From: Phycisphaerae bacterium
GTDB taxonomy: Bacteria > Planctomycetota > Phycisphaerae > UBA1845 > Fen-1342
NCBI GenBank assembly: GCA_050115495.1
Contig: JASFQK010000011.1
Span: 32,001 to 96,000 of the forward strand
Length of the DNA: 64,000 nucleotides
Direction: 5' to 3'
Shown piece by piece: positions 1 through 64,000 of the stretch (the first letter of the stretch is position 1; each line of letters starts with the position of its first letter). Under the pieces are notes generated by a model. It was not told the origin of the DNA, ran no database searches, and saw only the letters and a list, made by a program, of their open reading frames with translations. The translations under genes and the position numbers were made by a program.

Positions 1-2
1 AG

Positions 3-788
3 CGGAGCGGCGACAACGGGGCCGATCGGCCGGCGGCGCTCGACGATCTCGCCGTCGTGGCTCGTGACGAGGACGTGCTCGCTCTCCGCGGCCGCGTGCA
101 GCAGATCGAGCCGAACGCGGTACGTTTTGAGTGGAATGGGCGGGTCGTGCATTTGCCGTGGGCGCGTGTCGCCGGACTGCTGTTCGCGCGTCCGTCGCCG
201 CGGTCGGCGTCGTGCATCGTGCGGCTGCACAGTGGCGAGGCGTTCGCCGGCCGCGTGGTCGGTGGCGGGGCGGATGGGCTGGTGTTGCGCTCCGCAATGT
301 TCGAAGACCTGCCGCTGACGTGGGTGGCGATCGCCGGCGTCGACTGCCGTAGCGAGCGGCTGGTGTTCCTGTCCGAGTTGACACCGGCGCGGTACGAGTT
401 CGAGCCGCTGTTCGACAAACGGTGGGAGTTCGCGGCGGACCGCACGCTCAGCGGCCGGCGGATCCGGCTCGGCGGGCAGACGTACGCCCGCGGTCTGACG
501 CTGCACAGCGGAGCGCGGCTCACGTATCGCCTCGGCGGCCAGTTTGCCCAGTTCGCCGCTCTGGCCGGCATTGCGGATGAGATGTCGCAGCGCGGCTGCG
601 CGACGTTGCGCGTCGTGGGCGACGGCCAGGTGTTGTGGGAAGCGACCGGCGTCCGCGGCGGGCAGCCGCCGCGCGAGGTCGTCGTTTCGGTAAGCGGCGT
701 CGATGAACTGACGTTGATCGTCGAATACGGCGAAGAACTCGACCTGTCCGACGAGGTCGTCTGGGCGCTGGCGCGGGTGATTCGATGA
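3..788 (+). CDS. NPCBM/NEW2 domain-containing protein (5' end probably outside window)
   Basis: C-terminal motifs GQTYARGLTLHS, F..FAALAGIAD, VVGDGQVLW and V.GVDELTLIV..G typical of NPCBM/NEW2; frame open from the window start. Confidence 0.75.
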   Translation, partial: RSGDNGADRPAALDDLAVVARDEDVLALRGRVQQIEPNAVRFEWNGRVVHLPWARVAGLLFARPSPRSASCIVRLHSGEAFAGRVVGGGADGLVLRSAMFEDLPLTWVAIAGVDCRSERLVFLSELTPARYEFEPLFDKRWEFAADRTLSGRRIRLGGQTYARGLTLHSGARLTYRLGGQFAQFAALAGIADEMSQRGCATLRVVGDGQVLWEATGVRGGQPPREVVVSVSGVDELTLIVEYGEELDLSDEVVWALARVIR

Positions 789-2359
789 GTTGGCGGGCGT
801 TGCTGCTAGCCGTGGCGGTGGCCGGGTGCGTCGTCAGCGCGGCGCCGGCGGACGATCTCGCCGACGCGCTCGCCCTGGTTCGCCAGCAGGAGCAGCACCG
901 CGTCGAGGTGCTGGCCCAGGCCGCCCGTAGTGTCGTCTGCATCTACGGCGATCGCGAGCGCAGCGGTGGCGGCACCGGTGTCATCATCGACTCCGCGGGC
1001 TATGGCCTGACGAACTTCCACGTTGTGGCCGATCTGCTCGCCACACGCAGCGGCTTCGGCGGGCTGGCCGACGGCAACCTGTACCCGTTGCGGGTCATCG
1101 GCATCGACCCTGGCGGTGACCTGGCCTTCTTCAAGCTCGACGGCCGCGAACGCTTCGAGCCCGCCCCGCTGGGTGATGCGGCGACGTTGCAGCCCGGGCA
1201 GTGGGTCGCGGCCCTCGGCAATCCGTTCATGCTCGCCGAAGACGGCACGCCGACGGTGACGCTCGGCGTCGTCAGTGGGTTGCACCGCTACCAGTACGGC
1301 GAGGGGAACCTGCTCGAATACGCCGACTGCACCCAGGTTTCGACGTCGATCAACCCGGGGAACTCGGGCGGGCCGCTGTTCGACATGGCCGGCCGCGTCG
1401 TGGGGATCGTCGGGCGGGCGTCGTTCGAGGAGCGCGGGCGAGTGAACGTCGGCCTCGGCTACGCGATCACGATCAACCAGGCGAAGCGTTTCCTGCCGGC
1501 CCTGCGGGCGGGGCGGCTCTGCTATCACGGGACGCTCGGGGCCACCGTGCAGCGCGCCGGCGATGAGTTGATCTTCAACGCCGTGCAGGCTCTTTCGCCG
1601 GCCGAACGAGCGGGCGTCGAGCTCGGCGACGAGTTGCTTGCGATCAACGGCGACGCGGTGCATACGCCGAACGAGTTCAACAATGCGATTGCCGTGCTGC
1701 CGGCGGAATGGCCGGTGACGATCCTCGTTCGCCGGGGGGATCGTGAGCTGACGCTGCGAACGCGGTTACAGCGCCTGGTGTCAGCGGACCTGCCCACGTG
1801 GATTCCCGATCTGGCCCAGAACCACGTGGAGATTCGGCGGCTGCTGAGCCTGTACCGGCAGTATGACCTCGAGGCGGCGGGGCCGGAGCCGCGGCGTGTG
1901 CAGGGACGCGTGCGGCTGGGCGATGCGGAAGAGGAGGTACCGTTCATCGTCGGCGATGAAGCGGCGACGCCGCCCGGTTTACCGATGCTGGTCGAGTGGC
2001 AGGAGCTGATCGCGCCGTTGCTGCTCGGGGCCGAGTTTAATGTGGATTGGCAGGCACGCGGTGGCGACCTCGTGGACGGCCGGCTGGTCGCGGTGGTCGA
2101 ACGGCGATTGGGCGATGATCGCCGACTGCGCTGGAAGTTCGATGCGAAAACGAATGCGCTGCTGACGATGACTGTTGGCCGCGAACCGGATACGGAGTCG
2201 GTTACGTGGACACCCGGCGAGCGGTTTGCCTTCGGCGAGATGCGCTGGCCGCTGGTCTGGCAGCGACGGACGGCTGCCGGTGAGGAGACCAGGCTCGAAG
2301 TGCTCGCCATCGAAACGTTGCGCGACGCGCCGGCGACGCAGCCAGGGGGTGAGCCATGA
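785..2359 (+). CDS. HtrA/DegP-like S1C serine protease with PDZ domain and C-terminal extension; catalytic triad intact
   Basis: Signal peptide; TNFHV (His), DPGGDLA (Asp), INPGNSGGPL (Ser); PDZ SPAERAGVELGD; ATGA overlap with the upstream gene. Confidence 0.9.
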   Translation: MSWRALLLAVAVAGCVVSAAPADDLADALALVRQQEQHRVEVLAQAARSVVCIYGDRERSGGGTGVIIDSAGYGLTNFHVVADLLATRSGFGGLADGNLYPLRVIGIDPGGDLAFFKLDGRERFEPAPLGDAATLQPGQWVAALGNPFMLAEDGTPTVTLGVVSGLHRYQYGEGNLLEYADCTQVSTSINPGNSGGPLFDMAGRVVGIVGRASFEERGRVNVGLGYAITINQAKRFLPALRAGRLCYHGTLGATVQRAGDELIFNAVQALSPAERAGVELGDELLAINGDAVHTPNEFNNAIAVLPAEWPVTILVRRGDRELTLRTRLQRLVSADLPTWIPDLAQNHVEIRRLLSLYRQYDLEAAGPEPRRVQGRVRLGDAEEEVPFIVGDEAATPPGLPMLVEWQELIAPLLLGAEFNVDWQARGGDLVDGRLVAVVERRLGDDRRLRWKFDAKTNALLTMTVGREPDTESVTWTPGERFAFGEMRWPLVWQRRTAAGEETRLEVLAIETLRDAPATQPGGEP

Positions 2360-3384
2360 TGCGACGTGCGGGCTGGTGCAGCGTGCTTCTGCTCGCGGCG
2401 ATTCTCGCAAGCTGCGGCATCGTCGGCGTTCAGGACGCGGACAACGCCTCGTGGTTCAGCGAGGCGGTCTCCGCGGCGCAGCAGCGGGTCGTCAAGCTCT
2501 ACGGGGCGGGGCTCGGACGTGAGAAGGCGTACGGCTCGGGCGTGGTCGTGTCGGCGGATGGGAAGATCGTCACGGCGCTGACCGTGCTGCTCGAAGGACG
2601 CGGCTTGCGGGCGGTTCTGCCCGATGGCCGCACGTTGGCCGCGGAAGTCGTAGCCCGCGATGAGCGGCGGCAACTCGCCCTGCTCCAAGTTGACGCCGAG
2701 CAACTGCCGTATTTTGAACCGGGGCGGAGCGACGAGCTGCGGCCGGGCGATTGGGTGATCGCCGCGGGCAATCCGTTCAAGGTCGCCGACGGCCCCGAGC
2801 CTGTCTCCGTGTCGGTCGGGCTCTTCGCCGGCCGGACGGAGCTCAGCGGTCGGCACCGGGCCCGCGACTTCCCGTACACCGGGACGGTGCTGCTGACCGA
2901 TGCGATCGTCACGGCGCCGGGTTGTGCCGGCGGAGCGCTCGTGGACGGCCAAGGGCGGCTCGTGGGCGTGATCGGCCGGGCCGTCATCAGCAAGCATACG
3001 AACACCTGGCTCAACTGCGCGTTGCCGGTCGAGGAAGTCAGCGCGTTTCTCGCCGGCGGGGAGCAGGAGCCGGTGGCAGGGAGCACGAATCGCTCGCTGA
3101 CCGACGCCGCCCGACGACTTGCCGACCTGGGCATCTGCCTGTTCGACGTCGGCGGACGCGTGCGGCCGGCGTATGTCGAACGCATCCGCCCGGACTCGCC
3201 CGCGTGGATCGGCGGCTTGCGAGCCAACGACCTGATCATGTCGCTCGACGGACAGGCGGTTGATACGTGCGACGATCTGCGGCGGCTCATCGGCGAGGCC
3301 GGCCCGCAGCAACGGCTGACGCTCGTCGTCAAACGCGGTGACGAGCTCAAACTGATCGAACTGGCAGCGGAGCCACACGACTGA
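2356..3384 (+). CDS. HtrA-like trypsin/PDZ protein, catalytic residues lost (pseudo-protease)
   Basis: GSGVVVSADG, PGDWVIAAGNPF and a PDZ domain present; TALTV replaces TNxHV and PGCAGG replaces PGNSGG; N-terminal signal with LASC. Confidence 0.8.
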   Translation: MMRRAGWCSVLLLAAILASCGIVGVQDADNASWFSEAVSAAQQRVVKLYGAGLGREKAYGSGVVVSADGKIVTALTVLLEGRGLRAVLPDGRTLAAEVVARDERRQLALLQVDAEQLPYFEPGRSDELRPGDWVIAAGNPFKVADGPEPVSVSVGLFAGRTELSGRHRARDFPYTGTVLLTDAIVTAPGCAGGALVDGQGRLVGVIGRAVISKHTNTWLNCALPVEEVSAFLAGGEQEPVAGSTNRSLTDAARRLADLGICLFDVGGRVRPAYVERIRPDSPAWIGGLRANDLIMSLDGQAVDTCDDLRRLIGEAGPQQRLTLVVKRGDELKLIELAAEPHD

Positions 3385-4535
3385 TGAGATGGTCGATGCA
3401 CAACGTGCTGTGCGGCATGCTCGCCGGCGTCGTCCTGGCCGGGTCGCCGGCGGTCGCGGACGAGGCACGCGAAGCGTCGCGAATGCCGACGGCGCTCGCG
3501 CAAGTCTTCGACGCCGCGCTGCACACGGTGTCACCGTCGATCGTCCGTGTGGACACGATCGGCGGAGCGCCGCCAGTCGCGCCGGACTCGGCCGCCGGCG
3601 AGGGCGGGCAGACGTTCCAGCAAGCGGATGGCCCAACGACCGGCCTGATCTGCTCGGCCGACGGATACATCCTGACGAGCAGCTTCAACTTCATGCGCGA
3701 CCCGTCGGTGATCACCGTGCGGCTGGATGACGGCCGGCGGTTCGTGGCGTACGTCGTGGCCCGCGACGATCCCGCCGGCCTGACGCTCATCAAGATCGCC
3801 GCCGACGATCTGCCCGTGCCGCGCTGGCTCCCGCCGAGCAAGGTGAGGCCCGGGCAATGGGCGCTGGTGGCCGGCTACGGCTACGGCAGCGCGACGCCCA
3901 CGCTCTCCGCCGGCGTGATCAGTGCCGGGCGGCGGCTTGATGACCGGGCCGTGCAGACCGACGCGCGGACCTCGCCGGCGAACTACGGCGGCCCGCTCTT
4001 CGACGTCGAAGGTCGCGTCATCGGCATCTGCGTGCCCAAGGCCGGCGGCGACGAGGACCAGATCGCCGGCGCCCAGTGGTACGACTCGGGTATCGGCTTT
4101 GCCATTCACGCGGATTACATTAACGAGCGCCTGCCGCGGCTGATGCGTGGCGAGGACCTCGAACGCGGCTATCTCGGCGTCACGTTCGATCGGGCCGATC
4201 CGGTCGTCGGCAGTGCCGATGCTGCATCACTCGGCGGCGTGCGCATCCTCGCGGCCACGCCTGGGCCGGCGATGGATGCCGGACTCGCCGTCGGCGACGT
4301 TGTCACGCACGTGAATGGCCGGGCGGTCGAGCGGTTCGTCGAATTGCGACGGGAGCTGATCCGCCTGACGCCCGGACAGACGATCGAGCTGACCTGGCGG
4401 CGTGAAGGCGTCACGCAGTCGGCGGCGGTGACGCTCATCGGCTGGCGGGATTTGCTGTTGCGTGGCGGGGCCGCGCCGGAGCCGCGGCCGGCTACAATGC
4501 CCGCACAACCGGAGTCCCCAGGAACCGCGCCTTGA
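3384..4535 (+). CDS. HtrA-like trypsin/PDZ protein, catalytic residues lost (pseudo-protease)
   Basis: TGLICSADGYIL, VQTDARTSPANYGGPLFD (Ser to Tyr), LTSSFN (no His), RGYLGV..PA..AGL..GD PDZ; TGATG overlap. Confidence 0.8.
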   Translation: MRWSMHNVLCGMLAGVVLAGSPAVADEAREASRMPTALAQVFDAALHTVSPSIVRVDTIGGAPPVAPDSAAGEGGQTFQQADGPTTGLICSADGYILTSSFNFMRDPSVITVRLDDGRRFVAYVVARDDPAGLTLIKIAADDLPVPRWLPPSKVRPGQWALVAGYGYGSATPTLSAGVISAGRRLDDRAVQTDARTSPANYGGPLFDVEGRVIGICVPKAGGDEDQIAGAQWYDSGIGFAIHADYINERLPRLMRGEDLERGYLGVTFDRADPVVGSADAASLGGVRILAATPGPAMDAGLAVGDVVTHVNGRAVERFVELRRELIRLTPGQTIELTWRREGVTQSAAVTLIGWRDLLLRGGAAPEPRPATMPAQPESPGTAP

Positions 4536-5275
4536 ACGTTGCCCTGTTCGTTACCTGCCTGACCGACACGTTCTTCCCCCGCGCCGGTGAGGCCGTGGTC
4601 CGCGTGCTGCGCCATTTCGGCTGCACCGTGGCGTTTCCCGAAGAGCAGACCTGTTGCGGCCAGCCGGCGTACAACAGCGGCTTTCATGACGAGGCCGCCC
4701 GCCTCGCCCGCCGATGGATCAAGGTGTTCGCGCCGTACGAGACGATCATCTGTCCGTCGGCGTCGTGCACGGCGATGGTGTGCGAACACTACCCGACATT
4801 GCTGGCGAGTGATCCGGACGAGTTGTCGGCGGCGCGGGCGCTGGCGGGTAGGACGTTTGAGTTCACGGCGTTCCTGCGCGATCGGCTGCACGTGGACATC
4901 GCCGCGCACCTGTCGTTCGACGAGCCGGTGACGTTCCACTATCCGTGCCATGCGCGGGGGATCTACTCGGCCGCCGATCTGGAAAGCTGGCTTGCCGGCG
5001 TGCGTGGCATCGACTTGCGCGTGCCGGCGCATCGCGATCTGTGTTGCGGGTTCGGCGGGGCGTTCGCCGTCGAGCAGCCGGAGATCAGCGGGGCGATGCT
5101 GAGCGACAAGCTCGACGACCTGGCGGCGACGGGGGCGAAGCTCGTCGTGTCGAACGAGGGTGGGTGCACGTTGCAGATCGCCGGCGGGGCGCGGCGACGT
5201 GGATTGCCGCTACGGTTCAAGCACATCGCCGAGTGCCTGGCCGAATCGCTCGGGCTGATGGAGCGGCAGCCATGA
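4532..5275 (+). CDS. lutA: Lactate utilization protein A (LutA/LldE/YkgE, CCG Fe-S domains)
   Basis: VALFVTCL, QTCCGQP, SASC, HYPCH and CCGFGG motifs; TTG start overlaps the previous stop. Confidence 0.9.
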   Translation: MNVALFVTCLTDTFFPRAGEAVVRVLRHFGCTVAFPEEQTCCGQPAYNSGFHDEAARLARRWIKVFAPYETIICPSASCTAMVCEHYPTLLASDPDELSAARALAGRTFEFTAFLRDRLHVDIAAHLSFDEPVTFHYPCHARGIYSAADLESWLAGVRGIDLRVPAHRDLCCGFGGAFAVEQPEISGAMLSDKLDDLAATGAKLVVSNEGGCTLQIAGGARRRGLPLRFKHIAECLAESLGLMERQP

Positions 5276-6672
5276 GCCGGCGGGACGAATTCCGCGAGCG
5301 CGTCCGGCGGGCGGTGGCCGATCGGCGCGTTGTCGATGCGGTGCACCTGGCCACGTGGCGGAAGGTCGAGGCTCGCGAGCAGAGCCTGGCCGCCTTGCGC
5401 GACGCGCAGGGTTTGCGCGAGCTCGCCGGTCGGATCAAACAGCACACGCTCGATCACCTGCCGCAGTACCTCGATCAGTTCGTCGGCAAGCTGGGCGAAC
5501 GCGGCGTGCCGGTGTACCTGGCGACGGACGCCGCCGCGGCCCGCGAGGTCATCTGTCGGCTCGCTCGCGAGCACGACTGCCGGCTCACCGTGAAGGTCAA
5601 GAGCATGACGACGGAGGAAGTCGGGCTCAACGACGCCCTGGCCAGCGAGGGCGTCGCCGTGCACGAGACCGATCTCGGCGAGTTCATCGTGCAGATCGAC
5701 CACGACCGGCCGAGCCACATCGTCACGCCGATCATCCACAAGGATCGCCGGCAGGTTGCCCGGGCGATGGAGCGCGAGCTGGGCTGCCCGTACACCGAGG
5801 ATCCGACCGAACTCACGAAGCTCGCGCGCGGCTATTTACGCGACATCTTCCGCCGCTGCGACCTGGGTATCAGCGGGGCGAACTTCGGCGTCGCCGAGAC
5901 GGGCACGATCTGCATCTGCACGAACGAGGGCAACGGCCGCATGACGACGACACGGCCGCGGCTGCATGTCGTGCTTATGGGTATTGAGAAGCTCGTGCCA
6001 CGGTTGGCCGACCTGGCCGTGCTGCTCAAGCTGCTGTCGCGTTCGAGCACGGGGCAGCCGCTCGGATCGTATACGACGCTCATCACCGGGCCGCGGCAGG
6101 CGGGCGACGCTGACGGGCCGGAGCATCTGCACGTCGTGCTGCTTGACAACGGCCGCAGCAGCGTGCTCGGCGGGGCGTTTCACGAAGTGCTGCGCTGTGT
6201 GCGGTGCGGTGCGTGCCTGAACGCGTGTCCGGTCTATCGGAACATCGGCGGGCATGCGTACAACAGCGTCTATCCCGGCCCGATTGGCAGCCTGGTCACG
6301 CCGCTGCTCAACGCCGCCGGCGGACACGATGCGCTGCCGCGGGCGTCGAGCCTGTGCGGGGCGTGCGCCGAGGCGTGCCCGGTGAAGATCGACATACCGG
6401 CGTACCTGATTCAGCTGCGAGCCGCGGCACGCGATCGGCAACCGTGGGCCAAGCGGGCGGCGTTCCGCGGGTGGCTGTGGGCGATGTCTTCGGAGTGGAC
6501 GTATGCCTGGGGGCAGCGGCTGATGGCGACGTTTCTGCCGGATGATGGCGAGGACTGGGCGGTGCGCGGGTTCGGACCGCTGGGCGAGTGGACGTCGAAC
6601 CGTGATCTGCGAAGGCCGCCGGGCAAGCCCTTCCGTAAGCTGTGGAATGAGGGTTTGTGCGATGAACGCTGA
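5272..6672 (+). CDS. lutB: Lactate utilization protein B (LutB/LldF/YkgF)
   Basis: KVKSMTTEE, ETDLGEFIVQ, PSHIVTP, CVRCGACLNACP and SSLCGACAEACP; ATG at 5272 overlaps the lutA stop. Confidence 0.93.
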   Translation: MSRRDEFRERVRRAVADRRVVDAVHLATWRKVEAREQSLAALRDAQGLRELAGRIKQHTLDHLPQYLDQFVGKLGERGVPVYLATDAAAAREVICRLAREHDCRLTVKVKSMTTEEVGLNDALASEGVAVHETDLGEFIVQIDHDRPSHIVTPIIHKDRRQVARAMERELGCPYTEDPTELTKLARGYLRDIFRRCDLGISGANFGVAETGTICICTNEGNGRMTTTRPRLHVVLMGIEKLVPRLADLAVLLKLLSRSSTGQPLGSYTTLITGPRQAGDADGPEHLHVVLLDNGRSSVLGGAFHEVLRCVRCGACLNACPVYRNIGGHAYNSVYPGPIGSLVTPLLNAAGGHDALPRASSLCGACAEACPVKIDIPAYLIQLRAAARDRQPWAKRAAFRGWLWAMSSEWTYAWGQRLMATFLPDDGEDWAVRGFGPLGEWTSNRDLRRPPGKPFRKLWNEGLCDER

Positions 6673-7360
6673 ACATGCCGGTCAATCCGGGCGGACGGAT
6701 GCGGCGCTGACCGCGTTCATCGCCGGTCTGCGCTGCAAGACCACGGCTGTGGCCGAGCCGGTGCCGTTGCCGGAGATCGGTCAGACGGGGCGGCAGGTGG
6801 CGGCGGATGACGATCTCGAAACACGCTTTGCGAAGGCGGCGATGGCGGCGGGGATGACCGTGCACCGCGTGTCGCCGGCGACGTGGGTCGATGAGCTGAT
6901 GCGGTTGGCGGGAGAACTGAAGGCGGGGCACGTCCTCGTGGCAGCTCAGGATGGATCGGCGTTGGCCTCGGCGCAGGCGGCAGTGGTCGGCGAGCGTCTC
7001 TCGGCCGCGGGTGTCACGGTGCATACCGACCTGAGCGACGACACGTTATTCAGCGTCGATGTGGCGGTGACGGGCGTTTCCGCCGGCATCGCCGAGACGG
7101 GCACGATCGTGGCGACGTCCGGGCCGGGATTGGCCCGTGCGTCGTCGCTGATCCCGCCGCTGCACGTGGCGGTGGTGCTCGCCGAGCAGATTGTGCCCGA
7201 TCTTCACGATTACTTCGCTCTGTTGGACGCCGGAGCGCTCCCCGCCGGCGTGCACCTGATCAGCGGGCCGAGCAAGACGGCGGACATCGAAGGCATCCTC
7301 GTCACCGGCGTCCACGGGCCCGCGCAGGTGCATATCCTCCTGGTCTCCCGCGGGGCCTAG
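6662..7360 (+). CDS. lutC: Lactate utilization protein C (LutC/LldG/YkgG)
   Basis: IAETGT, SLIPPLHVAV and ISGPSKTADIE..LV.GVHGP. Confidence 0.9.
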   Translation: MNAEHAGQSGRTDAALTAFIAGLRCKTTAVAEPVPLPEIGQTGRQVAADDDLETRFAKAAMAAGMTVHRVSPATWVDELMRLAGELKAGHVLVAAQDGSALASAQAAVVGERLSAAGVTVHTDLSDDTLFSVDVAVTGVSAGIAETGTIVATSGPGLARASSLIPPLHVAVVLAEQIVPDLHDYFALLDAGALPAGVHLISGPSKTADIEGILVTGVHGPAQVHILLVSRGA

Positions 7361-7523
7361 CATGGGTGGGGCGACCGTCTCGCCGGTCGTCTTCCTCGAC
7401 GAACCATCGCCGTCCGCTCCGACGCCGCGAGATCAACGCCACGTGCGCCGACACGCTGGGCTCGGATGGACGACTGCTCACTGCCCAAGCCACGCACCGC
7501 GACAGACCGCACGCACGTCAGCG

Positions 7524-8217
7524 GACTAGTCCCGTAGGGACGGCTGATTGTAGCCCAGCAGGAACTGCTGGGATCCGGAGGGGCGTCTTCCCCTCTCAGT
7601 CCCGTAGGGACGACTGAACGCTTCGCCACGCGCACCATCGTCCGGCCGTCGCGGGCGGATCATCCGAACACGTAACGCTTGTCATACGCGATCCCGTGTC
7701 GCTCGAGGAACGCGACGTATTCCTCGTCGAACCCGCGCGTGGCGTGGTGTTCGGTCTGGCGGGCGATGTAGCGCGTCGTTTCCTCGACCTGCGACACGCC
7801 GATCGTGAAGGCTGCGTAACCCTCCTGCCAGGCGAAATCGCGCATCTCCGCGAATGTATCGTGGAGCCATTTCGACGAGCCGGCCTTGAGGAGTTGCACC
7901 GCCTTCGCCACCGGCATCGTTGCCGGCAGGGCCAATAGCGCGTGCATGTGGTCGCCCGTACCGCCGACCGCGAGCGTGACAAAGTCGTTCGTGCGGGCGG
8001 CGCCGCCGACGTACGCCCACAGGCGGTCCTGGACGGCGGACGGGATGAGGTTTTTCCGGCGGCGAGTGCTCCAGACGCAGTGGAAGAGGCAATGAGAATA
8101 CGAGTGCGGCATGGCGTATCTGCTTTCAGTCGTCCCTACGGGACTGGGGCGCGGGGCCGCCCGCGGGTCCCAGCAGTTCCTGCTGGGCTACAATCAGCCG
8201 TCCCTACGGGACTAGTC
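7524..8217. mobile_element. IS200/IS605-superfamily (RAYT-like) element: Y1 transposase flanked by ~95-bp inverted REP-like arms
   Basis: 7524-7573 is the exact reverse complement of 8168-8217 (50 bp); 7597-7618 is the exact reverse complement of 8125-8146 (22 bp); tnpA lies between. Confidence 0.85.
7660..8112 (-). CDS. tnpA: IS200-like HUH/Y1 tyrosine transposase
   Basis: HCVWSTRRR, DHMHAL (HUH), LKAGSSKW, FAWQEGY and YIARQTEHH. Confidence 0.92.
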   Translation of the reverse strand: MPHSYSHCLFHCVWSTRRRKNLIPSAVQDRLWAYVGGAARTNDFVTLAVGGTGDHMHALLALPATMPVAKAVQLLKAGSSKWLHDTFAEMRDFAWQEGYAAFTIGVSQVEETTRYIARQTEHHATRGFDEEYVAFLERHGIAYDKRYVFG

Positions 8218-8416
8218 TCTCGGGGTATACGTGTGGTTGATCCTGGTACGCAGCTTCGGTTACGGCTAGGTGTTTCTGCGGGACTGCTCCGTCGGCACGC
8301 GCGGCGTTGATCCCGGCAATCCACTTGGGCGACGTTCAACCGTTCCTCACGGACCATCAGGCCTTTCTGAGACTGTTAACTGCGTACGCCAGTCCGATTC
8401 GTCCTGCGAAACCTCC

Positions 8417-9454
8417 TTAGAACAACGACAACTGCCGTTCGGTGGGCGTGGGGGGCGGGGCGGGGGAGTGGAACTCCTCTCGCCAGGATTGGCCGCAGTC
8501 GAGGCCGTGGCGGGTGGCGGCGGTTTCGAAGAGGCGTTGGACGCTCAGCCAATAGGCGCCTTCGGCACGCATGCGCCAGCCGAAGCGTGGATCGTTCCAG
8601 ACGCCGCCGCGGAGATCGAGGATGCGCTGCTGGACGCGGTCCGCCGCCTGCGGGAACCCGGCGCGCAGGCGCGCCAGGAATACTTCTCGCACCGAGCCCG
8701 GCAGACGCACCGCACCAAAGCTCGCCGATGTCGCCCCGCACGCCGCCGCCCGGGCCAGCAGCGTGGGGATATCGCGGTCGTTCAACCCCGGGATCACCGG
8801 CGAAATCAGCACGCCCACCGGCAAACCCGCCTCGGCCACGCGGCGCATCGCCGCGAACTGCCCGTTCGGCGGGACCACGCGCGGGGCGAGCAGCCGGGCC
8901 ACTTTCGCGTCGGCGAACGGAATGCTGAACAGCACGTACGCCGCCGCCACGCGGTGCAGCTCACGCAGAATGTCCAGATCGCGGATCACGAGCGGCGATT
9001 TCGTGACGATGCACACCGGGTTGGCTCGCTGCCGGCAGACTTCGAGGCAGGCCCGTGTAATGCCGTACTTCGCCTCCAGCGGCTGGTAGGCGTCGGTCAC
9101 GCCGGAGAACTGGATCTTCTCGCGTTTCCAGCGCGGCTTGGCGAGAGCCTGGGCGAGAAGCTCGGCGGCATTGACCTTGACCGTGATGAGCGTCTCGAAG
9201 TCGGTACCGGCACCGAGGTCGAGGTATTCGTGCGTTCGCCGGGCATAGCAGAACGCGCAGGCATGCTCGCAGCCGCGGTAGGGGTTGACGCTCCAGCGGA
9301 AGGGGATGTCCGGGCTCTCGTTGTGCGACAGGATCGACCGCGCCTGCTCCTCGCGCACAGAGAGCCGTGCCGGCGGCGGCGGCTCGCACCACTCGACCTG
9401 CTCGCTCAGCAGCCGGTTCGCGGGATTGTCCTGGCAACCCATGCCGAACTCCAT
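8417..9454 (-). CDS. PA0069/Rv2578c-family radical SAM protein (SplB-like, putative DNA repair)
   Basis: NPYRGCEHACAFCYAR, DFET.I.VK, SGVTDAYQPLE, TKS and C-terminal QLSLF (beta-clamp-type motif). Confidence 0.9.
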   Translation of the reverse strand: MEFGMGCQDNPANRLLSEQVEWCEPPPPARLSVREEQARSILSHNESPDIPFRWSVNPYRGCEHACAFCYARRTHEYLDLGAGTDFETLITVKVNAAELLAQALAKPRWKREKIQFSGVTDAYQPLEAKYGITRACLEVCRQRANPVCIVTKSPLVIRDLDILRELHRVAAAYVLFSIPFADAKVARLLAPRVVPPNGQFAAMRRVAEAGLPVGVLISPVIPGLNDRDIPTLLARAAACGATSASFGAVRLPGSVREVFLARLRAGFPQAADRVQQRILDLRGGVWNDPRFGWRMRAEGAYWLSVQRLFETAATRHGLDCGQSWREEFHSPAPPPTPTERQLSLF

Positions 9455-9745
9455 CGCGCCGGCGGTATTATATTAGGTAAATGTTAGCATGGCAACCCCC
9501 GGCGGTCGATCGGCGGGACGGGGAAACAAGTGGGCCGGTGACGTTTGTTTCCGTCACCGGCCCGGGTGCAGTACTTCGACCCACGGTTGGGGAGGAAACC
9601 CGCTCGCGAGTGGTCCGGGCGTGTCCGGACCAGCTCGCTCGCGAGGAGGCTGTTGAACAAGGGGTACTGGCACCTCGCGTCGCGCGCTTCGAGCGGCCAT
9701 ACGGACCGCTCGGCTCGGAGCCAGTCCCCTTGTTCCAACTGCTGG

Positions 9746-10966
9746 TTACGGTTCGTTTCGGTCGTTGCGCTCGCCACGCGGGCGCTGGCCGCGACCCGTG
9801 CGTTCGCCGCGGCCCGGCCGCTGTCCATTCTGGCGGCCCGTCGAGCGGGGCTGTTCGCTGGCCAGGGCCTTTTCGAACTCCTTCGCCTGGTCAGCGTCGA
9901 GCAGCTTGACGATTTCCTGCTTGGTCTTGCTGGCCAGCTCTTCCTGGGCCGCGGTGTCCCGACGGTTGAGCTCACGGCTGGTTCGCATCGCCTCTTCGAT
10001 GATCTTCTGCACGTCGGTCCGCTGCTGGCGGTCGAGCTTCAGCCGGCGGATGGCCCGCATGATCGACCGCAGGTCCGGTGCCTGCTCCCTGGTCTGGGCC
10101 TGTCCCTGTCCCGGCCGGAAGCCTTCGCGGATCTCGGCGAGCTTGGCCTGCTGCTCCTCGGTGAGGATCTCGGCTAACTGGTCGAAGAACCCGGCCATCG
10201 GGTTGCCCATGCCGCCGCGGGATTCGCGCATCTGCCGGCGCAGCTCCTCGACGCGGGCTTCATCGCCGGCTTCCTGGGCCGCGCGCATCTCCTCCCACAT
10301 CGCCCGCATTTCCTCGCCGCGCTGTCCACGGCGCTCGCGGGCGTTGGCCCGCCACTCGTCGAGTAACTCGTCGTACTGGGCCTGCTGCTCCTCGGTCAGG
10401 CCGAGCTGCTCGGGCAGGGATTCCATCATTCGGCGGGGGTCGGCCTGGTTCTCGCGGCCACCGGGACGCATCCGGGCCATGCGCTCTCGCATCGTGGCCA
10501 GTCTGCCCTGCTGTTCGTCATCGAGGATCGTCTGAACCTCGTTGAAGAAGCTGTCCATCATCTCGCGCATGGGCTCGCCACGGCGCTGCCGCATCTGCTC
10601 GCGAAGCTGGTCCATCCTCTCGCGGTCGCCCGACTCGCGGGCTTCACGCATCTGCTCCCAGAGCTCGCGGTCCTCTTCGGACGGGCCGCTCATTTGCTGG
10701 AGGCGCTCCCGGAAGCCAGCCACGATTTCGTCGAGTTCGGCCTGCTGCTCCTCGTCGAGTTCGAGCTCGCGGGTCAGCCAGCCGGCCATGCGTTCCATGG
10801 GTCGGCCGCCGAAGCGGCCCATGCCGCGCTGTCCCCCTCGGGGACGGAAGCCCGGCGGCCTCCCGGCTGCGTTGTCCGGCGGCCCGGCAGGGGCGTCTCC
10901 AACCTGAGCCAACGCCGGCACAACCATCAGCGCCGCGGCGAGCATCGCGATCCAACGCAATTTCAT
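9746..10966 (-). CDS. Secreted protein with repeated Spy/CpxP-like LTxxQ modules
   Basis: MKLRWIAMLAAA signal peptide after an AAGGAG RBS; L(T/D)EEQQ motifs recur; Met/Arg/Glu-rich. Confidence 0.75.
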   Translation of the reverse strand: MKLRWIAMLAAALMVVPALAQVGDAPAGPPDNAAGRPPGFRPRGGQRGMGRFGGRPMERMAGWLTRELELDEEQQAELDEIVAGFRERLQQMSGPSEEDRELWEQMREARESGDRERMDQLREQMRQRRGEPMREMMDSFFNEVQTILDDEQQGRLATMRERMARMRPGGRENQADPRRMMESLPEQLGLTEEQQAQYDELLDEWRANARERRGQRGEEMRAMWEEMRAAQEAGDEARVEELRRQMRESRGGMGNPMAGFFDQLAEILTEEQQAKLAEIREGFRPGQGQAQTREQAPDLRSIMRAIRRLKLDRQQRTDVQKIIEEAMRTSRELNRRDTAAQEELASKTKQEIVKLLDADQAKEFEKALASEQPRSTGRQNGQRPGRGERTGRGQRPRGERNDRNEP

Positions 10967-11175
10967 GGGTGGTCTCCTTCGTGTTCGTACGTTTGGGCGA
11001 CTCCGGCCGCAGGCGGCGGGTCGCACCCAGTCTATCGGTACGGGCCGGGCAATTCCTGCGCCCGGGTCGCCCCCCCGCGTGGGGGGCGTTACTCCAGGCA
11101 GAACGTCGGGCTCGGCCAACCCTTGCCGGCGGGGCGGAGAATTCCGGGGGCCGCTGGCGGCCCCGCCCGAGCCCG

Positions 11176-11204
11176 TTGACGACAGGCGTGGGCGCTTGTA
11201 CGAT
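11176..11204 (+). promoter_or_regulatory. Sigma70-type promoter for infA
   Basis: TTGACG-N17-TACGAT. Confidence 0.6.
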
Positions 11205-11359
11205 CTCCCTTTCGTCCGGGGCGTGACACGCGAACGCCGTTCGAGGTGCGCTGTGCTGCGGGCCCGAGGCGCCGGTTGCCGCCGGCCGCGGATCCCCATT
11301 TCAGGGCATTCGGTGGATGTCACGATAGCGTTCGGCAGACGCTTGCAGAAGGAGTGTGC

Positions 11360-11587
11360 TTGGCCAGTCAGGATGCCATTCAGATGGAGGCGGTCGTCGT
11401 CAAGGCGCTGCCCAACGCCATGTTCCTCGTCGAAGCCGAGGTCGGCGCTGCCAAGCATGAAGTCCTCGCCCACGTTTCCGGACGTATGCGCAAGAATTTC
11501 ATTCGCATCCTTCCCGGCGACCGCGTCACGGTCGAGCTGTCCCCGTACGACCTGAAGCGCGGCCGGATCGTCTACCGGCAGAAGTAG
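11360..11587 (+). CDS. infA: Translation initiation factor IF-1
   Basis: [49 protein letters not shown] start after AAGGAG. Confidence 0.97.
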
Positions 11588-11665
11588 CCGCTTGGCAGGG
11601 GGGCTGGTCCGTAACCGCTCCCGGTTGCATTCTCCCATCATTGGGATTTCCCCCTGGTCTGCACG

Positions 11666-12046
11666 TCAGCCCGGCTGATTATCCCCTGATTCCTCGCCGA
11701 ACGCCGCCAGCGCCTCCGGTACCCCCTCGTAGAAAGCGAACATGGTGTCCAGCTTGGTGACCTGGAACACCCGCTGCAATTCCGGCCGGAGGCCAGCGAA
11801 GGCCACCTGCGTCCCGCTTTTGTCCGCCTTCCGCCGTAGCGTCAGCAGCACCCCCAGGGCCTGCGACGACAGGAAGCGGACGTTCGTGAAGTCGATCAGC
11901 AGGCGAGGCGTCTCGCCGGCGTCGACCAGCTCGTAGAGCTGCCGGCTGAGATTCTGGATCGACACCGTGTCCAGGATCGAGTTCTGCTGGAAGCTGACCA
12001 CGCCGGTACTGCCGCGACGTTCAACACTCATACCTGTGCTACCCAT
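11666..12046 (-). CDS. STAS-domain anti-sigma factor antagonist
   Basis: LLIDFTNVRFLSSQALGVL and VFQVTKLD; start could be 12031 or 12046. Confidence 0.88.
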   Translation of the reverse strand: MGSTGMSVERRGSTGVVSFQQNSILDTVSIQNLSRQLYELVDAGETPRLLIDFTNVRFLSSQALGVLLTLRRKADKSGTQVAFAGLRPELQRVFQVTKLDTMFAFYEGVPEALAAFGEESGDNQPG

Positions 12047-12381
12047 CCATGGCACTCCAAGGTCCCGGCCGGTGCCGGACTCAGGAGTATACCCGCTGTC
12101 AGTGGCTGGGGCAGGCCCCGCCCGATAAGCCGGCAGCCGGGGTCCATCTTTTTTGTGCCGCGCTTGACCCGCGCGATCGGCGGGGCATAGAACCAGTGGC
12201 ATGCGGGTGTGCACGCGCCCGCGGGTCGAAGGCAATGTTCACCTCGGAGTCTGTGCGCGCGACCGCCTCACGATATCGGTGCGCGCGCTCGATAAGACCG
12301 TGATGGTGACTGTGCCCACGATGGGCTTGTTCGGGCGTTGATAGATCCTGGGTTTGCACCAATTGGAGTGGAGAGACCCTG

Positions 12382-13128
12382 ATGAAAACACTTCTCGCGA
12401 TGGGGGCGATCGTTCTGACGGCGACAGCCGTGTCTGCTGCCCCCCTGATTCCGGCCGTCGCCGGCCACGATTTTACTCTGGACGCGTTCAATACGAGCGG
12501 GACCGTTGAGTATCTCACCAACGGCACCCAGCCGGACACGCTCACCTTCGAGCGTAACGCCGACGACCACGAGGTCGGCGCCTTCTGGCCCAACTGGCCC
12601 TTGCCACCCATGGTGCCGGTTTGGGATCTGTCTGATCCGGCGAACTTCGGCGGCGATTTCGTCATGAACGTGCAGTTCACCGGCCAGGATGCGCCGTACG
12701 GCGACCTGACCGTCAGCCTGACGGGCACCGGTGCGAACGACGGGGCGGACGTCGAGATCTACGGCTCGGTCGTGATCGGCGGCGACACGATTTCCGGGTT
12801 GCTGTGGGCCATCGACCTGGACGCGGTCTCGTTGTACGGCTACGCGGACGACAGCACGTACATTCTCGAAGGCGTCGGGACGGTCGTGGACTGCGAATTG
12901 GCTACGTACTACCCGGAGCTGCTCGGCGGGATGGGCGCCGTCCGCGGTCACCTGGACTTCTTTGGCGCGCCCGATGGCTGGATGCCGCCGCTGTACGACC
13001 CGCTGGGCGACGAGTACCCGGACGCGATGGTGCGTGCCGCCTACTCCGCCGAGACTGGCCTGATTCCGGAGCCGGGTGCGCTGTTCCTGCTGCTGGCGGG
13101 AGCGGTGGCCCTGCTGCGACGAAACTGA
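12382..13128 (+). CDS. PEP-CTERM sorting-domain secreted protein
   Basis: Signal peptide; C-terminal IPEPGALFLLLAGAVALLRRN. Confidence 0.9.
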   Translation: MKTLLAMGAIVLTATAVSAAPLIPAVAGHDFTLDAFNTSGTVEYLTNGTQPDTLTFERNADDHEVGAFWPNWPLPPMVPVWDLSDPANFGGDFVMNVQFTGQDAPYGDLTVSLTGTGANDGADVEIYGSVVIGGDTISGLLWAIDLDAVSLYGYADDSTYILEGVGTVVDCELATYYPELLGGMGAVRGHLDFFGAPDGWMPPLYDPLGDEYPDAMVRAAYSAETGLIPEPGALFLLLAGAVALLRRN

Positions 13129-13154
13129 TTCTGCTCCATTGGGTGAGCGGTGAG

Positions 13155-13190
13155 GAGAAGCCCGCGCATCTTCGCGCGGGCTTTCTTTTT
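13155..13190 (+). terminator. Rho-independent terminator
   Basis: AAGCCCGCGC-loop-GCGCGGGCTT followed by a T tract. Confidence 0.8.
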
Positions 13191-13202
13191 GCGCCGAGGC
13201 GG

Positions 13203-13996
13203 CTACGGATCCTCGTCTTCCAGAGCGCACCAGCGGGACGGGAAGATGTAGCGGGCGGTCCAGTCTTCGCCCCACTCCAGGCGGGTGAACTTCGCGTGAC
13301 CGTCGAGGAAGGCGAGGCTCAGGCTCGTCCCGTCGGCGTCGTGCCAGATGGCGGAGTACATGTGATTGCCGCTCGTGGTCCACATCATCTGCTGATCGCC
13401 GGCCAGCACGAACAGCGACGGCGAGACCTCGACGGAGACGACACGCAAGGGGCGGGGGGGTAGTAGTGGCGGCACGTCGTCTCGTCGATCTCGCCACGCG
13501 GGATGGTCTGGTTCAGCGGATAGCTGTTGCCCATGTAGTCGTAGGTCGAATGCCCGATGGACCCGGTGTCGGGCAGGTTCAGGGCACCGATGTCGGCGGG
13601 GCAGTGGAAGACCTCGGCGGTGCTGTTGCCGTAGGGGTCGAGTCCCACGTAGCGATTGACCGGGCGCGGGTTGAGCGGCGTTGGCCCGCCGACCGCGTAG
13701 ATTTCGACCTTGCCACCGTAGAACCACCTGATGTTCTGCGTGTGCGTGGGGAAGACCCACTCGGCCTCTTCTTCGAGGTACAGGGTCCACCCGATCGCGA
13801 TCTGACGGAGGTTGGAGGTGCAGCGCACGCGCTTGGCCCGCTGGCGAGCCGCGCCGAGGGCGGGCAGCAGTATGGCGAGCAGCACGCCGATGATGGCCAC
13901 GACGACCAGCAGCTCGATGAGCGTGAACCCGTCGCGGCGGCTGGGGCAGGGGGGCGCCGCCGGCGAGACTGCTTGTGTGGGGCTGTGGCTGGGCAT
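13203..13996 (-). pseudogene. DUF1559 / prepilin N-methylation / H-X9-DG protein split by a frameshift at a C7 run (13454-13460)
   Basis: N-terminal frame has [32 protein letters not shown] and FHCPAD; the WH..LAFLDGHAKF C-terminus is in another frame; frames join at the homopolymer. Confidence 0.8.
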
Positions 13997-14117
13997 CGTC
14001 ACCACCGTTGTGTGAGGGTTTGACCGGCCATCCCTGGCGGTCAACCCATCGGGGGACGCGGGCTCAGTTCAATTCTACCTGCTGTCGGCGGCGCGCGGAA
14101 CAGGAAACGCAGTGCGG

Positions 14118-14654
14118 TTACAGCGCGTAGTGGTCGGTGCTGAAGACCTGCGCGTGCGGTTTGCGGCGCCGGGGGTGCAGTGGGAACAGCAGATCGTCCG
14201 TCGCCGGATAGCCCAGCGGCATGAGGGCGATCAGGGCGAGGTTCTCTGGGATCCCGAGCAGCTTCTTGACCAGCTTTTCCTGGAAGGCGCCGATCCAGCA
14301 GGTGCCCAGCCCCTCGGCGACGGCGGCGAGCGTCAGGTGGTCCAGCGCGATGGCCACGTCGACCTCGACGCTGTTGCGGTGACCGGCCATTTGCCTGGCC
14401 GCGTGCTCGGTCAGGCCGCAGGCGGCGACGATCACCGGTGCATCGGCGAGCCACATCTGGTCGTTGGCCAGCTCGGCTACCTGGCGCCGCAGATCGGCGT
14501 CGGTCACGAGGATGAAGTGCCAGGGCTGGTTGTTGCAGGCGGACGGCGCCGCCCACAACGCCGTGCGCATGCGTTCGAGCACGTCGGCGGGAATTGGCCG
14601 CCGATCGTAAGCCCGCACACTCCGCCGCATCTGGATCGCTTCCATAACGTTCAT
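14118..14654 (-). CDS. Nitroreductase family protein
   Basis: RRSVRAY, APSACNNQPWHF and GLGTCWIG. Confidence 0.93.
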   Translation of the reverse strand: MNVMEAIQMRRSVRAYDRRPIPADVLERMRTALWAAPSACNNQPWHFILVTDADLRRQVAELANDQMWLADAPVIVAACGLTEHAARQMAGHRNSVEVDVAIALDHLTLAAVAEGLGTCWIGAFQEKLVKKLLGIPENLALIALMPLGYPATDDLLFPLHPRRRKPHAQVFSTDHYAL

Positions 14655-14832
14655 TGTGCGTCTCCGCGGGTCGCCTGTTTCGCTGTCGGGGAGTATACGC
14701 CGCCGGCGATGAGTATGAACAGCCGACAGTCGGCCTCGGTGTGTAGGGATATAATTCGTTGTCGGGCATATCGCTGAGCGGTCGGGCGTACAGGGGCGCC
14801 GCGCTCGTAGAACCAAGCCGGGAGGAATTGCC

Positions 14833-16494
14833 ATGTTGCACCATCGTTGTTGTGTTCTCGCCGTCACGATTGCGGGCGTGCTGCTGGCCGGCGTGGCATG
14901 TGGCCAGGAGTTCATCTCGAACGGCAACTTCGACAAGGACGCCGCCGGCTGGGACAACCAGCCGCGCGATCAGGCCGGCGTCGTCTCGGAGTGGCTGGCG
15001 ACCGGCGGCCGTGACGGCAGTGGCGGCATCCACATCACCAGCAGCAGAAGCGGCCGAGGAGCCATTTGGGTCTGGCAGTACACCATCTACCCACTGCCTG
15101 CGGGGAAATCGCTGCGTGTCGCCGGCTGGGTGAAGGGCAGGAACGTCCAGGATCTCGCCGGGATCTGCGTGGAAGGCTGGAACGCGACCCGGTCGCGAAT
15201 GCCCGATTTCGCCACGACGCAGACGAGCCGGCCGCTCGCTGGGGATTTCGACTGGACGGAAATCGAGACCCGCCTGACGCCCACCGCCGGGACGGCACAG
15301 GTTCATGTCCTGATCTTCCTCAGCGGGACGGGCGAAGTGTGGTTCGACGACGTTTCGGTGACGGGCGAGGACGACCCGCAGGCGGCTCCGGCGACCACCC
15401 AGCCACTGCCCGGGCTGTACGACGTGCGCAGCAAGTACATGGTGTCGGCGAGCCGCAAGGCGCCGAAGACGACTTTCCTGGTTCCCTTGCCGCTGGACTA
15501 CCGGGAGCAGGTCCCGCTGACGTACGAACTGTGGACCAAGCCGGCGGAGAAGCTCGCCGCCGCCCGCATCTACCAGGATCAGCCGGGCAACTACGTGGCC
15601 GAGGTCGTGTTGAAGCCGATGGCACTGCTCGAGCGAATCGAGCTCGGGTGGCGCTCGATCGTGCTGTGCGGCCCGCGGTCGTTCGAGGATGTACCGGCCA
15701 AGGCGCCGATTCCCGCGGAGTGGCCTGAAGCGGTTCGACCCTGGCTCCGCGGCTCGCTGTGCGTGCAGAGTGACGACGAGCGGATTCGGGAAGTGGCCAG
15801 GGACATTCGCGGGGACAGGACCGACGTGCTGGAGATCGTCAGCAGAACGCTCGATCGCGCCAGGCAAATCTACGACGCTCAGGAGGGGCGCAGCCTCAAC
15901 CTGGACGCAGTGCAGGCGCTCGACAAACGGGGCTCGTGCACGAGCTGCGCCAACCTGGTGGCGGCTTTGTTCCGCGCCAACAACATTCCGGCACGGGTGC
16001 TCGCGGGATACGGTACATGGGCCGGACCGCATCAGACGCACTACATCGTCGAAGTGTACGTGCCGGAGTACGGCTGGTACCCGATCGAGTCGACGAAGCT
16101 GCACGCTCCCTGGCAGCCGTATCAGCAGGTGCAGGTGTCGATCGTGCGGCCGGAGTACGAGGATCGTTCGGCGTTCCGGGCCATCATTGCCGCCGGCGTG
16201 CCGTACCTGTCTCTGACCGAGATGCCGGATTACGACGGCTCGGTCGGCCCGTTGGGTATTGTGAGTGGAAAGCGGTGGGGCTGTGACCACGTGGCCGAGC
16301 GCTGGCAGGCGTTCCCGGCGAAGACGACGACCGGTGATTGGGAGAGCCTGATCAAGGCGGGGCGCGATCGCTGGCAGGCCTGGCTGGCGTCGCCGCCGAC
16401 GTTGGACGAGAAGCGCCGGCTGGCCACGCCGCTGACCGCGACGGCGGTAGAGACGAACGACCCGGCGGCGCTGCTGCGCACGCTGCGCGAGTAG
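14833..16494 (+). CDS. Secreted protein: galactose-binding-like (CBM) domain plus transglutaminase-like domain
   Basis: N-terminal NGNFD..GW..G.VWFDDVSV; GSCTSCANL..LFRANNIPARV, HYIVEVY and GWYPIE. Confidence 0.8.
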   Translation: MLHHRCCVLAVTIAGVLLAGVACGQEFISNGNFDKDAAGWDNQPRDQAGVVSEWLATGGRDGSGGIHITSSRSGRGAIWVWQYTIYPLPAGKSLRVAGWVKGRNVQDLAGICVEGWNATRSRMPDFATTQTSRPLAGDFDWTEIETRLTPTAGTAQVHVLIFLSGTGEVWFDDVSVTGEDDPQAAPATTQPLPGLYDVRSKYMVSASRKAPKTTFLVPLPLDYREQVPLTYELWTKPAEKLAAARIYQDQPGNYVAEVVLKPMALLERIELGWRSIVLCGPRSFEDVPAKAPIPAEWPEAVRPWLRGSLCVQSDDERIREVARDIRGDRTDVLEIVSRTLDRARQIYDAQEGRSLNLDAVQALDKRGSCTSCANLVAALFRANNIPARVLAGYGTWAGPHQTHYIVEVYVPEYGWYPIESTKLHAPWQPYQQVQVSIVRPEYEDRSAFRAIIAAGVPYLSLTEMPDYDGSVGPLGIVSGKRWGCDHVAERWQAFPAKTTTGDWESLIKAGRDRWQAWLASPPTLDEKRRLATPLTATAVETNDPAALLRTLRE

Positions 16495-16591
16495 GGCGAC
16501 GTTTCGGTTACCGACTGCGATTCAGCGAGGGTTCCTGGAGTGCGGGGGGCCGCGTTTTGCCGAGAAACGGCCAGCGGGGAGCGTGCGTCGT

Positions 16592-16781
16592 GTGTGCCAC
16601 TGCTCTTGAGCAGTGCTCTTCGTTCGCCGGAAGATCTCGCGAATTTCGGCGACCGCCGGCCGCGGTTCGGGGCAAGTTTCCAGGGATAGTGGAGGATGTG
16701 CCTTTGCGCCTCGATGATCCGTTCGGCTGATCGGGCGTTGGCTGTGCTGTCGAAACGCACTGATCGAGAGCAGTGGTACAC
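16592..16781. repeat. REPIN-like inverted pair of 25-bp palindromic units
   Basis: GTGTGCCACTGCTCTTGAGCAGTGC (16592-16616) matches the reverse complement of 16757-16781 at 22/25 positions. Confidence 0.65.
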
Positions 16782-17033
16782 TCGTGCTTTCTCGGTTGAT
16801 CATGGGTCGGTAGCGCGGTCGGCCCGCACCGCTCGTCAAGAGCGGCGGCACGCTCGCGGTCGTTGGCCTGAGCGGCCCGCTCGGCTGATTGAGTGTCGGT
16901 CGCGGTGAGGGTGCGGGACATTGACGGGGGGGGGTACACTTCCATTGACGCGCGGGTGCGCGTCGCCGGGGAGAGGTTGTCATCGTTATCGTGTGCTGGT
17001 CTCCGGCCGTGCCGAAGGCAGAGGAGGCTTCAC

Positions 17034-18146
17034 ATGCGCGCGATCATTGCAACCCTGTGGCTGGCGGTCGGCGTGGGGGTTTGTGGCGATATCCAGTATT
17101 TCGACGGCGGCCCGTGCGAGTACGCCGACACGCCGGGCGTGGCCACCGTTGTCTCGGTGTCGCCGGCCGATCCGGGCGATCCCAACTGCTGGAACGATCC
17201 GGTCGAGGTCGTCTTCGACTACGTGCCGGACGACCCGGAACTCGCCCACCTGGCGGTGTCGGGCATCCGGCTGACCATCAGCGAGGGCGTGAACCCGCCG
17301 GCGACCTGGGTCGAGGATGAGGGGCTCACCGCCGGCTCGCCACACCCGTGCCTCCGCCGGGACATCACGTCGGGAGCGTGCACGCCGCTGCTGTTCGAGC
17401 TGCTGGACGTGGACTACGAGGCGGGCATCGACCAGTGCTACGACGGGGCGTTCACCATGACCGTCGTGCCGGAGCAGGTCTACGACGCGGTCTACGGACA
17501 GCGGATCGTCGTGCTCGTCTCGGTTGAGGACAACGGCCAGACGCCCGTGCCCGAACCGGTGCACATCACCGTCAGCAGCAGCCAGGCGGACATCACGGTT
17601 GTGCCCGCGTACATTCTGCCCGGGCAGGTCTGCGAGGCAACCGCCATTCCGCGGCCGCGCCTGGCGTTCGGTGCGGGGTCGAAGCCGCTGCACAGCGCCG
17701 GCCAGCGCGGCTACCCGGAAGGCGACGACGTCGTGATCACCGTCTGTGGTGAGCGCAACGGCGCCGAGCAATCAGCCGAGCTGCACGTCAACGTTCTGTA
17801 CGGCGGAGATGGCTGGCTTGAATACGCGACGATGGTACGCGAACGCTTCATTCCCTACCTCGCGGAGCAGCACCCAGAGCTCGGCATCACGCCGCAGACG
17901 GTGTGGACCGGCACCATCGTCAAGCCGCACATCCTCGTCGTGACACACTACCTCTTCTTCTCGGCGGAGTGGGAGATGGGCATCATGTGGCACAACACGA
18001 TCCCGCCGTACGACTGGTCCCGCATCTACCTGCGGCATCGCTACACGGACATGACGCCGACGTACGCCTTCGAGATCAGTTCGTTCAGCGCGCAGCCGCC
18101 GGAACAGCCGCATCCGATCGACCCGCCGGCGGAGGTCGATCGGTAG
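17034..18146 (+). CDS. Secreted hypothetical protein (Cys-containing N-domain, Ig-like middle region)
   Basis: GAGGAGG RBS, signal peptide, GC3-biased codons; no family recognised. Confidence 0.7.
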   Translation: MRAIIATLWLAVGVGVCGDIQYFDGGPCEYADTPGVATVVSVSPADPGDPNCWNDPVEVVFDYVPDDPELAHLAVSGIRLTISEGVNPPATWVEDEGLTAGSPHPCLRRDITSGACTPLLFELLDVDYEAGIDQCYDGAFTMTVVPEQVYDAVYGQRIVVLVSVEDNGQTPVPEPVHITVSSSQADITVVPAYILPGQVCEATAIPRPRLAFGAGSKPLHSAGQRGYPEGDDVVITVCGERNGAEQSAELHVNVLYGGDGWLEYATMVRERFIPYLAEQHPELGITPQTVWTGTIVKPHILVVTHYLFFSAEWEMGIMWHNTIPPYDWSRIYLRHRYTDMTPTYAFEISSFSAQPPEQPHPIDPPAEVDR

Positions 18147-18256
18147 AGTACCGGTCGACCGTGTGCGTGGTTTTCCCTTGCTTCTGGCGTGTTCGCGTCG
18201 GTATAAAAAGCGTAGCGGCACGTAACCGTCAGAAGGGGGGTGGGAAGGAGAGAACC

Positions 18257-19879
18257 ATGAACAGCTTCCGAAGCATGTGGGCGGCGCTCGTCCTGGTCTG
18301 TCTGGCGAGTGCAGGTTTGGTGATGGGGCAGTGGGCGGTAGATCCGGCGGTCAACCTCGCCGTCGCGGACCGCACGTCGGAGCAGGTCGTCCCGAAGGTG
18401 GCCGGTACGGCGGACGGTGGCTGCTACATCGCCTGGCACGACCACGCCTCCGGCAACTACGACATCTACCTCCAGCGGCTCGACCGCGAAGGACACGAGG
18501 TCTGGGGACACAACGGGATCGCTATCAGCACGCACGTGCAGAATAGCTGGATCACCGACTGGGATCTGCTTGTCGACGCCGACGGCTGCGCCGTGTTGAC
18601 GTTTGTTGACCTGCGGGCCGGCGGCGACTGGGACGTCTACGCCTATCGCATCGATCCGGACGGAGTGTTTCTGTGGGGGCCGGACGGTGTCGCTCTGTCC
18701 GACAACGCCGACTTCGAGGCCATGCCCCGCGTCGCCGAGACGACCGACGGTGAGTTCGTCTTCGTTTGGTCGCGGTCGCCGGACGTCGGCGACGGCTCGC
18801 TCGTCATCCAGAAGCTCTCGACCGACGGCACGCCGCAGTTCGGTGCGACGGGCATCGAGGTCTTCGGCGCTGCGGGCGAGTCGCCGGGATACGTGAACGT
18901 CGTGGCGGCGGACAACGGCGCGTTCATCATGAGCTGGGTCCGCGACATGAGCACGTTCATGAGCCCGCGGCACTTCCGCGCGCAGAAGTACTCCGCGGCG
19001 GGCGTGGCTCAGTGGGCGGCGCCGGTCGAGGTCTACAACGCGTCGTCCCTCCCGCTGGGGCACTTCCCGACCACGCTGCCTGACGGGGCCGGCGGAGCGA
19101 TCCTGGTCTGGCATCGCAGCCAGTCGAACATGTACAACTGCCTCGTGCAGCACGTCACCGCGAACGGCGGCGAGCGCTTCACGCACAACGGCGTCCTGGT
19201 CTCGACGCTGACCGCCCGGCATCACATCGATCCGGCGGGCGTCTACCTGCCCGATACCGATGAGATCCTCATCTTCTGGAACGAGCGCAACTCGGCCCAG
19301 AGCCAGTGGGGGCTGTACGGCCAGAAGCTCTCGCCGACCGGGCAGCGCATGTGGGGCGACAATGGCATCGAGTATGAGCCCGTGAACACGGTCTACAAAT
19401 CCTATCCGCGGGCGGTGCCGCTGTCGGACGGCGCGATGGTGTTCTACTGCGACGAGCCGACCGGCTCCGTCGTGCTGGACCGCATGCTCGCCTTCCGCGT
19501 GGACACGTCCGGCGCGCTCGTCTGGGACGACTCGCCGCGGTTGGTCAGCTCGGTGCTAAGTGGGAAGGCGCGGCTGCCCGTGATCGTCGGGCCGGCGGAA
19601 ACTGCGATCATCGTCTGGGAGGACGATCGCGGCGGCACCGTCGACGTGTACGCCCAGAACGTCAACCGCAACGGCTCGCTCGGCGCGTTGGGCAACCTGA
19701 ACTGCGACGCGTCCGTCGACAACTTCGACATTACGCCGTTCGTGCTGGCGGTGACGGACCCCGACGCCTATGCGGCGGCGTACCCCGACTGCAACCCGCT
19801 GCTGGCGGACATCAACGGCGACGGTGCCATCAACAACTTCGACATCAGCCCGTTTGTCGGTCTGCTAGCAGGCGACTAA
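18257..19879 (+). CDS. Secreted repeat (propeller-like) protein with C-terminal dockerin-like domain
   Basis: Repeated DG.GG..(I/L)xW..D(I/V)Y.Q...G...W units; tail GNLNCD..DNFDITPF..DINGDG.INNFDISPF. Confidence 0.8.
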   Translation: MNSFRSMWAALVLVCLASAGLVMGQWAVDPAVNLAVADRTSEQVVPKVAGTADGGCYIAWHDHASGNYDIYLQRLDREGHEVWGHNGIAISTHVQNSWITDWDLLVDADGCAVLTFVDLRAGGDWDVYAYRIDPDGVFLWGPDGVALSDNADFEAMPRVAETTDGEFVFVWSRSPDVGDGSLVIQKLSTDGTPQFGATGIEVFGAAGESPGYVNVVAADNGAFIMSWVRDMSTFMSPRHFRAQKYSAAGVAQWAAPVEVYNASSLPLGHFPTTLPDGAGGAILVWHRSQSNMYNCLVQHVTANGGERFTHNGVLVSTLTARHHIDPAGVYLPDTDEILIFWNERNSAQSQWGLYGQKLSPTGQRMWGDNGIEYEPVNTVYKSYPRAVPLSDGAMVFYCDEPTGSVVLDRMLAFRVDTSGALVWDDSPRLVSSVLSGKARLPVIVGPAETAIIVWEDDRGGTVDVYAQNVNRNGSLGALGNLNCDASVDNFDITPFVLAVTDPDAYAAAYPDCNPLLADINGDGAINNFDISPFVGLLAGD

Positions 19880-19913
19880 GCGGAATCGGCGGACGCGGTA
19901 GGGCGGCCTGGGG

Positions 19914-20450
19914 TCATTCCCAGGGGTCCTCTTCGTCGTCGGGATTCTGCGGGCCGGTTTCCTTCGGCGGGGGCGGAGCGTTGGCGGCCCGGCGGGCGGC
20001 ACAGTGTGGGCATTCGGCCGGCTCGCCGGGAGCGGTTGCGTACCATTGGCGGCATTTCGGGCAAAGTTTGGCTCTGTACGCCGACTCCTGACCGCAATGT
20101 TCGCACTTCATCGGCCAGGCGTCGAAGTCCATAGGGACCTTCACCTGGTAGGCAGCTTGGCAGGCCGGGTTGGTGCAGCCGACGTAGATGGTGGCGGTGG
20201 ACGTGGCTTTCTCGAAATCGCCGGGGCCCGCCGGCGGGGTGAGGGCGTGCGTTAGCCAGCGGGCGGCCACGATCGCCACCACGCCGAGGATGATCCAGAG
20301 GGTGATGCGCACGGCCGCGGTCCGCCAGAAGAGGGAGGGGTCCTCGCGGACCTCGGCTCGCCAGCGGCGAAAATCCTCGGGCCAGTTGGCGGTTCTTTCC
20401 CGGATGCGGTCGGGCAGGTCGGCGAGCTGTGAGCGGCGGTCGGTACTCAT
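19914..20450 (-). CDS. Membrane-anchored multi-CxxC zinc-ribbon hypothetical protein
   Basis: One TM segment; CTNPAC, CEHCG, CPKC and CPHC. Confidence 0.7.
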   Translation of the reverse strand: MSTDRRSQLADLPDRIRERTANWPEDFRRWRAEVREDPSLFWRTAAVRITLWIILGVVAIVAARWLTHALTPPAGPGDFEKATSTATIYVGCTNPACQAAYQVKVPMDFDAWPMKCEHCGQESAYRAKLCPKCRQWYATAPGEPAECPHCAARRAANAPPPPKETGPQNPDDEEDPWE

Positions 20451-20538
20451 CTGGCAGGCCCTCCGCTGGCCGATAATCCCATCGGCGACAGCCACATGAG
20501 CTTATCCGCATACCCCGCCGGGGGGCAAATTTTTCCTT

Positions 20539-20566
20539 TTGACAACCTTCAAAGGGGCCCTACAAT
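20539..20566 (+). promoter_or_regulatory. Sigma70 promoter of the tRNA-Thr/tuf operon
   Basis: TTGACA-N16-TACAAT. Confidence 0.75.
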
Positions 20567-20645
20567 GGCGGCTTCCGGTATGTAGGACCGGGTGAACGCA
20601 TGCGCTGAGGCGCCGGTGGCCGCCGATCCGGCGCCGCCGGGGAAT

Positions 20646-20717
<72 letters not shown>

Positions 20718-20837
20718 TACGGTGAGCGGCGCGCGCGCGTCGGGACCGGTTCGGGAACTCGGTTTGGCAGGAGAACTGGTGGCCGTGGAGGGCCACCCCG
20801 GGTGAAACCTTTCCCGGGCGATGAGTGGAGAAGATAC

Positions 20838-22070
20838 ATGGCCAAGGGTGTGTTTGAGCGGAAGAAACCGCACGTAAACGTCGGGACCATCGGACACGTC
20901 GACCACGGCAAGACGACGTTGACGGCGGCGATGACGGCTGTCCAGGCGGCGCGCGGACTGGGCGAGTACAAGTCGTACGACGACATCGCCAAGGCGTCAG
21001 AGAAAGACGGTCGCCGGGACCCGACCAAGATTCTGACCATCGCCACCGCGCACGTCGAATACGAGACGGAGAGCCGGCACTACGCCCACATCGACTGCCC
21101 GGGGCACGCCGACTACGTGAAGAACATGATCACCGGCGCCGCCCAGATGGACGGGGCCATCCTGGTGGTCAGTGCGGCCGACGGCCCGATGCCCCAGACG
21201 CGCGAGCACGTGTTGCTCGCCCGCCAGGTCAACGTGCCGGCGCTGGTCGTTTTCCTCAACAAGGTCGACCTCGTCGACGACCCCGAGCTGCTCGAGCTCG
21301 TCGAGATGGAAGTCCGCGAGTTGCTGAGCAAGTACGAGTTCGACGGCGACAACATCCCCGTCATCAAGGGCTCGGCCACGCAGGCGCTCGAGGCCGCCTC
21401 CGCCAAGAACGAGGCCGGCTATGCGGGTGTCGTCGAGTTGATGGACGCTCTCGACGCCCACATCCCCGAGCCGCAGCGCGAGCAGGACAAGCCCTTCCTG
21501 ATGCCCATCGAAGACGTCTTCAGCATCAAGGGCCGTGGTACCGTCGGTACCGGTCGTATCGAGCGCGGCCAGGTCAAGGTCGGCGACGAAGTGGCCGTCA
21601 TCGGTCTGCACGCCCCCGAAGGCCGCAAGACGGTCGTCACCGGCGTTGAGATGTTCAACAAGACGCTCGATTCGGGCATCGCCGGCGACAACGTCGGTCT
21701 GCTGCTCCGCGGCGTCGAGAAGAAAGAGCTGGAGCGCGGTCAGGTGCTCGCCAAGGCGGGCAGCATTACGCCGCACACCAAGTTCATGGGTGAGGTCTAC
21801 GTCCTGACGAAGGAGGAAGGCGGCCGTCACACGCCGTTCTTCCCCGGCTATCGTCCGCAGTTCTACTTCCGGACGACCGACGTGACCGGCTCGATCGTGG
21901 AACTGGTCAGCCGCGAGGGCGGCAAGGCCGAGATGTGCATGCCCGGCGACAACATCCAGATGCGGGTCGAGATTCAGCACCCCATCGCCATGGAGGAAGG
22001 CTTGCGCTTCGCCATTCGCGAAGGCGGCCGGACCGTCGGTTCGGGCGTGGTAACGAAGATCCTCGAGTAG
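20838..22070 (+). CDS. tuf: Elongation factor Tu
   Basis: [21 protein letters not shown] and EGGRTVG. Confidence 0.99.
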
Positions 22071-22173
22071 CCGCTTCGGCGACGCTGAAGGAAGAGGCTG
22101 AGGGACGGCGGCCGATCGTGGCTGCCGTCCAGCCGGCGCGGGCCGCCCGGCCGGCTCTGCGGGAGTGTGGTGC

Positions 22174-22341
22174 ATGGCCAAGGCACAGAAGCGAGAATGG
22201 GTCTGGTTGCAGTGCTCGGAGACGGGCGACCTGAACTACCGCACCAACGTAAACGTCCAGGGCGGTGTGCCGAAACTGCAGCTCAAGAAGTACTCGCCCC
22301 GTCTGCGCAAGCGGACGGTGCACAAGATCAAGCGGAAGTAA
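22174..22341 (+). CDS. rpmG: 50S ribosomal protein L33 (missing from the ORF track)
   Basis: [42 protein letters not shown], 55 aa, in the canonical position. Confidence 0.95.
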
Positions 22342-22346
22342 CCGGT

Positions 22347-22420
22347 AGGAGCGTAGCTCAATTGGCTAGAGCATCGGTTTCCAAAACCGAAGGTTGGGGG
22401 TTCGAGTCCCTTCGCTCCTG
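22347..22420 (+). tRNA. tRNA-Trp(CCA)
   Basis: AGGAGCG/CGCTCCT acceptor stem; anticodon arm TCGGT-TTCCAAA-ACCGA. Confidence 0.97.
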
Positions 22421-22541
22421 ATCTGGGGCGGGGGCCCGGTTGCCGGGACCCCCGGTAAGCGTGTCCAGCAAGACGCCGGCCGGTGGCCGGCAGGGTAGTG
22501 GGGGCCGGATGCGGCCGGCCCGGCGTGATGGGAGCTGTTCG

Positions 22542-23054
22542 ATGGCTGATGAAACCCTGGCTCCGGAACGAGTATCGCGACCGGCTTCGGCCGGCTCGGG
22601 CGGAGCCTCGCCTTTGCGGCCCTACAAGCCCGGGCAGGGGCGGCACGTTCGCTGGGGCACGGCCGGTGGCGCCGGGGTGATCGCCGTAGCCGGGGCCATG
22701 TTCGTGTACGACTGGCTGGCGGCGCCCTTCGGCGGCAACTCCACGAGCGATGTCGTGCTGCGGACGCTGATCCCGGTCGTGCTGCTCATCGGAGCCGCCT
22801 GGCTGATCTGGTGGCTGACCGGCACGCGGCGCGGCTCGGTCGATTTCATGATCGCCACCGAGGGGGAAATGAAGAAGGTGAACTGGTCCTCCCGCCGCGA
22901 GGTGTTCGGGGCGACCAAAGTCGTGATCTTCACGGTGCTCGCCATGGGCATGATGCTGGCGGTCGTCGACTTCGTCTTCATGGGGCTGTTCGCCCTCATC
23001 GGCGTGTTGAAGGTGCCTTTCTGGCAGCAGATATTTGGTAGCGGGGGCGCGTGA
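22542..23054 (+). CDS. secE: Preprotein translocase subunit SecE (3-TM type)
   Basis: YKPGQG, DFMIATEGEMKKVNWSSRRE; lies between tRNA-Trp and nusG. Confidence 0.93.
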   Translation: MADETLAPERVSRPASAGSGGASPLRPYKPGQGRHVRWGTAGGAGVIAVAGAMFVYDWLAAPFGGNSTSDVVLRTLIPVVLLIGAAWLIWWLTGTRRGSVDFMIATEGEMKKVNWSSRREVFGATKVVIFTVLAMGMMLAVVDFVFMGLFALIGVLKVPFWQQIFGSGGA

Positions 23055-23707
23055 CGTCCATGTCCGCCGACGCTTCGCAAATCGAGAGCAAACCAGTGGC
23101 CGAAACATCGGACAATCCTCCGGTCGAGAACAACGAGCCGGAGATGGTGCGGCCGGGGATGCAGTGGTACGTGCTCCGTGTGGCCTCCAACAAGGAGGAC
23201 TCGGTGCGCGACGCCCTCGAACGCAAGGTCAAGATCGAACAGCTAGAGGAGCGTGTTGGCCGCGTCCTGGTGCCGACCCAGCGCGAGAAGCGCGTTCGCG
23301 GCGGTACGGCTCGCGTCTACCATCGCAAGCTCTATCCCGGCTACGTCTTCGTCGAGATGGCAACCGACGACGACGGCCGCATCCCCGAGAACGTCTGGTT
23401 CGTCATCAAGGAGACGACCGGCGTCGGTGATTTCATCGGTTCCGGCGGCAAACCCTCGGCCATGCCCATGCATGACGTCGAGAAGATGCTCGCCGCCGCC
23501 GTCAAGCCCGACGAATCGCCCACCCTGGCCAACCTGGCCTTCAAGAAGGGCGACCGGGTCAAGGTCACCGAGGGTCCCTTCGAGAACTTCGAGGGCGTGG
23601 TCGACGAGATCAACTCCCAGAAGGGCACCGTCCGCGTGATCGTCACGATTTTCGGACGGGCCACGCCGGTCGACATCGAATACTGGCAGGTGGAGGAGTT
23701 GCAGTAG
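23051..23707 (+). CDS. nusG: Transcription termination/antitermination factor NusG
   Basis: WYVLRVASNKE, YPGYVFVEM and KOW motif GPFENFEGVV..IFGRATPV. Confidence 0.97.
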   Translation: MTSMSADASQIESKPVAETSDNPPVENNEPEMVRPGMQWYVLRVASNKEDSVRDALERKVKIEQLEERVGRVLVPTQREKRVRGGTARVYHRKLYPGYVFVEMATDDDGRIPENVWFVIKETTGVGDFIGSGGKPSAMPMHDVEKMLAAAVKPDESPTLANLAFKKGDRVKVTEGPFENFEGVVDEINSQKGTVRVIVTIFGRATPVDIEYWQVEELQ

Positions 23708-23851
23708 CCGCGGGAGGCCGCCGGCGGCGGGAAACCGGCCCCGGGGCGTTGGACGAGCGGCTACCGGCCGGCTATACTACGGGTCTTTAGTCGCGGTCGC
23801 GGGCCACCGGGCCCCGTCGCAGACGCAGCAGTGCACGAATAGGGTAGGCTC

Positions 23852-24301
23852 ATGGCGAAGGCCGTCATCGCGAAAATCAAGTTGCAGGCACCGGGTGGCA
23901 AGGCGACGCCGGCGCCGCCGGTCGGGCCGGCCCTGGGCCAGCACGGCGTGAACATCGGGCAGTTCGTCTCGCAATTCAACGAGCGAACGAAGCACATGGA
24001 CGGGATGACCTGCCCGGTCGAGATCACCGTCTACAAGGACAAGAGCTTCGACTTCATCTGCAAGAGCCCGCCGGCGGCCGTGCTGCTGCTCAAGGCGGCC
24101 AAGCCGATCGAAGACGGGATGGCGATTGTGGAGAAGGGTTCCGGCGAGCCGAACCGCAAGAAGGTCGGCCGCGTCACCCGCGAGGATGTCCGCAAGATCG
24201 CCGAGACCAAGCTGAAGGACCTCAACGCGTTCTGCCTCGACTCCGCCGATCGGATCGTGGCCGGCACCGCCCGCAGTATGGGCATCGAGGTCACGGACTG
24301 A
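23852..24301 (+). CDS. rplK: 50S ribosomal protein L11
   Basis: [18 protein letters not shown] and GTARSMG. Confidence 0.98.
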
Positions 24302-24384
24302 GAGATTCCCGGGCGGCGAGTTGAGTGCCGTCCGCTGACAACCAAAGGCCTGACCACGGGCCAGAACGTAGTGGGAGCTTCGCC

Positions 24385-25083
24385 ATGCGGTTTCGCAGCA
24401 AGCGATACAAGAAAGACACCAATCAAGCCGCTCGCAAACCTCTTCCCCTCGATGAGGCCCTCAAGGCCCTCAAGGCTTATTCGAAGGCCAAGTTCGACGA
24501 AACCGTCGACCTGGTCTGCTGGCTCGGTATCGACCCGCGCCAGGCCGACCAGATGATCCGCGGCTCGGTCAGCCTGCCCAAGGGCATCGGCAAGAGCAAG
24601 CGCGTCATCGCCTTCTGCGGCGAGGGTGACGTCGAGGAGGCCAAGGCGGCCGGAGCGGTCGAGGCCGGCGGCGAGGAACTCGTTGCCAAGGTCCAGGGCG
24701 GCTGGCTCGACTTCGACGTGGCCGTCGCGCACCCGTCCATGATGGGCAAGGTGGGCAAGCTCGGTCGCGTGCTCGGCCCCGTCGGCAAGATGCCCTCTCC
24801 CAAGAGCGGCACGGTCACGCCGCAGCTCGTGCAGGCGGTGCGTGACTACTCGGCCGGCAAGCTCGAGTTCCGCAACGACAAGGGCGGCAACGTCCACGCC
24901 GTTGTGGGCAAGCTCAGCTTTGCCGACGCCGACCTCAAAGAGAACATTCTCGCCTTCGTCGGCCACATTCGCCGGATGAAGCCTGCCACGGCGAAGGGGC
25001 AGTTCCTCAGGAAGGTGTGCATCAGCGGAACGATGACGCCCGGCGTCGAGATCGACACGTCCACCTCGGGCGGACTGGAGTAG
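24385..25083 (+). CDS. rplA: 50S ribosomal protein L1
   Basis: [26 protein letters not shown] and FRNDKGG. Confidence 0.98.
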
Positions 25084-25086
25084 CCG

Positions 25087-25626
25087 ATGAGCAAGCTGGT
25101 CAAAAACATGATCGCCGGGGAGCTGCGTTCCCGTTACAGCGAACTGGACAGTGCCTTGTGGGTCGAGCTGATCGGCGTCGACGGCAACACCACCAACGCG
25201 TTCCGCCGCGACCTGCACAGCAAGGATGTGCGGCTTGAGGTGGTGCGCACCGCCCTGTTGCGACGGGCGGTGGCGGACGGCGCGTTGCGGACGCTGGCCG
25301 ACCATCTGGTAGGGCCGGCCGCGTTGATCACGGGCGGCGAGTCGATTATCGACGTCGCGAAGATGATCGACGAGTGGCTGCCGAAGATCAAAGGTCTGCG
25401 TATTCGCGGGGCCCTGCTGGAAGGGCAGTTCCTCAACGAGCAGGCCGCCGCCGGCCTGGCCAAGATGCCGTCGAAGCGTGACCTCCAGGCCCGCATTGCC
25501 GGCATGGCCCTGTCGCCTGGGGCGAACCTGGCCGCGGCCGTGCTGTCGGGTGGCGGGCGTATCGCCGGCTGCCTGAAGAGCATCATCGAGAAGCTGGAAA
25601 AGGAAGAAGCCCCGGCCGCCGCGTAG
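25087..25626 (+). CDS. rplJ: 50S ribosomal protein L10
   Basis: L10-like sequence (LAKMPSKRDL) between rplA and rplL. Confidence 0.92.
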   Translation: MSKLVKNMIAGELRSRYSELDSALWVELIGVDGNTTNAFRRDLHSKDVRLEVVRTALLRRAVADGALRTLADHLVGPAALITGGESIIDVAKMIDEWLPKIKGLRIRGALLEGQFLNEQAAAGLAKMPSKRDLQARIAGMALSPGANLAAAVLSGGGRIAGCLKSIIEKLEKEEAPAAA

Positions 25627-25750
25627 CGGGCCGGGTTGGAGATTGCTGAATCGGATCCGTGCCTGACTGCTCCTCGTGAGGATTAAATGGGACCACCGGG
25701 GTCCCAGCTATCCGGCCGGTCCCCAAACGCCTGTTGCGGAGTGTGTGACG

Positions 25751-26182
25751 ATGTCCGAAGAACCTGCGGCGAGCGCCCCCGCTCGCGAATTTGACCCGGC
25801 GATCAAGGAGATCGGCGACAAGATCGCCGCCCTGACCCTGATCCAGGCCAAGGCCCTCACCGATTACCTGAAGGACGAATACGGCATCGAGCCCGCAGCG
25901 GGTGGAGCAGTCATGATGGCCGGTCCGGCCGTCGGTGGTGATGCCGGGGCCGCGGCCGCCGAAGAGCAGACCGAGTTCAAGCTGGTCATCAAGGCGGCCG
26001 GCGACAAGAAGCTCCAGGTGATCAAGGTCGTGCGGGCCGCCCGTAGCGACCTGGGTCTCAAGGAAGCCAAGGCCCTCGTGGACAGCGCCCCGAAGCCGCT
26101 GCTCGAGGAAGTGCCCAAGGAAGAGGCCGAGAAGTGGGCCAAGCAGCTCGAGGAAGCCGGCGCGACCATCTCCATCGAGTAG
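25751..26182 (+). CDS. rplL: 50S ribosomal protein L7/L12
   Basis: [25 protein letters not shown] and LEEAGA. Confidence 0.98.
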
Positions 26183-26382
26183 CCTGAACCGGCCCAGCTC
26201 GACGAAACGTTAGCACAGCGGCGAGTCCGACCCTGCGGGGGCCGGGCTCGCCGCTTCGTGTTGACAGGCCCGGGCCGGCGGGGGGAAATAATGTGCCTTG
26301 GTGTCCGAATCCCCTTCGTCCCCCTGGCGTGGACGGGGGCGTGCTGCGCGTAGGGTCCTGGATCTGGCAGGAGGAGACCGGT

Positions 26383-27333
26383 ATGCGATACAGACTCGTG
26401 GTTCCCGTGCTCGTGGCGCTGCTGGCCGTGATGTCGGGTTGCACCGAGCGGCGTGGCGGCAACGTGAAGGCCACGCGCGATTTCGCGCTCACGTCGCCGT
26501 GGAACGACTTCCAGACGGTCGTCGTGGAGTCGCGGAACGGCAGCATCGAGATCGGCGTAGCAGACGTGCGGGAGGTGGAGATCGACGGCCGAATGTCCGT
26601 CCGGGGGATGACCCGGGCCGACGCCGACGCGGCCCTCGAGCGGATGCGGATTGATGTCGATCCGGCGGCGGACGCCGGCCGGACGCTGACCATCCGACTG
26701 GTCGTGCCGGACGAGCTTCGTCAGCAGTCGCCGTCGGCGGGACTGAAGGTCCGCGTGCCGCAGGGCTGTGCCGTGCGCCTGACGACGAGCAACGGTTCGA
26801 TCGAGGCCGGCGGGCTGAAGGATCGGGCGGAGCTGCGTACGAGCAACGCCTCGGTCACGGTGACGGATTTCGCCGGCCGGGTGGACATCCGGACCAGCAA
26901 CGGCAGCGTGGTGGCCCGCCGGGTGGACGGTCCGGTCGACGCCCAGAGCAGCAACGCCTCCATTACTGTTGAGGAAGTGGGCGGCGACTGCACGCTGGCG
27001 ACGACGAACGGCTCGATCACGCTCCGCGACGTGCAGGGCAGCGTCCGGGCCCGGACGTCCAACGCCAGCATCGGCTGCGACGTTCAGCCGCCGGCCGGGG
27101 CCTCGGTCGTCCTGGAGACGTCAAACGGCAAGGTCGACGTGACGTTGCCGGAGACGCTTGCGGCGGAGCTGACCCTGGTCACGTCGAACGGCAAGATCTC
27201 CACGGCGTTCGGCAACGCTCAGGTCAACATGCGCGAGATGGGGAACAAGTCCGTACGGGCGACCATGAACGGCGGCGGCGGCCGGGTCGAGGCCCGTACA
27301 TCGAACGGAGCGATCACGTTCGGCGTGCGCTGA
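26383..27333 (+). CDS. DUF4097 family beta-strand repeat lipoprotein
   Basis: Lipobox MSGC; many (T/S)SNG/NA repeats; GGAGGAG RBS. Confidence 0.85.
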   Translation: MRYRLVVPVLVALLAVMSGCTERRGGNVKATRDFALTSPWNDFQTVVVESRNGSIEIGVADVREVEIDGRMSVRGMTRADADAALERMRIDVDPAADAGRTLTIRLVVPDELRQQSPSAGLKVRVPQGCAVRLTTSNGSIEAGGLKDRAELRTSNASVTVTDFAGRVDIRTSNGSVVARRVDGPVDAQSSNASITVEEVGGDCTLATTNGSITLRDVQGSVRARTSNASIGCDVQPPAGASVVLETSNGKVDVTLPETLAAELTLVTSNGKISTAFGNAQVNMREMGNKSVRATMNGGGGRVEARTSNGAITFGVR

Positions 27334-27580
27334 CGCAACCCCCGCGTCCAGGCTGTGTGGCGCGCCCCGCTGTCGATCACCCTCGGCGGCGGCAAGCCGT
27401 GTTTTTCATCGCGCCAGCCGCGATGAACGTCACGAAGTCAGCAATATCTGCGGCGGTTTACAGCAGGTTGCGCGGAGCGCCCCGCGCAACGCCGCGTGGG
27501 GATTGCGCCGTTCCTGCAACGCGGCGTGGAGACGGTGGCGCACTTACATCCCTCGGACCCCAATCGCCCCGAGGGCGACC

Positions 27581-27720
27581 TGTAGCGCCGGCCCCCTGTG
27601 GCCGACGTCGCGTAGCGCTGGGACGCCGCACCCAGCGCCCAGACGTCCGGTACGGAGCCCGGACGCTACACCCGCCACGTCCGGCCGTTCGGTACCCCGG
27701 CCCGCCGGGAGACGCTACAC
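27581..27720. repeat. Nested GTAG-type REP-like palindromic cluster
   Basis: TGTAGCG (27581) and CGTAGCG (27611) face CGCTACA (27664, 27713); short GC hairpins lie beside these motifs. Confidence 0.5.
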
Positions 27721-27831
27721 GAACCCAATCCAGGCCCCGCGTTGTAGACCTGCGCGCCCCGAGCTGTTCCTGAACGGCGTCTTCGCCAGCAGGTCGAGCC
27801 AGACCTGCTGGACAGGCGAGGGACCCGCGGC

Positions 27832-28668
27832 TCATTCGTCGACCCAGATCTCCCGTGGTTCATCCGAGGCACTGAGCAGACAATCGGTGATCCGGTCGCG
27901 CTCATGACAGACCACGAGGTGCAGCCCATCTCGACCGCGCGTATCGGAGGTCCGGCGCATTTCGAAGCGAACCACGCCGTACACCCTCAAACGAGTTTCC
28001 CCCGCGGTCTCGTGAAAATCGGCACCGCAAAGCTGGCGAACGTTGGCGAGCGGCTCACCAACGGTAATGTACCCCGCATCCATGGCGCGCAGGCAGATGT
28101 CGCGCTTCACTGCGCCCGCTACCGCGTCCCGGTAGCAGACGACTAACTCATCGAGAGTCAGGTGCTCCGGTCGGGACTCAGTCATTCCCTTGTCCATATT
28201 CGTGACCACGAGACCAAGAATCGCATCAACTCCCTGTTCGTGATACACTCCCAAGTACCATCCGCCATACTTAGGCGAGCAAACGAAACCACGATCGTCC
28301 ACTCCGCCGGGTACCGGAGGCAGCAAATGAACTACGCTCCAGTACCTAACCCCCTCGTTTTCAAGGCGCACCTCGAAGTCCGCACCACAGAGCCGCCGGA
28401 CATTCTCTAGCGGTGCGCCGATTGCTATGTGGCCGGCATCAACGGCGCGCAAGCAGATGTTCAGCTTTGCTGTGTCCCCGCTCGCTTGTCGATAGCAGTC
28501 CGCCAACTCGCCCAAGGTGACTGGCATTGGGATGGATGCAGACCTACTGCTGCTCCCAGACGGAGGCTGCTGATGTGACTGCGACGTCTCGCCTGCACAC
28601 CCTACCAACGTCAACACAGTCACCACAAGACAAACCACCGGGGAACGCCACCGAACGATTATGGACAT
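27832..28668 (-). CDS. Putative lipoprotein with an internal tandem duplication (immunity-like)
   Basis: LVGC lipobox; two copies of L.EL..CYR.A....K..ICLRA.DAG.I..G.PL.NVR.LCGADF; lower-GC codon usage; start uncertain. Confidence 0.65.
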   Translation of the reverse strand: MSIIVRWRSPVVCLVVTVLTLVGCAGETSQSHQQPPSGSSSRSASIPMPVTLGELADCYRQASGDTAKLNICLRAVDAGHIAIGAPLENVRRLCGADFEVRLENEGVRYWSVVHLLPPVPGGVDDRGFVCSPKYGGWYLGVYHEQGVDAILGLVVTNMDKGMTESRPEHLTLDELVVCYRDAVAGAVKRDICLRAMDAGYITVGEPLANVRQLCGADFHETAGETRLRVYGVVRFEMRRTSDTRGRDGLHLVVCHERDRITDCLLSASDEPREIWVDE

Positions 28669-28997
28669 GTACGACACCATATTTGCCGCCGCAGCATGTA
28701 ATTGCCGGAAGGCGAGCTTGAGGAGATTGTAACGGTTTGAGGACCGTACGACACACGGAAGTTCATCCAAAGGTAACATTTCTTGCCATCCTTAGTGACG
28801 ACTACGGTCACGCAATTGTACCGCGGAAACACGGCGCCGTTCACCGGTCGCTGGATGCTCTTGCCGGGTACTGACCCGTCTGGGCCGGGCCTCGGCTGGC
28901 CCCAAGGAGTCCCTGGTGTTTTCGGAGGAGCGCTGTTTTGTCGCCAAACGCCCTGCTTAGCGAAGAGAAAGGGCCTCGATCCGCCGGCGCCCCTCAC
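28659..28997 (-). CDS. Hypothetical ORF, possible polymorphic-toxin tip remnant
   Basis: 112-aa ORF overlapping both neighbours; no family recognised. Confidence 0.3.
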   Translation of the reverse strand: MRGAGGSRPFLFAKQGVWRQNSAPPKTPGTPWGQPRPGPDGSVPGKSIQRPVNGAVFPRYNCVTVVVTKDGKKCYLWMNFRVSYGPQTVTISSSSPSGNYMLRRQIWCRTCP

Positions 28998-30142
28998 TTC
29001 GAAGCACCTACGGCGCGGTCGGCCGCCGTCGCTTCAGTCGGTGTGCCGCACTCGGGACACACGCCAGTCGTGTTGCCCCTGAGATCATAGCCGCACTCGA
29101 AGCAGACCGGCCCTTCTCCGCCCGCGAGAGGCCGGCCTTTCGCGCGCAACACCGGCCACCAGTACCACAAGAGCACACCGATCATAAGAGAAGGCGGGCA
29201 TTGCACGAAGAGTTTGAAAACGACCTCCCTCACCGGTGACGGCTCCCAGGAGAAGCTGGCCGGGGGGGCTACGCAAGCCCAGTACACAATCGTGTTCGCG
29301 ACAACCACACCCCAGCGCACTACGTCACACGCGCATATGCGCCACATGGTTGATGCGAGAGACCTCCTCGTCGCTCTTATGCGCCAGCCGAGCACGAAAA
29401 GCAGCACCGGCCATGCAGCCATAAGCACGACCTCTACCGCAGATACCAGGTTCTCCGCAGAGTTGAACGAGTTCACGCTGCAAGCGAACCCCCATATATC
29501 GACGAGGCATTGCGGCCAGCCGCAGACCATGGCGAAACACAGGGCCGCGGCCATGATCAGTCGTCGCGTCAGGACCATCAAGCGCGGCCAAGAGGCCTCC
29601 TCCTGAGGTGCCCCAGGATCATCTCGCCGCAATCCTGCCACGTAGCCAGTCCGTGGCCAGCGGCGCACGGCGACAAGCAGTACGGCTGGAATGACGCAGG
29701 CCGACAGTGTTTGGAGGGCGACGTCCAGAGAGAACACGAAGAAGCCACCCTGAAAGTGCCTCCCGGCGGCCCACAGGCCGACAAAGAAACGGCAGTAAGT
29801 AATGCCCTGCACGAGCGACGAGAACGCTTGGTACGCGAGAGTCGCGTACACAAGCCGCCGACTCGAACACCAGCCGCGCAAGGCTGCCAGGCACAACAGG
29901 ATGGGCACGAGTGTGCCCGGGTTCCGCAGGAACCAGAGCGTCCACGACGATAGCAGCCTAAGCAGCGGCCAGCTCGTTTCCTGCCAGGATGTCCACGTTC
30001 GTGCCGGAGGAGACACGGCGTCACGCTCCCACAGCAACTCCCACCCAAACCACAGCGCCGCTGGCAGGCCGGCAGCCAGTAGCACGAGAGGCGCGAGGAA
30101 ACCCTCCTGCCTCCAGCGCGTTGTGTGATCTTTCATATCCAC
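28994..30142 (-). CDS. Multi-TM membrane protein with C-terminal CxxCGYDLRG..CPECG zinc finger
   Basis: Many hydrophobic segments; CFECGYDLRGNTTGVCPECG. Confidence 0.7.
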   Translation of the reverse strand: MDMKDHTTRWRQEGFLAPLVLLAAGLPAALWFGWELLWERDAVSPPARTWTSWQETSWPLLRLLSSWTLWFLRNPGTLVPILLCLAALRGWCSSRRLVYATLAYQAFSSLVQGITYCRFFVGLWAAGRHFQGGFFVFSLDVALQTLSACVIPAVLLVAVRRWPRTGYVAGLRRDDPGAPQEEASWPRLMVLTRRLIMAAALCFAMVCGWPQCLVDIWGFACSVNSFNSAENLVSAVEVVLMAAWPVLLFVLGWRIRATRRSLASTMWRICACDVVRWGVVVANTIVYWACVAPPASFSWEPSPVREVVFKLFVQCPPSLMIGVLLWYWWPVLRAKGRPLAGGEGPVCFECGYDLRGNTTGVCPECGTPTEATAADRAVGASK

Positions 30143-30196
30143 GACTGGCTTGGCAGACCCTCGTCGCTTGTCGAGTAAACGGCACTTGCCGAATCG

Positions 30197-31855
30197 CTAC
30201 GGCGTCGCCGGCGGCGCGTCTGATTCGTTCGGCAGGGGTTCCCAGAAGCCGAAGTTCTCCTCTTCGAGATGGCAGTAGCCCGTGGCACCGTACTGCGCGT
30301 CGGAGTTGTAGCCCCAGCGCAGGTACTCCGAGTCGCCGCCGCCTTGCGTGGTGATCAGGAACCGATTAGCCAGTTCGCCGAAGCCGCGGGCTTGGTCGGC
30401 TGGCGACTTCGCATCGCCGCGATTCGCATCGACCGGTACCCACCCGTAGTTCGGCAGGTACACCTGCGCCCAGCGGTGGAACGCTTCGTCCACGCTGGCA
30501 TCGTCGCCGCGAACGACGACGCTGCCCTGGTACCGCGCCGGCAGGCCTGCCGCCCGGCACAGGGCGATGAACGCGAACGTGTATTCCGAGCACGAGCCGC
30601 TGCCCCGCCGCAGCACCACCTCCGGCACGTCCCAGCCGCCGACCATCTCGTATTCGAGCTTGTCGATCACGTGGTTGAAGATCTTGCGAGCGATCCAGTA
30701 GGGGTTCTGCTCGTTGCCGACCACCCGGCGAACCGTATCGCGGATGAACGGGCTGTCCAGCCGGTAACGTGAGCCGTCGACCGTGTACGCCTCGCGGATC
30801 TCCGCCGGTATGTCGGCCAGCGTGCCCGTCTTCTCCGGGATGATGAGGTAACGAATCGCTGAGACCTCGACGTTGACGCCGTAGCTCACGACGGCCTTCT
30901 GCCCGGCGGGAACGGTCGCCAGCTCGAAGCACTGGCACGGCTGTCCCCAGCGGTCGGTCTCGGGCGCCATCGCCGCCCGCGTCCCCGCCGCCGGGCAGGC
31001 GTATTCCGGTTCCGACAACAGCTTCTGATTCGGCAATGTCACCGGCACGGCGAGGTTCACGCGCACATCGCGCACCTCGCCCGGCCCGTAGTTGTACAGC
31101 GCCCACATGTACTCGACGTGCGCCCGCCGCGTATCGCTCAGCCGGTACATCGGCGTGTCGTGCACCTTGAGGGCGTAGACCTGCCGCGTCTGGAAATCGA
31201 CGTTCCACAGGTGGCCGTCGTGCCAGGCCACGCCGGCGGCGTACGGCCCCGGGGCGGGCAGGATGCCGACGACCGTCCCGTCGTCCGGCACGATCATGTA
31301 CAGCTCATCCGCGACGCGGTTCGCGGCCCACAGGTACCGGCCGTCGTACGTCAGGCAGGTGCAGTTGCGGTCGGGCACGTCGAAGTAGCCGAGGATCGTC
31401 CCGTCCTCCGGCAGCACCTTGTAGATCTTGCGGCTGCGGCCTTCGAGGATGAACAGATGCTCGCCGTCCCAGGCCAGCCCGGACGCGTCGTTGCCCGGAG
31501 CCTTGAACGATCGCTCGACCATGCCGGTCTCCGGGTTGAAGGCGTAGATCTGCCCCGTGTGATCGTCGCCGATGTAGAGCAGCCCGCCGCCGGCGGCGAG
31601 ACCCTGTGGTTTCAGCGTTGGGGCGTCCCACGTCTTGTCGACGGACCCATCCGCCGGTTTGAGGCGGTAGAGCTTGGCCTCGCGCCAGTCCAGCAGGTAC
31701 AGGTACGTGCCGTCGGAGGCCAGGCCGGCGGGGTAGCGGCAGGGGGCGGCAAACGAGCGTTCGACGTCACCGGGTGCGCCCGAGGCCGGGGATATGAGGA
31801 CCAGGATCCCAATCACGAGCAGGGCGGAGTAGGCGTATCGCGGCAGCATTGGCAT
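30197..31855 (-). CDS. Secreted beta-propeller plus transglutaminase-like protein
   Basis: Repeated GLA(W/S)DG..L(Y/W) blades; GSCSEY, FHRWAQVY and GWVPVD (Cys-His-Asp); GGAGG RBS. Confidence 0.85.
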   Translation of the reverse strand: MPMLPRYAYSALLVIGILVLISPASGAPGDVERSFAAPCRYPAGLASDGTYLYLLDWREAKLYRLKPADGSVDKTWDAPTLKPQGLAAGGGLLYIGDDHTGQIYAFNPETGMVERSFKAPGNDASGLAWDGEHLFILEGRSRKIYKVLPEDGTILGYFDVPDRNCTCLTYDGRYLWAANRVADELYMIVPDDGTVVGILPAPGPYAAGVAWHDGHLWNVDFQTRQVYALKVHDTPMYRLSDTRRAHVEYMWALYNYGPGEVRDVRVNLAVPVTLPNQKLLSEPEYACPAAGTRAAMAPETDRWGQPCQCFELATVPAGQKAVVSYGVNVEVSAIRYLIIPEKTGTLADIPAEIREAYTVDGSRYRLDSPFIRDTVRRVVGNEQNPYWIARKIFNHVIDKLEYEMVGGWDVPEVVLRRGSGSCSEYTFAFIALCRAAGLPARYQGSVVVRGDDASVDEAFHRWAQVYLPNYGWVPVDANRGDAKSPADQARGFGELANRFLITTQGGGDSEYLRWGYNSDAQYGATGYCHLEEENFGFWEPLPNESDAPPATP

Positions 31856-32024
31856 GATATACCTCCATAATCCACGAAGCCGGGCGCGATTGTACTGCCA
31901 ACGAGCCCGCCGGGGCGGGCACGTCCGATTCGCGGTGGCGATTCGCCGCGAACTTTTCCGCCGGCCGGCGCGACGTAGAGGGTGACAGCGTGTGGTTCGT
32001 CCGCCGTCAACACCCGGGTGATGC

Positions 32025-32525
32025 ATGCCGGAAAGCATGAGCAGGCTCGCCATCCTGTATCGCCAGCACGGTGCAGCCCTGATGCAATACCTGCACCGCG
32101 CCTTCGGCCACGTCGAGCCGGCGGAGGACCTCCTTCAGGAAACGCTGCTACAGGCCGCCCGGCAGCCCCAAAGGCTGGCCGACGCCGTCTCCCCGCGGGC
32201 CTGGCTCTTCACCATTGCCCGCAACGTGGCTGTCACCGCCCACCGGCGGCGGCGGCCGGCGGCGACCCTGCCGGGCGAACTGCCGGCGACGGCGGGCCCC
32301 ATCGAGGACCCGCGCCTCGACCGGCTCCGGCTGGCCATCACGCGGCTGCCCGATCATCAGCGGGAGCCGCTCGAGCTCCGGCTCCGCGAGGAGCTGAGCT
32401 ACGAAGAGATCGCCGCCGTGCTCGGCATTCCGGTCGGCACGGTGCGCTCGCGGCTGCATGAGGCTGTGCGGCGGTTGCGAGCGGCCCTCGTCGGCGAGGG
32501 CGACCCCACGCCGACAGAGCAGTGA
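32025..32525 (+). CDS. ECF RNA polymerase sigma factor
   Basis: AEDLLQETLL, WLFTIARN and SYEEIA..LGIPVGTVRSRL. Confidence 0.93.
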   Translation: MPESMSRLAILYRQHGAALMQYLHRAFGHVEPAEDLLQETLLQAARQPQRLADAVSPRAWLFTIARNVAVTAHRRRRPAATLPGELPATAGPIEDPRLDRLRLAITRLPDHQREPLELRLREELSYEEIAAVLGIPVGTVRSRLHEAVRRLRAALVGEGDPTPTEQ

Positions 32526-32534
32526 GGTGTACAC

Positions 32535-33047
32535 GTGAACGCGGATGTGCTGGACAGGCTGTTGATGGATCGGGCGTTGGGCGTGCTTGCTCCCGACGTG
32601 GAGACGCTGCTCGGCGCCTACCTGGAACGCGAGCCCGACGCCGCCCGGCGTGTCGCTGAGTACGCCGACGCGACGGGTCTGGCCGGCCGGTTGCTGAAGG
32701 TCGGCGGAGCGAAACCGCTCCCGCCATTCCCTGAAGCCAAACTCCGAGAGGCCGAGGTTGCCCGCCGGCGGCGGCGGATCGTCCGGCAGGTGGCCAGTCT
32801 GGCGGCGTGCGTTTTGGTCGGCGTGTGGGCAGGGGCTTGGTGGGGCGGTACCGCGGGTGTTGAACCCGCGCCGGGACCGCGCACGACGAACCCCGTCGTC
32901 GTTGACGCCGGCTCGTCGGGCGACGACGCGGGCTTCTGGTCGCTCGAACGCCTGTCCGAGACCGTGCAGCAGAAGAAGAGGACGAGGCCCGTCCTCTTCA
33001 AGTGGGATTCACCGATGCGGAAACCAACCATGGGAGAGACAACATGA
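32535..33047 (+). CDS. Putative single-pass anti-sigma factor
   Basis: Directly follows the ECF sigma; N-terminal helical domain plus one TM (SLAACVLVG). Confidence 0.7.
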   Translation: MNADVLDRLLMDRALGVLAPDVETLLGAYLEREPDAARRVAEYADATGLAGRLLKVGGAKPLPPFPEAKLREAEVARRRRRIVRQVASLAACVLVGVWAGAWWGGTAGVEPAPGPRTTNPVVVDAGSSGDDAGFWSLERLSETVQQKKRTRPVLFKWDSPMRKPTMGETT

Positions 33048-34456
33048 GTAGATACGTGCGTGGCATGATCGTGATCGGGTTGCTGGCGACGATGGTCGGC
33101 TGCTTCCCGGAGAAGCGGGTCGTCTGGTCGCCGAACGGGGAGGTGGCGGCGGTCATCGGCAAGGATGGCCTGCACCTGTGCGGGCGCGATGGCAAGCTGT
33201 CTGACCGCGTGGCCGAAGGCGTGCAGCGGGCGGCGTGGCTGCCTGATTCGCGTCATCTGGTGCTGGCGGGCGAACAGATCGTCAAGACGTGGGCGGACAT
33301 GGCGACGTGCTTCCCAGCCGAGCGGCGTGAGGCCCTGACGGCGATCGCGGAACGCATGTGCGCCGAGGTGCTTGCTCACGAGGGGCCGCTCGACGACCTC
33401 AAGGTCGAGGAATTCGAGAAGCTGCGGGAGGGTGAGCAGCACGCCGTCCTGCTCTACCTGCGCGAGAAGCACGCCGACGCTCTGGCCGCGAGGCTCGGCG
33501 ACAAATGGGCGGAGGTGAAGGCCGCCGACATCAAGCTGTGGGTTGCCCAGACGGCGGAGCTGGCCGGTCGCGAGATCAAGGTGGGCAAGACGCTGGTGCG
33601 GAGCGCTGACGAGATCGTGTCGCCGCGCGTCTCGCCGAATGGCCGGCTGCTGGCGTACGTCGGACCGCCGGCGGACGAGACCGAGGGAACCGGTCAGCTT
33701 CTGGTTGTGCCGCTCGACGGCAGCGCGGCGCCGCGCGTGGTGGGTGAGTACGTGAGCATGTTTCCCGACTGGTCGGCTGACGGCAAGGCGCTCGTCTACG
33801 CCCGCTCCGCCGGAGGACTGAGCGACTCGGACATGCTGGCCCTGGGCAGCATTAGCCAGCGGACGGTGTGCGACGAGGCGGGTGCGTTGCTAGACGAGTT
33901 CCCCGACCAGGAGGATCTGGCGGGCGTCGTCTTTCAGGCCGAAGTCCGTGTTCGTTCGCTGCCGGACGGGCGGATCATCTTCTCGGCGATGGAGATGCAC
34001 CTGCCGTGTGCGACGACGGATCTGCCCACGCAGGCGACGCTCTTCATGGTCGATCCGGGCCACTACCCGCTGGTCATGCGTGTCGCGCCGCGGCAGGCGG
34101 AAGCCGAACTGGCGAACGCCGCCTACTTCTTCGAGGTCAGTCCGGACGGGCAACACGTGGCGGTACCCGGTTCGAGCGGTGAGATGTGTGTGCTGACGCT
34201 GGCGACCGGCAAGGTGTTGACGGTGATCGGCGGCGATGAGGCGCACGGCGGGTTGGCCATGGTGCCCAACTGGCGGACCGCGGACGAGTTGTGCTGTGTC
34301 CTGCCGCCGGCCGATGGTTCGGAGCGGGCGACGGTGGTGCTGTGCCGGATTGACTGGGCGGCGGGCCAGGTGAAACGCGAGGCCCTGAGCACCGACTGGC
34401 CGGAGGCCCCCCTCCGTGGTTTCCTGCTGCCGGACAGTGAGGACAAGAGCGACTAG
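33044..34456 (+). CDS. Lipoprotein with TolB/PD40-like propeller repeats
   Basis: MVGC lipobox; WSPNG, VSPNG, WSADG and VSPDG repeats; ATGA overlap. Confidence 0.75.
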   Translation: MSRYVRGMIVIGLLATMVGCFPEKRVVWSPNGEVAAVIGKDGLHLCGRDGKLSDRVAEGVQRAAWLPDSRHLVLAGEQIVKTWADMATCFPAERREALTAIAERMCAEVLAHEGPLDDLKVEEFEKLREGEQHAVLLYLREKHADALAARLGDKWAEVKAADIKLWVAQTAELAGREIKVGKTLVRSADEIVSPRVSPNGRLLAYVGPPADETEGTGQLLVVPLDGSAAPRVVGEYVSMFPDWSADGKALVYARSAGGLSDSDMLALGSISQRTVCDEAGALLDEFPDQEDLAGVVFQAEVRVRSLPDGRIIFSAMEMHLPCATTDLPTQATLFMVDPGHYPLVMRVAPRQAEAELANAAYFFEVSPDGQHVAVPGSSGEMCVLTLATGKVLTVIGGDEAHGGLAMVPNWRTADELCCVLPPADGSERATVVLCRIDWAAGQVKREALSTDWPEAPLRGFLLPDSEDKSD

Positions 34457-34570
34457 TCGAGGGCATAGTCGCGGCAATTCGCCGACACGACGACGGCCGG
34501 CCGGAGCCCCGCGCTCCGACCGGCCGTTTTGTGGGAGCCATCAGTCGTCAGCCAGAAGCCGTGAGCCGGA

Positions 34571-34657
34571 GTGTGGCATGCTGAAGCCTCTGGCGCCGGC
34601 ATGTCTTGTCCTCGCGACAGGAACAACATGCCGGCGCTGCGCTTCGGCATGCCACAC
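34571..34657. repeat. Long imperfect hairpin (REPIN-like)
   Basis: GTGTGGCATGCTGAAGC..GCGCCGGCATGT / ACATGCCGGCGC..GCTTCGGCATGCCACAC. Confidence 0.7.
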
Positions 34658-34813
34658 ACGTCACGTGCCGTGTCCTGTGCGCGCATCGGGCGTCGCTCGT
34701 CAACGCACGTTCACCCCGCCGGCTGATCCTCGACCGCAACGCCTCGTTGCCTCGGCACCCTGAGCGCAGCCGAAGGGGTTGCCTCGTTGCCTTTCTGCCC
34801 TTCTTCCCTCTTC

Positions 34814-35644
34814 CTAATACACTGACTGTACCGACTGCACCCACCGAATAAGCTGGAATTGCAGGAAATTGAACAGGAAGTGCGCCGCGATCACCACCAG
34901 CAGGCTGCGCGAGCGCACGAAGCACAAGGCCAGCACCACGCCGACGCCGCCAATCTGCAACACCCCCACCAGACCCTGTGCGAAGTGCAGGGCGGCGAAG
35001 AGCGTGGACGACAGGATGACGGCCCAGGCCCAGCTTCCGCACGCGCGTCGCAAGAGCGGCAGGAGCAGTCCGCGGAAAATGATCTCTTCGTGGATCGCCA
35101 CGGGAATCAGCAGCAGTATGGTCAGGCCGATGCTGTTCACCGGCATCTGCTCGAGCAGCTCGAGGCGTTGCTGAACGTCCTCCTCCACCTGCGGCTGCAT
35201 CGCCATCCACGCCGTGACGGCCGCCACCGTGAAGAGCAGCCAGCCGTATGTCATTACCACGCCGAGTCCCGTCCAGCCGACCTGCGGCAGTGGATCGCTC
35301 AGCCGCACCCCGAAACTCGTCGCCGGCAGCCGGTGCCGCAGCAGCAGGTAGGCCAGCAGCCCCACGCCCAGCAGGACATCGAAGCACTTCCGCACGATCA
35401 GCATGGACAGATCGCCTGCTACGAGCGCCGGCCCTTCCAGCCACGGGAGTATCGCGATCTCGAAACCGAACGGTACGAACACCGCCACCAGCAGCACCAG
35501 TGCCAGGTCCAGCCCCGCGTCCCACCGCTGCAACGAGCGCAGCTCCAACGGCGACGGCGGCTCCAGCGGTGTCAGCGGAGGAACCGCCACCGGGCGGGCC
35601 TGCACGATATCGCTGTCCGGAATGGGCGGAAGGAAATCACTCAC
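34814..35644 (-). CDS. CPBP/CAAX (Abi) family intramembrane metalloprotease
   Basis: EEIIFRG, LFAALH and AHFLFN motifs; GTG start approximate. Confidence 0.88.
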   Translation of the reverse strand: MSDFLPPIPDSDIVQARPVAVPPLTPLEPPSPLELRSLQRWDAGLDLALVLLVAVFVPFGFEIAILPWLEGPALVAGDLSMLIVRKCFDVLLGVGLLAYLLLRHRLPATSFGVRLSDPLPQVGWTGLGVVMTYGWLLFTVAAVTAWMAMQPQVEEDVQQRLELLEQMPVNSIGLTILLLIPVAIHEEIIFRGLLLPLLRRACGSWAWAVILSSTLFAALHFAQGLVGVLQIGGVGVVLALCFVRSRSLLVVIAAHFLFNFLQFQLIRWVQSVQSVY

Positions 35645-35827
35645 GGCTGATCCCGCGGATACGTGATCGTGGCCGGGCCTCGGCCGGGGCCGGCGGCAAC
35701 GGGCCGCCGACAAATCAACGCCCGGGCATTTGGCGCACTGCGCCTGACTAGCATAATAGCGGACCGCTACGTTGGGCATGACCACGACCAAAAACGCCGC
35801 GATGGCGGCGGGACCCCGGAGGGCGCG

Positions 35828-37501
35828 ATGGGCGCAAAGCGGACCAGGAAGCAGGCAACGGGACCGGCGGGCGGCGTGCGGACCACCGAGAGTGCGATGC
35901 ACGGCTGGCGCTGGAATGGCAGCGCCGGCACCGTGTCGGCACCGGTCCGCTGCCGGCGTGAGCAGTGGTACCTGGTCAGCGCCACGCCTGCGGGCGGCGT
36001 CAACCGGCAGCGAGCCGAGGTTGCCCTGCGTTTCTTCAACCACGACGAGCCGCTGGCCGAGCGAGCCCTTTGGCTGCACGCCGTCGCCGAATGCGAACAT
36101 TGCCCCGGCCTGCTCGGCTGGGTGCAATCGCCGGACAAGGCGACGCATGTTCAGCTCGGGCTGCCCGGCGGTCCGGAGGGCTGGTGCCAGGAAGTCACGT
36201 TCCACCCGGTGGCCGAGCGCGACCCGAAGTGCCACCCGCTGGCCGCCGTTCCGCGCTGGCGGACGTACCGGCCGCCGTTTCCCATCCGGCAGGTGTTCGT
36301 CCCGCCGGCGCTCGAGGCGCTGGCCGAGTACCTGCCCGGGCAGGAGGTGACCACGCTGCGGCCGCGTTCGCGCGCGGAGCTGAAGCGGCGGGTGCAGGGG
36401 GCAGCCTGCGTGCTCGATCCGGAGTGGGCCGTTCGGCAGAAGCTGACCTGGGCTGACCTCGAGCAGATTGCCGCGGATTCGTGGCTAATGGTGGATTTGG
36501 AGACCGTCTGGCGGCTGCTGCGCCAGACTGGCGGCGTCACGGCCCAACTCGTCACGCAGAGCGCCCCGCACGGCATCATGTCCGCCCGCGTGGAATACGC
36601 CGACGTGGCCACCCGTGGCTTCGCGATGCAGGACGTATTCCCATACGGGACGATCGACGCCGACGGCGGTTTCGCCGCCCGTGTGCTGCGGGCTGACCGG
36701 GCCTGGAAGCGCTATGCCGACCGCGAGGGTTTTGCGACGCTGCTGGCCAGCGAGACGCCACACGCCCAGCATTGCGGCGACGTGCTGACGGCGGCCAAGC
36801 CGGTAGGGCGGGGCGAGCTGATCGCCACTGATCTGCCTTGGCTGGTGGCCGGCACGCATGGCCCGCTCGTGGCCCCGCGCCTGGCCCGGCACGCCCTGGC
36901 AATGCACCTGGCCGGCCCGTTGTCCGACGTGCTCCAGTATTGGAACCGTTGGGACGACGGTCAGATCATGGTTCGCGACATCGCCGACCTGGCCCGTCGC
37001 TACCCGCCGCTTTGGGCCGTGCGTTGGGCCTCGCCCAAGCCGGAAGTGGTGCACCTGGGCATCGCGCTGCCGGCGGCGACCGCTGGCCGGACGCTGCTCA
37101 TCCGCACCGGCCGCGTGGACAACCTGCACGCCCACGACGGCGTTCCGCCCGAGCCGATGGTCATCTTCATGAAGATGCTGGCCCGCGACGCCCACGAGCA
37201 AACGCCCTGGGCCCGCCGCCATCTGGCCGGCCTGAACGTGGTGTGGCAGTTCGATTCCTCCGCCGGCCGCCGATACGCCGCCAACTACGCCTCGGCCGCG
37301 GCCCTGGACGGTGATCGCGAGACGACGACCCTGCTCGTGCGTTGTGCCGACGGCCCCGCGGACGACACCGATCCGCCCGCCGGCCGGACCCTCACTGAGC
37401 GGATCGACCTGGACGAGGGCCTGCACGGCGACGGCTCGCTGGCCTGCCAGCGGCGGCTCGATGCCCGGCTTCGCCGCCGGATCGAGGAGGTTTCCGACTG
37501 A
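35828..37501 (+). CDS. Hypothetical protein
   Basis: Long ORF with GC3-biased codons; only weak fold hints; start uncertain. Confidence 0.65.
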   Translation: MGAKRTRKQATGPAGGVRTTESAMHGWRWNGSAGTVSAPVRCRREQWYLVSATPAGGVNRQRAEVALRFFNHDEPLAERALWLHAVAECEHCPGLLGWVQSPDKATHVQLGLPGGPEGWCQEVTFHPVAERDPKCHPLAAVPRWRTYRPPFPIRQVFVPPALEALAEYLPGQEVTTLRPRSRAELKRRVQGAACVLDPEWAVRQKLTWADLEQIAADSWLMVDLETVWRLLRQTGGVTAQLVTQSAPHGIMSARVEYADVATRGFAMQDVFPYGTIDADGGFAARVLRADRAWKRYADREGFATLLASETPHAQHCGDVLTAAKPVGRGELIATDLPWLVAGTHGPLVAPRLARHALAMHLAGPLSDVLQYWNRWDDGQIMVRDIADLARRYPPLWAVRWASPKPEVVHLGIALPAATAGRTLLIRTGRVDNLHAHDGVPPEPMVIFMKMLARDAHEQTPWARRHLAGLNVVWQFDSSAGRRYAANYASAAALDGDRETTTLLVRCADGPADDTDPPAGRTLTERIDLDEGLHGDGSLACQRRLDARLRRRIEEVSD

Positions 37502-37615
37502 CGTCGGCGGATTGCCACCACGCCGCGAACGTGCTACAAACCGTGATGGTGAATTGAACGAGTGCTCTCCCGGCGCGGCGGCCGCCCGACCTGTGAAATA
37601 CGATCAGACGAACCG

Positions 37616-38923
37616 ATGATGAACCTGCGCGATCTTGGGAATACGTGTGTCCTCGGCCTGCAATGGGGTGACGAGGGCAAGGGCAAGATTGTCGACTTGC
37701 TGGTCGAGCACTTCGACGTTGTCGTGCGCTACGGCGGCGGGGCCAACGCCGGCCATACCGTCGTCGTCGACCGCGACACCTTCGCCCTGCACCAGTTGCC
37801 CAGCGGTATCCTGCGTCCCGACGTGCTGAACGTCATCACGTCCGGGACGGTGATTGACCCCGCGGCACTGCTCGGCGAGATCGCGACGCTGCGCCAGCGC
37901 GGCATCGCCATCGGCGACAACCTGCGCATCAGCAACCGCGCCCACCTCGTCTTTCCCTACCATCGTCAGGAGGACGTGCTGGCGGAGCGCGCCGCCCGCA
38001 AGGCGGACAAGCTGGGTACGACGGCCCGCGGCATCGGCCCGTGCTACGGCGATAAGGTGGCCCGGCGGTGGGGCATCCGCGTGTGCGACCTGCTGCGGCC
38101 CGAGCGGTTGCGCGAACGCGTCGCCGCCGTCGTCGCCCACAAGAACGCGTTTTTCCCGGCGGTCTACGAAAGCCGCACGCCGTTCGATGCGGCGGCCATC
38201 GCCGACGAGTACCTGGCCTTCGCCGACGCCCTCCGGCCGCACGTGTGCGACACGTCGGATTTGCTGCACGGGCAGTTGCGGCAGGGCAAACGTGTGCTGT
38301 TTGAAGGAGCGCAAGGCAGCCTGCTCGATATCGACCACGGCACGTACCCGTTCGTGACCAGCTCGAACACGATCGGTTTCGCGACCGGCGCCGGCGTGCC
38401 GGCGTCGACCGTTCGCTCTGTCATCGGCGTCGTTAAAGCCTATACGACCCGCGTCGGGAGCGGCCCGTTCCCGACCGAGCTGACCGACGTCATCGGCGAT
38501 TCCATCCGCGACCGCGGCGGCGAGTTTGGCACGACCACCGGCCGCCCGCGACGTTGCGGCTGGTTCGACGTGGTCGCCGCCGGCTATGCCGCCCGCATCA
38601 GCGGCTCGACCCATCTGGCCGTCATGCACCTGGATACGCTATCGGGCATGGACGAGATCCGCATGTGCGTCGGCTACCGCCACGACGGACACGTCGACGC
38701 GTCCTGGCCGGCGGACGCCGACACGCTGACCGAAGTCACGCCCGTGTACGAGACCTTTCCCGGCTGGGCGGCCGACGTCGGCGGTTGCCGCCACCTGGCC
38801 GACCTGCCCGCCGAAGCACGGCAGTACCTGTCCGCGGTCAGCACACGGCTGGGCGTGCCGCTGGGCATCGTTGGTGTCGGACCGGCTCGCGACCAGACGA
38901 TCTTCGTGGAGGAAAACGACTGA
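37616..38923 (+). CDS. purA: Adenylosuccinate synthetase
   Basis: QWGDEGKGK, GGANAGHT and GTTTGRPRRCGWFD. Confidence 0.98.
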   Translation: MMNLRDLGNTCVLGLQWGDEGKGKIVDLLVEHFDVVVRYGGGANAGHTVVVDRDTFALHQLPSGILRPDVLNVITSGTVIDPAALLGEIATLRQRGIAIGDNLRISNRAHLVFPYHRQEDVLAERAARKADKLGTTARGIGPCYGDKVARRWGIRVCDLLRPERLRERVAAVVAHKNAFFPAVYESRTPFDAAAIADEYLAFADALRPHVCDTSDLLHGQLRQGKRVLFEGAQGSLLDIDHGTYPFVTSSNTIGFATGAGVPASTVRSVIGVVKAYTTRVGSGPFPTELTDVIGDSIRDRGGEFGTTTGRPRRCGWFDVVAAGYAARISGSTHLAVMHLDTLSGMDEIRMCVGYRHDGHVDASWPADADTLTEVTPVYETFPGWAADVGGCRHLADLPAEARQYLSAVSTRLGVPLGIVGVGPARDQTIFVEEND

Positions 38924-38925
38924 TC

Positions 38926-39702
38926 ATGGCCGCAGATGCGCCGCTGGATCCGCGCGAAGTGCTCGGCATCGCCCCGGAGGCGTTGCCGCGTCACGTGGCC
39001 ATCATCATGGATGGCAACGGTCGCTGGGCCCGGCAGCGCGGCCGCCCGCGCATCGAGGGTCACCGCGAGGGGACCGAGTCCGTCCGCGAAGCTGTCACGC
39101 AGTGCGCCCGCCTGGGCATTTCCTACCTGACGCTATACAGCTTCTCGCTGGAGAACTGGCGCCGTCCGGCGGACGAGGTCGCCGGCCTGATGGCACTGTA
39201 CGCCGAGATGCTCGTCGCCGAGCGGGACGAGCTGCTCCGCAACCGCATCCGCCTGGTCCAGCTCGGCCGGCAGGAGCGTTTGCCGGACGAGGTCCTGCGC
39301 GAGCTGTCCGTGACCGAGGCGCTCGTCCGCGAGGAGCCGCGACTGACGCTGTGCCTGGCGCTGAACTACGGCAGCCGGGCGGAGATCGTCGACGGCGTCC
39401 GGGCGATCGCCGACCGTGTGGCTCGCGGCGAATTGCGCCCGGAGGACATCGACGAGCAGACGATATCCAACAGCCTGTATACCGCCGGCCTGCCCGATCC
39501 GGACCTGTTGATCCGGACCGCCGGCGAGATGCGGCTGAGCAATTTTCTCCTGTGGCAGCTCAGCTACGCCGAGCTGTACGTCACGCCTGTTCTGTGGCCG
39601 GACTTCCGCCAGGAGCATCTGTACGAGGCGCTGCGGGCGTTTGCCCGGCGGGAGCGGCGGTTCGGCGACGTGGTGCCGGCGCAGTCGCCGGCGACGGAAT
39701 AA
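38926..39702 (+). CDS. uppS: Undecaprenyl diphosphate synthase (cis-isoprenyl transferase)
   Basis: HVAIIMDGNGRWA, FSLENWRR and PDLLIRTAGEMRLSNFLLWQ. Confidence 0.97.
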   Translation: MAADAPLDPREVLGIAPEALPRHVAIIMDGNGRWARQRGRPRIEGHREGTESVREAVTQCARLGISYLTLYSFSLENWRRPADEVAGLMALYAEMLVAERDELLRNRIRLVQLGRQERLPDEVLRELSVTEALVREEPRLTLCLALNYGSRAEIVDGVRAIADRVARGELRPEDIDEQTISNSLYTAGLPDPDLLIRTAGEMRLSNFLLWQLSYAELYVTPVLWPDFRQEHLYEALRAFARRERRFGDVVPAQSPATE

Positions 39703-39733
39703 GTTTCGGCCGGGCGCGAGGGACGCTGGGGCC

Positions 39734-40696
39734 GTGTTGCGGTTACGGTTGATCTTCGGTTTGCTGTTGGCGGGCGCGGTCGTTGCGCTGCTCGTGCTGG
39801 ATGCCTGGCTGGCGACGCTCACGCCGCCGACCTGGGTCGTACCCGGGTTGGGGATCAACGTCGCCGTATGGCTGATGAACGGGGCGATCTCAACGGCGCT
39901 GGTGGCGGTGTTCGTTCTGCTGGCCGCCCACGAACTGCTGTGTTTCGCCCGGGCCCGCGGCTGTTACCCGTCGTGGGTGCTGACGCAGATCGGGGCCGTC
40001 GGGCTGGTCATCGGTCCCTACGTCATCTTCAACTCGCAGGCCGCCGCCGCCCGCACGGGCGAAGCCTGGGGGCTGTTCCTGCTGTGCGTCGTGCTGGGCG
40101 TGTCGTTCGTTCGGCAGTCGTGGCGCTACGGTACGAACCAAGTCATGTCCAACATCGCCGCCACGATGTTCATCGTGCTGTACACGGGCGGTCTGGGCCA
40201 TTTCATGTGCCGGCTGCGGATGGAGGTGGGGGGCAAGGAAGGCGTGCCGCTGCTGCTGTTCTCGCTCTTCGTCGTGAAGATGACGGACGTCGGCGCGTAC
40301 TTCGCCGGCCGGCTGTTCGGCCGGCACCGCATGATCCCCTGGCTCAGCCCGATGAAGACGTGGGAGGGTCTGGTCGGCGGCGTGCTCGTCGCGGCGGCCA
40401 GCGCCCTCGGTGTCGGGCATCTGTTGCACGTCACCGGCGCCGCCCGCATGGGACCGGAGGGCGCACCATACGTCCTGTCGCTGCTGGGTTTCGGGTTGCT
40501 GATGGCGGCCCTGTCCGTCGCGGGCGATCTGTGTGCCTCGCTGCTCAAACGCGACGCCGCGGTGAAGGACTCGGGCGAAGCGCTGCCCGGCTTTGGCGGC
40601 GTGCTCGATGTGCTGGATTCACCTCTGCTGGCCGCACCCGTCGCCTGGGCCTTCTGGACACGGCTCGTGCACGTCGGTTCGGCGATCGGCGCCTGA
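39734..40696 (+). CDS. cdsA: Phosphatidate cytidylyltransferase
   Basis: DVGAYF.G, SPMKTWEG and GDL..S.LKRDAAVKDSG..LPGFGGVLD. Confidence 0.95.
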   Translation: MLRLRLIFGLLLAGAVVALLVLDAWLATLTPPTWVVPGLGINVAVWLMNGAISTALVAVFVLLAAHELLCFARARGCYPSWVLTQIGAVGLVIGPYVIFNSQAAAARTGEAWGLFLLCVVLGVSFVRQSWRYGTNQVMSNIAATMFIVLYTGGLGHFMCRLRMEVGGKEGVPLLLFSLFVVKMTDVGAYFAGRLFGRHRMIPWLSPMKTWEGLVGGVLVAAASALGVGHLLHVTGAARMGPEGAPYVLSLLGFGLLMAALSVAGDLCASLLKRDAAVKDSGEALPGFGGVLDVLDSPLLAAPVAWAFWTRLVHVGSAIGA

Positions 40697-40700
40697 GCCG

Positions 40701-42920
40701 CTACAGCCACGCGTGCAACTGCGTATACGCCCCATAGCCGAGTAGCACCAGGGCCGCCCCCAGCAGTCCCAGCCAAATCGACCAGAGCAGCGGCCGGGTT
40801 CGGAAACGCTCCTGGAACGACAGGGGGACGTTGAAGAACAGATCGAACACGGCGTGCTCGGCCAGGGCGCCCTTCTCGCCGAACACCGGGATGACGTGCA
40901 CCGCACTGCGCGCCCAGCGGCCGGCGAGGAAGCGGGCCAGCGCCGGGTCGTGCGCAACCATCTGGAGCGGAAACGCCAGGTAGCCGACCACGTGTATGAA
41001 CGAGACCGGAGCCGCGATGTAGTAGTTCTTGATGTCCCGGTCGCGCACCATCATGAACAGCACGAAGAGCCCGCGGGCCATCGATCCGGGCGAGATCGGG
41101 AACGTCTGAATCGCTACCGCCCAGAATGCCCCGCGAGCTGCCGTTGCCGTCCAGCCGATACCGTTCAGCCGATCGTACGTGATGATCACCGCCCAGACGA
41201 TCGCGATGACGATTTGCGTGACCGGCACGGTGCAGAGGTGTGCGGCGACGCAGAGCAAGTACTTCTGAATGAATGGGTCGTGGACCTGGTGCGCGATCTT
41301 CGCCGCCTCGTCGTCGGTCAGCATGCCCTCTTCGCGGCCGAGGTGGACCTGTTCGAGCAGCCACTCCTCACGGAACTGCGGTTGCACCAGGAAACGCAGC
41401 ACGAAGCTGAACCGCTCCTGCACCAGCTTCCAGCCGTACGACGGTTCGGCGATCATCCGATGCCAGCGCGCCGGCAGCCAGCCGATGAGGATTCGTTGCA
41501 GCCAGAACCGCACCGGTTGGCGCACGAGCCGCAACGCACGCTCGTCGCTTATCCGGCCCTGGCGGTGCCAGTTGCACAATACCTCGATCCGCGAGCCGCG
41601 CAGGGCCCGCATGAAGTAGCTCCAGTTGCTCAGCATGCGCCCGAGGTGAGCCCGGTAGCCGCTGTGCCCCCACAGCTTCAACACGGCTTTGCCCAGCAGC
41701 GGTACTAGCGACACGAACCACAGGAGCGTGCACCACACGCCGCGACGGCGCAGTTGCTCGGCGTGCTCCTCGTCGATCCGTCCCTTGTGCTGCCAGCCCG
41801 TAATCGCTCCCGCCCGCACATCCCGCCGCAATGAGCCGTCGGACAGCAGCCGGACGTGATGGTGCGTGATATCGGGCAGCGATCGGCGGTGGATCGTTTC
41901 GCACTCGACCAGCTCGTTGACCGCCGGCTGGAGGTCGGCGAATTCCTCGCGGTGCTCGTCAATGAAGGCATGCAGGCGCGGCAAGTCGCTCCGGTCGAAC
42001 TGCACCAGCCGCCCGTGCCGCAAGCCGCGCAGGATCAGCCAGAAGTCCGCCGGACTCATCGGCAGGAAGGGCAGCAGGGCGAGGCCGGCACGGAAGTCGA
42101 TCGCGGTCAGGCCGGCTCGCGGCGAATGGTCGTTACCGAGGCGCTTGAGGGCGTTCGGCTGGCTCTTGCACGTCCACCATTCGTACTGCCGGGCCAGTTC
42201 ACCGGCGCCCATGTCGTGCAGCAGGCGAACGAGGTCGCGCATGAACAGGCGTTTGTGGACGTACTCGGCGCTGGGGATGTCCGCGGGCGGCTCGCCCTTG
42301 AACTCCCAGCGTTCGATTACGTGCTGGTCGACCTCGAACTTCCAGATCCGGCCGGAGACCCACTCGTTGATCTCGCCGAAGCTGTGGAGCTGATCGTCGT
42401 AGAACGTGGCGAACGTGTCGCAGACGGACGTCGGCTCGCCCAGCCGCTCGGCCGCGGCCCGGCGGATCAGCTTCTGCCACAACACGCCGACGCGCACCGC
42501 CGCCGGATTCACCTCGGCGCTGAACGCCCCCTGGTATGCCAGGAAGTAGAGGACGTCGCGGAAGAGGGCGGCCATCCCCGACGGTGGCCGCAGGATCTTG
42601 ATCGCGTAGCGCTGCCCGACTTCGAGTCCGACCAGCGGTCCGTCGTCCGGCTGCACCTCGCGAAGCACCACCCGATAGACCTGACCCGCGAAACCCCCGC
42701 CGACGAAGCGCTCGACCTCGGCCTCGATCCGGCCGGTATTCGCCGGCACGACGCCCGTGACCGCCAGCGAGAGCCGCGCTCCCGCGTCGTAGCAGCTCCG
42801 CCGAAACGGCCGCAGCAGATCGCACGCCCCGAACTCGTCTTCGAGTCGGGCGCGCACCCGCGGCGGTGGGGGGCTCGACGGCGGCACCTCGGGCTTCGCC
42901 TCCATCACCATCTCGGCCAT
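40701..42920 (-). CDS. Large membrane protein with N-terminal protein-kinase-like motifs
   Basis: GGGFAGQVY, YAIKIL, KSQPN and IDF; several C-terminal TM helices. Confidence 0.7.
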   Translation of the reverse strand: MAEMVMEAKPEVPPSSPPPPRVRARLEDEFGACDLLRPFRRSCYDAGARLSLAVTGVVPANTGRIEAEVERFVGGGFAGQVYRVVLREVQPDDGPLVGLEVGQRYAIKILRPPSGMAALFRDVLYFLAYQGAFSAEVNPAAVRVGVLWQKLIRRAAAERLGEPTSVCDTFATFYDDQLHSFGEINEWVSGRIWKFEVDQHVIERWEFKGEPPADIPSAEYVHKRLFMRDLVRLLHDMGAGELARQYEWWTCKSQPNALKRLGNDHSPRAGLTAIDFRAGLALLPFLPMSPADFWLILRGLRHGRLVQFDRSDLPRLHAFIDEHREEFADLQPAVNELVECETIHRRSLPDITHHHVRLLSDGSLRRDVRAGAITGWQHKGRIDEEHAEQLRRRGVWCTLLWFVSLVPLLGKAVLKLWGHSGYRAHLGRMLSNWSYFMRALRGSRIEVLCNWHRQGRISDERALRLVRQPVRFWLQRILIGWLPARWHRMIAEPSYGWKLVQERFSFVLRFLVQPQFREEWLLEQVHLGREEGMLTDDEAAKIAHQVHDPFIQKYLLCVAAHLCTVPVTQIVIAIVWAVIITYDRLNGIGWTATAARGAFWAVAIQTFPISPGSMARGLFVLFMMVRDRDIKNYYIAAPVSFIHVVGYLAFPLQMVAHDPALARFLAGRWARSAVHVIPVFGEKGALAEHAVFDLFFNVPLSFQERFRTRPLLWSIWLGLLGAALVLLGYGAYTQLHAWL

Positions 42921-43127
42921 CCGGGTCTCCCAGCCGGACCACCGCACGCGTCGTTCGGCCGACGGCGCGAACTGCTATTGTATCGGACATCGGGCCGGCG
43001 GGCTTCGCTCCGCACTCCGCCACAGGCCGTCGGAAAGGGGGACACGGTCGAAAACAGGGACTGGCTCCGAATCGGCGGCCTCGTCAAGCTTCGATAACTA
43101 CACGCCGCCCGGTGCCCGACCTCTTTC

Positions 43128-43667
43128 TCAACCCAAACCCAGCATCGCCGCCAGCGGCGTCAGCCGCCAGACCACCTGTCCGACGATGTTGGCGTACAGG
43201 CCCGCAAACAGATCGTCCAGCAGAATGCCCCAGCCGTCGCGCAGCCGTTCGAGCTGCCGTGCCGGCGGCGGCTTCAGGATGTCCATGATCCGAAACAGAA
43301 CGAACTGCCCGCCGACCACGAACATCAGCGTTAGCCACCCCGCGCTCAGCGCCGCCGGCATCGCCAGTAGGGCCACCCACTGCCCGGCGAACTCGTCCAG
43401 CACGAACGACTTCGGATCTTTGCTCTTGAAGTGCGCCACCGCCCACGACCCCCACATGACGGCGATGATCGAGCTGACCGCGATGCCGAGCACCAGCCCC
43501 GTCTCGGCCACGCAGCGCTGCTGCATCGCTCCCGCCGCCAGCCACACGGGTGCGAACAGCACGACCGCCGTCGCCGAGCCCCACGTTCCCGAGGCCGGGC
43601 GCAGGTAACCGCTGCCCAGCACGGTGATGCAGGCGGCCTTCAGCCTGTCGGGGCCGGAGATGCTCAA
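43128..43667 (-). CDS. pgpA: Phosphatidylglycerophosphatase A
   Basis: PASGTWGS, DPKSFVLDEFAG, FRIMDILKP and GWGILLDDLFAG; TTG start overlaps the pgsA stop. Confidence 0.93.
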   Translation of the reverse strand: MSISGPDRLKAACITVLGSGYLRPASGTWGSATAVVLFAPVWLAAGAMQQRCVAETGLVLGIAVSSIIAVMWGSWAVAHFKSKDPKSFVLDEFAGQWVALLAMPAALSAGWLTLMFVVGGQFVLFRIMDILKPPPARQLERLRDGWGILLDDLFAGLYANIVGQVVWRLTPLAAMLGLG

Positions 43668-44332
43668 GCGCCGTCTTCCTCCCCTGACGGGCTCGGCTCG
43701 TTGGCGGACTTGGGCCGGGTGCTCCCCAGGGCCGCGCTGCTCAGCAGGAACGAGCGCGCCCGGCGGACGTAGACGATGATCGACAGGGCCGTGACCAGCA
43801 CGGTCAGCCACACGCACGTCGTTCGCAGCGGCGCCATCGAGTCCAGCCGCCAGCCCAACTGCCCCAGGATGATGCAGACCGTCGCCGACTGCACGAACAT
43901 CTTCAGCTTGCCCACCCAGTTGGCGCCGAAGTCCTTGCCGCCCGACTCGGCGTGGGCCCGAATCGCCGACACGAGGAACTCGCGGATGAGAATGACCAGC
44001 ACCATCCACGGCTGCACGCCCGTGATGTTCTGCCCCTCGTGCATGAAGTTCGGGCCGGCGAACAGCACGAACGCCCCGCACACCATGATCTTGTCGACCA
44101 CGGGGTCCACGATGCGGCCGAACGACGTGACCTGCTTCAGCCAGCGGGCGAGCAACCCGTCGACGGCGTCGCCCACCGCCGCCACCAGGAACACCCAGAA
44201 CCCGGCGACCAGCAGCCACCGCGGATCATCCGCCGCGCTGAACAGCGACAAGAGCACGAAAAAGATGAGGGCCAGCACGAGCCGGCCGAGCGTAACCTGG
44301 TTGGGAATATTGATGGTCATGCCTGCCGCCAT
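43664..44332 (-). CDS. pgsA: CDP-diacylglycerol--glycerol-3-phosphate 3-phosphatidyltransferase
   Basis: NIPNQVTLGR, DAVDGLLAR..TSFGRIVDPVVDK, REFLVS and GKLKM. Confidence 0.95.
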   Translation of the reverse strand: MAAGMTINIPNQVTLGRLVLALIFFVLLSLFSAADDPRWLLVAGFWVFLVAAVGDAVDGLLARWLKQVTSFGRIVDPVVDKIMVCGAFVLFAGPNFMHEGQNITGVQPWMVLVILIREFLVSAIRAHAESGGKDFGANWVGKLKMFVQSATVCIILGQLGWRLDSMAPLRTTCVWLTVLVTALSIIVYVRRARSFLLSSAALGSTRPKSANEPSPSGEEDGA

Positions 44333-44420
44333 TGGGTTCGCACACCGCCGCCGCAGTGTACCCGCCCCGCGCGCGCCGGCAAAGCCTCGCGGCCCCGGTT
44401 TGCGGTCAGTGGGTGGTGAG

Positions 44421-44825
44421 CTACATGAGGTTCTGCAACTGCCGCAGTTCGATGAGGTGTCCCGCCGGATCGTTCACCAGGATCCATTGGTCGGTGAAGC
44501 TGAAGCCGCGGTAGCGGGCGAACGGCCACTCGCGCTCTTCGAGCCGCCGGGCCGCCGTGTCGAGTGACGTAACCGTCAGCGTCAGCCGCCGTCGCATCGG
44601 GTCGATGACCGGGTCGTGTCGGTACTGGAGGTAGAGGCCGCAGCGTGGATCGCCGAAGCCGATCCCGCCGGGAATCTGCTCCGCCGCCGGCCAGGGGGCC
44701 AGACTGAGCAGTTCGGCGTAGAAGTGCGTCAGTGCTTCGCGTTGCTCATGGGGCACGGGTACGCGCACTTCGGTAACGCAGTGCACCTCGGCGAACAGCT
44801 CCTCATGCGGGGCCAGGGGCTCCAT
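44421..44825 (-). CDS. VOC/glyoxalase-like protein
   Basis: HFYAELL and VNDPAGHLIEL. Confidence 0.7.
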   Translation of the reverse strand: MEPLAPHEELFAEVHCVTEVRVPVPHEQREALTHFYAELLSLAPWPAAEQIPGGIGFGDPRCGLYLQYRHDPVIDPMRRRLTLTVTSLDTAARRLEEREWPFARYRGFSFTDQWILVNDPAGHLIELRQLQNLM

Positions 44826-45046
44826 ATACGAGAATGTAGCGACTCCGCCTCGTGTGCCAAAGTGGGCCCGCGATGGCTCCATTGGCTCCGTCGTCGGGGG
44901 GGGAGGCTGCTGTTATCGGCCCGGATCGCAGGTTCGGGCAACGGGTATCGAGCCGCCGGCTCCCCGTGCCGATACAGACTGCGGGCTCAGGGGGGTGACG
45001 GGCAGGGCAGGGCGAGCCCCGCCGAACTGGTTCCCTCGGGTGGTCT

Positions 45047-46081
45047 ATGCGTCTGTTTTCGCTATTGCGCGGAGTGTTCGGTCGGTCGGGTCGCGACGTC
45101 GATACCGATGCGCCGGAGTCGCTGCCGTCTCCGCCGCCGACGGTCGCCGTCGCCGTTGAGCCCGACGTGCCGGACGGCCCGCCGGGCTGGTGGGTGCCTC
45201 GCGGCCCGCCGGTGCTGGCGCCGCCGACGCCGGCCGGCGTACGCGTCGCACGGACCCTGTACGATCGTTGCGCCCGGGCAGTGGACGATCCGACTCTGGA
45301 ATTGCCGCAGCTTCCGCACGTTGGGCAGCAACTGCTCGCCATGCTGCACGCCGAGGATGTGAGCTTCCCGGAGGCGGCCGAACTGGCCGGACAGGATCCG
45401 GCCCTGGCGGCCGACCTGCTGCGCGTGGTCAACTCCGTCGCCTACCGCGGGATCAACGAGATTCGCCGGCTCGACCTGGCCCTGGCCCGCCTGGGCCGCC
45501 GCGCCGCCCACAGCCTCGTCCTGACCGCCTCCGTGAAGCGCATCGCCATTCGGCTCGGCGGCGCCCACCGCACGCTCGGCGAGCAGCTCTGGCGGCGGTC
45601 GGTCGCGTCGGCGGTGGTGGCCGGCGTGCTCGGCACGCAGCGAAACGTCCCCGAAGAAGAAGCGTTCCTGATCGGCCTGTTGCACGACATCGGTTTGCTC
45701 GCCGTGCTGAAGATCGTGCACGACTTCCAGCAGAGCGAGGGGCGTCCGGTGTCACGGGCTGCCTTCGATGCCCTGGGGGCCCGCTGGCACGAGCATCTCG
45801 GCCTGCGCCTGGCCGACGCCTGGAACCTGCCCGATCCACTGCCCGAACTGTTGGGCAACCACCACCATCTGCCGGGCGACGCCGATCCGCTGGCCGGTCA
45901 GCGCTTGCTGCTTCAGGTGACCGACGTGGTCTGCTCGCTGTTGGAGTACGCGCCGTACGTGCCATACGATTTCTTCAACCTCGACTGTGTCCAGCGCTTC
46001 GGCCTGACGGACACGCGCGCGACGCGCGCGCTGTTGACCGATCTGCCGGAGCAGATCGCCGGTCGGCTCGAGGTGTTGTGA
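45047..46081 (+). CDS. Stand-alone HDOD-domain protein
   Basis: LPQLP, DPALAADLLRVVNS, LWRRS, GLLHDIG and WNLP. Confidence 0.9.
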   Translation: MRLFSLLRGVFGRSGRDVDTDAPESLPSPPPTVAVAVEPDVPDGPPGWWVPRGPPVLAPPTPAGVRVARTLYDRCARAVDDPTLELPQLPHVGQQLLAMLHAEDVSFPEAAELAGQDPALAADLLRVVNSVAYRGINEIRRLDLALARLGRRAAHSLVLTASVKRIAIRLGGAHRTLGEQLWRRSVASAVVAGVLGTQRNVPEEEAFLIGLLHDIGLLAVLKIVHDFQQSEGRPVSRAAFDALGARWHEHLGLRLADAWNLPDPLPELLGNHHHLPGDADPLAGQRLLLQVTDVVCSLLEYAPYVPYDFFNLDCVQRFGLTDTRATRALLTDLPEQIAGRLEVL

Positions 46082-46093
46082 GGGGGGGCGGGC

Positions 46094-46157
46094 CAAAGGA
46101 GCAAAGGAACAAAGGAGCAGAGGAGCAAAGGGGCAAAGGAGCAAAGGAACAGAGAGC
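46094..46157 (+). repeat. Octamer tandem repeat (CAAAGGAG consensus, 7 good copies plus 1 degenerate)
   Basis: CAAAGGAG CAAAGGAA CAAAGGAG CAGAGGAG CAAAGGGG CAAAGGAG CAAAGGAA CAGAGAGC. Confidence 0.85.
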
Positions 46158-46176
46158 CGCGCGTCCAGCGCCGCCC

Positions 46177-46197
46177 GTAGGGCGGGTTTCACCCGCC
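46177..46197 (+). repeat. GTAG-type REP
   Basis: GTAG followed by hairpin GGCGGGT-TTC-ACCCGCC. Confidence 0.6.
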
Positions 46198-46245
46198 GGT
46201 CGTTCGGCCGCCGGAAGACCGCCGATTTAGCGCGACCGGCTGCGC

Positions 46246-46293
46246 AGAAAAGAAGATGGCTCGCTGGCGACGTTCGGTCGCCGGCGAGCCATC
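46246..46293 (-). terminator. Terminator downstream of the PPase gene
   Basis: Minus strand GATGGCTCGCCGGCGAC-loop-GTCGCCAGCGAGCCATC followed by TTCTTTTCT. Confidence 0.75.
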
Positions 46294-46321
46294 GGGTTGT
46301 CTGCTTCGTCAGCCGGTCAGC

Positions 46322-49120
46322 CTAGCCCAGGCCGAGCCACTGGCTGATCTGCGGGGCGTACTTCACGACCAGACCCGCAAATACGACCGAGACCATGCTC
46401 ATCAGCTTGATGAGGATGTTCAGGCTGGGGCCGGAGGTGTCCTTGAACGGATCGCCGACCGTGTCGCCCACGACGCCGGCCTTGTGATCGTCCGAGCCCT
46501 TGCCGTAGACGATCGCCGTCGGCCGGCCGGCCTTGATGGCCAACTGGGCGCGGTTGACGATGTCCTCGCGGATGGACGCCGGGACCTTCTCCCGCACGCT
46601 GGCGTCGTTGACCACCTGCTCGGCCGTGATCCTGCCGAACGTCTCGATGAGCTTCTTGGCGTTGTCCCACGCACCGCCGGCGTTGGCCATGAAGATGGCC
46701 ACGGCGAATCCGCAGGTCAGTCCGCCGGCCAGCAGGCCCATCACGCCCGGCACGTCGAACAGCAGGCCGACGATGACCGGCGTCACGATGGCCATCAGCG
46801 ACGGGATGATCATCTCGCGCTGGGCGCCGCGCGTGGAAATGTGCACGGCCTTGGCGTAGTCGGGGATGCGCTCGCCGCCGTGCTCGATCTGCGTCCGCGG
46901 CCAGTTGTCCGGGTCGCTGACAAAGGCCTCGTCGTGGCCCTTGGCCCGCAGGTACGCCCGCATCTTCTCGAACTGAACGCGGCATTCGCGCATCATGCGG
47001 TACGCCGCCCGCCCGACGGCCTGCATCGTCATCGAGCAGAACACGAACACCAGCAGCACGCCTGCGAACATGCCGCACAGCACCTTCGGGTTCATCAGCG
47101 TCACGTTGTAGAACGACATGTACTGGGCCAGCGACGCCTTTCGCGCCGGCACCAGCCGCAACGTGTGCTCGCCGAACATCGCCGTCCGTACGTGTTCCTC
47201 GTCCGGTGCCGACAGTCCCGTGACCACGGAGTCGACCTTCAGATCTGCCGGGGCGGGGTTCGGCTCCATGAGCATGTAGCACTCGAAGGCGCCGCTGCCC
47301 GCTCCCTCGCCGACCCGCGTCGCCAGCTTGCCGTTGCCGTAGTACTGGGCCTGGTCCGGGTTGGCCGTTTCGACCGTCTGGACGATCGCCGCCTGCGCCT
47401 CGCGGATCTGCCCGATACGCACCTCTTCGACGTACGCCGCCAGCAGGGCCAGCGCGGTCAGCGCCGCCGAGCCGATGGCGAAGCCCTTGCCCGTCGCCGC
47501 GGTCGTGTTGCCCAGTGAGTCGAGGGCGTCCGTCCGCTGCCGCACGTAGGGCTCCTGGCCGGTCATTTCGGCGTTGCCGCCGGCGTTGTCGGCGATCGGC
47601 CCGTAGGCGTCGGTCGCCAGCGTGATGCCCAGCGTGGCCAGCATGCCCACGGCGGCGATACCCACGCCGTACAGACCCAGCAGGAACTCCTGCTGCCCGC
47701 CGGCCGCCACGAAGGCCACCAGAATGGCGATGATGATCGTCACCAGCGAGGCCCACGTGCTCTTCATGCCCGTGGCGATGCCCGCGATGATGACCGTCGC
47801 CGGCCCGGTGATGGCCTGTTCGGCGATCCGTTGCGTCGGCCTGAATTCGTAGCTCGTGTAGTACTCGGTCGCGTAACCGATGACGTTGCCGGCGACGAGG
47901 CCGGCCAGAATCGCAATCCAGATGCCGATCGAACTGACGCCCTCGATGCCGCCGAAGAGCAGGAAGCACAGCGGCAGGGCGACGACAGCGATGAGCCCGC
48001 TGCTGCCGTAGATGCCCATGCGCAGGGCGTTGAGCAACTGGCCCATCGTGGCGTCTTCCTTCGTCCGCACCATGTAGATGCCGAGGACGGAGAGGATGAT
48101 GCCCACGCCGGCCAGGGCCATCGGGGCGCTGAGCATCTTCAGCGCCGGGCCGAAGCCCGTGCCGCCTTCGCCGCCGTAGAGGGCACTGGCCGCCGCCACG
48201 CCCAGGGCGCCGGTGGCCAGGATGGAGCCGCAGTACGATTCGAACAGGTCGGCACCCATGCCGGCCACGTCGCCGACGTTGTCGCCCACGTTGTCGGCAA
48301 TGGTCGCCGGGTTGCGCGGGTCGTCCTCGGGAATGCCGGCTTCGACCTTGCCGACCAGGTCCGCCCCGACGTCCGCGGCCTTCGTGTAGATACCGCCGCC
48401 CACGCGGGCGAACAGCGCCTGCGAGCTGGCGCCCATGCCGAACGTCAGCATCACGACCGTGATGTCGTTCAGCGTCATGTTCTGCGTGAAGTCGAACGGC
48501 AGGATCCCGGAGTACAGCACCAGGAACCAGCCGACGATGTCGATCAGGCCGAAGCCGACGACCACCAGGCCCATGACCGCTCCGCTGCGGAAGGCGACCA
48601 CCAGGCCGTCATTCAGCGACTTGCGCGCCCCAGCGGCCGTGCGGTGCGAGGCCCGCGTGGCGGTGTTCATGCCCAGGTAGCCGCACAAGCCGCTCCAGAA
48701 ACCGCCCGTCAGGAAGGCGAAGAAGACGATCTTGTGCTGCACGTGCAGGTTCCAGCCCATCCAGAAGAGGATGGCCGAAACCAGGATGAAGAACACCACC
48801 ACGACCTTGTACTGCTGCCACAGGTAGGCCATCGCGCCGGTCCGCACATAGCCCGAGATGCGCTGCATGTCCTCGGTGCCTTCGTCGGCCTCGAGCATCG
48901 ACTTGTAGAAGATGCGGGCGAAGACCAGGGCCAGAATCGCTCCCACCGGCGCAATCCACCAGATCCACGGAATGTCGCCGAGTGAGTGCGAAACCGCTTC
49001 TTCGCTCGCCGCCGCCGTGGTGGTTGTGGTGGTCTGGGCCAGGGCCGGTGCCGCGAGTAGCAACACGACGGTCAGGGCCAGTACGCCGATCCCCCACTGC
49101 TTTCCACGAAATGCGTTCAC
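46322..49120 (-). CDS. hppA: Membrane-integral K+-dependent pyrophosphatase (Na+ or Na+,H+ translocating)
   Basis: [35 protein letters not shown] and [14 protein letters not shown]. Confidence 0.95.
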
Positions 49121-49334
49121 CGCTTACGCTCCTTCGTCAGCGCAGAGACTGTGATACTGAAACTGAAAGGTGCCGGACGCACCGTCCGTCGCGCCAGCGC
49201 ACGGCCGCCCGAGAACCGCAATGTAATCCATGCAGACAGGGAAACAAGTCCGCCGCCCGAAAAGCGGCCTTGTCATGAGCGATGAAAGGCAGCCGGTCGA
49301 TCACTAGGCTGCCCGTGCTGGTACCGCGCGCGGG

Positions 49335-49520
49335 TTAGGGCTGCTCGCGGGCGATACGCTTCAGTGACTTGCGAACCCGGCGGCGACGGCGCTCGGAAGG
49401 CTTCTCGTAGTAGCTGTTGCGCTTGATGTCGCGCGTGAGCCCCTCTTTCTCACAGAGCTTCTTGAAGCGGCGCACCATCTGCTCAACGGATTCGTTGCTG
49501 CGTACCTTAACCCTGATCAT
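49335..49520 (-). CDS. rpsU: 30S ribosomal protein S21
   Basis: ESVEQMVRRFKK..YYEKPSERRRR. Confidence 0.95.
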   Translation of the reverse strand: MIRVKVRSNESVEQMVRRFKKLCEKEGLTRDIKRNSYYEKPSERRRRRVRKSLKRIAREQP

Positions 49521-49596
49521 GCACACCTAACCCTTTTCAATCCAGCGGATTACGTGGGTCAGACAGTCCGGTCCGACCGCCCACGCACCAATCTCC

Positions 49597-49626
49597 AGTA
49601 TAATCCAGATTCTGCGATGCCTGCAA
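49597..49626 (-). promoter_or_regulatory. Sigma70 promoter for rpsU
   Basis: Minus strand TTGCAG-N18-TATACT. Confidence 0.5.
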
Positions 49627-49704
49627 GCCTGAGGGGGACGAAACCCGCCTCGGCGGGGCCGATACTGCGGAAATGGCCCCCGGGAGCGCACACGGCCCCC
49701 ACGG

Positions 49705-50910
49705 CTACTTGATCTGGCTCAGGGCCCGTTGGACCGCCGCCTCCAGCTCGGCCTCCCGTCCGCCACCGGCACCCACGTACACAATCTTCCCGTCGTGACC
49801 GATCACGTAAAACGTCGGGATCCCCTTCACGTGGTACTGCCGGGCGGTCGCGTTGCCCTTCAGCAGCAGCCCGTACGTAAACCCTTGTGATTTCATGTAC
49901 TTCGCCGGGTCGCCCCCGCGCTCGAACGTATTCACGCCGTACAACACGAACGGCTTGTCCTTCATCCGCTCCTGAAGCTTCTGGAGGCCGGGCATGGCCC
50001 GCTTGCACGGTCCGCACCACGTCGCCCAGAAGTCCAGCAGGACCACCTTGCCCCGCAGCTCCGCTAGGTGGACCTCCTGACCGTCGGGGGTCTTCAGCTT
50101 GAAATCCGGCGCCTCCGTCCCCACGGCCAGCAGGTCGCCCCGGCTGCCACCGCCGGCCGTCGGCGGCAGGGGGGGCGTCGCCGACTGCTGCTTGTAGCCC
50201 TCCGGGATCTCCAGGTGGAACAGGTTGTCGGCCACCGTCGGGTTGGCGTCCAGGGCGGTCAGCGTCAGCACCCGCGTCATCTGGCCCATCGGCAGCACGA
50301 TCTTCCGCTCGATCCGCCGGGGCAGGTAATCCTCGGTCCCGAAGTACCACCGTGCCGTGCTCCGGCTCCGGGCGTACCGGACGTCGATGACCTGGCATTC
50401 CGTTTCACCGACTTTCTCGGTGCCGACGTACGTGACGCCCGTCGCGCCGATTTCCTCGGCGTACGGCGTCTCGCCCACGAGGTCCCCGATCAGCAGGCCG
50501 ACGTACGGCGTGAGCAAGCTGATGCCCCGCGGTCCTTCGGCCTGGCGATATTGCCGCTCCCGGTGGCTGATGGCGCAGACGACCTTGCCGTCGCTGGCGA
50601 TCTGCGTCGAGGTCGTCGGCTGGCTGGTGGCACCCTCGCCACCCTCATCGCCGGCCCGGCTCTGCGCGTCGATGCGGATCTTGGGCAGGTCGGGGGCGTT
50701 GCGCAGCATGGTCACGCGGGCCGTCTGGTCCCGCTGCTTGTCGCCGTTGGACCACTCGGTGTGCAGCGTCGCCTCGTAGGTGATCGCCTTGAGGTTCTTC
50801 GCCGACGCCTGGGCCTTCTGAAAGACCTCCGCGCCGTCGGGCCCATTGGCGGAAGCGACCCCGATCAGCCCCAGGCACAGCACGCTTACTGCAGTCCACA
50901 CCGCTCTCAT
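49705..50910 (-). CDS. TlpA/ResA redoxin fused to an N-terminal LolA-like domain
   Basis: Signal peptide; APDFKL..LRGKVVLLDFWATWCGPC and GIPTFYVI; N-domain ending LFHLEIPEGY. Confidence 0.85.
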   Translation of the reverse strand: MRAVWTAVSVLCLGLIGVASANGPDGAEVFQKAQASAKNLKAITYEATLHTEWSNGDKQRDQTARVTMLRNAPDLPKIRIDAQSRAGDEGGEGATSQPTTSTQIASDGKVVCAISHRERQYRQAEGPRGISLLTPYVGLLIGDLVGETPYAEEIGATGVTYVGTEKVGETECQVIDVRYARSRSTARWYFGTEDYLPRRIERKIVLPMGQMTRVLTLTALDANPTVADNLFHLEIPEGYKQQSATPPLPPTAGGGSRGDLLAVGTEAPDFKLKTPDGQEVHLAELRGKVVLLDFWATWCGPCKRAMPGLQKLQERMKDKPFVLYGVNTFERGGDPAKYMKSQGFTYGLLLKGNATARQYHVKGIPTFYVIGHDGKIVYVGAGGGREAELEAAVQRALSQIK

Positions 50911-51146
50911 TACCCGTCCTTATCGGCCAACCAGTTGGATGAACCGCGGCCCCGCCCCGCCGCACGCGCATATCCCATTTATGATGCCGAATTGCCCGAG
51001 CCCACGCAAGCCCAAACGCCCGCCGCACGGCCCCGCCAGTTGACGAACGTCTTTCCGGCGGTGATAGTGACGCCTCTGGAGCAGGAGCCCCGGTGCCGGG
51101 CGTCCCCGTGCCGCGGCCCTGCCCGTTTTCAATGAGGACTGAGCCC

Positions 51147-51308
51147 ATGCGCAAGAGCTCGTGGATCAAGTGGAGCTGCCTGCTGGCCGGTGGAGCCCTC
51201 TTGTTGCAGGCGCCGACCTGCGCCCAGTACACCGCCACCGTGGGTGACCTGGCGATGGTCGCTGCCGCCGGCGGCGTCTGGTACCTGGTTTCCCGCGTGC
51301 TGGAGTAG
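51147..51308 (+). CDS. Small hydrophobic protein (53 aa)
   Basis: GAGGA RBS; MRKSSWIKWSCLLAGGALLLQAPTC..GGVWYLVSRVLE; ends in TAG TAG. Confidence 0.55.
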   Translation: MRKSSWIKWSCLLAGGALLLQAPTCAQYTATVGDLAMVAAAGGVWYLVSRVLE

Positions 51309-51356
51309 TACGCCGCGACGGCCGGTTTCCTTCGGCCGCCGGCATCGTCTGGCGAG

Positions 51357-52127
51357 GTGAGCATGCCCCACAGCCTGATCGCCTGCCGAACGACCGCCTA
51401 CGGTCCGTTCGAGCACTTGGCGTTTGAACATCTGGCGGGTCTCGGCATTGGCCATGTCGAGGTCCTGGCTCCGCCGCCGGACCAGTCGGACCAACTGCGG
51501 GCCGACCTGGAGCGCTGGGGTTTGCGCGCGAGCACCGTGCACGCGCCCTGTGATCTGACGCGGGACGACGTCGCCGACCAGATCGCGGCCCAGATGCCGC
51601 TATTCTCGGCCCTGGGCACGCGCCTGATGTTCGTCGCGGTCAAGATGGGCACCGTGCCCTTCAAGACCGCCTGCGATCGGCTGCGGACTGCCGGCGAGGT
51701 CGCCGCCGAGCATGGCGTGACCATCGTCGTCGAGACGCATCCGGACTTGGCCACCAATGGCGAGATCGCCCTCTGCACCATGCAGACCGTCGATCACCCC
51801 AACGTCCGCATCAACTTCGACACGGCCAACATCTACTTCTACAACCACGACACCGACGCTGCCCGCGAATTGCGCACCATACTGCCCTACGTCGCCGCCG
51901 TGCACCTCAAGGACACCGACGGCGGCTACCGGCACTGGCACTTTCCCGCACTCGGCCGGGGTGTCGTGAATTTCCCGAAGGTCTTCGGCCTGCTCGATAG
52001 CGCCGGCTTCAACGGCCCGTGCACGCTGGAGATCGAGGGCATCGAGGGCGAGCAACGGACCGAGCGCCTCGTCTGCGACCGCATCGCGGAGTCGCTCGGC
52101 TATCTGCGCGGCCTGGGCCGGCTCTGA
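51357..52127 (+). CDS. Sugar phosphate isomerase/epimerase (xylose isomerase-like TIM barrel)
   Basis: VETH, NFDTAN, VHLKD, GRGVVNF and LEIE. Confidence 0.88.
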   Translation: MSMPHSLIACRTTAYGPFEHLAFEHLAGLGIGHVEVLAPPPDQSDQLRADLERWGLRASTVHAPCDLTRDDVADQIAAQMPLFSALGTRLMFVAVKMGTVPFKTACDRLRTAGEVAAEHGVTIVVETHPDLATNGEIALCTMQTVDHPNVRINFDTANIYFYNHDTDAARELRTILPYVAAVHLKDTDGGYRHWHFPALGRGVVNFPKVFGLLDSAGFNGPCTLEIEGIEGEQRTERLVCDRIAESLGYLRGLGRL

Positions 52128-52296
52128 CACCCCCCCCAGGGGGGATGGGTCGGGGACGGACTTGCGCGCAAGATTTGCGCCCAGGAGGGGCATGGGAGGC
52201 GGCGGAGCCGCTGTAACATATGGGCAGGGCGGTTCTTAACTGCCCGAGTCTGCGGGATGCGCCGATAGCAGGGGCAAGGTCTCGCTGGACTGCGCC

Positions 52297-53004
52297 ATGC
52301 CGTATCGCAATATGAACATCGACGAGCTCGCCCGCCATCTGGGTATGGACGCCCGGCTGGTGCGCAAATGGGCCGAGCGCGGCAAGCTCCCCGGAACGAT
52401 GGTGAAGGGCGAATGGCGCTTCAACCGCGCTCAGCTCCTCGACTGGCTTCAGCAGGAAATCCACAGCCTCGAGCATGTGCACGTGCAGAACCTCGAACGG
52501 GCCATGTCCAGTGATGAAGACCACGAGCATCTCGTCACCGAGCTCATCCCCACCGAGGGCATCAACATGAACCTGCCCGCTCGCTCGCGGGCCTCGGTTC
52601 TGCGTGAGCTCGTCGTTCTCGCCGAACGCACCGGCCTCGTCTACGACGGCCCCGGCCTGCTCGAAGCAGTGCAGGAACGCGAAGAGCTGGTCTCGACCGC
52701 GCTGCCCGGCGGCCTGGCCTTTCCCCACCCCCGGCGACCCATGCCGTACGCCACCGCCGAACCGCTGATCTGCGTGGCCCGTGTCCCCGGCGGCATTCCC
52801 TTCGGTGCACCCGACGGCGGCATGACCTACGTCTTCGTCTTCGTGTGCAGCCACGAGGAGCGCCAGCACCTCTGCGTGCTCGCCCGCCTGGCTCTCATGT
52901 TCTGCTCGGATATGGCCCTGCGCCTGCGCGACATCGACGACGCGGAGACAGCTCTGGCCGCGATGCTTGAGCGCGAAGCCGAGATCGTCGCCTCCCGCCG
53001 CTAG
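52297..53004 (+). CDS. HTH_17 (excisionase-like) plus PTS IIA(Ntr)-like protein
   Basis: ELARHL..GKLPG...GEWRF; RE...STALPGGLAFPHPR and FGAPDG. Confidence 0.88.
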   Translation: MPYRNMNIDELARHLGMDARLVRKWAERGKLPGTMVKGEWRFNRAQLLDWLQQEIHSLEHVHVQNLERAMSSDEDHEHLVTELIPTEGINMNLPARSRASVLRELVVLAERTGLVYDGPGLLEAVQEREELVSTALPGGLAFPHPRRPMPYATAEPLICVARVPGGIPFGAPDGGMTYVFVFVCSHEERQHLCVLARLALMFCSDMALRLRDIDDAETALAAMLEREAEIVASRR

Positions 53005-53050
53005 CGCCGCTTTCCCTCTCTGACACTGTCCCCCACGAACGCTACCGCCG

Positions 53051-54754
53051 TCAGTCTCGGAACTTGATCCGGTCGATGATCTTGAAGTCCTCGGGGCGGA
53101 CGAGGTCCTTGCGCTTGTACACGCGCACGTTGTCCGAGACGGCTATGTCCGCCACCATCTCGTAGTTGTCGTCGATCCACTCGCCGAATTCCGCTTGCGG
53201 TTTCGGCTTGTCCGGGCTCTGGCCGTGCAGCCACAGGTAGTCGGAATACGACAGCACGATCACCGCCGGCGGGTTGGCGAACAGGTCCTTCTGCAGCTCA
53301 TCCAGCACGAACTGGGCCTGCCCCGGCACCTGCCCGACCTTCTCCGTCGTCGTGTAGCGGACGGCGTTGATCCGCCGCGCTTCCAGGTACACGCCCGGGA
53401 AGTAGCCCCAGCACTGGACCTTCTGATCCGGCGTGGTGACGCCGGCGACCGCGTCGCCGATGATCTCCCACTCCGCCCGCTGCCCCTGAAGGCTGCGGAA
53501 CACCCAGACCTTGCTGACCTCTTCCCACTGCCGCGTCACCGCGTCGATCGAGAAGTAGGCGATGGCCACGAACGCCGCCACCACCCACGCCCGCTGCTCC
53601 AGCCGCACCGGCAGGCGCATCTCCGCCTGGAGGACGTTCACCAGGTAGGCGGCCATCAGCATCAGCGGCGGTATGCTCGGCACCAGGTAGTGCCGGAACG
53701 CGTCCGGACTGATAAGCGCGCCATAGAAGGCCACCGCGTACCAGATCGCGAACAGCAGCATGTATCGCGGACAGACCGCCCCGATCTGACGCAGTGGCCG
53801 CTCGATCTCCGGCGGCCGATGCTGCGGACGCAGCCGCCACAGCACGGCGTGGATGCAGCCGGCGATCGCCATCAGCAGCGGCAGCCGCATGATCGGGAAG
53901 AAGTGATCCTTCAGCAGCATCCACGAGACGAAGCTGTACGGAAACTGGCTCTTGCCCGTGGCGAAGTACGCGTGGTTGAACGTGAACGTGGCGAACCACG
54001 CGTCGTCCAGCGCCCCCTGGCTCGCCAGGTACGCCGCCGCCAGCGCGACCGTCGCGCACAGCCCGCCCAGCAGGAGGAAGCAGCGGGCCACCGCCTGTCG
54101 GAACGGCACCTCCCGCGTCAGCATCAGGATGATCGTGTGCAGGCCCATCGCCCCCCAGGCGGCCAGCCCGACCTGCTTGAACAGGAACGCCGCCCCGCAG
54201 CACATCCCCGCCAAATACCACTTCCACCACCGGTCTTTGGCATAGCCGCGCACGTAGAACAGCACGGCGGCCAGCTCCCAGGCCACCAGGAACGTCTCCG
54301 TGCGGTTGGTTCCTCCCGTATAGAAGCCGTGTGTCAGCCAGAAGCTCAGTAGCACCGTCGCGAACGCCGCCGCCCCCCGGTAGAACAGCGACGCACTGAT
54401 CGCCAAAAAGCACACGTGCGCCACCACCAGCGCCGCGGTGCACATCGCGATCACGCCGAAGTAGCTGCCCCCGCCGACCAGCATCCCCAGGGCGTTGATC
54501 CAGTAGATGCCGGGTGGCTTGTTGTCCCACACGTCGACGTACACCGTCGCCCCGTGTGCGATCCGCCAGCCGTAGTACCCGAACATCTGGTCGTCGACCA
54601 CGTCCGTCCGGTAGTACGCCAGCACCTGCGACAGCAGGATCATCGGCCCCACCAGGGCCACGACCACCGTGATCAGCAGCGGCCACGGCGTCGGCCGATA
54701 GGCTTCCTCACGAGGGGCGTAGGCCAGTGGTGGTCTGTGCTCTGTCGAGTTCAA
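53051..54754 (-). CDS. GT-C fold (ArnT/PMT, GT39-like) membrane glycosyltransferase
   Basis: DD..F.YYG, YVDVWDNKPPGIY, TE.F, FKQ and HY..P..PP; multiple TM helices. Confidence 0.8.
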   Translation of the reverse strand: MNSTEHRPPLAYAPREEAYRPTPWPLLITVVVALVGPMILLSQVLAYYRTDVVDDQMFGYYGWRIAHGATVYVDVWDNKPPGIYWINALGMLVGGGSYFGVIAMCTAALVVAHVCFLAISASLFYRGAAAFATVLLSFWLTHGFYTGGTNRTETFLVAWELAAVLFYVRGYAKDRWWKWYLAGMCCGAAFLFKQVGLAAWGAMGLHTIILMLTREVPFRQAVARCFLLLGGLCATVALAAAYLASQGALDDAWFATFTFNHAYFATGKSQFPYSFVSWMLLKDHFFPIMRLPLLMAIAGCIHAVLWRLRPQHRPPEIERPLRQIGAVCPRYMLLFAIWYAVAFYGALISPDAFRHYLVPSIPPLMLMAAYLVNVLQAEMRLPVRLEQRAWVVAAFVAIAYFSIDAVTRQWEEVSKVWVFRSLQGQRAEWEIIGDAVAGVTTPDQKVQCWGYFPGVYLEARRINAVRYTTTEKVGQVPGQAQFVLDELQKDLFANPPAVIVLSYSDYLWLHGQSPDKPKPQAEFGEWIDDNYEMVADIAVSDNVRVYKRKDLVRPEDFKIIDRIKFRD

Positions 54755-54758
54755 CGAG

Positions 54759-55499
54759 TTACACCAGCTTCAGAGCCTGTTGCAGGCGGGCCTGGGCGCT
54801 GTCCCAGTTGACCACGTTCAGGAACGCCTTGATGAAGTCAGACCGGCGGTTCTGGAACTTCAGATAATACGCGTGCTCCCATACGTCGATCGCCAGCAGT
54901 GGTACGCAGCCCCACACGCCCAGGTTCTGGTGCTTCTCCGCCTGGAGCACGAGCAGCCGCTGCGACACCGGCTCGAGGGCCAGTACGCTCCAGCCGCTGC
55001 CCTGCACCTGCTGCGCGGCTGCCGCCAACTGCGCCCGAAACGCGTCGATGGTGCCGAAATCTCGCGTAATGGCCTGGGCGATCTCGCTGCCCGCCGCCGG
55101 GTCGCCACCGCCACCGCGCTTCATGCTCTCGAAGAACAGCGTGTGCAGCAGGTGCCCGGAGGCGTTGAAGGCCAACGATTCGGTCACCGTCCGCACGCGG
55201 TGGATCTCGTTGCCGCCCACGCGGCGGATTTCCTCCAGTTCCGCGACGGCCGCATTCGCCCCGCGAACGTACCCCGCGTGGTGCACGTCGTGGTGCAGTT
55301 TCATCGTCTGGGCGTCGAGGTGCGGCTCGAGGTCGGCGTAGTCGTACGGCAGGGGGGGCAGGCGGTAGGGGCCCTGTACCTCGCTCGCCGGCTGGTCGTC
55401 GGCCGCCGGCGCCGCTTGTGCCGAGGCGCTGCCCAGTGCATACCATCCACCCAATAGCGCCGCGGAACCCAGAATCTCTCGGCGTGATAAGACGCTCAT
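54759..55499 (-). CDS. Fe/Mn superoxide dismutase (Mn-type signature) with Tat signal peptide
   Basis: SRREIL twin-arginine leader; LPYDY..LEP, HHDVHH, HTLF, QGSGW and DVWEHAYY. Confidence 0.93.
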   Translation of the reverse strand: MSVLSRREILGSAALLGGWYALGSASAQAAPAADDQPASEVQGPYRLPPLPYDYADLEPHLDAQTMKLHHDVHHAGYVRGANAAVAELEEIRRVGGNEIHRVRTVTESLAFNASGHLLHTLFFESMKRGGGGDPAAGSEIAQAITRDFGTIDAFRAQLAAAAQQVQGSGWSVLALEPVSQRLLVLQAEKHQNLGVWGCVPLLAIDVWEHAYYLKFQNRRSDFIKAFLNVVNWDSAQARLQQALKLV

Positions 55500-55531
55500 G
55501 GCGCCCTCCTTGGCCTTGCTCCGTTCGTCGC

Positions 55532-55882
55532 TTACGTGCAGTTCTGCGGCGCCGGGATCAGGCAGATGAACTCCAGCGGCTCGCGACCGTTGTTCTGGAA
55601 CTGGTGCTTTTCGTTCGGCGGCATCCATACCACGTCGCCCGCCCGGCAGGGGTGGTCGCCGCCGGCGCTCCGCACGATGCCGGCACCCTTCACGATGAGC
55701 ACCTCGTGCTCGTAATCGTGGGTGTGGTGCGGCGTGTGCCCGCCGGGGGCCACCTCGAAGTGACGCATGTGGAAGACGTCCGCACCCTCGTCGGGGCCGA
55801 TCAGCATACGCATACGCACACCTTCGGCGCCTTCGTGCGTGACGTCCTTCTGCTCGACCTGGACCAGCGGCCTGATCTTCAT
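55532..55882 (-). CDS. Cupin-2 domain protein
   Basis: PGGHTPHHTHDYEHE and PPNEKHQF. Confidence 0.9.
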   Translation of the reverse strand: MKIRPLVQVEQKDVTHEGAEGVRMRMLIGPDEGADVFHMRHFEVAPGGHTPHHTHDYEHEVLIVKGAGIVRSAGGDHPCRAGDVVWMPPNEKHQFQNNGREPLEFICLIPAPQNCT

Positions 55883-55899
55883 GGCTGGCTCTCCGGGGA

Positions 55900-56352
55900 T
55901 TAGTCGCGCACGATCCATTGATCGGGGGCGCGCGTGTACGAGACGATCTCCGCCGGCGTGAAGAACAGGGCGATTTCCTTCGCCGCCGTCTCCGGACCGT
56001 CGCTGGCGTGGACCAGGTTGTACTGCTGGTCGAGGCCGAAATCGCCGCGAATGGTGCCGGGCGCCGCCTGGATCCCGTTGGTGGCTCCGAGCAGGTTGCG
56101 CACCACGGTGATCGCCGACGGCCCTTCGAGCACCGCCAGGATCACGGGACCGGCCGTCATGAACTCAACGAGCGATCCGTAGAACGGCCGGTCCTTGTGC
56201 ACCTCGTAGTGCTTTTCCACCTGCGCCCGGGGCGACTGCTGGAGCTTCATCGCCGCAATCCGCAGACCCTTGTCCTCGAAACGGGCCAGGATGCGCCCCA
56301 CCAGCAGGCGATGAATGGCATCCGGCTTGAAGATAATCAACGTGCGTTCCAT
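55900..56352 (-). CDS. ndk: Nucleoside diphosphate kinase
   Basis: ERTLIIFKPDA, PGTIRGDF and NLVHASD. Confidence 0.98.
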   Translation of the reverse strand: MERTLIIFKPDAIHRLLVGRILARFEDKGLRIAAMKLQQSPRAQVEKHYEVHKDRPFYGSLVEFMTAGPVILAVLEGPSAITVVRNLLGATNGIQAAPGTIRGDFGLDQQYNLVHASDGPETAAKEIALFFTPAEIVSYTRAPDQWIVRD

Positions 56353-56444
56353 ACGGGCTCCCTAAGGATTATGCTGTGTGCGGGATTGTAGCGGATGGTG
56401 CAGGGGCGAGAAAGCCGCGCCCCCGCCGGACCAGGTGACTCGCC

Positions 56445-57380
56445 ATGACGCGCTGCTGCGGGCTGCTGCTCCTGCCTGTCCTGTTGCTGGGCCTCGCCGG
56501 CTGCACCGCCGCCGGTCCCCGCCCGCTCACACCCGTCGAGCAGGCCGTCGCCGACGCCGCCCGCCCCATCCTCGAAATGGACCCCGACGCCGTCTGGACC
56601 GACTGCTACAACCGCCTCGTCGACCTCGCCCCGGCGAGCCTGACCTACCTCGCCGAGCAGCCGGACTTCTGCCACCCGGCAGCGCCCGACAGCTTACCGG
56701 TCCTGACGCACACCTCCCTTGTGCGTCTGCTGATTCAGCCGGGCCTGCGGCCTGCGGTTACCGCGACCTGCCTGGACACCAGCCTCGACGTGCTCTACTT
56801 CGACCTCAAGGTCGGCGGTGAGCGGCTGGGCACGCCGCTGCTGGCCTCGCCATCCCCGCCCGCCACGTGGCACGAGCTCTACGCTGGCAAGTTCGATCAC
56901 CATCTAGCCGGCCGAATCGACGTCGAGGCCGACCGCCAGGTCTTGCACCGCTGGTGGCTCGAAAACCGCGATCGGGCGTCGCTCGTCGCCGAATGCCGCC
57001 GGCTGCGCCCGCAGCCCGAGCCGCTGTGGAAGGTGTTGTCTCGTCGGCCGGCCGACCGCTGGGAGTATCAGCCGGAGGTCCGCGCCGTCCGTTGTTCGAC
57101 GCAGGCCGAGCCGGTGATGATTTCGACCGTGACGTACGACTACAATCTGGTCCGAGCGACGTGCATCTGGCTCGGGGCGAGCGGTCGACCCGACGTGCGC
57201 GAGGGCCTCATCGGCCTCGTCGCCAGTCCCTCGGCCGTCATCGCCCATAATGCCCTGTTCTCGCTCGCTTACGTGCCGGACGAACGCATCCGCGACGTAT
57301 TGCGGCGGTACAAGGAAACGCAGGGGTTCCGCCCGCGGTCGGAACCCGCCGAGCCCCGCGCGTCGACGATGCGAACCTGA
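56445..57380 (+). CDS. Hypothetical lipoprotein (possibly helical repeats)
   Basis: LAGC lipobox; GC3-biased codons. Confidence 0.7.
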   Translation: MTRCCGLLLLPVLLLGLAGCTAAGPRPLTPVEQAVADAARPILEMDPDAVWTDCYNRLVDLAPASLTYLAEQPDFCHPAAPDSLPVLTHTSLVRLLIQPGLRPAVTATCLDTSLDVLYFDLKVGGERLGTPLLASPSPPATWHELYAGKFDHHLAGRIDVEADRQVLHRWWLENRDRASLVAECRRLRPQPEPLWKVLSRRPADRWEYQPEVRAVRCSTQAEPVMISTVTYDYNLVRATCIWLGASGRPDVREGLIGLVASPSAVIAHNALFSLAYVPDERIRDVLRRYKETQGFRPRSEPAEPRASTMRT

Positions 57381-57440
57381 ACGCAGAGGAGCAGGCGGGC
57401 GGCGCATGGTTCACCGCCCGGAGGCAAGGGAGTGCCACGC

Positions 57441-58160
57441 ATGAAGTGGATGCGACTCGCCATCGGCTCGGTCGTGCTCGTCGGCACGGCTGTCTTCGTC
57501 GCCGTCCAGTTTGGCAGCTACGAGGTCCGGCAGCTCCAGCAGGAAGTCAGCCGCCTCGAGCAGGAGCGTCAGCAGCTGCTGACCTACGCCCGACGCCTCT
57601 GCGCCTCGCGTCGCGTGGCCCAGGTCGACGTCGTCCGTCAGCGCGAAGACCGCGACGGCCGCACGATCAGCACCTTGCTCTGGCAGGAAATCGGCGCCGA
57701 CGGCACGCTCGGCAAACCGCTCGCCCTCGAAACCATCGGCCGACAGGTCTACTTCGAGGCTCTCGTCATCAAGTTCGACCCGGAGCTCGTCAAGGAGGGC
57801 GACGCCGAACGCGGCACCAGCCTCGCCATGTTCCGCCGCATCTTCGGCGATCGGCAGGCTCCCGAATCCGTCGACGACATCGACCGCTCCGCGCGCCCCC
57901 CCGTTCTCACCGGCGATGCACCCGCGTTGCACGACGAGTTGTGGGAGCGCTTCTGGGAGTTGATCGACGATCCCGAATTGGCCGCGAAGTTCGGCGTGCG
58001 GATCGCGCAATGCGAGGCCCCGTCTGTCCTGTTGAAGCCGAATCAGATCTGGGAAGTCACGCTCGACGCCGCCGGCGGTCTCAACCTGCGCAGAATCGGC
58101 ACGCGCGAGTCGGATGACGGTCACGTGTCCGCGTGGCCGGAGAGCCGGACATCGCCATGA
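57441..58160 (+). CDS. Membrane-anchored coiled-coil hypothetical protein
   Basis: N-terminal TM followed by a Q/E-rich coiled coil; start could be 57432 or 57441. Confidence 0.7.
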   Translation: MKWMRLAIGSVVLVGTAVFVAVQFGSYEVRQLQQEVSRLEQERQQLLTYARRLCASRRVAQVDVVRQREDRDGRTISTLLWQEIGADGTLGKPLALETIGRQVYFEALVIKFDPELVKEGDAERGTSLAMFRRIFGDRQAPESVDDIDRSARPPVLTGDAPALHDELWERFWELIDDPELAAKFGVRIAQCEAPSVLLKPNQIWEVTLDAAGGLNLRRIGTRESDDGHVSAWPESRTSP

Positions 58161-58212
58161 ACCCGCGGATTGGGAGCGATTCCGCAGCGCTGCGGACGCC
58201 AGACGTTAGCGC

Positions 58213-58325
58213 AAAAAAAGAGGGCGGATGTCGGTGGGCGCCGGGGGGAAACGCCACAGCCGAGCATGCCGCCCAGCGAGTCGCTTTCAAACCGGGGGGA
58301 GGGGAGGTCCCCGTACAACGACTCT
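58213..58325 (-). ncRNA. Candidate small RNA with two C-rich-loop hairpins
   Basis: Minus-strand promoter directly upstream; 5' hairpin GAGUCG..CGACUC; 3' hairpin GGGCGG..CCGCCC followed by UC-U7. Confidence 0.55.
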
Positions 58326-58359
58326 CTAGGGAATATACCCTAGATTTGACTAGAATCAA
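58325..58359 (-). promoter_or_regulatory. Sigma70 promoter with an operator-like palindrome over the -10 box
   Basis: TTGATT (58359-58354)-N16-TATATT (58337-58332); TCTAGGG-N6-CCCTAGA at 58325-58344. Confidence 0.55.
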
Positions 58360-58678
58360 TAGCCCGCGTCGAGAATGTTTGCAAAACGCACATTCTCACT
58401 GTAACTCGTTTTCACAAAGCTGTTTAAATTGTCCGTCCTAACGTCGGGAAGCGGACACTCCCTGTCTCATTAACTGCATTTCACGAACGGATGGCACGAG
58501 CAGATGCTCTAAGCCGAGGCACTCTCTCGCGCACTCTCTGCGCCCGTGGCGACACTGCGCAACGTGTTCGATCTGGACGCACCCGAGCGAGCGCGGTATA
58601 TTTCCCGTCTCGCTCCTAAGGGGCGACGACAGCCGCACCGACCAGTATGGCGGGACGGCTCCAGGCCGCAAACCCGAT

Positions 58679-58761
58679 GGGCGTGTGTCCGAGTGGCCAA
58701 AGGAGACGGGCTGTAAACCCGTTGGCTTACGCCTACGGTGGTTCGAATCCACCCGCGCCCA
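58679..58761 (+). tRNA. tRNA-Tyr(GTA)
   Basis: GGGCGTG/CGCGCCC acceptor stem; ACGGG-CTGTAAA-CCCGT anticodon arm; long variable arm; GGTTCGAATCC. Confidence 0.97.
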
Positions 58762-58849
58762 TTCGAGAACCAGCAGAGGCACCGGCGACGGACCCGCCGG
58801 TGCCTCCTCTGTTTGGCCGCGTCGCGGTCGTCATTTCGGAGGAGCGGCG

Positions 58850-59563
58850 GTGAATCTCCACGATTTCCAGGCTCTCACCTTCGATTGTTACGGGACACTG
58901 ATCGACTGGGAAACCGGCCTGCTGAACGCTTTGCGCCCCTGGACGCAGCGCTGCGGGCTGGGGGCCGCTGACGAGGATTTGCTCACGGTCTTCGGCGAGC
59001 TCGAGCCCGCCGAGCAGGCCGCCCGCCCGACAACGCGATATCCCGAGATTCTCCGAGCTGTCCTGGCGAAAATGGCCGCCCACTTCGGCGTCGACGCGAC
59101 TGTCGACGAACTGGCCGCGTTCGGCGAGTCCGTCCGCGACTGGCCGGCGTTCGCTGACAGCCCGGCGGCGCTGGCCAGCCTCAAGGAATCCCACAAGCTG
59201 GTGATTGTCTCGAATATCGACCACGCATCTTTCGCCCACAGCGCCCGGAAGCTGGGTGTGGCGTTCGATCTGGTCATCACCGCCGAGGATGTGGGTAGCT
59301 ACAAGCCGGCCCCGGGGCACTTCACGGCGGCCCTGGCGGCCCTCGCGGATCGCGGGATCCCGCGCGAGCGCGTCCTGCACGTCGCCCAGAGCCTCTTCCA
59401 CGATCACGTTCCCGCCAAGGCCCTCGGCCTGCACACGGTGTGGGTCAATCGAAGGGCCGGCCGCTCGGGCAGCGGCGCCACCCGCACTCCCGACGTGGTC
59501 ATCCAGCCTGACCTGGTTGTACAGACCCTGGCCGAGCTTGCCGCCGCCTGTCGTGTAGCGTGA
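58850..59563 (+). CDS. HAD-superfamily haloacid dehalogenase type II-like hydrolase
   Basis: TFDCYGTLIDWE, SNID, SYKP and HVAQSLFHD; GTG start after GGAGG. Confidence 0.9.
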   Translation: MNLHDFQALTFDCYGTLIDWETGLLNALRPWTQRCGLGAADEDLLTVFGELEPAEQAARPTTRYPEILRAVLAKMAAHFGVDATVDELAAFGESVRDWPAFADSPAALASLKESHKLVIVSNIDHASFAHSARKLGVAFDLVITAEDVGSYKPAPGHFTAALAALADRGIPRERVLHVAQSLFHDHVPAKALGLHTVWVNRRAGRSGSGATRTPDVVIQPDLVVQTLAELAAACRVA

Positions 59564-59602
59564 CGCGCCCGTCGACGATCACGAGGTCGGCGTGGTCGCG
59601 GC

Positions 59603-61633
59603 TCACGAAGATGCGGCTCGCGATGCGCAGCGCTGTTGGATGGTTCGAAAGAGCAGGCGACGATCGACGGGTTTGCTGACGTAGTCGTCGCAGCCGGCGG
59701 CCAGGCAGCGGTCACGATCCTCGGCCATGGCGTGGGCCGTGAGGGCGATGATGATGCCGGTGTAGCTACGCTGGCGCAGGAGCGTCGTCGCCGTGTAGCC
59801 GTCCATGACGGGCATCTGCATGTCCATCAGGATCACGTCGAACGGCCGGCCTTGCTCGCCGGCGGCGTCGACTGCCTCGATCGCCAGTTGGCCGTTCTCC
59901 GCCACGCTGACCTCCGCGCCGGCCCGCCGCAGCACAAAGGAGATGAGCCGCTGATTGTCCGGCCCGTCTTCGGCGAGAAGAATGTGCAGATCGTGGAGGT
60001 CGGCCGCGGCCGGCGGTGGCGCGGCGTCGTCGTCCGCCGGGGGTGGTGCGGCGGTCACCGACGGTGTGATCAACGCCACGCCGTTCAGATCGCCGGTGGC
60101 GATCGTGAAGACGAAGCGACTGCCGCCGCCCAATTCGCTGGTGACCACGATTTCGCCGCCGAGCATCCGGACCAGGTGGTGGCTGATGGCCAGGCCCAGG
60201 CCGGTTCCGCCAAACCGCCGCGACATCGTCTCGTCGGCCTGCGTGAACGGTCGGAACACGCGGGCGAGCTGCTCGGGCGTCATGCCGATCCCGGTGTCCT
60301 GTATCGTGAAGCGCAGTTGCGGTTTCTGGTCATCGTTCGCCTGGGCGGCGTGGACCAGTTCCACGGTCAGACTTACGTGGCCACGGTCGGTGAACTTGAT
60401 GGCGTTGCCGAGCAGGTTGATGAGCACTTGGCGCAACCGCGTCGTGTCGGTCTGGATGGACTCCGGGATCACGCCCTCATACCGGACGAGCAGGGCGATG
60501 CCCTTGTGCTCGGCCTGCGGCCGCACCAGCGCGGCCGTTTCCTCGATCATGGCCACCGGCGAGCACGGGTCGATGTCCAGTTGCATCTTCCCTGCCTCAA
60601 CCCGCGAGAGGTCCAGGATCTCGTTGATGATGCGCAGCAGGTGGCTGCCGTTGCGACGGATGGTCTGCACGGCCTCGCGCCGCTCCTCCTCGCTGAGGGA
60701 CGGGTCCAGCAGGTTCTCGGCGAAACCCATGATCGCCGTCATCGGCGTACGTATTTCGTGGCTCATGTTGGCCAGGAAGTCGCTCTTGGCCCGGTTGGCC
60801 TTCAGCAACTCCGCCGTTCGCAGGGCGACGGTACGCTCGATGGAGTCGTACGACTCCTGAACGCGGTCCACCATGCGGTTGAACGAGCGGGCCAGCGCGC
60901 CGATCTCGCCCAGCGCACGCTCGCGGGCCCGCTTGCCACGCTCGCCCGCCGCGATGGCCGCGCTCGTCTCCACGAGGTCCTTCAGCGGCGTCAGCAGTTG
61001 CCGGACGGCCACCATCGTCAGGCCGACGCCGGCGACGATCACCGCCCCGGCAATGAGCAGGCTCGACAGCATTCGCCACGCCAGCTCCGCGCGGACGCCG
61101 GCCAGCCCATACGTCAGGCAGACGTAGCCGATCGGCTGGTCCGGCTGGCTTGACGGCGGTTGCTCGGCATCGAGCAGGCCCAGTTCGATGCGATCCTGCT
61201 GGCGGTGGATCGGCGCCACGACCAGCAGTTGGTTGGCCGTCCGCTCTGTGTGCACCGCTTCGCCCGCGCCGACCTTCGCCTTCACCGCTGCAATGTCGAT
61301 CGCCGCTTCCGATACGAACCTCGGCGAGCGCTGCAACAGAGCCAGTTGGCGACCCTGGTCATCGAGAATGAGCACGCGATCCAGAGCGCCGTCCTGCGCC
61401 GCCGCCTCGGCGACGTTCTCAAGGGCTGCGCGGTCGTCGAGAAGCACCAGCGGCTCGGCGTTGTGACTGATCGCCCGGGCGTGCACCGTTGCGTGCGCGT
61501 TCATCCGACGCAGCGAATCGCGGTAATTCTGCGAGATCAGCACCGTGCTGAGTGTGCCGACCGTCACCGTCAGTAGCAGCGCGCAAAGGCCGACGGCTTG
61601 CCGTTTCAGACCTCCACGGCTGATCGCGAACAT
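59603..61633 (-). CDS. Hybrid sensor histidine kinase (2 TM, HAMP, HisKA, HATPase, REC)
   Basis: [35 protein letters not shown] and [11 protein letters not shown]. Confidence 0.95.
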
Positions 61634-61909
61634 GATGTCGGCTCACTCCGAACGGTTGGATGCGAAGGCACGTCAATACCGCGCGGCACCGACGCGACAG
61701 CGTGCGACGGCTGGCGGCCTTACAAGAGCATATCGAACCGATCACGACGCGCGATTACATCACCATCCGGGCGCCGAGCCGCCATCACGACAACAGCACT
61801 CTTCTCATCTGCCGGGGGCGGCCGATAAGGTTGTCTGACGTACGTCGGTGACGTCGGTGTCCGGCCGGAAGCGGTCCGCGACGCCGATCGACGCGGCGGC
61901 TCGCAAGTA

Positions 61910-62911
61910 ATGTCCATCGTGAACGCCGATATTCGCGATTCCGCTCGTCGCCAATGGGCTCGCACTGCGCTCGTGGCCGGCGTTTGCTGCGCCCTCGCCG
62001 TCCCCGGCGCTCCGCAGGACACACAGTCTGCCCGCCAACGCGTTGCCGTCGTCTACGGCGAGAAGAGCCCGTATCAGTCGGCGGCGGACAGCCTGCTTAC
62101 CACACTGCGCGCCGCCGGCGTCGAGTGCCTCGCCGTCGAACTGACCGGCGGCGACCCCGATGCACGCACTCGGGCGCTGGCCACCGTGCGCGATTTTCGA
62201 CCCGACGTGTTGGCCACTGGCGGCCCCACGGCGACGTCCGTGGTGCTGTCCGAAATCCAGACCATTCCCGTCGTATTCTTCATGGTGCCCAACGCGCAGG
62301 ATGCGCCCTTCCTCGCGCCGGACTTCGCCGACCGCGCGCGCGTGACCGGCGTATCCAGCGACGTCGACCCCGCCACGCAAGTGGAGTGGCTGGCCGCCAC
62401 GTCCCCCGATTCTCATCGCATCGCCGTTCTGTGCAGCAGCCGGTCGCAGAAGACCGTCGAGGCTCTCCGCGAAGCCGCCCGCCAGCGAAACCTCACGGTC
62501 CAGCCGCTGCCTGCTTCGCGCGACGCATTCCCCCGTGCCATCGACGAACTGCATGAGAGCGGTTGCGATGGCGTGCTCATGATCCCCGATGCCGACGTCT
62601 ACGACTCGCCCAGTGTGCAGCGGCTCCTGTTGTGGGGTGCCCGGCAGCGGAAGCCGGTCTGGACCTTCTCGGAAAACGTCGTCAAAGCTGGGGCATTCGC
62701 CGGCCTGGCGGCCCGCAGTGACGCCGTCGGCCGCGAGGCCGCGCAACTCGTTCGCGACGTGCTGTCCGGCAAGACGCCGGTCAGCCTCGGCCTGCGCTAT
62801 CCGCAGAGTGTCGACAAGGTCGTCAACGTGCATACGGCGGAGATGATCGGCGTGCGGTTGAGCGACCGCTTGCTCCGCAGCGGTGTCAGGAAAGTGGGAG
62901 GACGGCCATGA
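61910..62911 (+). CDS. ABC_sub_bind-type (type I) periplasmic binding protein
   Basis: Signal peptide; IPVVF, TGVS, RIAVL, VKAGA and VVNVHTAEMIG. Confidence 0.8.
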   Translation: MSIVNADIRDSARRQWARTALVAGVCCALAVPGAPQDTQSARQRVAVVYGEKSPYQSAADSLLTTLRAAGVECLAVELTGGDPDARTRALATVRDFRPDVLATGGPTATSVVLSEIQTIPVVFFMVPNAQDAPFLAPDFADRARVTGVSSDVDPATQVEWLAATSPDSHRIAVLCSSRSQKTVEALREAARQRNLTVQPLPASRDAFPRAIDELHESGCDGVLMIPDADVYDSPSVQRLLLWGARQRKPVWTFSENVVKAGAFAGLAARSDAVGREAAQLVRDVLSGKTPVSLGLRYPQSVDKVVNVHTAEMIGVRLSDRLLRSGVRKVGGRP

Positions 62912-63038
62912 TGCCGCCAGCCGCCGGACGGCAGACGTTTGTCGCCGGCCGTGTGCCGAACCTTCGGGCCACGGGCGCGTCTTGTTCCCCGGTCAGGCGG
63001 AGGTCTCTTACGAGTTCTGCCAGTCGAATTGGTGACGC

Positions 63039-64000
63039 ATGATCCGCTTACCCATGACAATCCGTCTGGGAGGGGTCTTGCTGGTCGGCACGCTGGTGTT
63101 CGCCGAGGCGCAGACCCTGGCCCAATCGCCACCGGCCACGCAGCCGGTTCCCGCCCGCCAGCCGGCGTCCGCTGATCTGTCCGGCCTCGAGGACATCGAC
63201 CTGCTGGACCTGGAGGTTCCGGTCGTGGTTACGGCCGGCCGCCGACGGCAGGAGATTCACACGGTGACCTACGCGGCGAGCGTGATTACCGCCGAGGACA
63301 TTCGTCGCGCCGGCGCCCACACCGTCGCGGACGCGCTGCGCCTGGTGCCGGGGGTTGACGTAGCGGCACTTTCGGCCACGGTGCCCGCCGTATCGGCCCG
63401 CGGCTTCCACGGGTTCTACAACAGTCGCACACTCGTGCTGGTCGACGGCCGGCAGCTCTACGACTCGCTGTTTGGCGGCACGTCCTGGCACGCCTGGCCG
63501 TTTCAGATCGCCGACATCGCCCGCATCGAGGTTATTCGCGGGCCGGGCGGCGTAGGCTGGGGAGGCAACACGCTCAACGGCGTGATCAACATCGTCACGA
63601 AGGACCCCGCCGAACAGACGGGACTGACCTTCGAGGCCCTCGGCGGTTCACGCGGCACGCACAAGACGCACCTCGGCTACGGCATCCAGGAGGGCAAGCT
63701 CCGCCTTCGCGTCTCGGGGGAGTACGCCGCCAACGACGGCTTTGTCGACGGCGGTTCGCCGCTGTACCCGCTGAAAGACAGCTATCGCGTCGGCAACGTC
63801 GGCGTCCACGGCGTGTACGCGGCCAGTGCCGACGATACGTTCACGTTCTCCGGCGGCAGCGGTCTGGTCGGCGAGTGGGCGCCGCCCGGGGTGGTCAACT
63901 ACGTTGGCGTGCAACGTTCGGACGCCCAGGCCAACTACCTCATGGGCAAGTGGGAGCACCGGCGAGGGGCGGGCGACTACGTCGAGCTCATCGGCTTTGT
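63039..64000 (+). CDS. TonB-dependent receptor (plug domain; 3' truncated, not in the ORF track)
   Basis: LLDLEVPVVVTAGRR..VITAEDIRRAG..DALRLVPG..RGF..LVLVDGR..RIEVIRGPG...G.N.LNGVINIVTK. Confidence 0.92.
   Translation, partial: MIRLPMTIRLGGVLLVGTLVFAEAQTLAQSPPATQPVPARQPASADLSGLEDIDLLDLEVPVVVTAGRRRQEIHTVTYAASVITAEDIRRAGAHTVADALRLVPGVDVAALSATVPAVSARGFHGFYNSRTLVLVDGRQLYDSLFGGTSWHAWPFQIADIARIEVIRGPGGVGWGGNTLNGVINIVTKDPAEQTGLTFEALGGSRGTHKTHLGYGIQEGKLRLRVSGEYAANDGFVDGGSPLYPLKDSYRVGNVGVHGVYAASADDTFTFSGGSGLVGEWAPPGVVNYVGVQRSDAQANYLMGKWEHRRGAGDYVELIGF

What the first reader, a model, noticed from the sequence alone, without database searches (positions are those of the whole stretch)
3..4535. One active plus two catalytically dead HtrA/PDZ paralogues in one coupled operon: candidate heterotrimeric protease
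Seen: three consecutive exported trypsin+PDZ genes with overlapping stop/start codons, downstream of an NPCBM/NEW2 gene. Only the first keeps His-Asp-Ser (TNFHV, GDLA, PGNSGG). The second has TALTV/PGCAGG and the third TSSFN/PANYGG, yet both retain the fold motifs and PDZ and have intact frames. Established: HtrA/DegP proteases assemble from trimers and are allosterically regulated through PDZ domains. Inference: translational coupling of one enzyme and two pseudo-enzymes fits a 1:1:1 heterotrimer in which the dead subunits act as sensors, chaperones or scaffolds, possibly directed by the NPCBM partner. I do not know of a characterised system like this.
Basis: partly seen in the sequence, partly recalled or inferred. 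Interest (0 to 1): 0.8.

Follow-up and report, generated by a model that had tools for sequence, protein, structure and literature searches.

The report
One live, two dead HtrA subunits
Three neighbouring genes encode one working protease of the HtrA type and two relatives that have lost their catalytic residues, and comparison with other genomes suggests that the three work as a single mixed complex, which has not been described for this normally same-subunit enzyme family.

Summary
Window 785-4535 holds three overlapping trypsin+PDZ genes, here called A, B and C. A keeps His79/Asp112/Ser194. B has Thr/Gln/Ala at those positions and C has Asn/Gly/Tyr.

The trio is old and conserved. In 80 Phycisphaerae loci, A lies upstream of B in 65 of 66 loci with room, and C lies downstream in 71 of 72. 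A, B and C each form one clade with matching sub-clades. dN/dS is 0.05-0.33 for all three. The replacement residues are themselves conserved.

Gene fusions are the strongest evidence that the three proteins associate:
- A-B is one reading frame in 9 of 65 loci, which needs at least 5 changes on the tree.
- The protein collection holds 19 A-B fusions, 2 B-C fusions and one complete 1227-aa A-B-C chain.
- A predicted complex of the three protease domains scored 0.92 against a best control of 0.02. This may partly reflect solved HtrA homotrimers.

The trio is the tail of a MoxR-DUF58-BatA-TPR-NPCBM operon, and A carries a LolA-like C-terminal domain. The link to LutABC is incidental.

The most likely reading is a 1:1:1 heterotrimer with one active site. 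There is no biochemical evidence.

The parts
3..788 (+). 3' part of a 411-aa exported NPCBM/NEW2-domain protein. The full gene is G000:C11:31553-32788 (= L001:11553-12788). It is the conserved upstream neighbour of the trio.
   Evidence: Pfam NPCBM E 1.8e-29 and 4.6e-29 for the full gene. It lies upstream of A in 57 of 61 loci with room. Its stop overlaps the start of A as ATGA.
785..2359 (+). HtrA paralogue A, 524 aa, the only catalytically competent member. It has a hydrophobic N-terminus, a long N-terminal helix, a trypsin-fold protease domain, one PDZ domain and a C-terminal LolA-like domain.
   Evidence: Trypsin_2 residues 63-208 and PDZ residues 249-327. His-Asp-Ser aligned to solved HtrA chains. 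In orthologues, H is present in 64 of 64 non-gap rows, D in 66 of 71 and S in 69 of 70. Structure model: pLDDT 86.5, pTM 0.85.
1019..1021 (+). Codon of A His79 (catalytic His). Asp112 is at 1118-1120 and Ser194 at 1364-1366.
   Evidence: These are invariant columns H79, D112 and S194 in the 28-row alignment A2.
1787..2356 (+). C-terminal domain of A (residues 335-524) with a LolA-superfamily fold and no Pfam family.
   Evidence: Model pLDDT 89.6. Foldseek best hit 3buu_A (LolA-superfamily protein), E 3.6e-6, probability 1.0. VIA-align Z 11.3 to 4z48_B and 3bk5_A, rmsd 4.5 and 4.2 over 162 and 158 residues. No Pfam hit at E up to 10.
2356..3384 (+). HtrA paralogue B, 342 aa, a pseudoprotease (Thr76/Gln106/Ala191 at the triad positions) with one PDZ domain.
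   Evidence: In orthologues the Asp position is Gln in 75 of 80 rows. The Ser position is Ala in 36, Pro in 40 and other residues in 5 of 81 rows. There is no His. dN/dS 0.13-0.33. Fused in frame behind A in 9 of 65 loci.
3384..4535 (+). HtrA paralogue C, 383 aa, a pseudoprotease (Asn102/Gly132/Tyr201 at the triad positions) with one PDZ domain.
   Evidence: In orthologues the Ser position is Tyr in 67, Phe in 6 and Leu in 1 of 74 rows. The Asp position is Lys in 42, Arg in 27, Gly in 3 and Gln in 3 of 75 rows. dN/dS 0.05-0.30. Fused behind B in P0010, P0019, P0020 and L079.
2356..2359 (+). ATGA start/stop overlap of A and B. The NPCBM/A junction has the same overlap at 785-788. The B/C junction is TGATG at 3382-3386.
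   Evidence: A candidate start overlaps the upstream stop by 1-4 nt at 59 of 73 A/B junctions and 63 of 74 B/C junctions in related loci. The nearest start codon was chosen, so this count leans upward.

Best explanation
A, B and C are subunits of one exported HtrA-type complex. The most likely form is a 1:1:1 heterotrimer built on the trimeric protease-domain core that defines this family, with a single catalytic site in A.

B and C are ancient pseudoproteases. They lost His-Asp-Ser but keep the trypsin fold and a PDZ domain. I infer two roles for them. First, they complete the trimer that an HtrA protomer needs. Second, they act as non-catalytic sensor or scaffold subunits whose PDZ domains and loops control A's active site in trans. 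This follows the neighbour-to-neighbour activation known from DegS, DegP and HtrA2.

A also carries a LolA-like domain, which suggests binding of a lipid or an acylated ligand.

The complex is an accessory module at the 3' end of a MoxR-DUF58-BatA/VWA-TPR-NPCBM envelope operon in one part of the class Phycisphaerae.

Shown: the loss of the triad, conservation, purifying selection, co-inheritance, recurrent fusions, and a confident predicted interface.

Inferred: the stoichiometry, the trans-allostery, the substrates, and the link to the Bat-like proteins.
For: 1. Co-inheritance. In the 80 loci fetched with the B alignment, A precedes B in 65 of 66 loci with room and C follows in 71 of 72. There is one B match per genome in the 33 positive genomes of 201. 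A, B and C each form one clade with SH-aLRT 100 and the same sub-clades (75 rows).

2. Selection. NG86 dN/dS in six independent close pairs is 0.08-0.22 for A, 0.13-0.33 for B and 0.05-0.30 for C (one search gives similar values).

3. The replacement residues are conserved: Gln in B at the Asp position in 75 of 80 rows, and Tyr in C at the Ser position in 67 of 74.

4. Fusions.
- A-B is in one frame with no stop in 9 of 65 loci, and the signal peptide of B is replaced by a linker.
- The fused state needs 6 changes on the B tree, at least 5 of them forced by starred branches.
- Of 22 long relatives in the protein collection, 19 are A-B, 2 are B-C and 1 is a complete A-B-C chain. That chain, P0010 (1227 aa), has 3 Trypsin_2 and 3 PDZ stretches.
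- A second A-B-C frame is in L079.
- In every fusion the A part keeps PGNSGGP, and the B and C parts keep their dead motifs.

5. Coupling. The window has ATGA and TGATG overlaps, and 1-4 nt overlaps occur at 59 of 73 A/B and 63 of 74 B/C junctions.

6. Predicted complex of A26-246, B30-236 and C34-258, with C as the scored partner:
- ipSAE was 0.89, 0.92 and 0.92 in three runs, against a best control of 0.02.
- Partner pLDDT was at least 87, and the runs agree in at least 91% of contacts.
- This mark was reached by 116 of 157 solved complexes and 2 of 215 mismatched pairs.
- C touches both A and B.

7. Precedent for control in trans. Engineered HtrA2 heterotrimers show PDZ-protease crosstalk between subunits (bioRxiv 10.1101/2021.10.04.462974, abstract read).
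Against: - There is no biochemical or structural evidence.
- HtrA homotrimers are solved, so the complex score may come from the model's memory of them. Homotrimers of A, B or C could not be scored for comparison, because the cap is one job.
- When A was replaced by an unrelated protein, C scored 0.02 although B was still present. A B-C contact on its own is therefore not supported.
- Residues of the predicted interface are not more conserved than the rest of the domains (Mann-Whitney p 0.78, 0.11 and 0.24).
- Fusions and coupling fit any fixed-ratio assembly, not only a trimer.
- In one genome (G021) C lies alone on another contig, so adjacency is not obligatory.
- In L110, B is in three pieces and no A lies upstream.
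- A is no closer to B (29% identity) or C (30%) than to ordinary HtrAs of the same genome (30-35%).
Confidence: 0.62

Rival explanations
1. Each paralogue forms its own homotrimer. The homotrimers then stack into a mixed higher oligomer (A3 with B3 and/or C3), as described for plant Deg5 and Deg8.
For: [quoted passage not shown] Equimolar coupling and fusions fit this model as well. No homotrimer prediction could be run for comparison.
Against: A single chain with three different protease domains (P0010 and L079) folds most simply into one pseudo-trimer. In the predicted complex C contacts A and B at once with low expected error. A has one PDZ domain plus a LolA-like domain, not the PDZ pair that I recall builds the DegP/DegQ cages. 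That comparison was not tested here.
Confidence: 0.17
2. B and C do not bind A. They are independent non-catalytic binding or scaffold proteins, like PflC or MamO, that serve the Bat-like/NPCBM envelope system. A is an ordinary homotrimeric protease in the same pathway.
For: Dead HtrA homologues with their own structural or activating roles exist. PflC lacks the triad and forms a flagellar disk lattice (PMC12222027, passages read). MamO has a degenerate site, and no physical MamO-MamE contact was detected (PMC4794232, passages read). Predicted interface residues are not specially conserved.
Against: Fusion of A to B needs at least 5 changes on the tree, and B-C and A-B-C fusions also exist. 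Such fusions are typical of proteins that act as one physical unit. The predicted interface is confident. The three genes are almost always inherited together.
Confidence: 0.14
3. B and C are still enzymes that use non-canonical residues, or they are decaying gene copies.
For: For continued catalysis: B orthologues often have Ser one position before the lost nucleophile (PGSAGGA in 19 of 81 rows), and C has a conserved Tyr there. Nothing found here points to decay.
Against: For catalysis: no His in any of 81 B rows or 76 C rows. The residue before the lost Ser varies in B (S, A, G, C, F, Y, M). Half of the B rows have Pro at the Ser position (40 of 81). For decay: the frames are intact, dN/dS is 0.05-0.33, and each paralogue forms one clade across the class.
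Confidence: 0.04

Closest known systems
DegS/DegP/DegQ/HtrA2-type HtrA proteases (MEROPS S1C)
   Same: Trypsin-fold protease domain followed by PDZ. Best sequence matches of all three proteins are to solved HtrA, DegP, DegQ, DegS and AlgW chains. The proteins look exported. The trimer is the basic unit in this family, and PDZ-driven activation passes between subunits (bioRxiv 10.1101/2021.10.04.462974, abstract read; the DegS and DegP details are recalled).
   Different: [quoted passage not shown] Here there are three diverged paralogues, and two lack the triad. All three score below the curated cut-offs of the NCBIfam HtrA models.
Arabidopsis Deg5-Deg8 complex
   Same: Two different HtrA paralogues in one complex at a 1:1 ratio (PMC4877387, passages read).
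   Different: The review describes it as made of homotrimers. As I recall, not checked here, both subunits are active proteases. The genes are eukaryotic nuclear genes, so there is no operon and no fusion. Homology to Deg5/Deg8 beyond family level was not tested.
Plant DEG7 and yeast Nma111: tandem HtrA modules with a degenerate second protease domain
   Same: One active and one degenerate protease domain in a single chain. The degenerate domain specialises in protein-protein contact and trimerisation (PMC3194040, abstract read). This resembles the natural A-B fusions found here.
   Different: DEG7 forms homotrimers of the two-domain chain through the degenerate domains. Here there are three distinct modules, usually on separate genes, and the proposed trimer holds one of each. 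No orthology was tested, and independent origin is likely.
MamO/MamE of magnetotactic bacteria
   Same: A pseudoprotease of the HtrA family is needed for the activity of an active HtrA paralogue encoded nearby (PMC4794232, abstract and passages read).
   Different: MamO acts through a TauE transporter domain and metal binding, and no MamO-MamE contact was detected. The NCBIfam MamO model scores 48.5, 32.8 and 19.3 bits for A, B and C against a cut-off of 800, so none is a member.
PflC of the Campylobacter flagellar motor
   Same: An HtrA homologue without the catalytic triad, kept as a structural protein (PMC12222027, passages read).
   Different: PflC forms a lattice in a motor disk and is not paired with an active paralogue. 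The context here is a Bat-like operon.
Bat (Bacteroides aerotolerance) / MoxR-VWA operons
   Same: The genes upstream of the trio are MoxR AAA_3, DUF58, BatA_N+VWA, a DUF4175-like protein and a TPR protein. This is the gene set of MoxR-VWA/Bat operons. Those operons appear in the listings of PMC5700661 and PMC11834572 (search listing only).
   Different: Those listings do not mention an HtrA trio or an NPCBM gene at the end of such operons. In Phycisphaerae families without the trio the operon ends at the NPCBM gene.
LolA/LolB/RseB/MucB fold
   Same: The C-terminal domain of A matches LolA-superfamily structures. RseB and MucB, the regulators of the DegS/AlgW pathway, appear lower in the Foldseek list (E 3e-3 to 1e-2).
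   Different: Here the domain is fused to the protease itself. Sequence identity to the hits is 5-13%, and no Pfam family matches. Ligand binding was not tested.

Membership tests
HtrA/DegP family (S1C) | Trypsin-fold protease domain followed by at least one PDZ domain | tested here: met
   All three proteins have Trypsin_2 plus PDZ above Pfam cut-offs. E-values to solved HtrA chains go down to 5.9e-34 for A, 1.4e-28 for B and 1.7e-31 for C.
HtrA/DegP family (S1C) | Catalytic triad His-Asp-Ser | tested here: not met
   Met for A only (H79, D112, S194). B has T76/Q106/A191 and C has N102/G132/Y201. B and C are therefore homologues of the family but not peptidases of it.
HtrA/DegP family (S1C) | Trimer as the basic oligomeric unit | tested here: inconclusive
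   A three-chain model of the protease domains scored ipSAE 0.92 against a best control of 0.02. This is a prediction, may come from memory of solved homotrimers, and was not compared with homotrimers.
NCBIfam TIGR02037 (Do family serine endopeptidase) and the DegS/DegP/DegQ equivalogs | Score above the curated cut-off | tested here: not met
   TIGR02037 scores are 172.3, 135.4 and 155.3 bits against a cut-off of 416.2. The DegS, DegP and DegQ models are also far below their cut-offs.
MamO-type pseudoprotease | Match to NF040961 above its cut-off; TauE domain | tested here: not met
   Scores are 48.5, 32.8 and 19.3 bits against a cut-off of 800. No TauE domain appears in Pfam.
DEG7/Nma111-type tandem HtrA | Active and degenerate protease domains in one polypeptide | tested here: not met
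   The window has separate genes with stops. Relatives do have A-B fusions in 9 of 65 loci, and 19 A-B, 2 B-C and 1 A-B-C long proteins exist. Orthology to DEG7 was not tested.
Deg5/Deg8-type hetero-oligomer | Different paralogues in one complex, assembled from homotrimers | not testable with these tools
   The stoichiometry and order of assembly need native mass measurement or a structure.
LolA superfamily (C-terminal domain of A) | Unclosed beta-barrel with helices, LolA-like fold | tested here: met
   Foldseek E 3.6e-6, probability 1.0 to 3buu_A. VIA-align Z 11.3, 11.3 and 10.5 to 4z48_B, 3bk5_A and 3buu_B, with 158-162 residues aligned at rmsd 4.2-4.5. This is the fold only: there is no sequence family and function was not tested.
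MoxR-VWA / Bat-like operon | MoxR AAA+ ATPase, DUF58, and BatA-N/VWA membrane proteins and TPR protein in one operon | tested here: met
   AAA_3 3.7e-63. DUF58 1.3e-47 and BatA 7.1e-16. The TPR_19 and DUF4175 matches are weak and below cut-off. All are on the + strand directly upstream of the trio.

The most novel reading that the evidence does not exclude
An obligate, asymmetric 1:1:1 HtrA heterotrimer with exactly one catalytic site. The cyclic order A-B-C is fixed, as the gene order and the single-chain A-B-C fusions suggest. Activation would then be a one-way relay: the PDZ domain and sensor loop of one dead neighbour switch A's active site, and the other dead subunit and A's LolA-like domain supply further inputs such as a lipid or glycan cue through the NPCBM/Bat-like envelope system. 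This would be a natural version of the mixed trimers that biochemists build by hand to study HtrA allostery.
Probability: 0.45. Interest if true: 0.8.

Novelty: new variant of a known kind. Interest (0 to 1): 0.72.

Why it matters
HtrA proteases are a textbook case of homotrimers in which activation passes from one subunit to its neighbour. Because the three subunits are identical, the roles of sensing, relaying and cutting can only be separated with engineered mixed trimers. A natural complex with one cutting subunit and two dedicated non-cutting subunits would give a clean system to test that relay. Single-chain versions of the complex already exist in nature.

It would also add HtrA to the enzyme families in which dead paralogues became obligate partners of the live enzyme. 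And it would give a first functional handle on the poorly understood MoxR/Bat-like envelope operons of Planctomycetota.

The proteins carry only generic names in the databases, such as 'trypsin-like peptidase domain-containing protein' and 'PDZ domain-containing protein'.

Tried and rejected
- RNA evidence. The look-up of sequencing runs on window 1-7400 listed 3 runs, and no RNA holder was among them.
- Interface conservation. Residues of the predicted interface were compared with the rest of each domain. There was no enrichment (p 0.78, 0.11 and 0.24).
- Earlier notes of this scan. None exist for this genome.
- Pfam on the C-terminal 194 aa of A. No family at E up to 10. The fold search then gave LolA.
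- The listing of cluster members for P0022, P0010, P0019 and P0009. It gave no organism names, so I cannot say whether the divergent 1050-aa A-B-like fusions (P0021 and P0022, 33% identity to B) lie outside Phycisphaerae.
- LutABC as part of the system. Rejected, because LutA follows C in only 12 of 67 loci with room and 6 of 19.
- A conserved lipobox in A or B. The window's A (VAGC) and B (LASC) have lipobox-like strings, but by eye these are not kept in the aligned orthologues. No predictor was run.
- Literature. Six full-text searches found no description of this trio or of a natural HtrA heterotrimer with dead subunits. Subscription journals are not covered.
- A homotrimer-versus-heterotrimer comparison could not be run, because the cap is one complex job.


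Full report
**What is in the window**

One search lists four consecutive + strand frames:
- 3-788, open at the window's start.
- 785-2359, called A here (524 aa).
- 2356-3384, called B (342 aa).
- 3384-4535, called C (383 aa).

These are followed by lutA (4532-5275), lutB and lutC. The junctions are ATGA (NPCBM/A and A/B), TGATG (B/C) and TTGA (C/LutA). Pfam finds NPCBM in the first frame, and Trypsin_2 plus PDZ in each of A, B and C.

Alignments to solved HtrA chains place His79, Asp112 and Ser194 of A on the catalytic triad. B has Thr76, Gln106 and Ala191 there, and C has Asn102, Gly132 and Tyr201. All three proteins score far below the curated cut-offs of the NCBIfam HtrA, DegS, DegP, DegQ and MamO models.

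**Where it sits**

The window is G000:C11:32001-96000. Upstream, on the same strand, lie these genes:
- a PQQ-like 1520-aa protein
- a prenyltransferase-like protein
- a MoxR AAA_3 ATPase (E 3.7e-63)
- DUF58 (E 1.3e-47)
- a BatA_N/VWA protein
- proteins of 812 and 718 aa
- a coiled-coil protein with a weak DUF4175 match
- a TPR protein
- the complete 411-aa NPCBM protein

The trio is thus the 3' end of a MoxR/Bat-like envelope operon.

**Conservation**

A search of 41 related genomes with B gave two classes of match. Twenty genomes, the window's own included, matched at 180-748 bits. Ordinary HtrAs matched at no more than 95.5 bits.

In 19 fetched loci the order p718-coiled coil-TPR-NPCBM-A-B-C recurs:
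- C was found in 17 of 19. One contig ends inside B, and one locus lacks C.
- LutA follows in 6 of 19.

A scan of one genome per species with a B alignment found 90 relatives, and 80 loci were kept. All carry titles of Phycisphaerae or Planctomycetota MAGs. These 80 loci partly overlap the 19 above, so the two sets are not summed. Among the 80:
- A lies upstream of B in 65 of 66 loci with room.
- C lies downstream in 71 of 72.
- NPCBM lies upstream in 57 of 61.
- LutA lies downstream in only 12 of 67.

I followed up the exceptions. The genome without an adjacent C (G021) has a C orthologue alone on another contig. The locus without A (L110) has B in three pieces.

In an even sample of 201 genomes of the class, B orthologues (E no higher than 1e-60) occur in 33, once per genome. 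They are concentrated in the window's order: f1 6 of 7, f2 8 of 9, f7 8 of 9. They also occur in three further families: f13 6 of 22, f24 3 of 5, f17 1 of 8. None was found in f12 (0 of 26), f14 (0 of 27), f16 (0 of 27) or f23 (0 of 19).

Homologues of the NPCBM protein are wider: 91 of 201 genomes, including all 33 B-positive ones. I fetched six loci from genomes that had no B orthologue. Five of them hold NPCBM, TPR and coiled-coil matches in operon order, and the sixth holds NPCBM with a separated TPR match. None of the six has an A, B or C hit in the fetched stretch. So the trio is a lineage-specific addition to an older operon.

**Are the dead copies maintained?**

In the alignment of all segments:
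- A has H in 64 of 64 non-gap rows, D in 66 of 71 and S in 69 of 70. The odd rows are partial or fused segments.
- B never has His. It has Gln at the Asp position in 75 of 80 rows. At the Ser position it has Ala in 36, Pro in 40 and other residues in 5 of 81 rows.
- C never has His (motif SSFNF). It has Tyr in 67, Phe in 6 and Leu in 1 of 74 rows at the Ser position. At the Asp position it has Lys or Arg in 69 of 75 rows.

Nei-Gojobori dN/dS in six independent close pairs is 0.08-0.22 for A, 0.13-0.33 for B and 0.05-0.30 for C. Two further pairs agree.

In a 75-row tree A, B and C are each one clade (SH-aLRT 100) with the same internal groups. A joins the ordinary HtrAs of the same genome, and B sits on a long stem. 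A is 29% identical to B and 30% to C, against 30-35% to other HtrAs of the genome. The triplication and the loss of catalysis therefore predate the spread of these lineages, and the dead copies have been kept by selection.

**Evidence that the three act as one unit**

- Start/stop overlaps of 1-4 nt occur at 59 of 73 A/B and 63 of 74 B/C junctions. The nearest start was chosen, so this leans upward.
- In 9 of 65 loci A runs into B in the same frame without a stop. At every junction the hydrophobic leader of B is replaced by a linker that leads straight into B's conserved N-terminal helix. Some fusions keep A's C-terminal domain and some lack it.
- On a tree of 80 B sequences the fused state (9 of 75 scored rows) needs 6 changes, at least 5 of them forced by well-supported branches.
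- One fused locus lies on a 4.85-Mb contig (L060). An assembly artefact is therefore unlikely.
- A search of the protein collection for longer relatives of B returned 22 proteins of 665-1227 aa. Of these, 19 are A-B, 2 are B-C, and one (P0010, 1227 aa) is a complete A-B-C chain. P0010 has one N-terminal leader, three Trypsin_2 stretches and three PDZ stretches. Its motifs are PGNSGGP, PGFAGGA and PANYGGP, in that order.
- A second A-B-C reading frame is in L079, where the contig ends inside C.
- A complex prediction of the three protease domains, with my own alignments and C as the scored partner, gave ipSAE 0.89, 0.92 and 0.92. The best of three controls was 0.02. Partner pLDDT was at least 87, and the runs agree in at least 91% of contacts. 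The mark was reached by 116 of 157 solved complexes and 2 of 215 mismatched pairs in the tool's calibration. C touches both A and B. The contacts include the N-terminal helices of A (residues 27-47) and C (34-46), and A residues 147-160.

**Results that weigh against this reading or limit it**

- Solved HtrA homotrimers may explain the high complex score.
- No homotrimer could be scored for comparison.
- With A replaced by an unrelated protein, C scored 0.02 although B was present.
- Predicted interface residues are not more conserved than other residues.
- No RNA run was listed for the locus.
- Nothing here measures binding, stoichiometry or activity.

**A further finding about A**

Residues 335-524 match no Pfam family but fold with high confidence (pLDDT 89.6) into a LolA-superfamily domain:
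- Foldseek E 3.6e-6 to 3buu_A.
- VIA-align Z 11.3 to 4z48_B and 3bk5_A over 162 and 158 residues at rmsd 4.5 and 4.2.
- RseB and MucB, regulators of the DegS/AlgW pathway, appear lower in the Foldseek list.

This suggests a lipid- or lipoprotein-related input. It is a fold match only.

**Most likely mechanism**

The family's basic unit is a trimer held by the protease domains (PMC3194040, abstract). Activation involves crosstalk between a PDZ domain and the neighbouring protease (bioRxiv 10.1101/2021.10.04.462974, abstract; the details of the DegS and DegP loop relay are recalled, not checked here).

I propose that A, B and C form one trimer with a single active site. B and C supply the two neighbouring protomers and their PDZ domains as dedicated sensors or scaffolds. 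The complex works on or with the products of the Bat-like/NPCBM operon.

The main rivals are stacked homotrimers of the Deg5/Deg8 kind (PMC4877387, passages) and independent scaffold roles of the PflC or MamO kind (PMC12222027 and PMC4794232, passages).

**Novelty**

Six full-text searches found no report of this trio or of a natural HtrA heterotrimer with dead subunits. The library does not cover most subscription journals. A 2016 review calls Deg5/Deg8 the only Deg hetero-oligomers known.

The nearest precedents are DEG7/Nma111 (an active plus a degenerate domain in one chain), MamO/MamE, PflC and Deg5/Deg8. The present case differs from all of them. It has three distinct modules, one live and two dead, that are co-inherited, coupled and repeatedly fused. 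I rate it a new variant of a known kind.

Noticed in passing
window 1787-2356 (+), residues 335-524 of A: The C-terminal extension of the active protease matches no sequence family but has a confident LolA/LolB/RseB-like fold. A LolA-like domain joined to an HtrA protease was not mentioned in any paper I read.
   Followed up: yes
window 4532-7360 (+): lutA, lutB and lutC (CCG, LUD and 4Fe-4S domains) follow C with overlapping stops. This linkage holds in only 12 of 67 related loci, so it is probably a local operon join.
   Followed up: partly
window 7660-8112 (-): A 150-aa IS200-like Y1 transposase (Pfam Y1_Tnp, E 2.1e-24) lies just after the lut genes, where the long + strand operon ends.
   Followed up: partly
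window 8417-9454 (-): A 345-aa radical SAM protein (Pfam E 9.5e-16). Not examined further.
   Followed up: no
L051:5752-12598 (G000:C11:13752-20598), upstream of the window: The operon appears to begin with a 1520-aa PQQ/BamB-like beta-propeller protein and a 396-aa protein with a weak squalene-hopene-cyclase C-terminal domain match, both ahead of MoxR. The real gene starts were not checked, and spurious long ORFs are common in this GC-rich DNA.
   Followed up: no
L136-L141 (genomes G187, G166, G118, G124, G233, G191): In Phycisphaerae families without the trio, the coiled-coil-TPR-NPCBM operon (with the 718-aa protein in three of the six loci) still exists and ends at the NPCBM gene. What replaces the HtrA module there, if anything, is unknown.
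   Followed up: partly
P0021, P0022 (1050 aa): These are divergent fusions of an active A-like module, an insert of about 400 aa, and a B-like dead module (33% identity to B, motif PGAAGGA). One lies on a 4.37-Mb contig. They may come from a more distant lineage. No names were available.
   Followed up: partly
L132 (G021:C42:15748-19800) and L110: There are two exceptions to the fixed gene order. In G021 the C orthologue lies alone on another contig, with one in-frame TAG reported inside the match. In L110, B is split into three pieces and no A lies upstream. These could be relocation, decay or assembly error.
   Followed up: partly
G000, whole genome: The genome has 13 Trypsin_2 matches, 12 of them above the Pfam cut-off. 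At least six ordinary HtrA-like paralogues therefore exist besides the trio.
   Followed up: no
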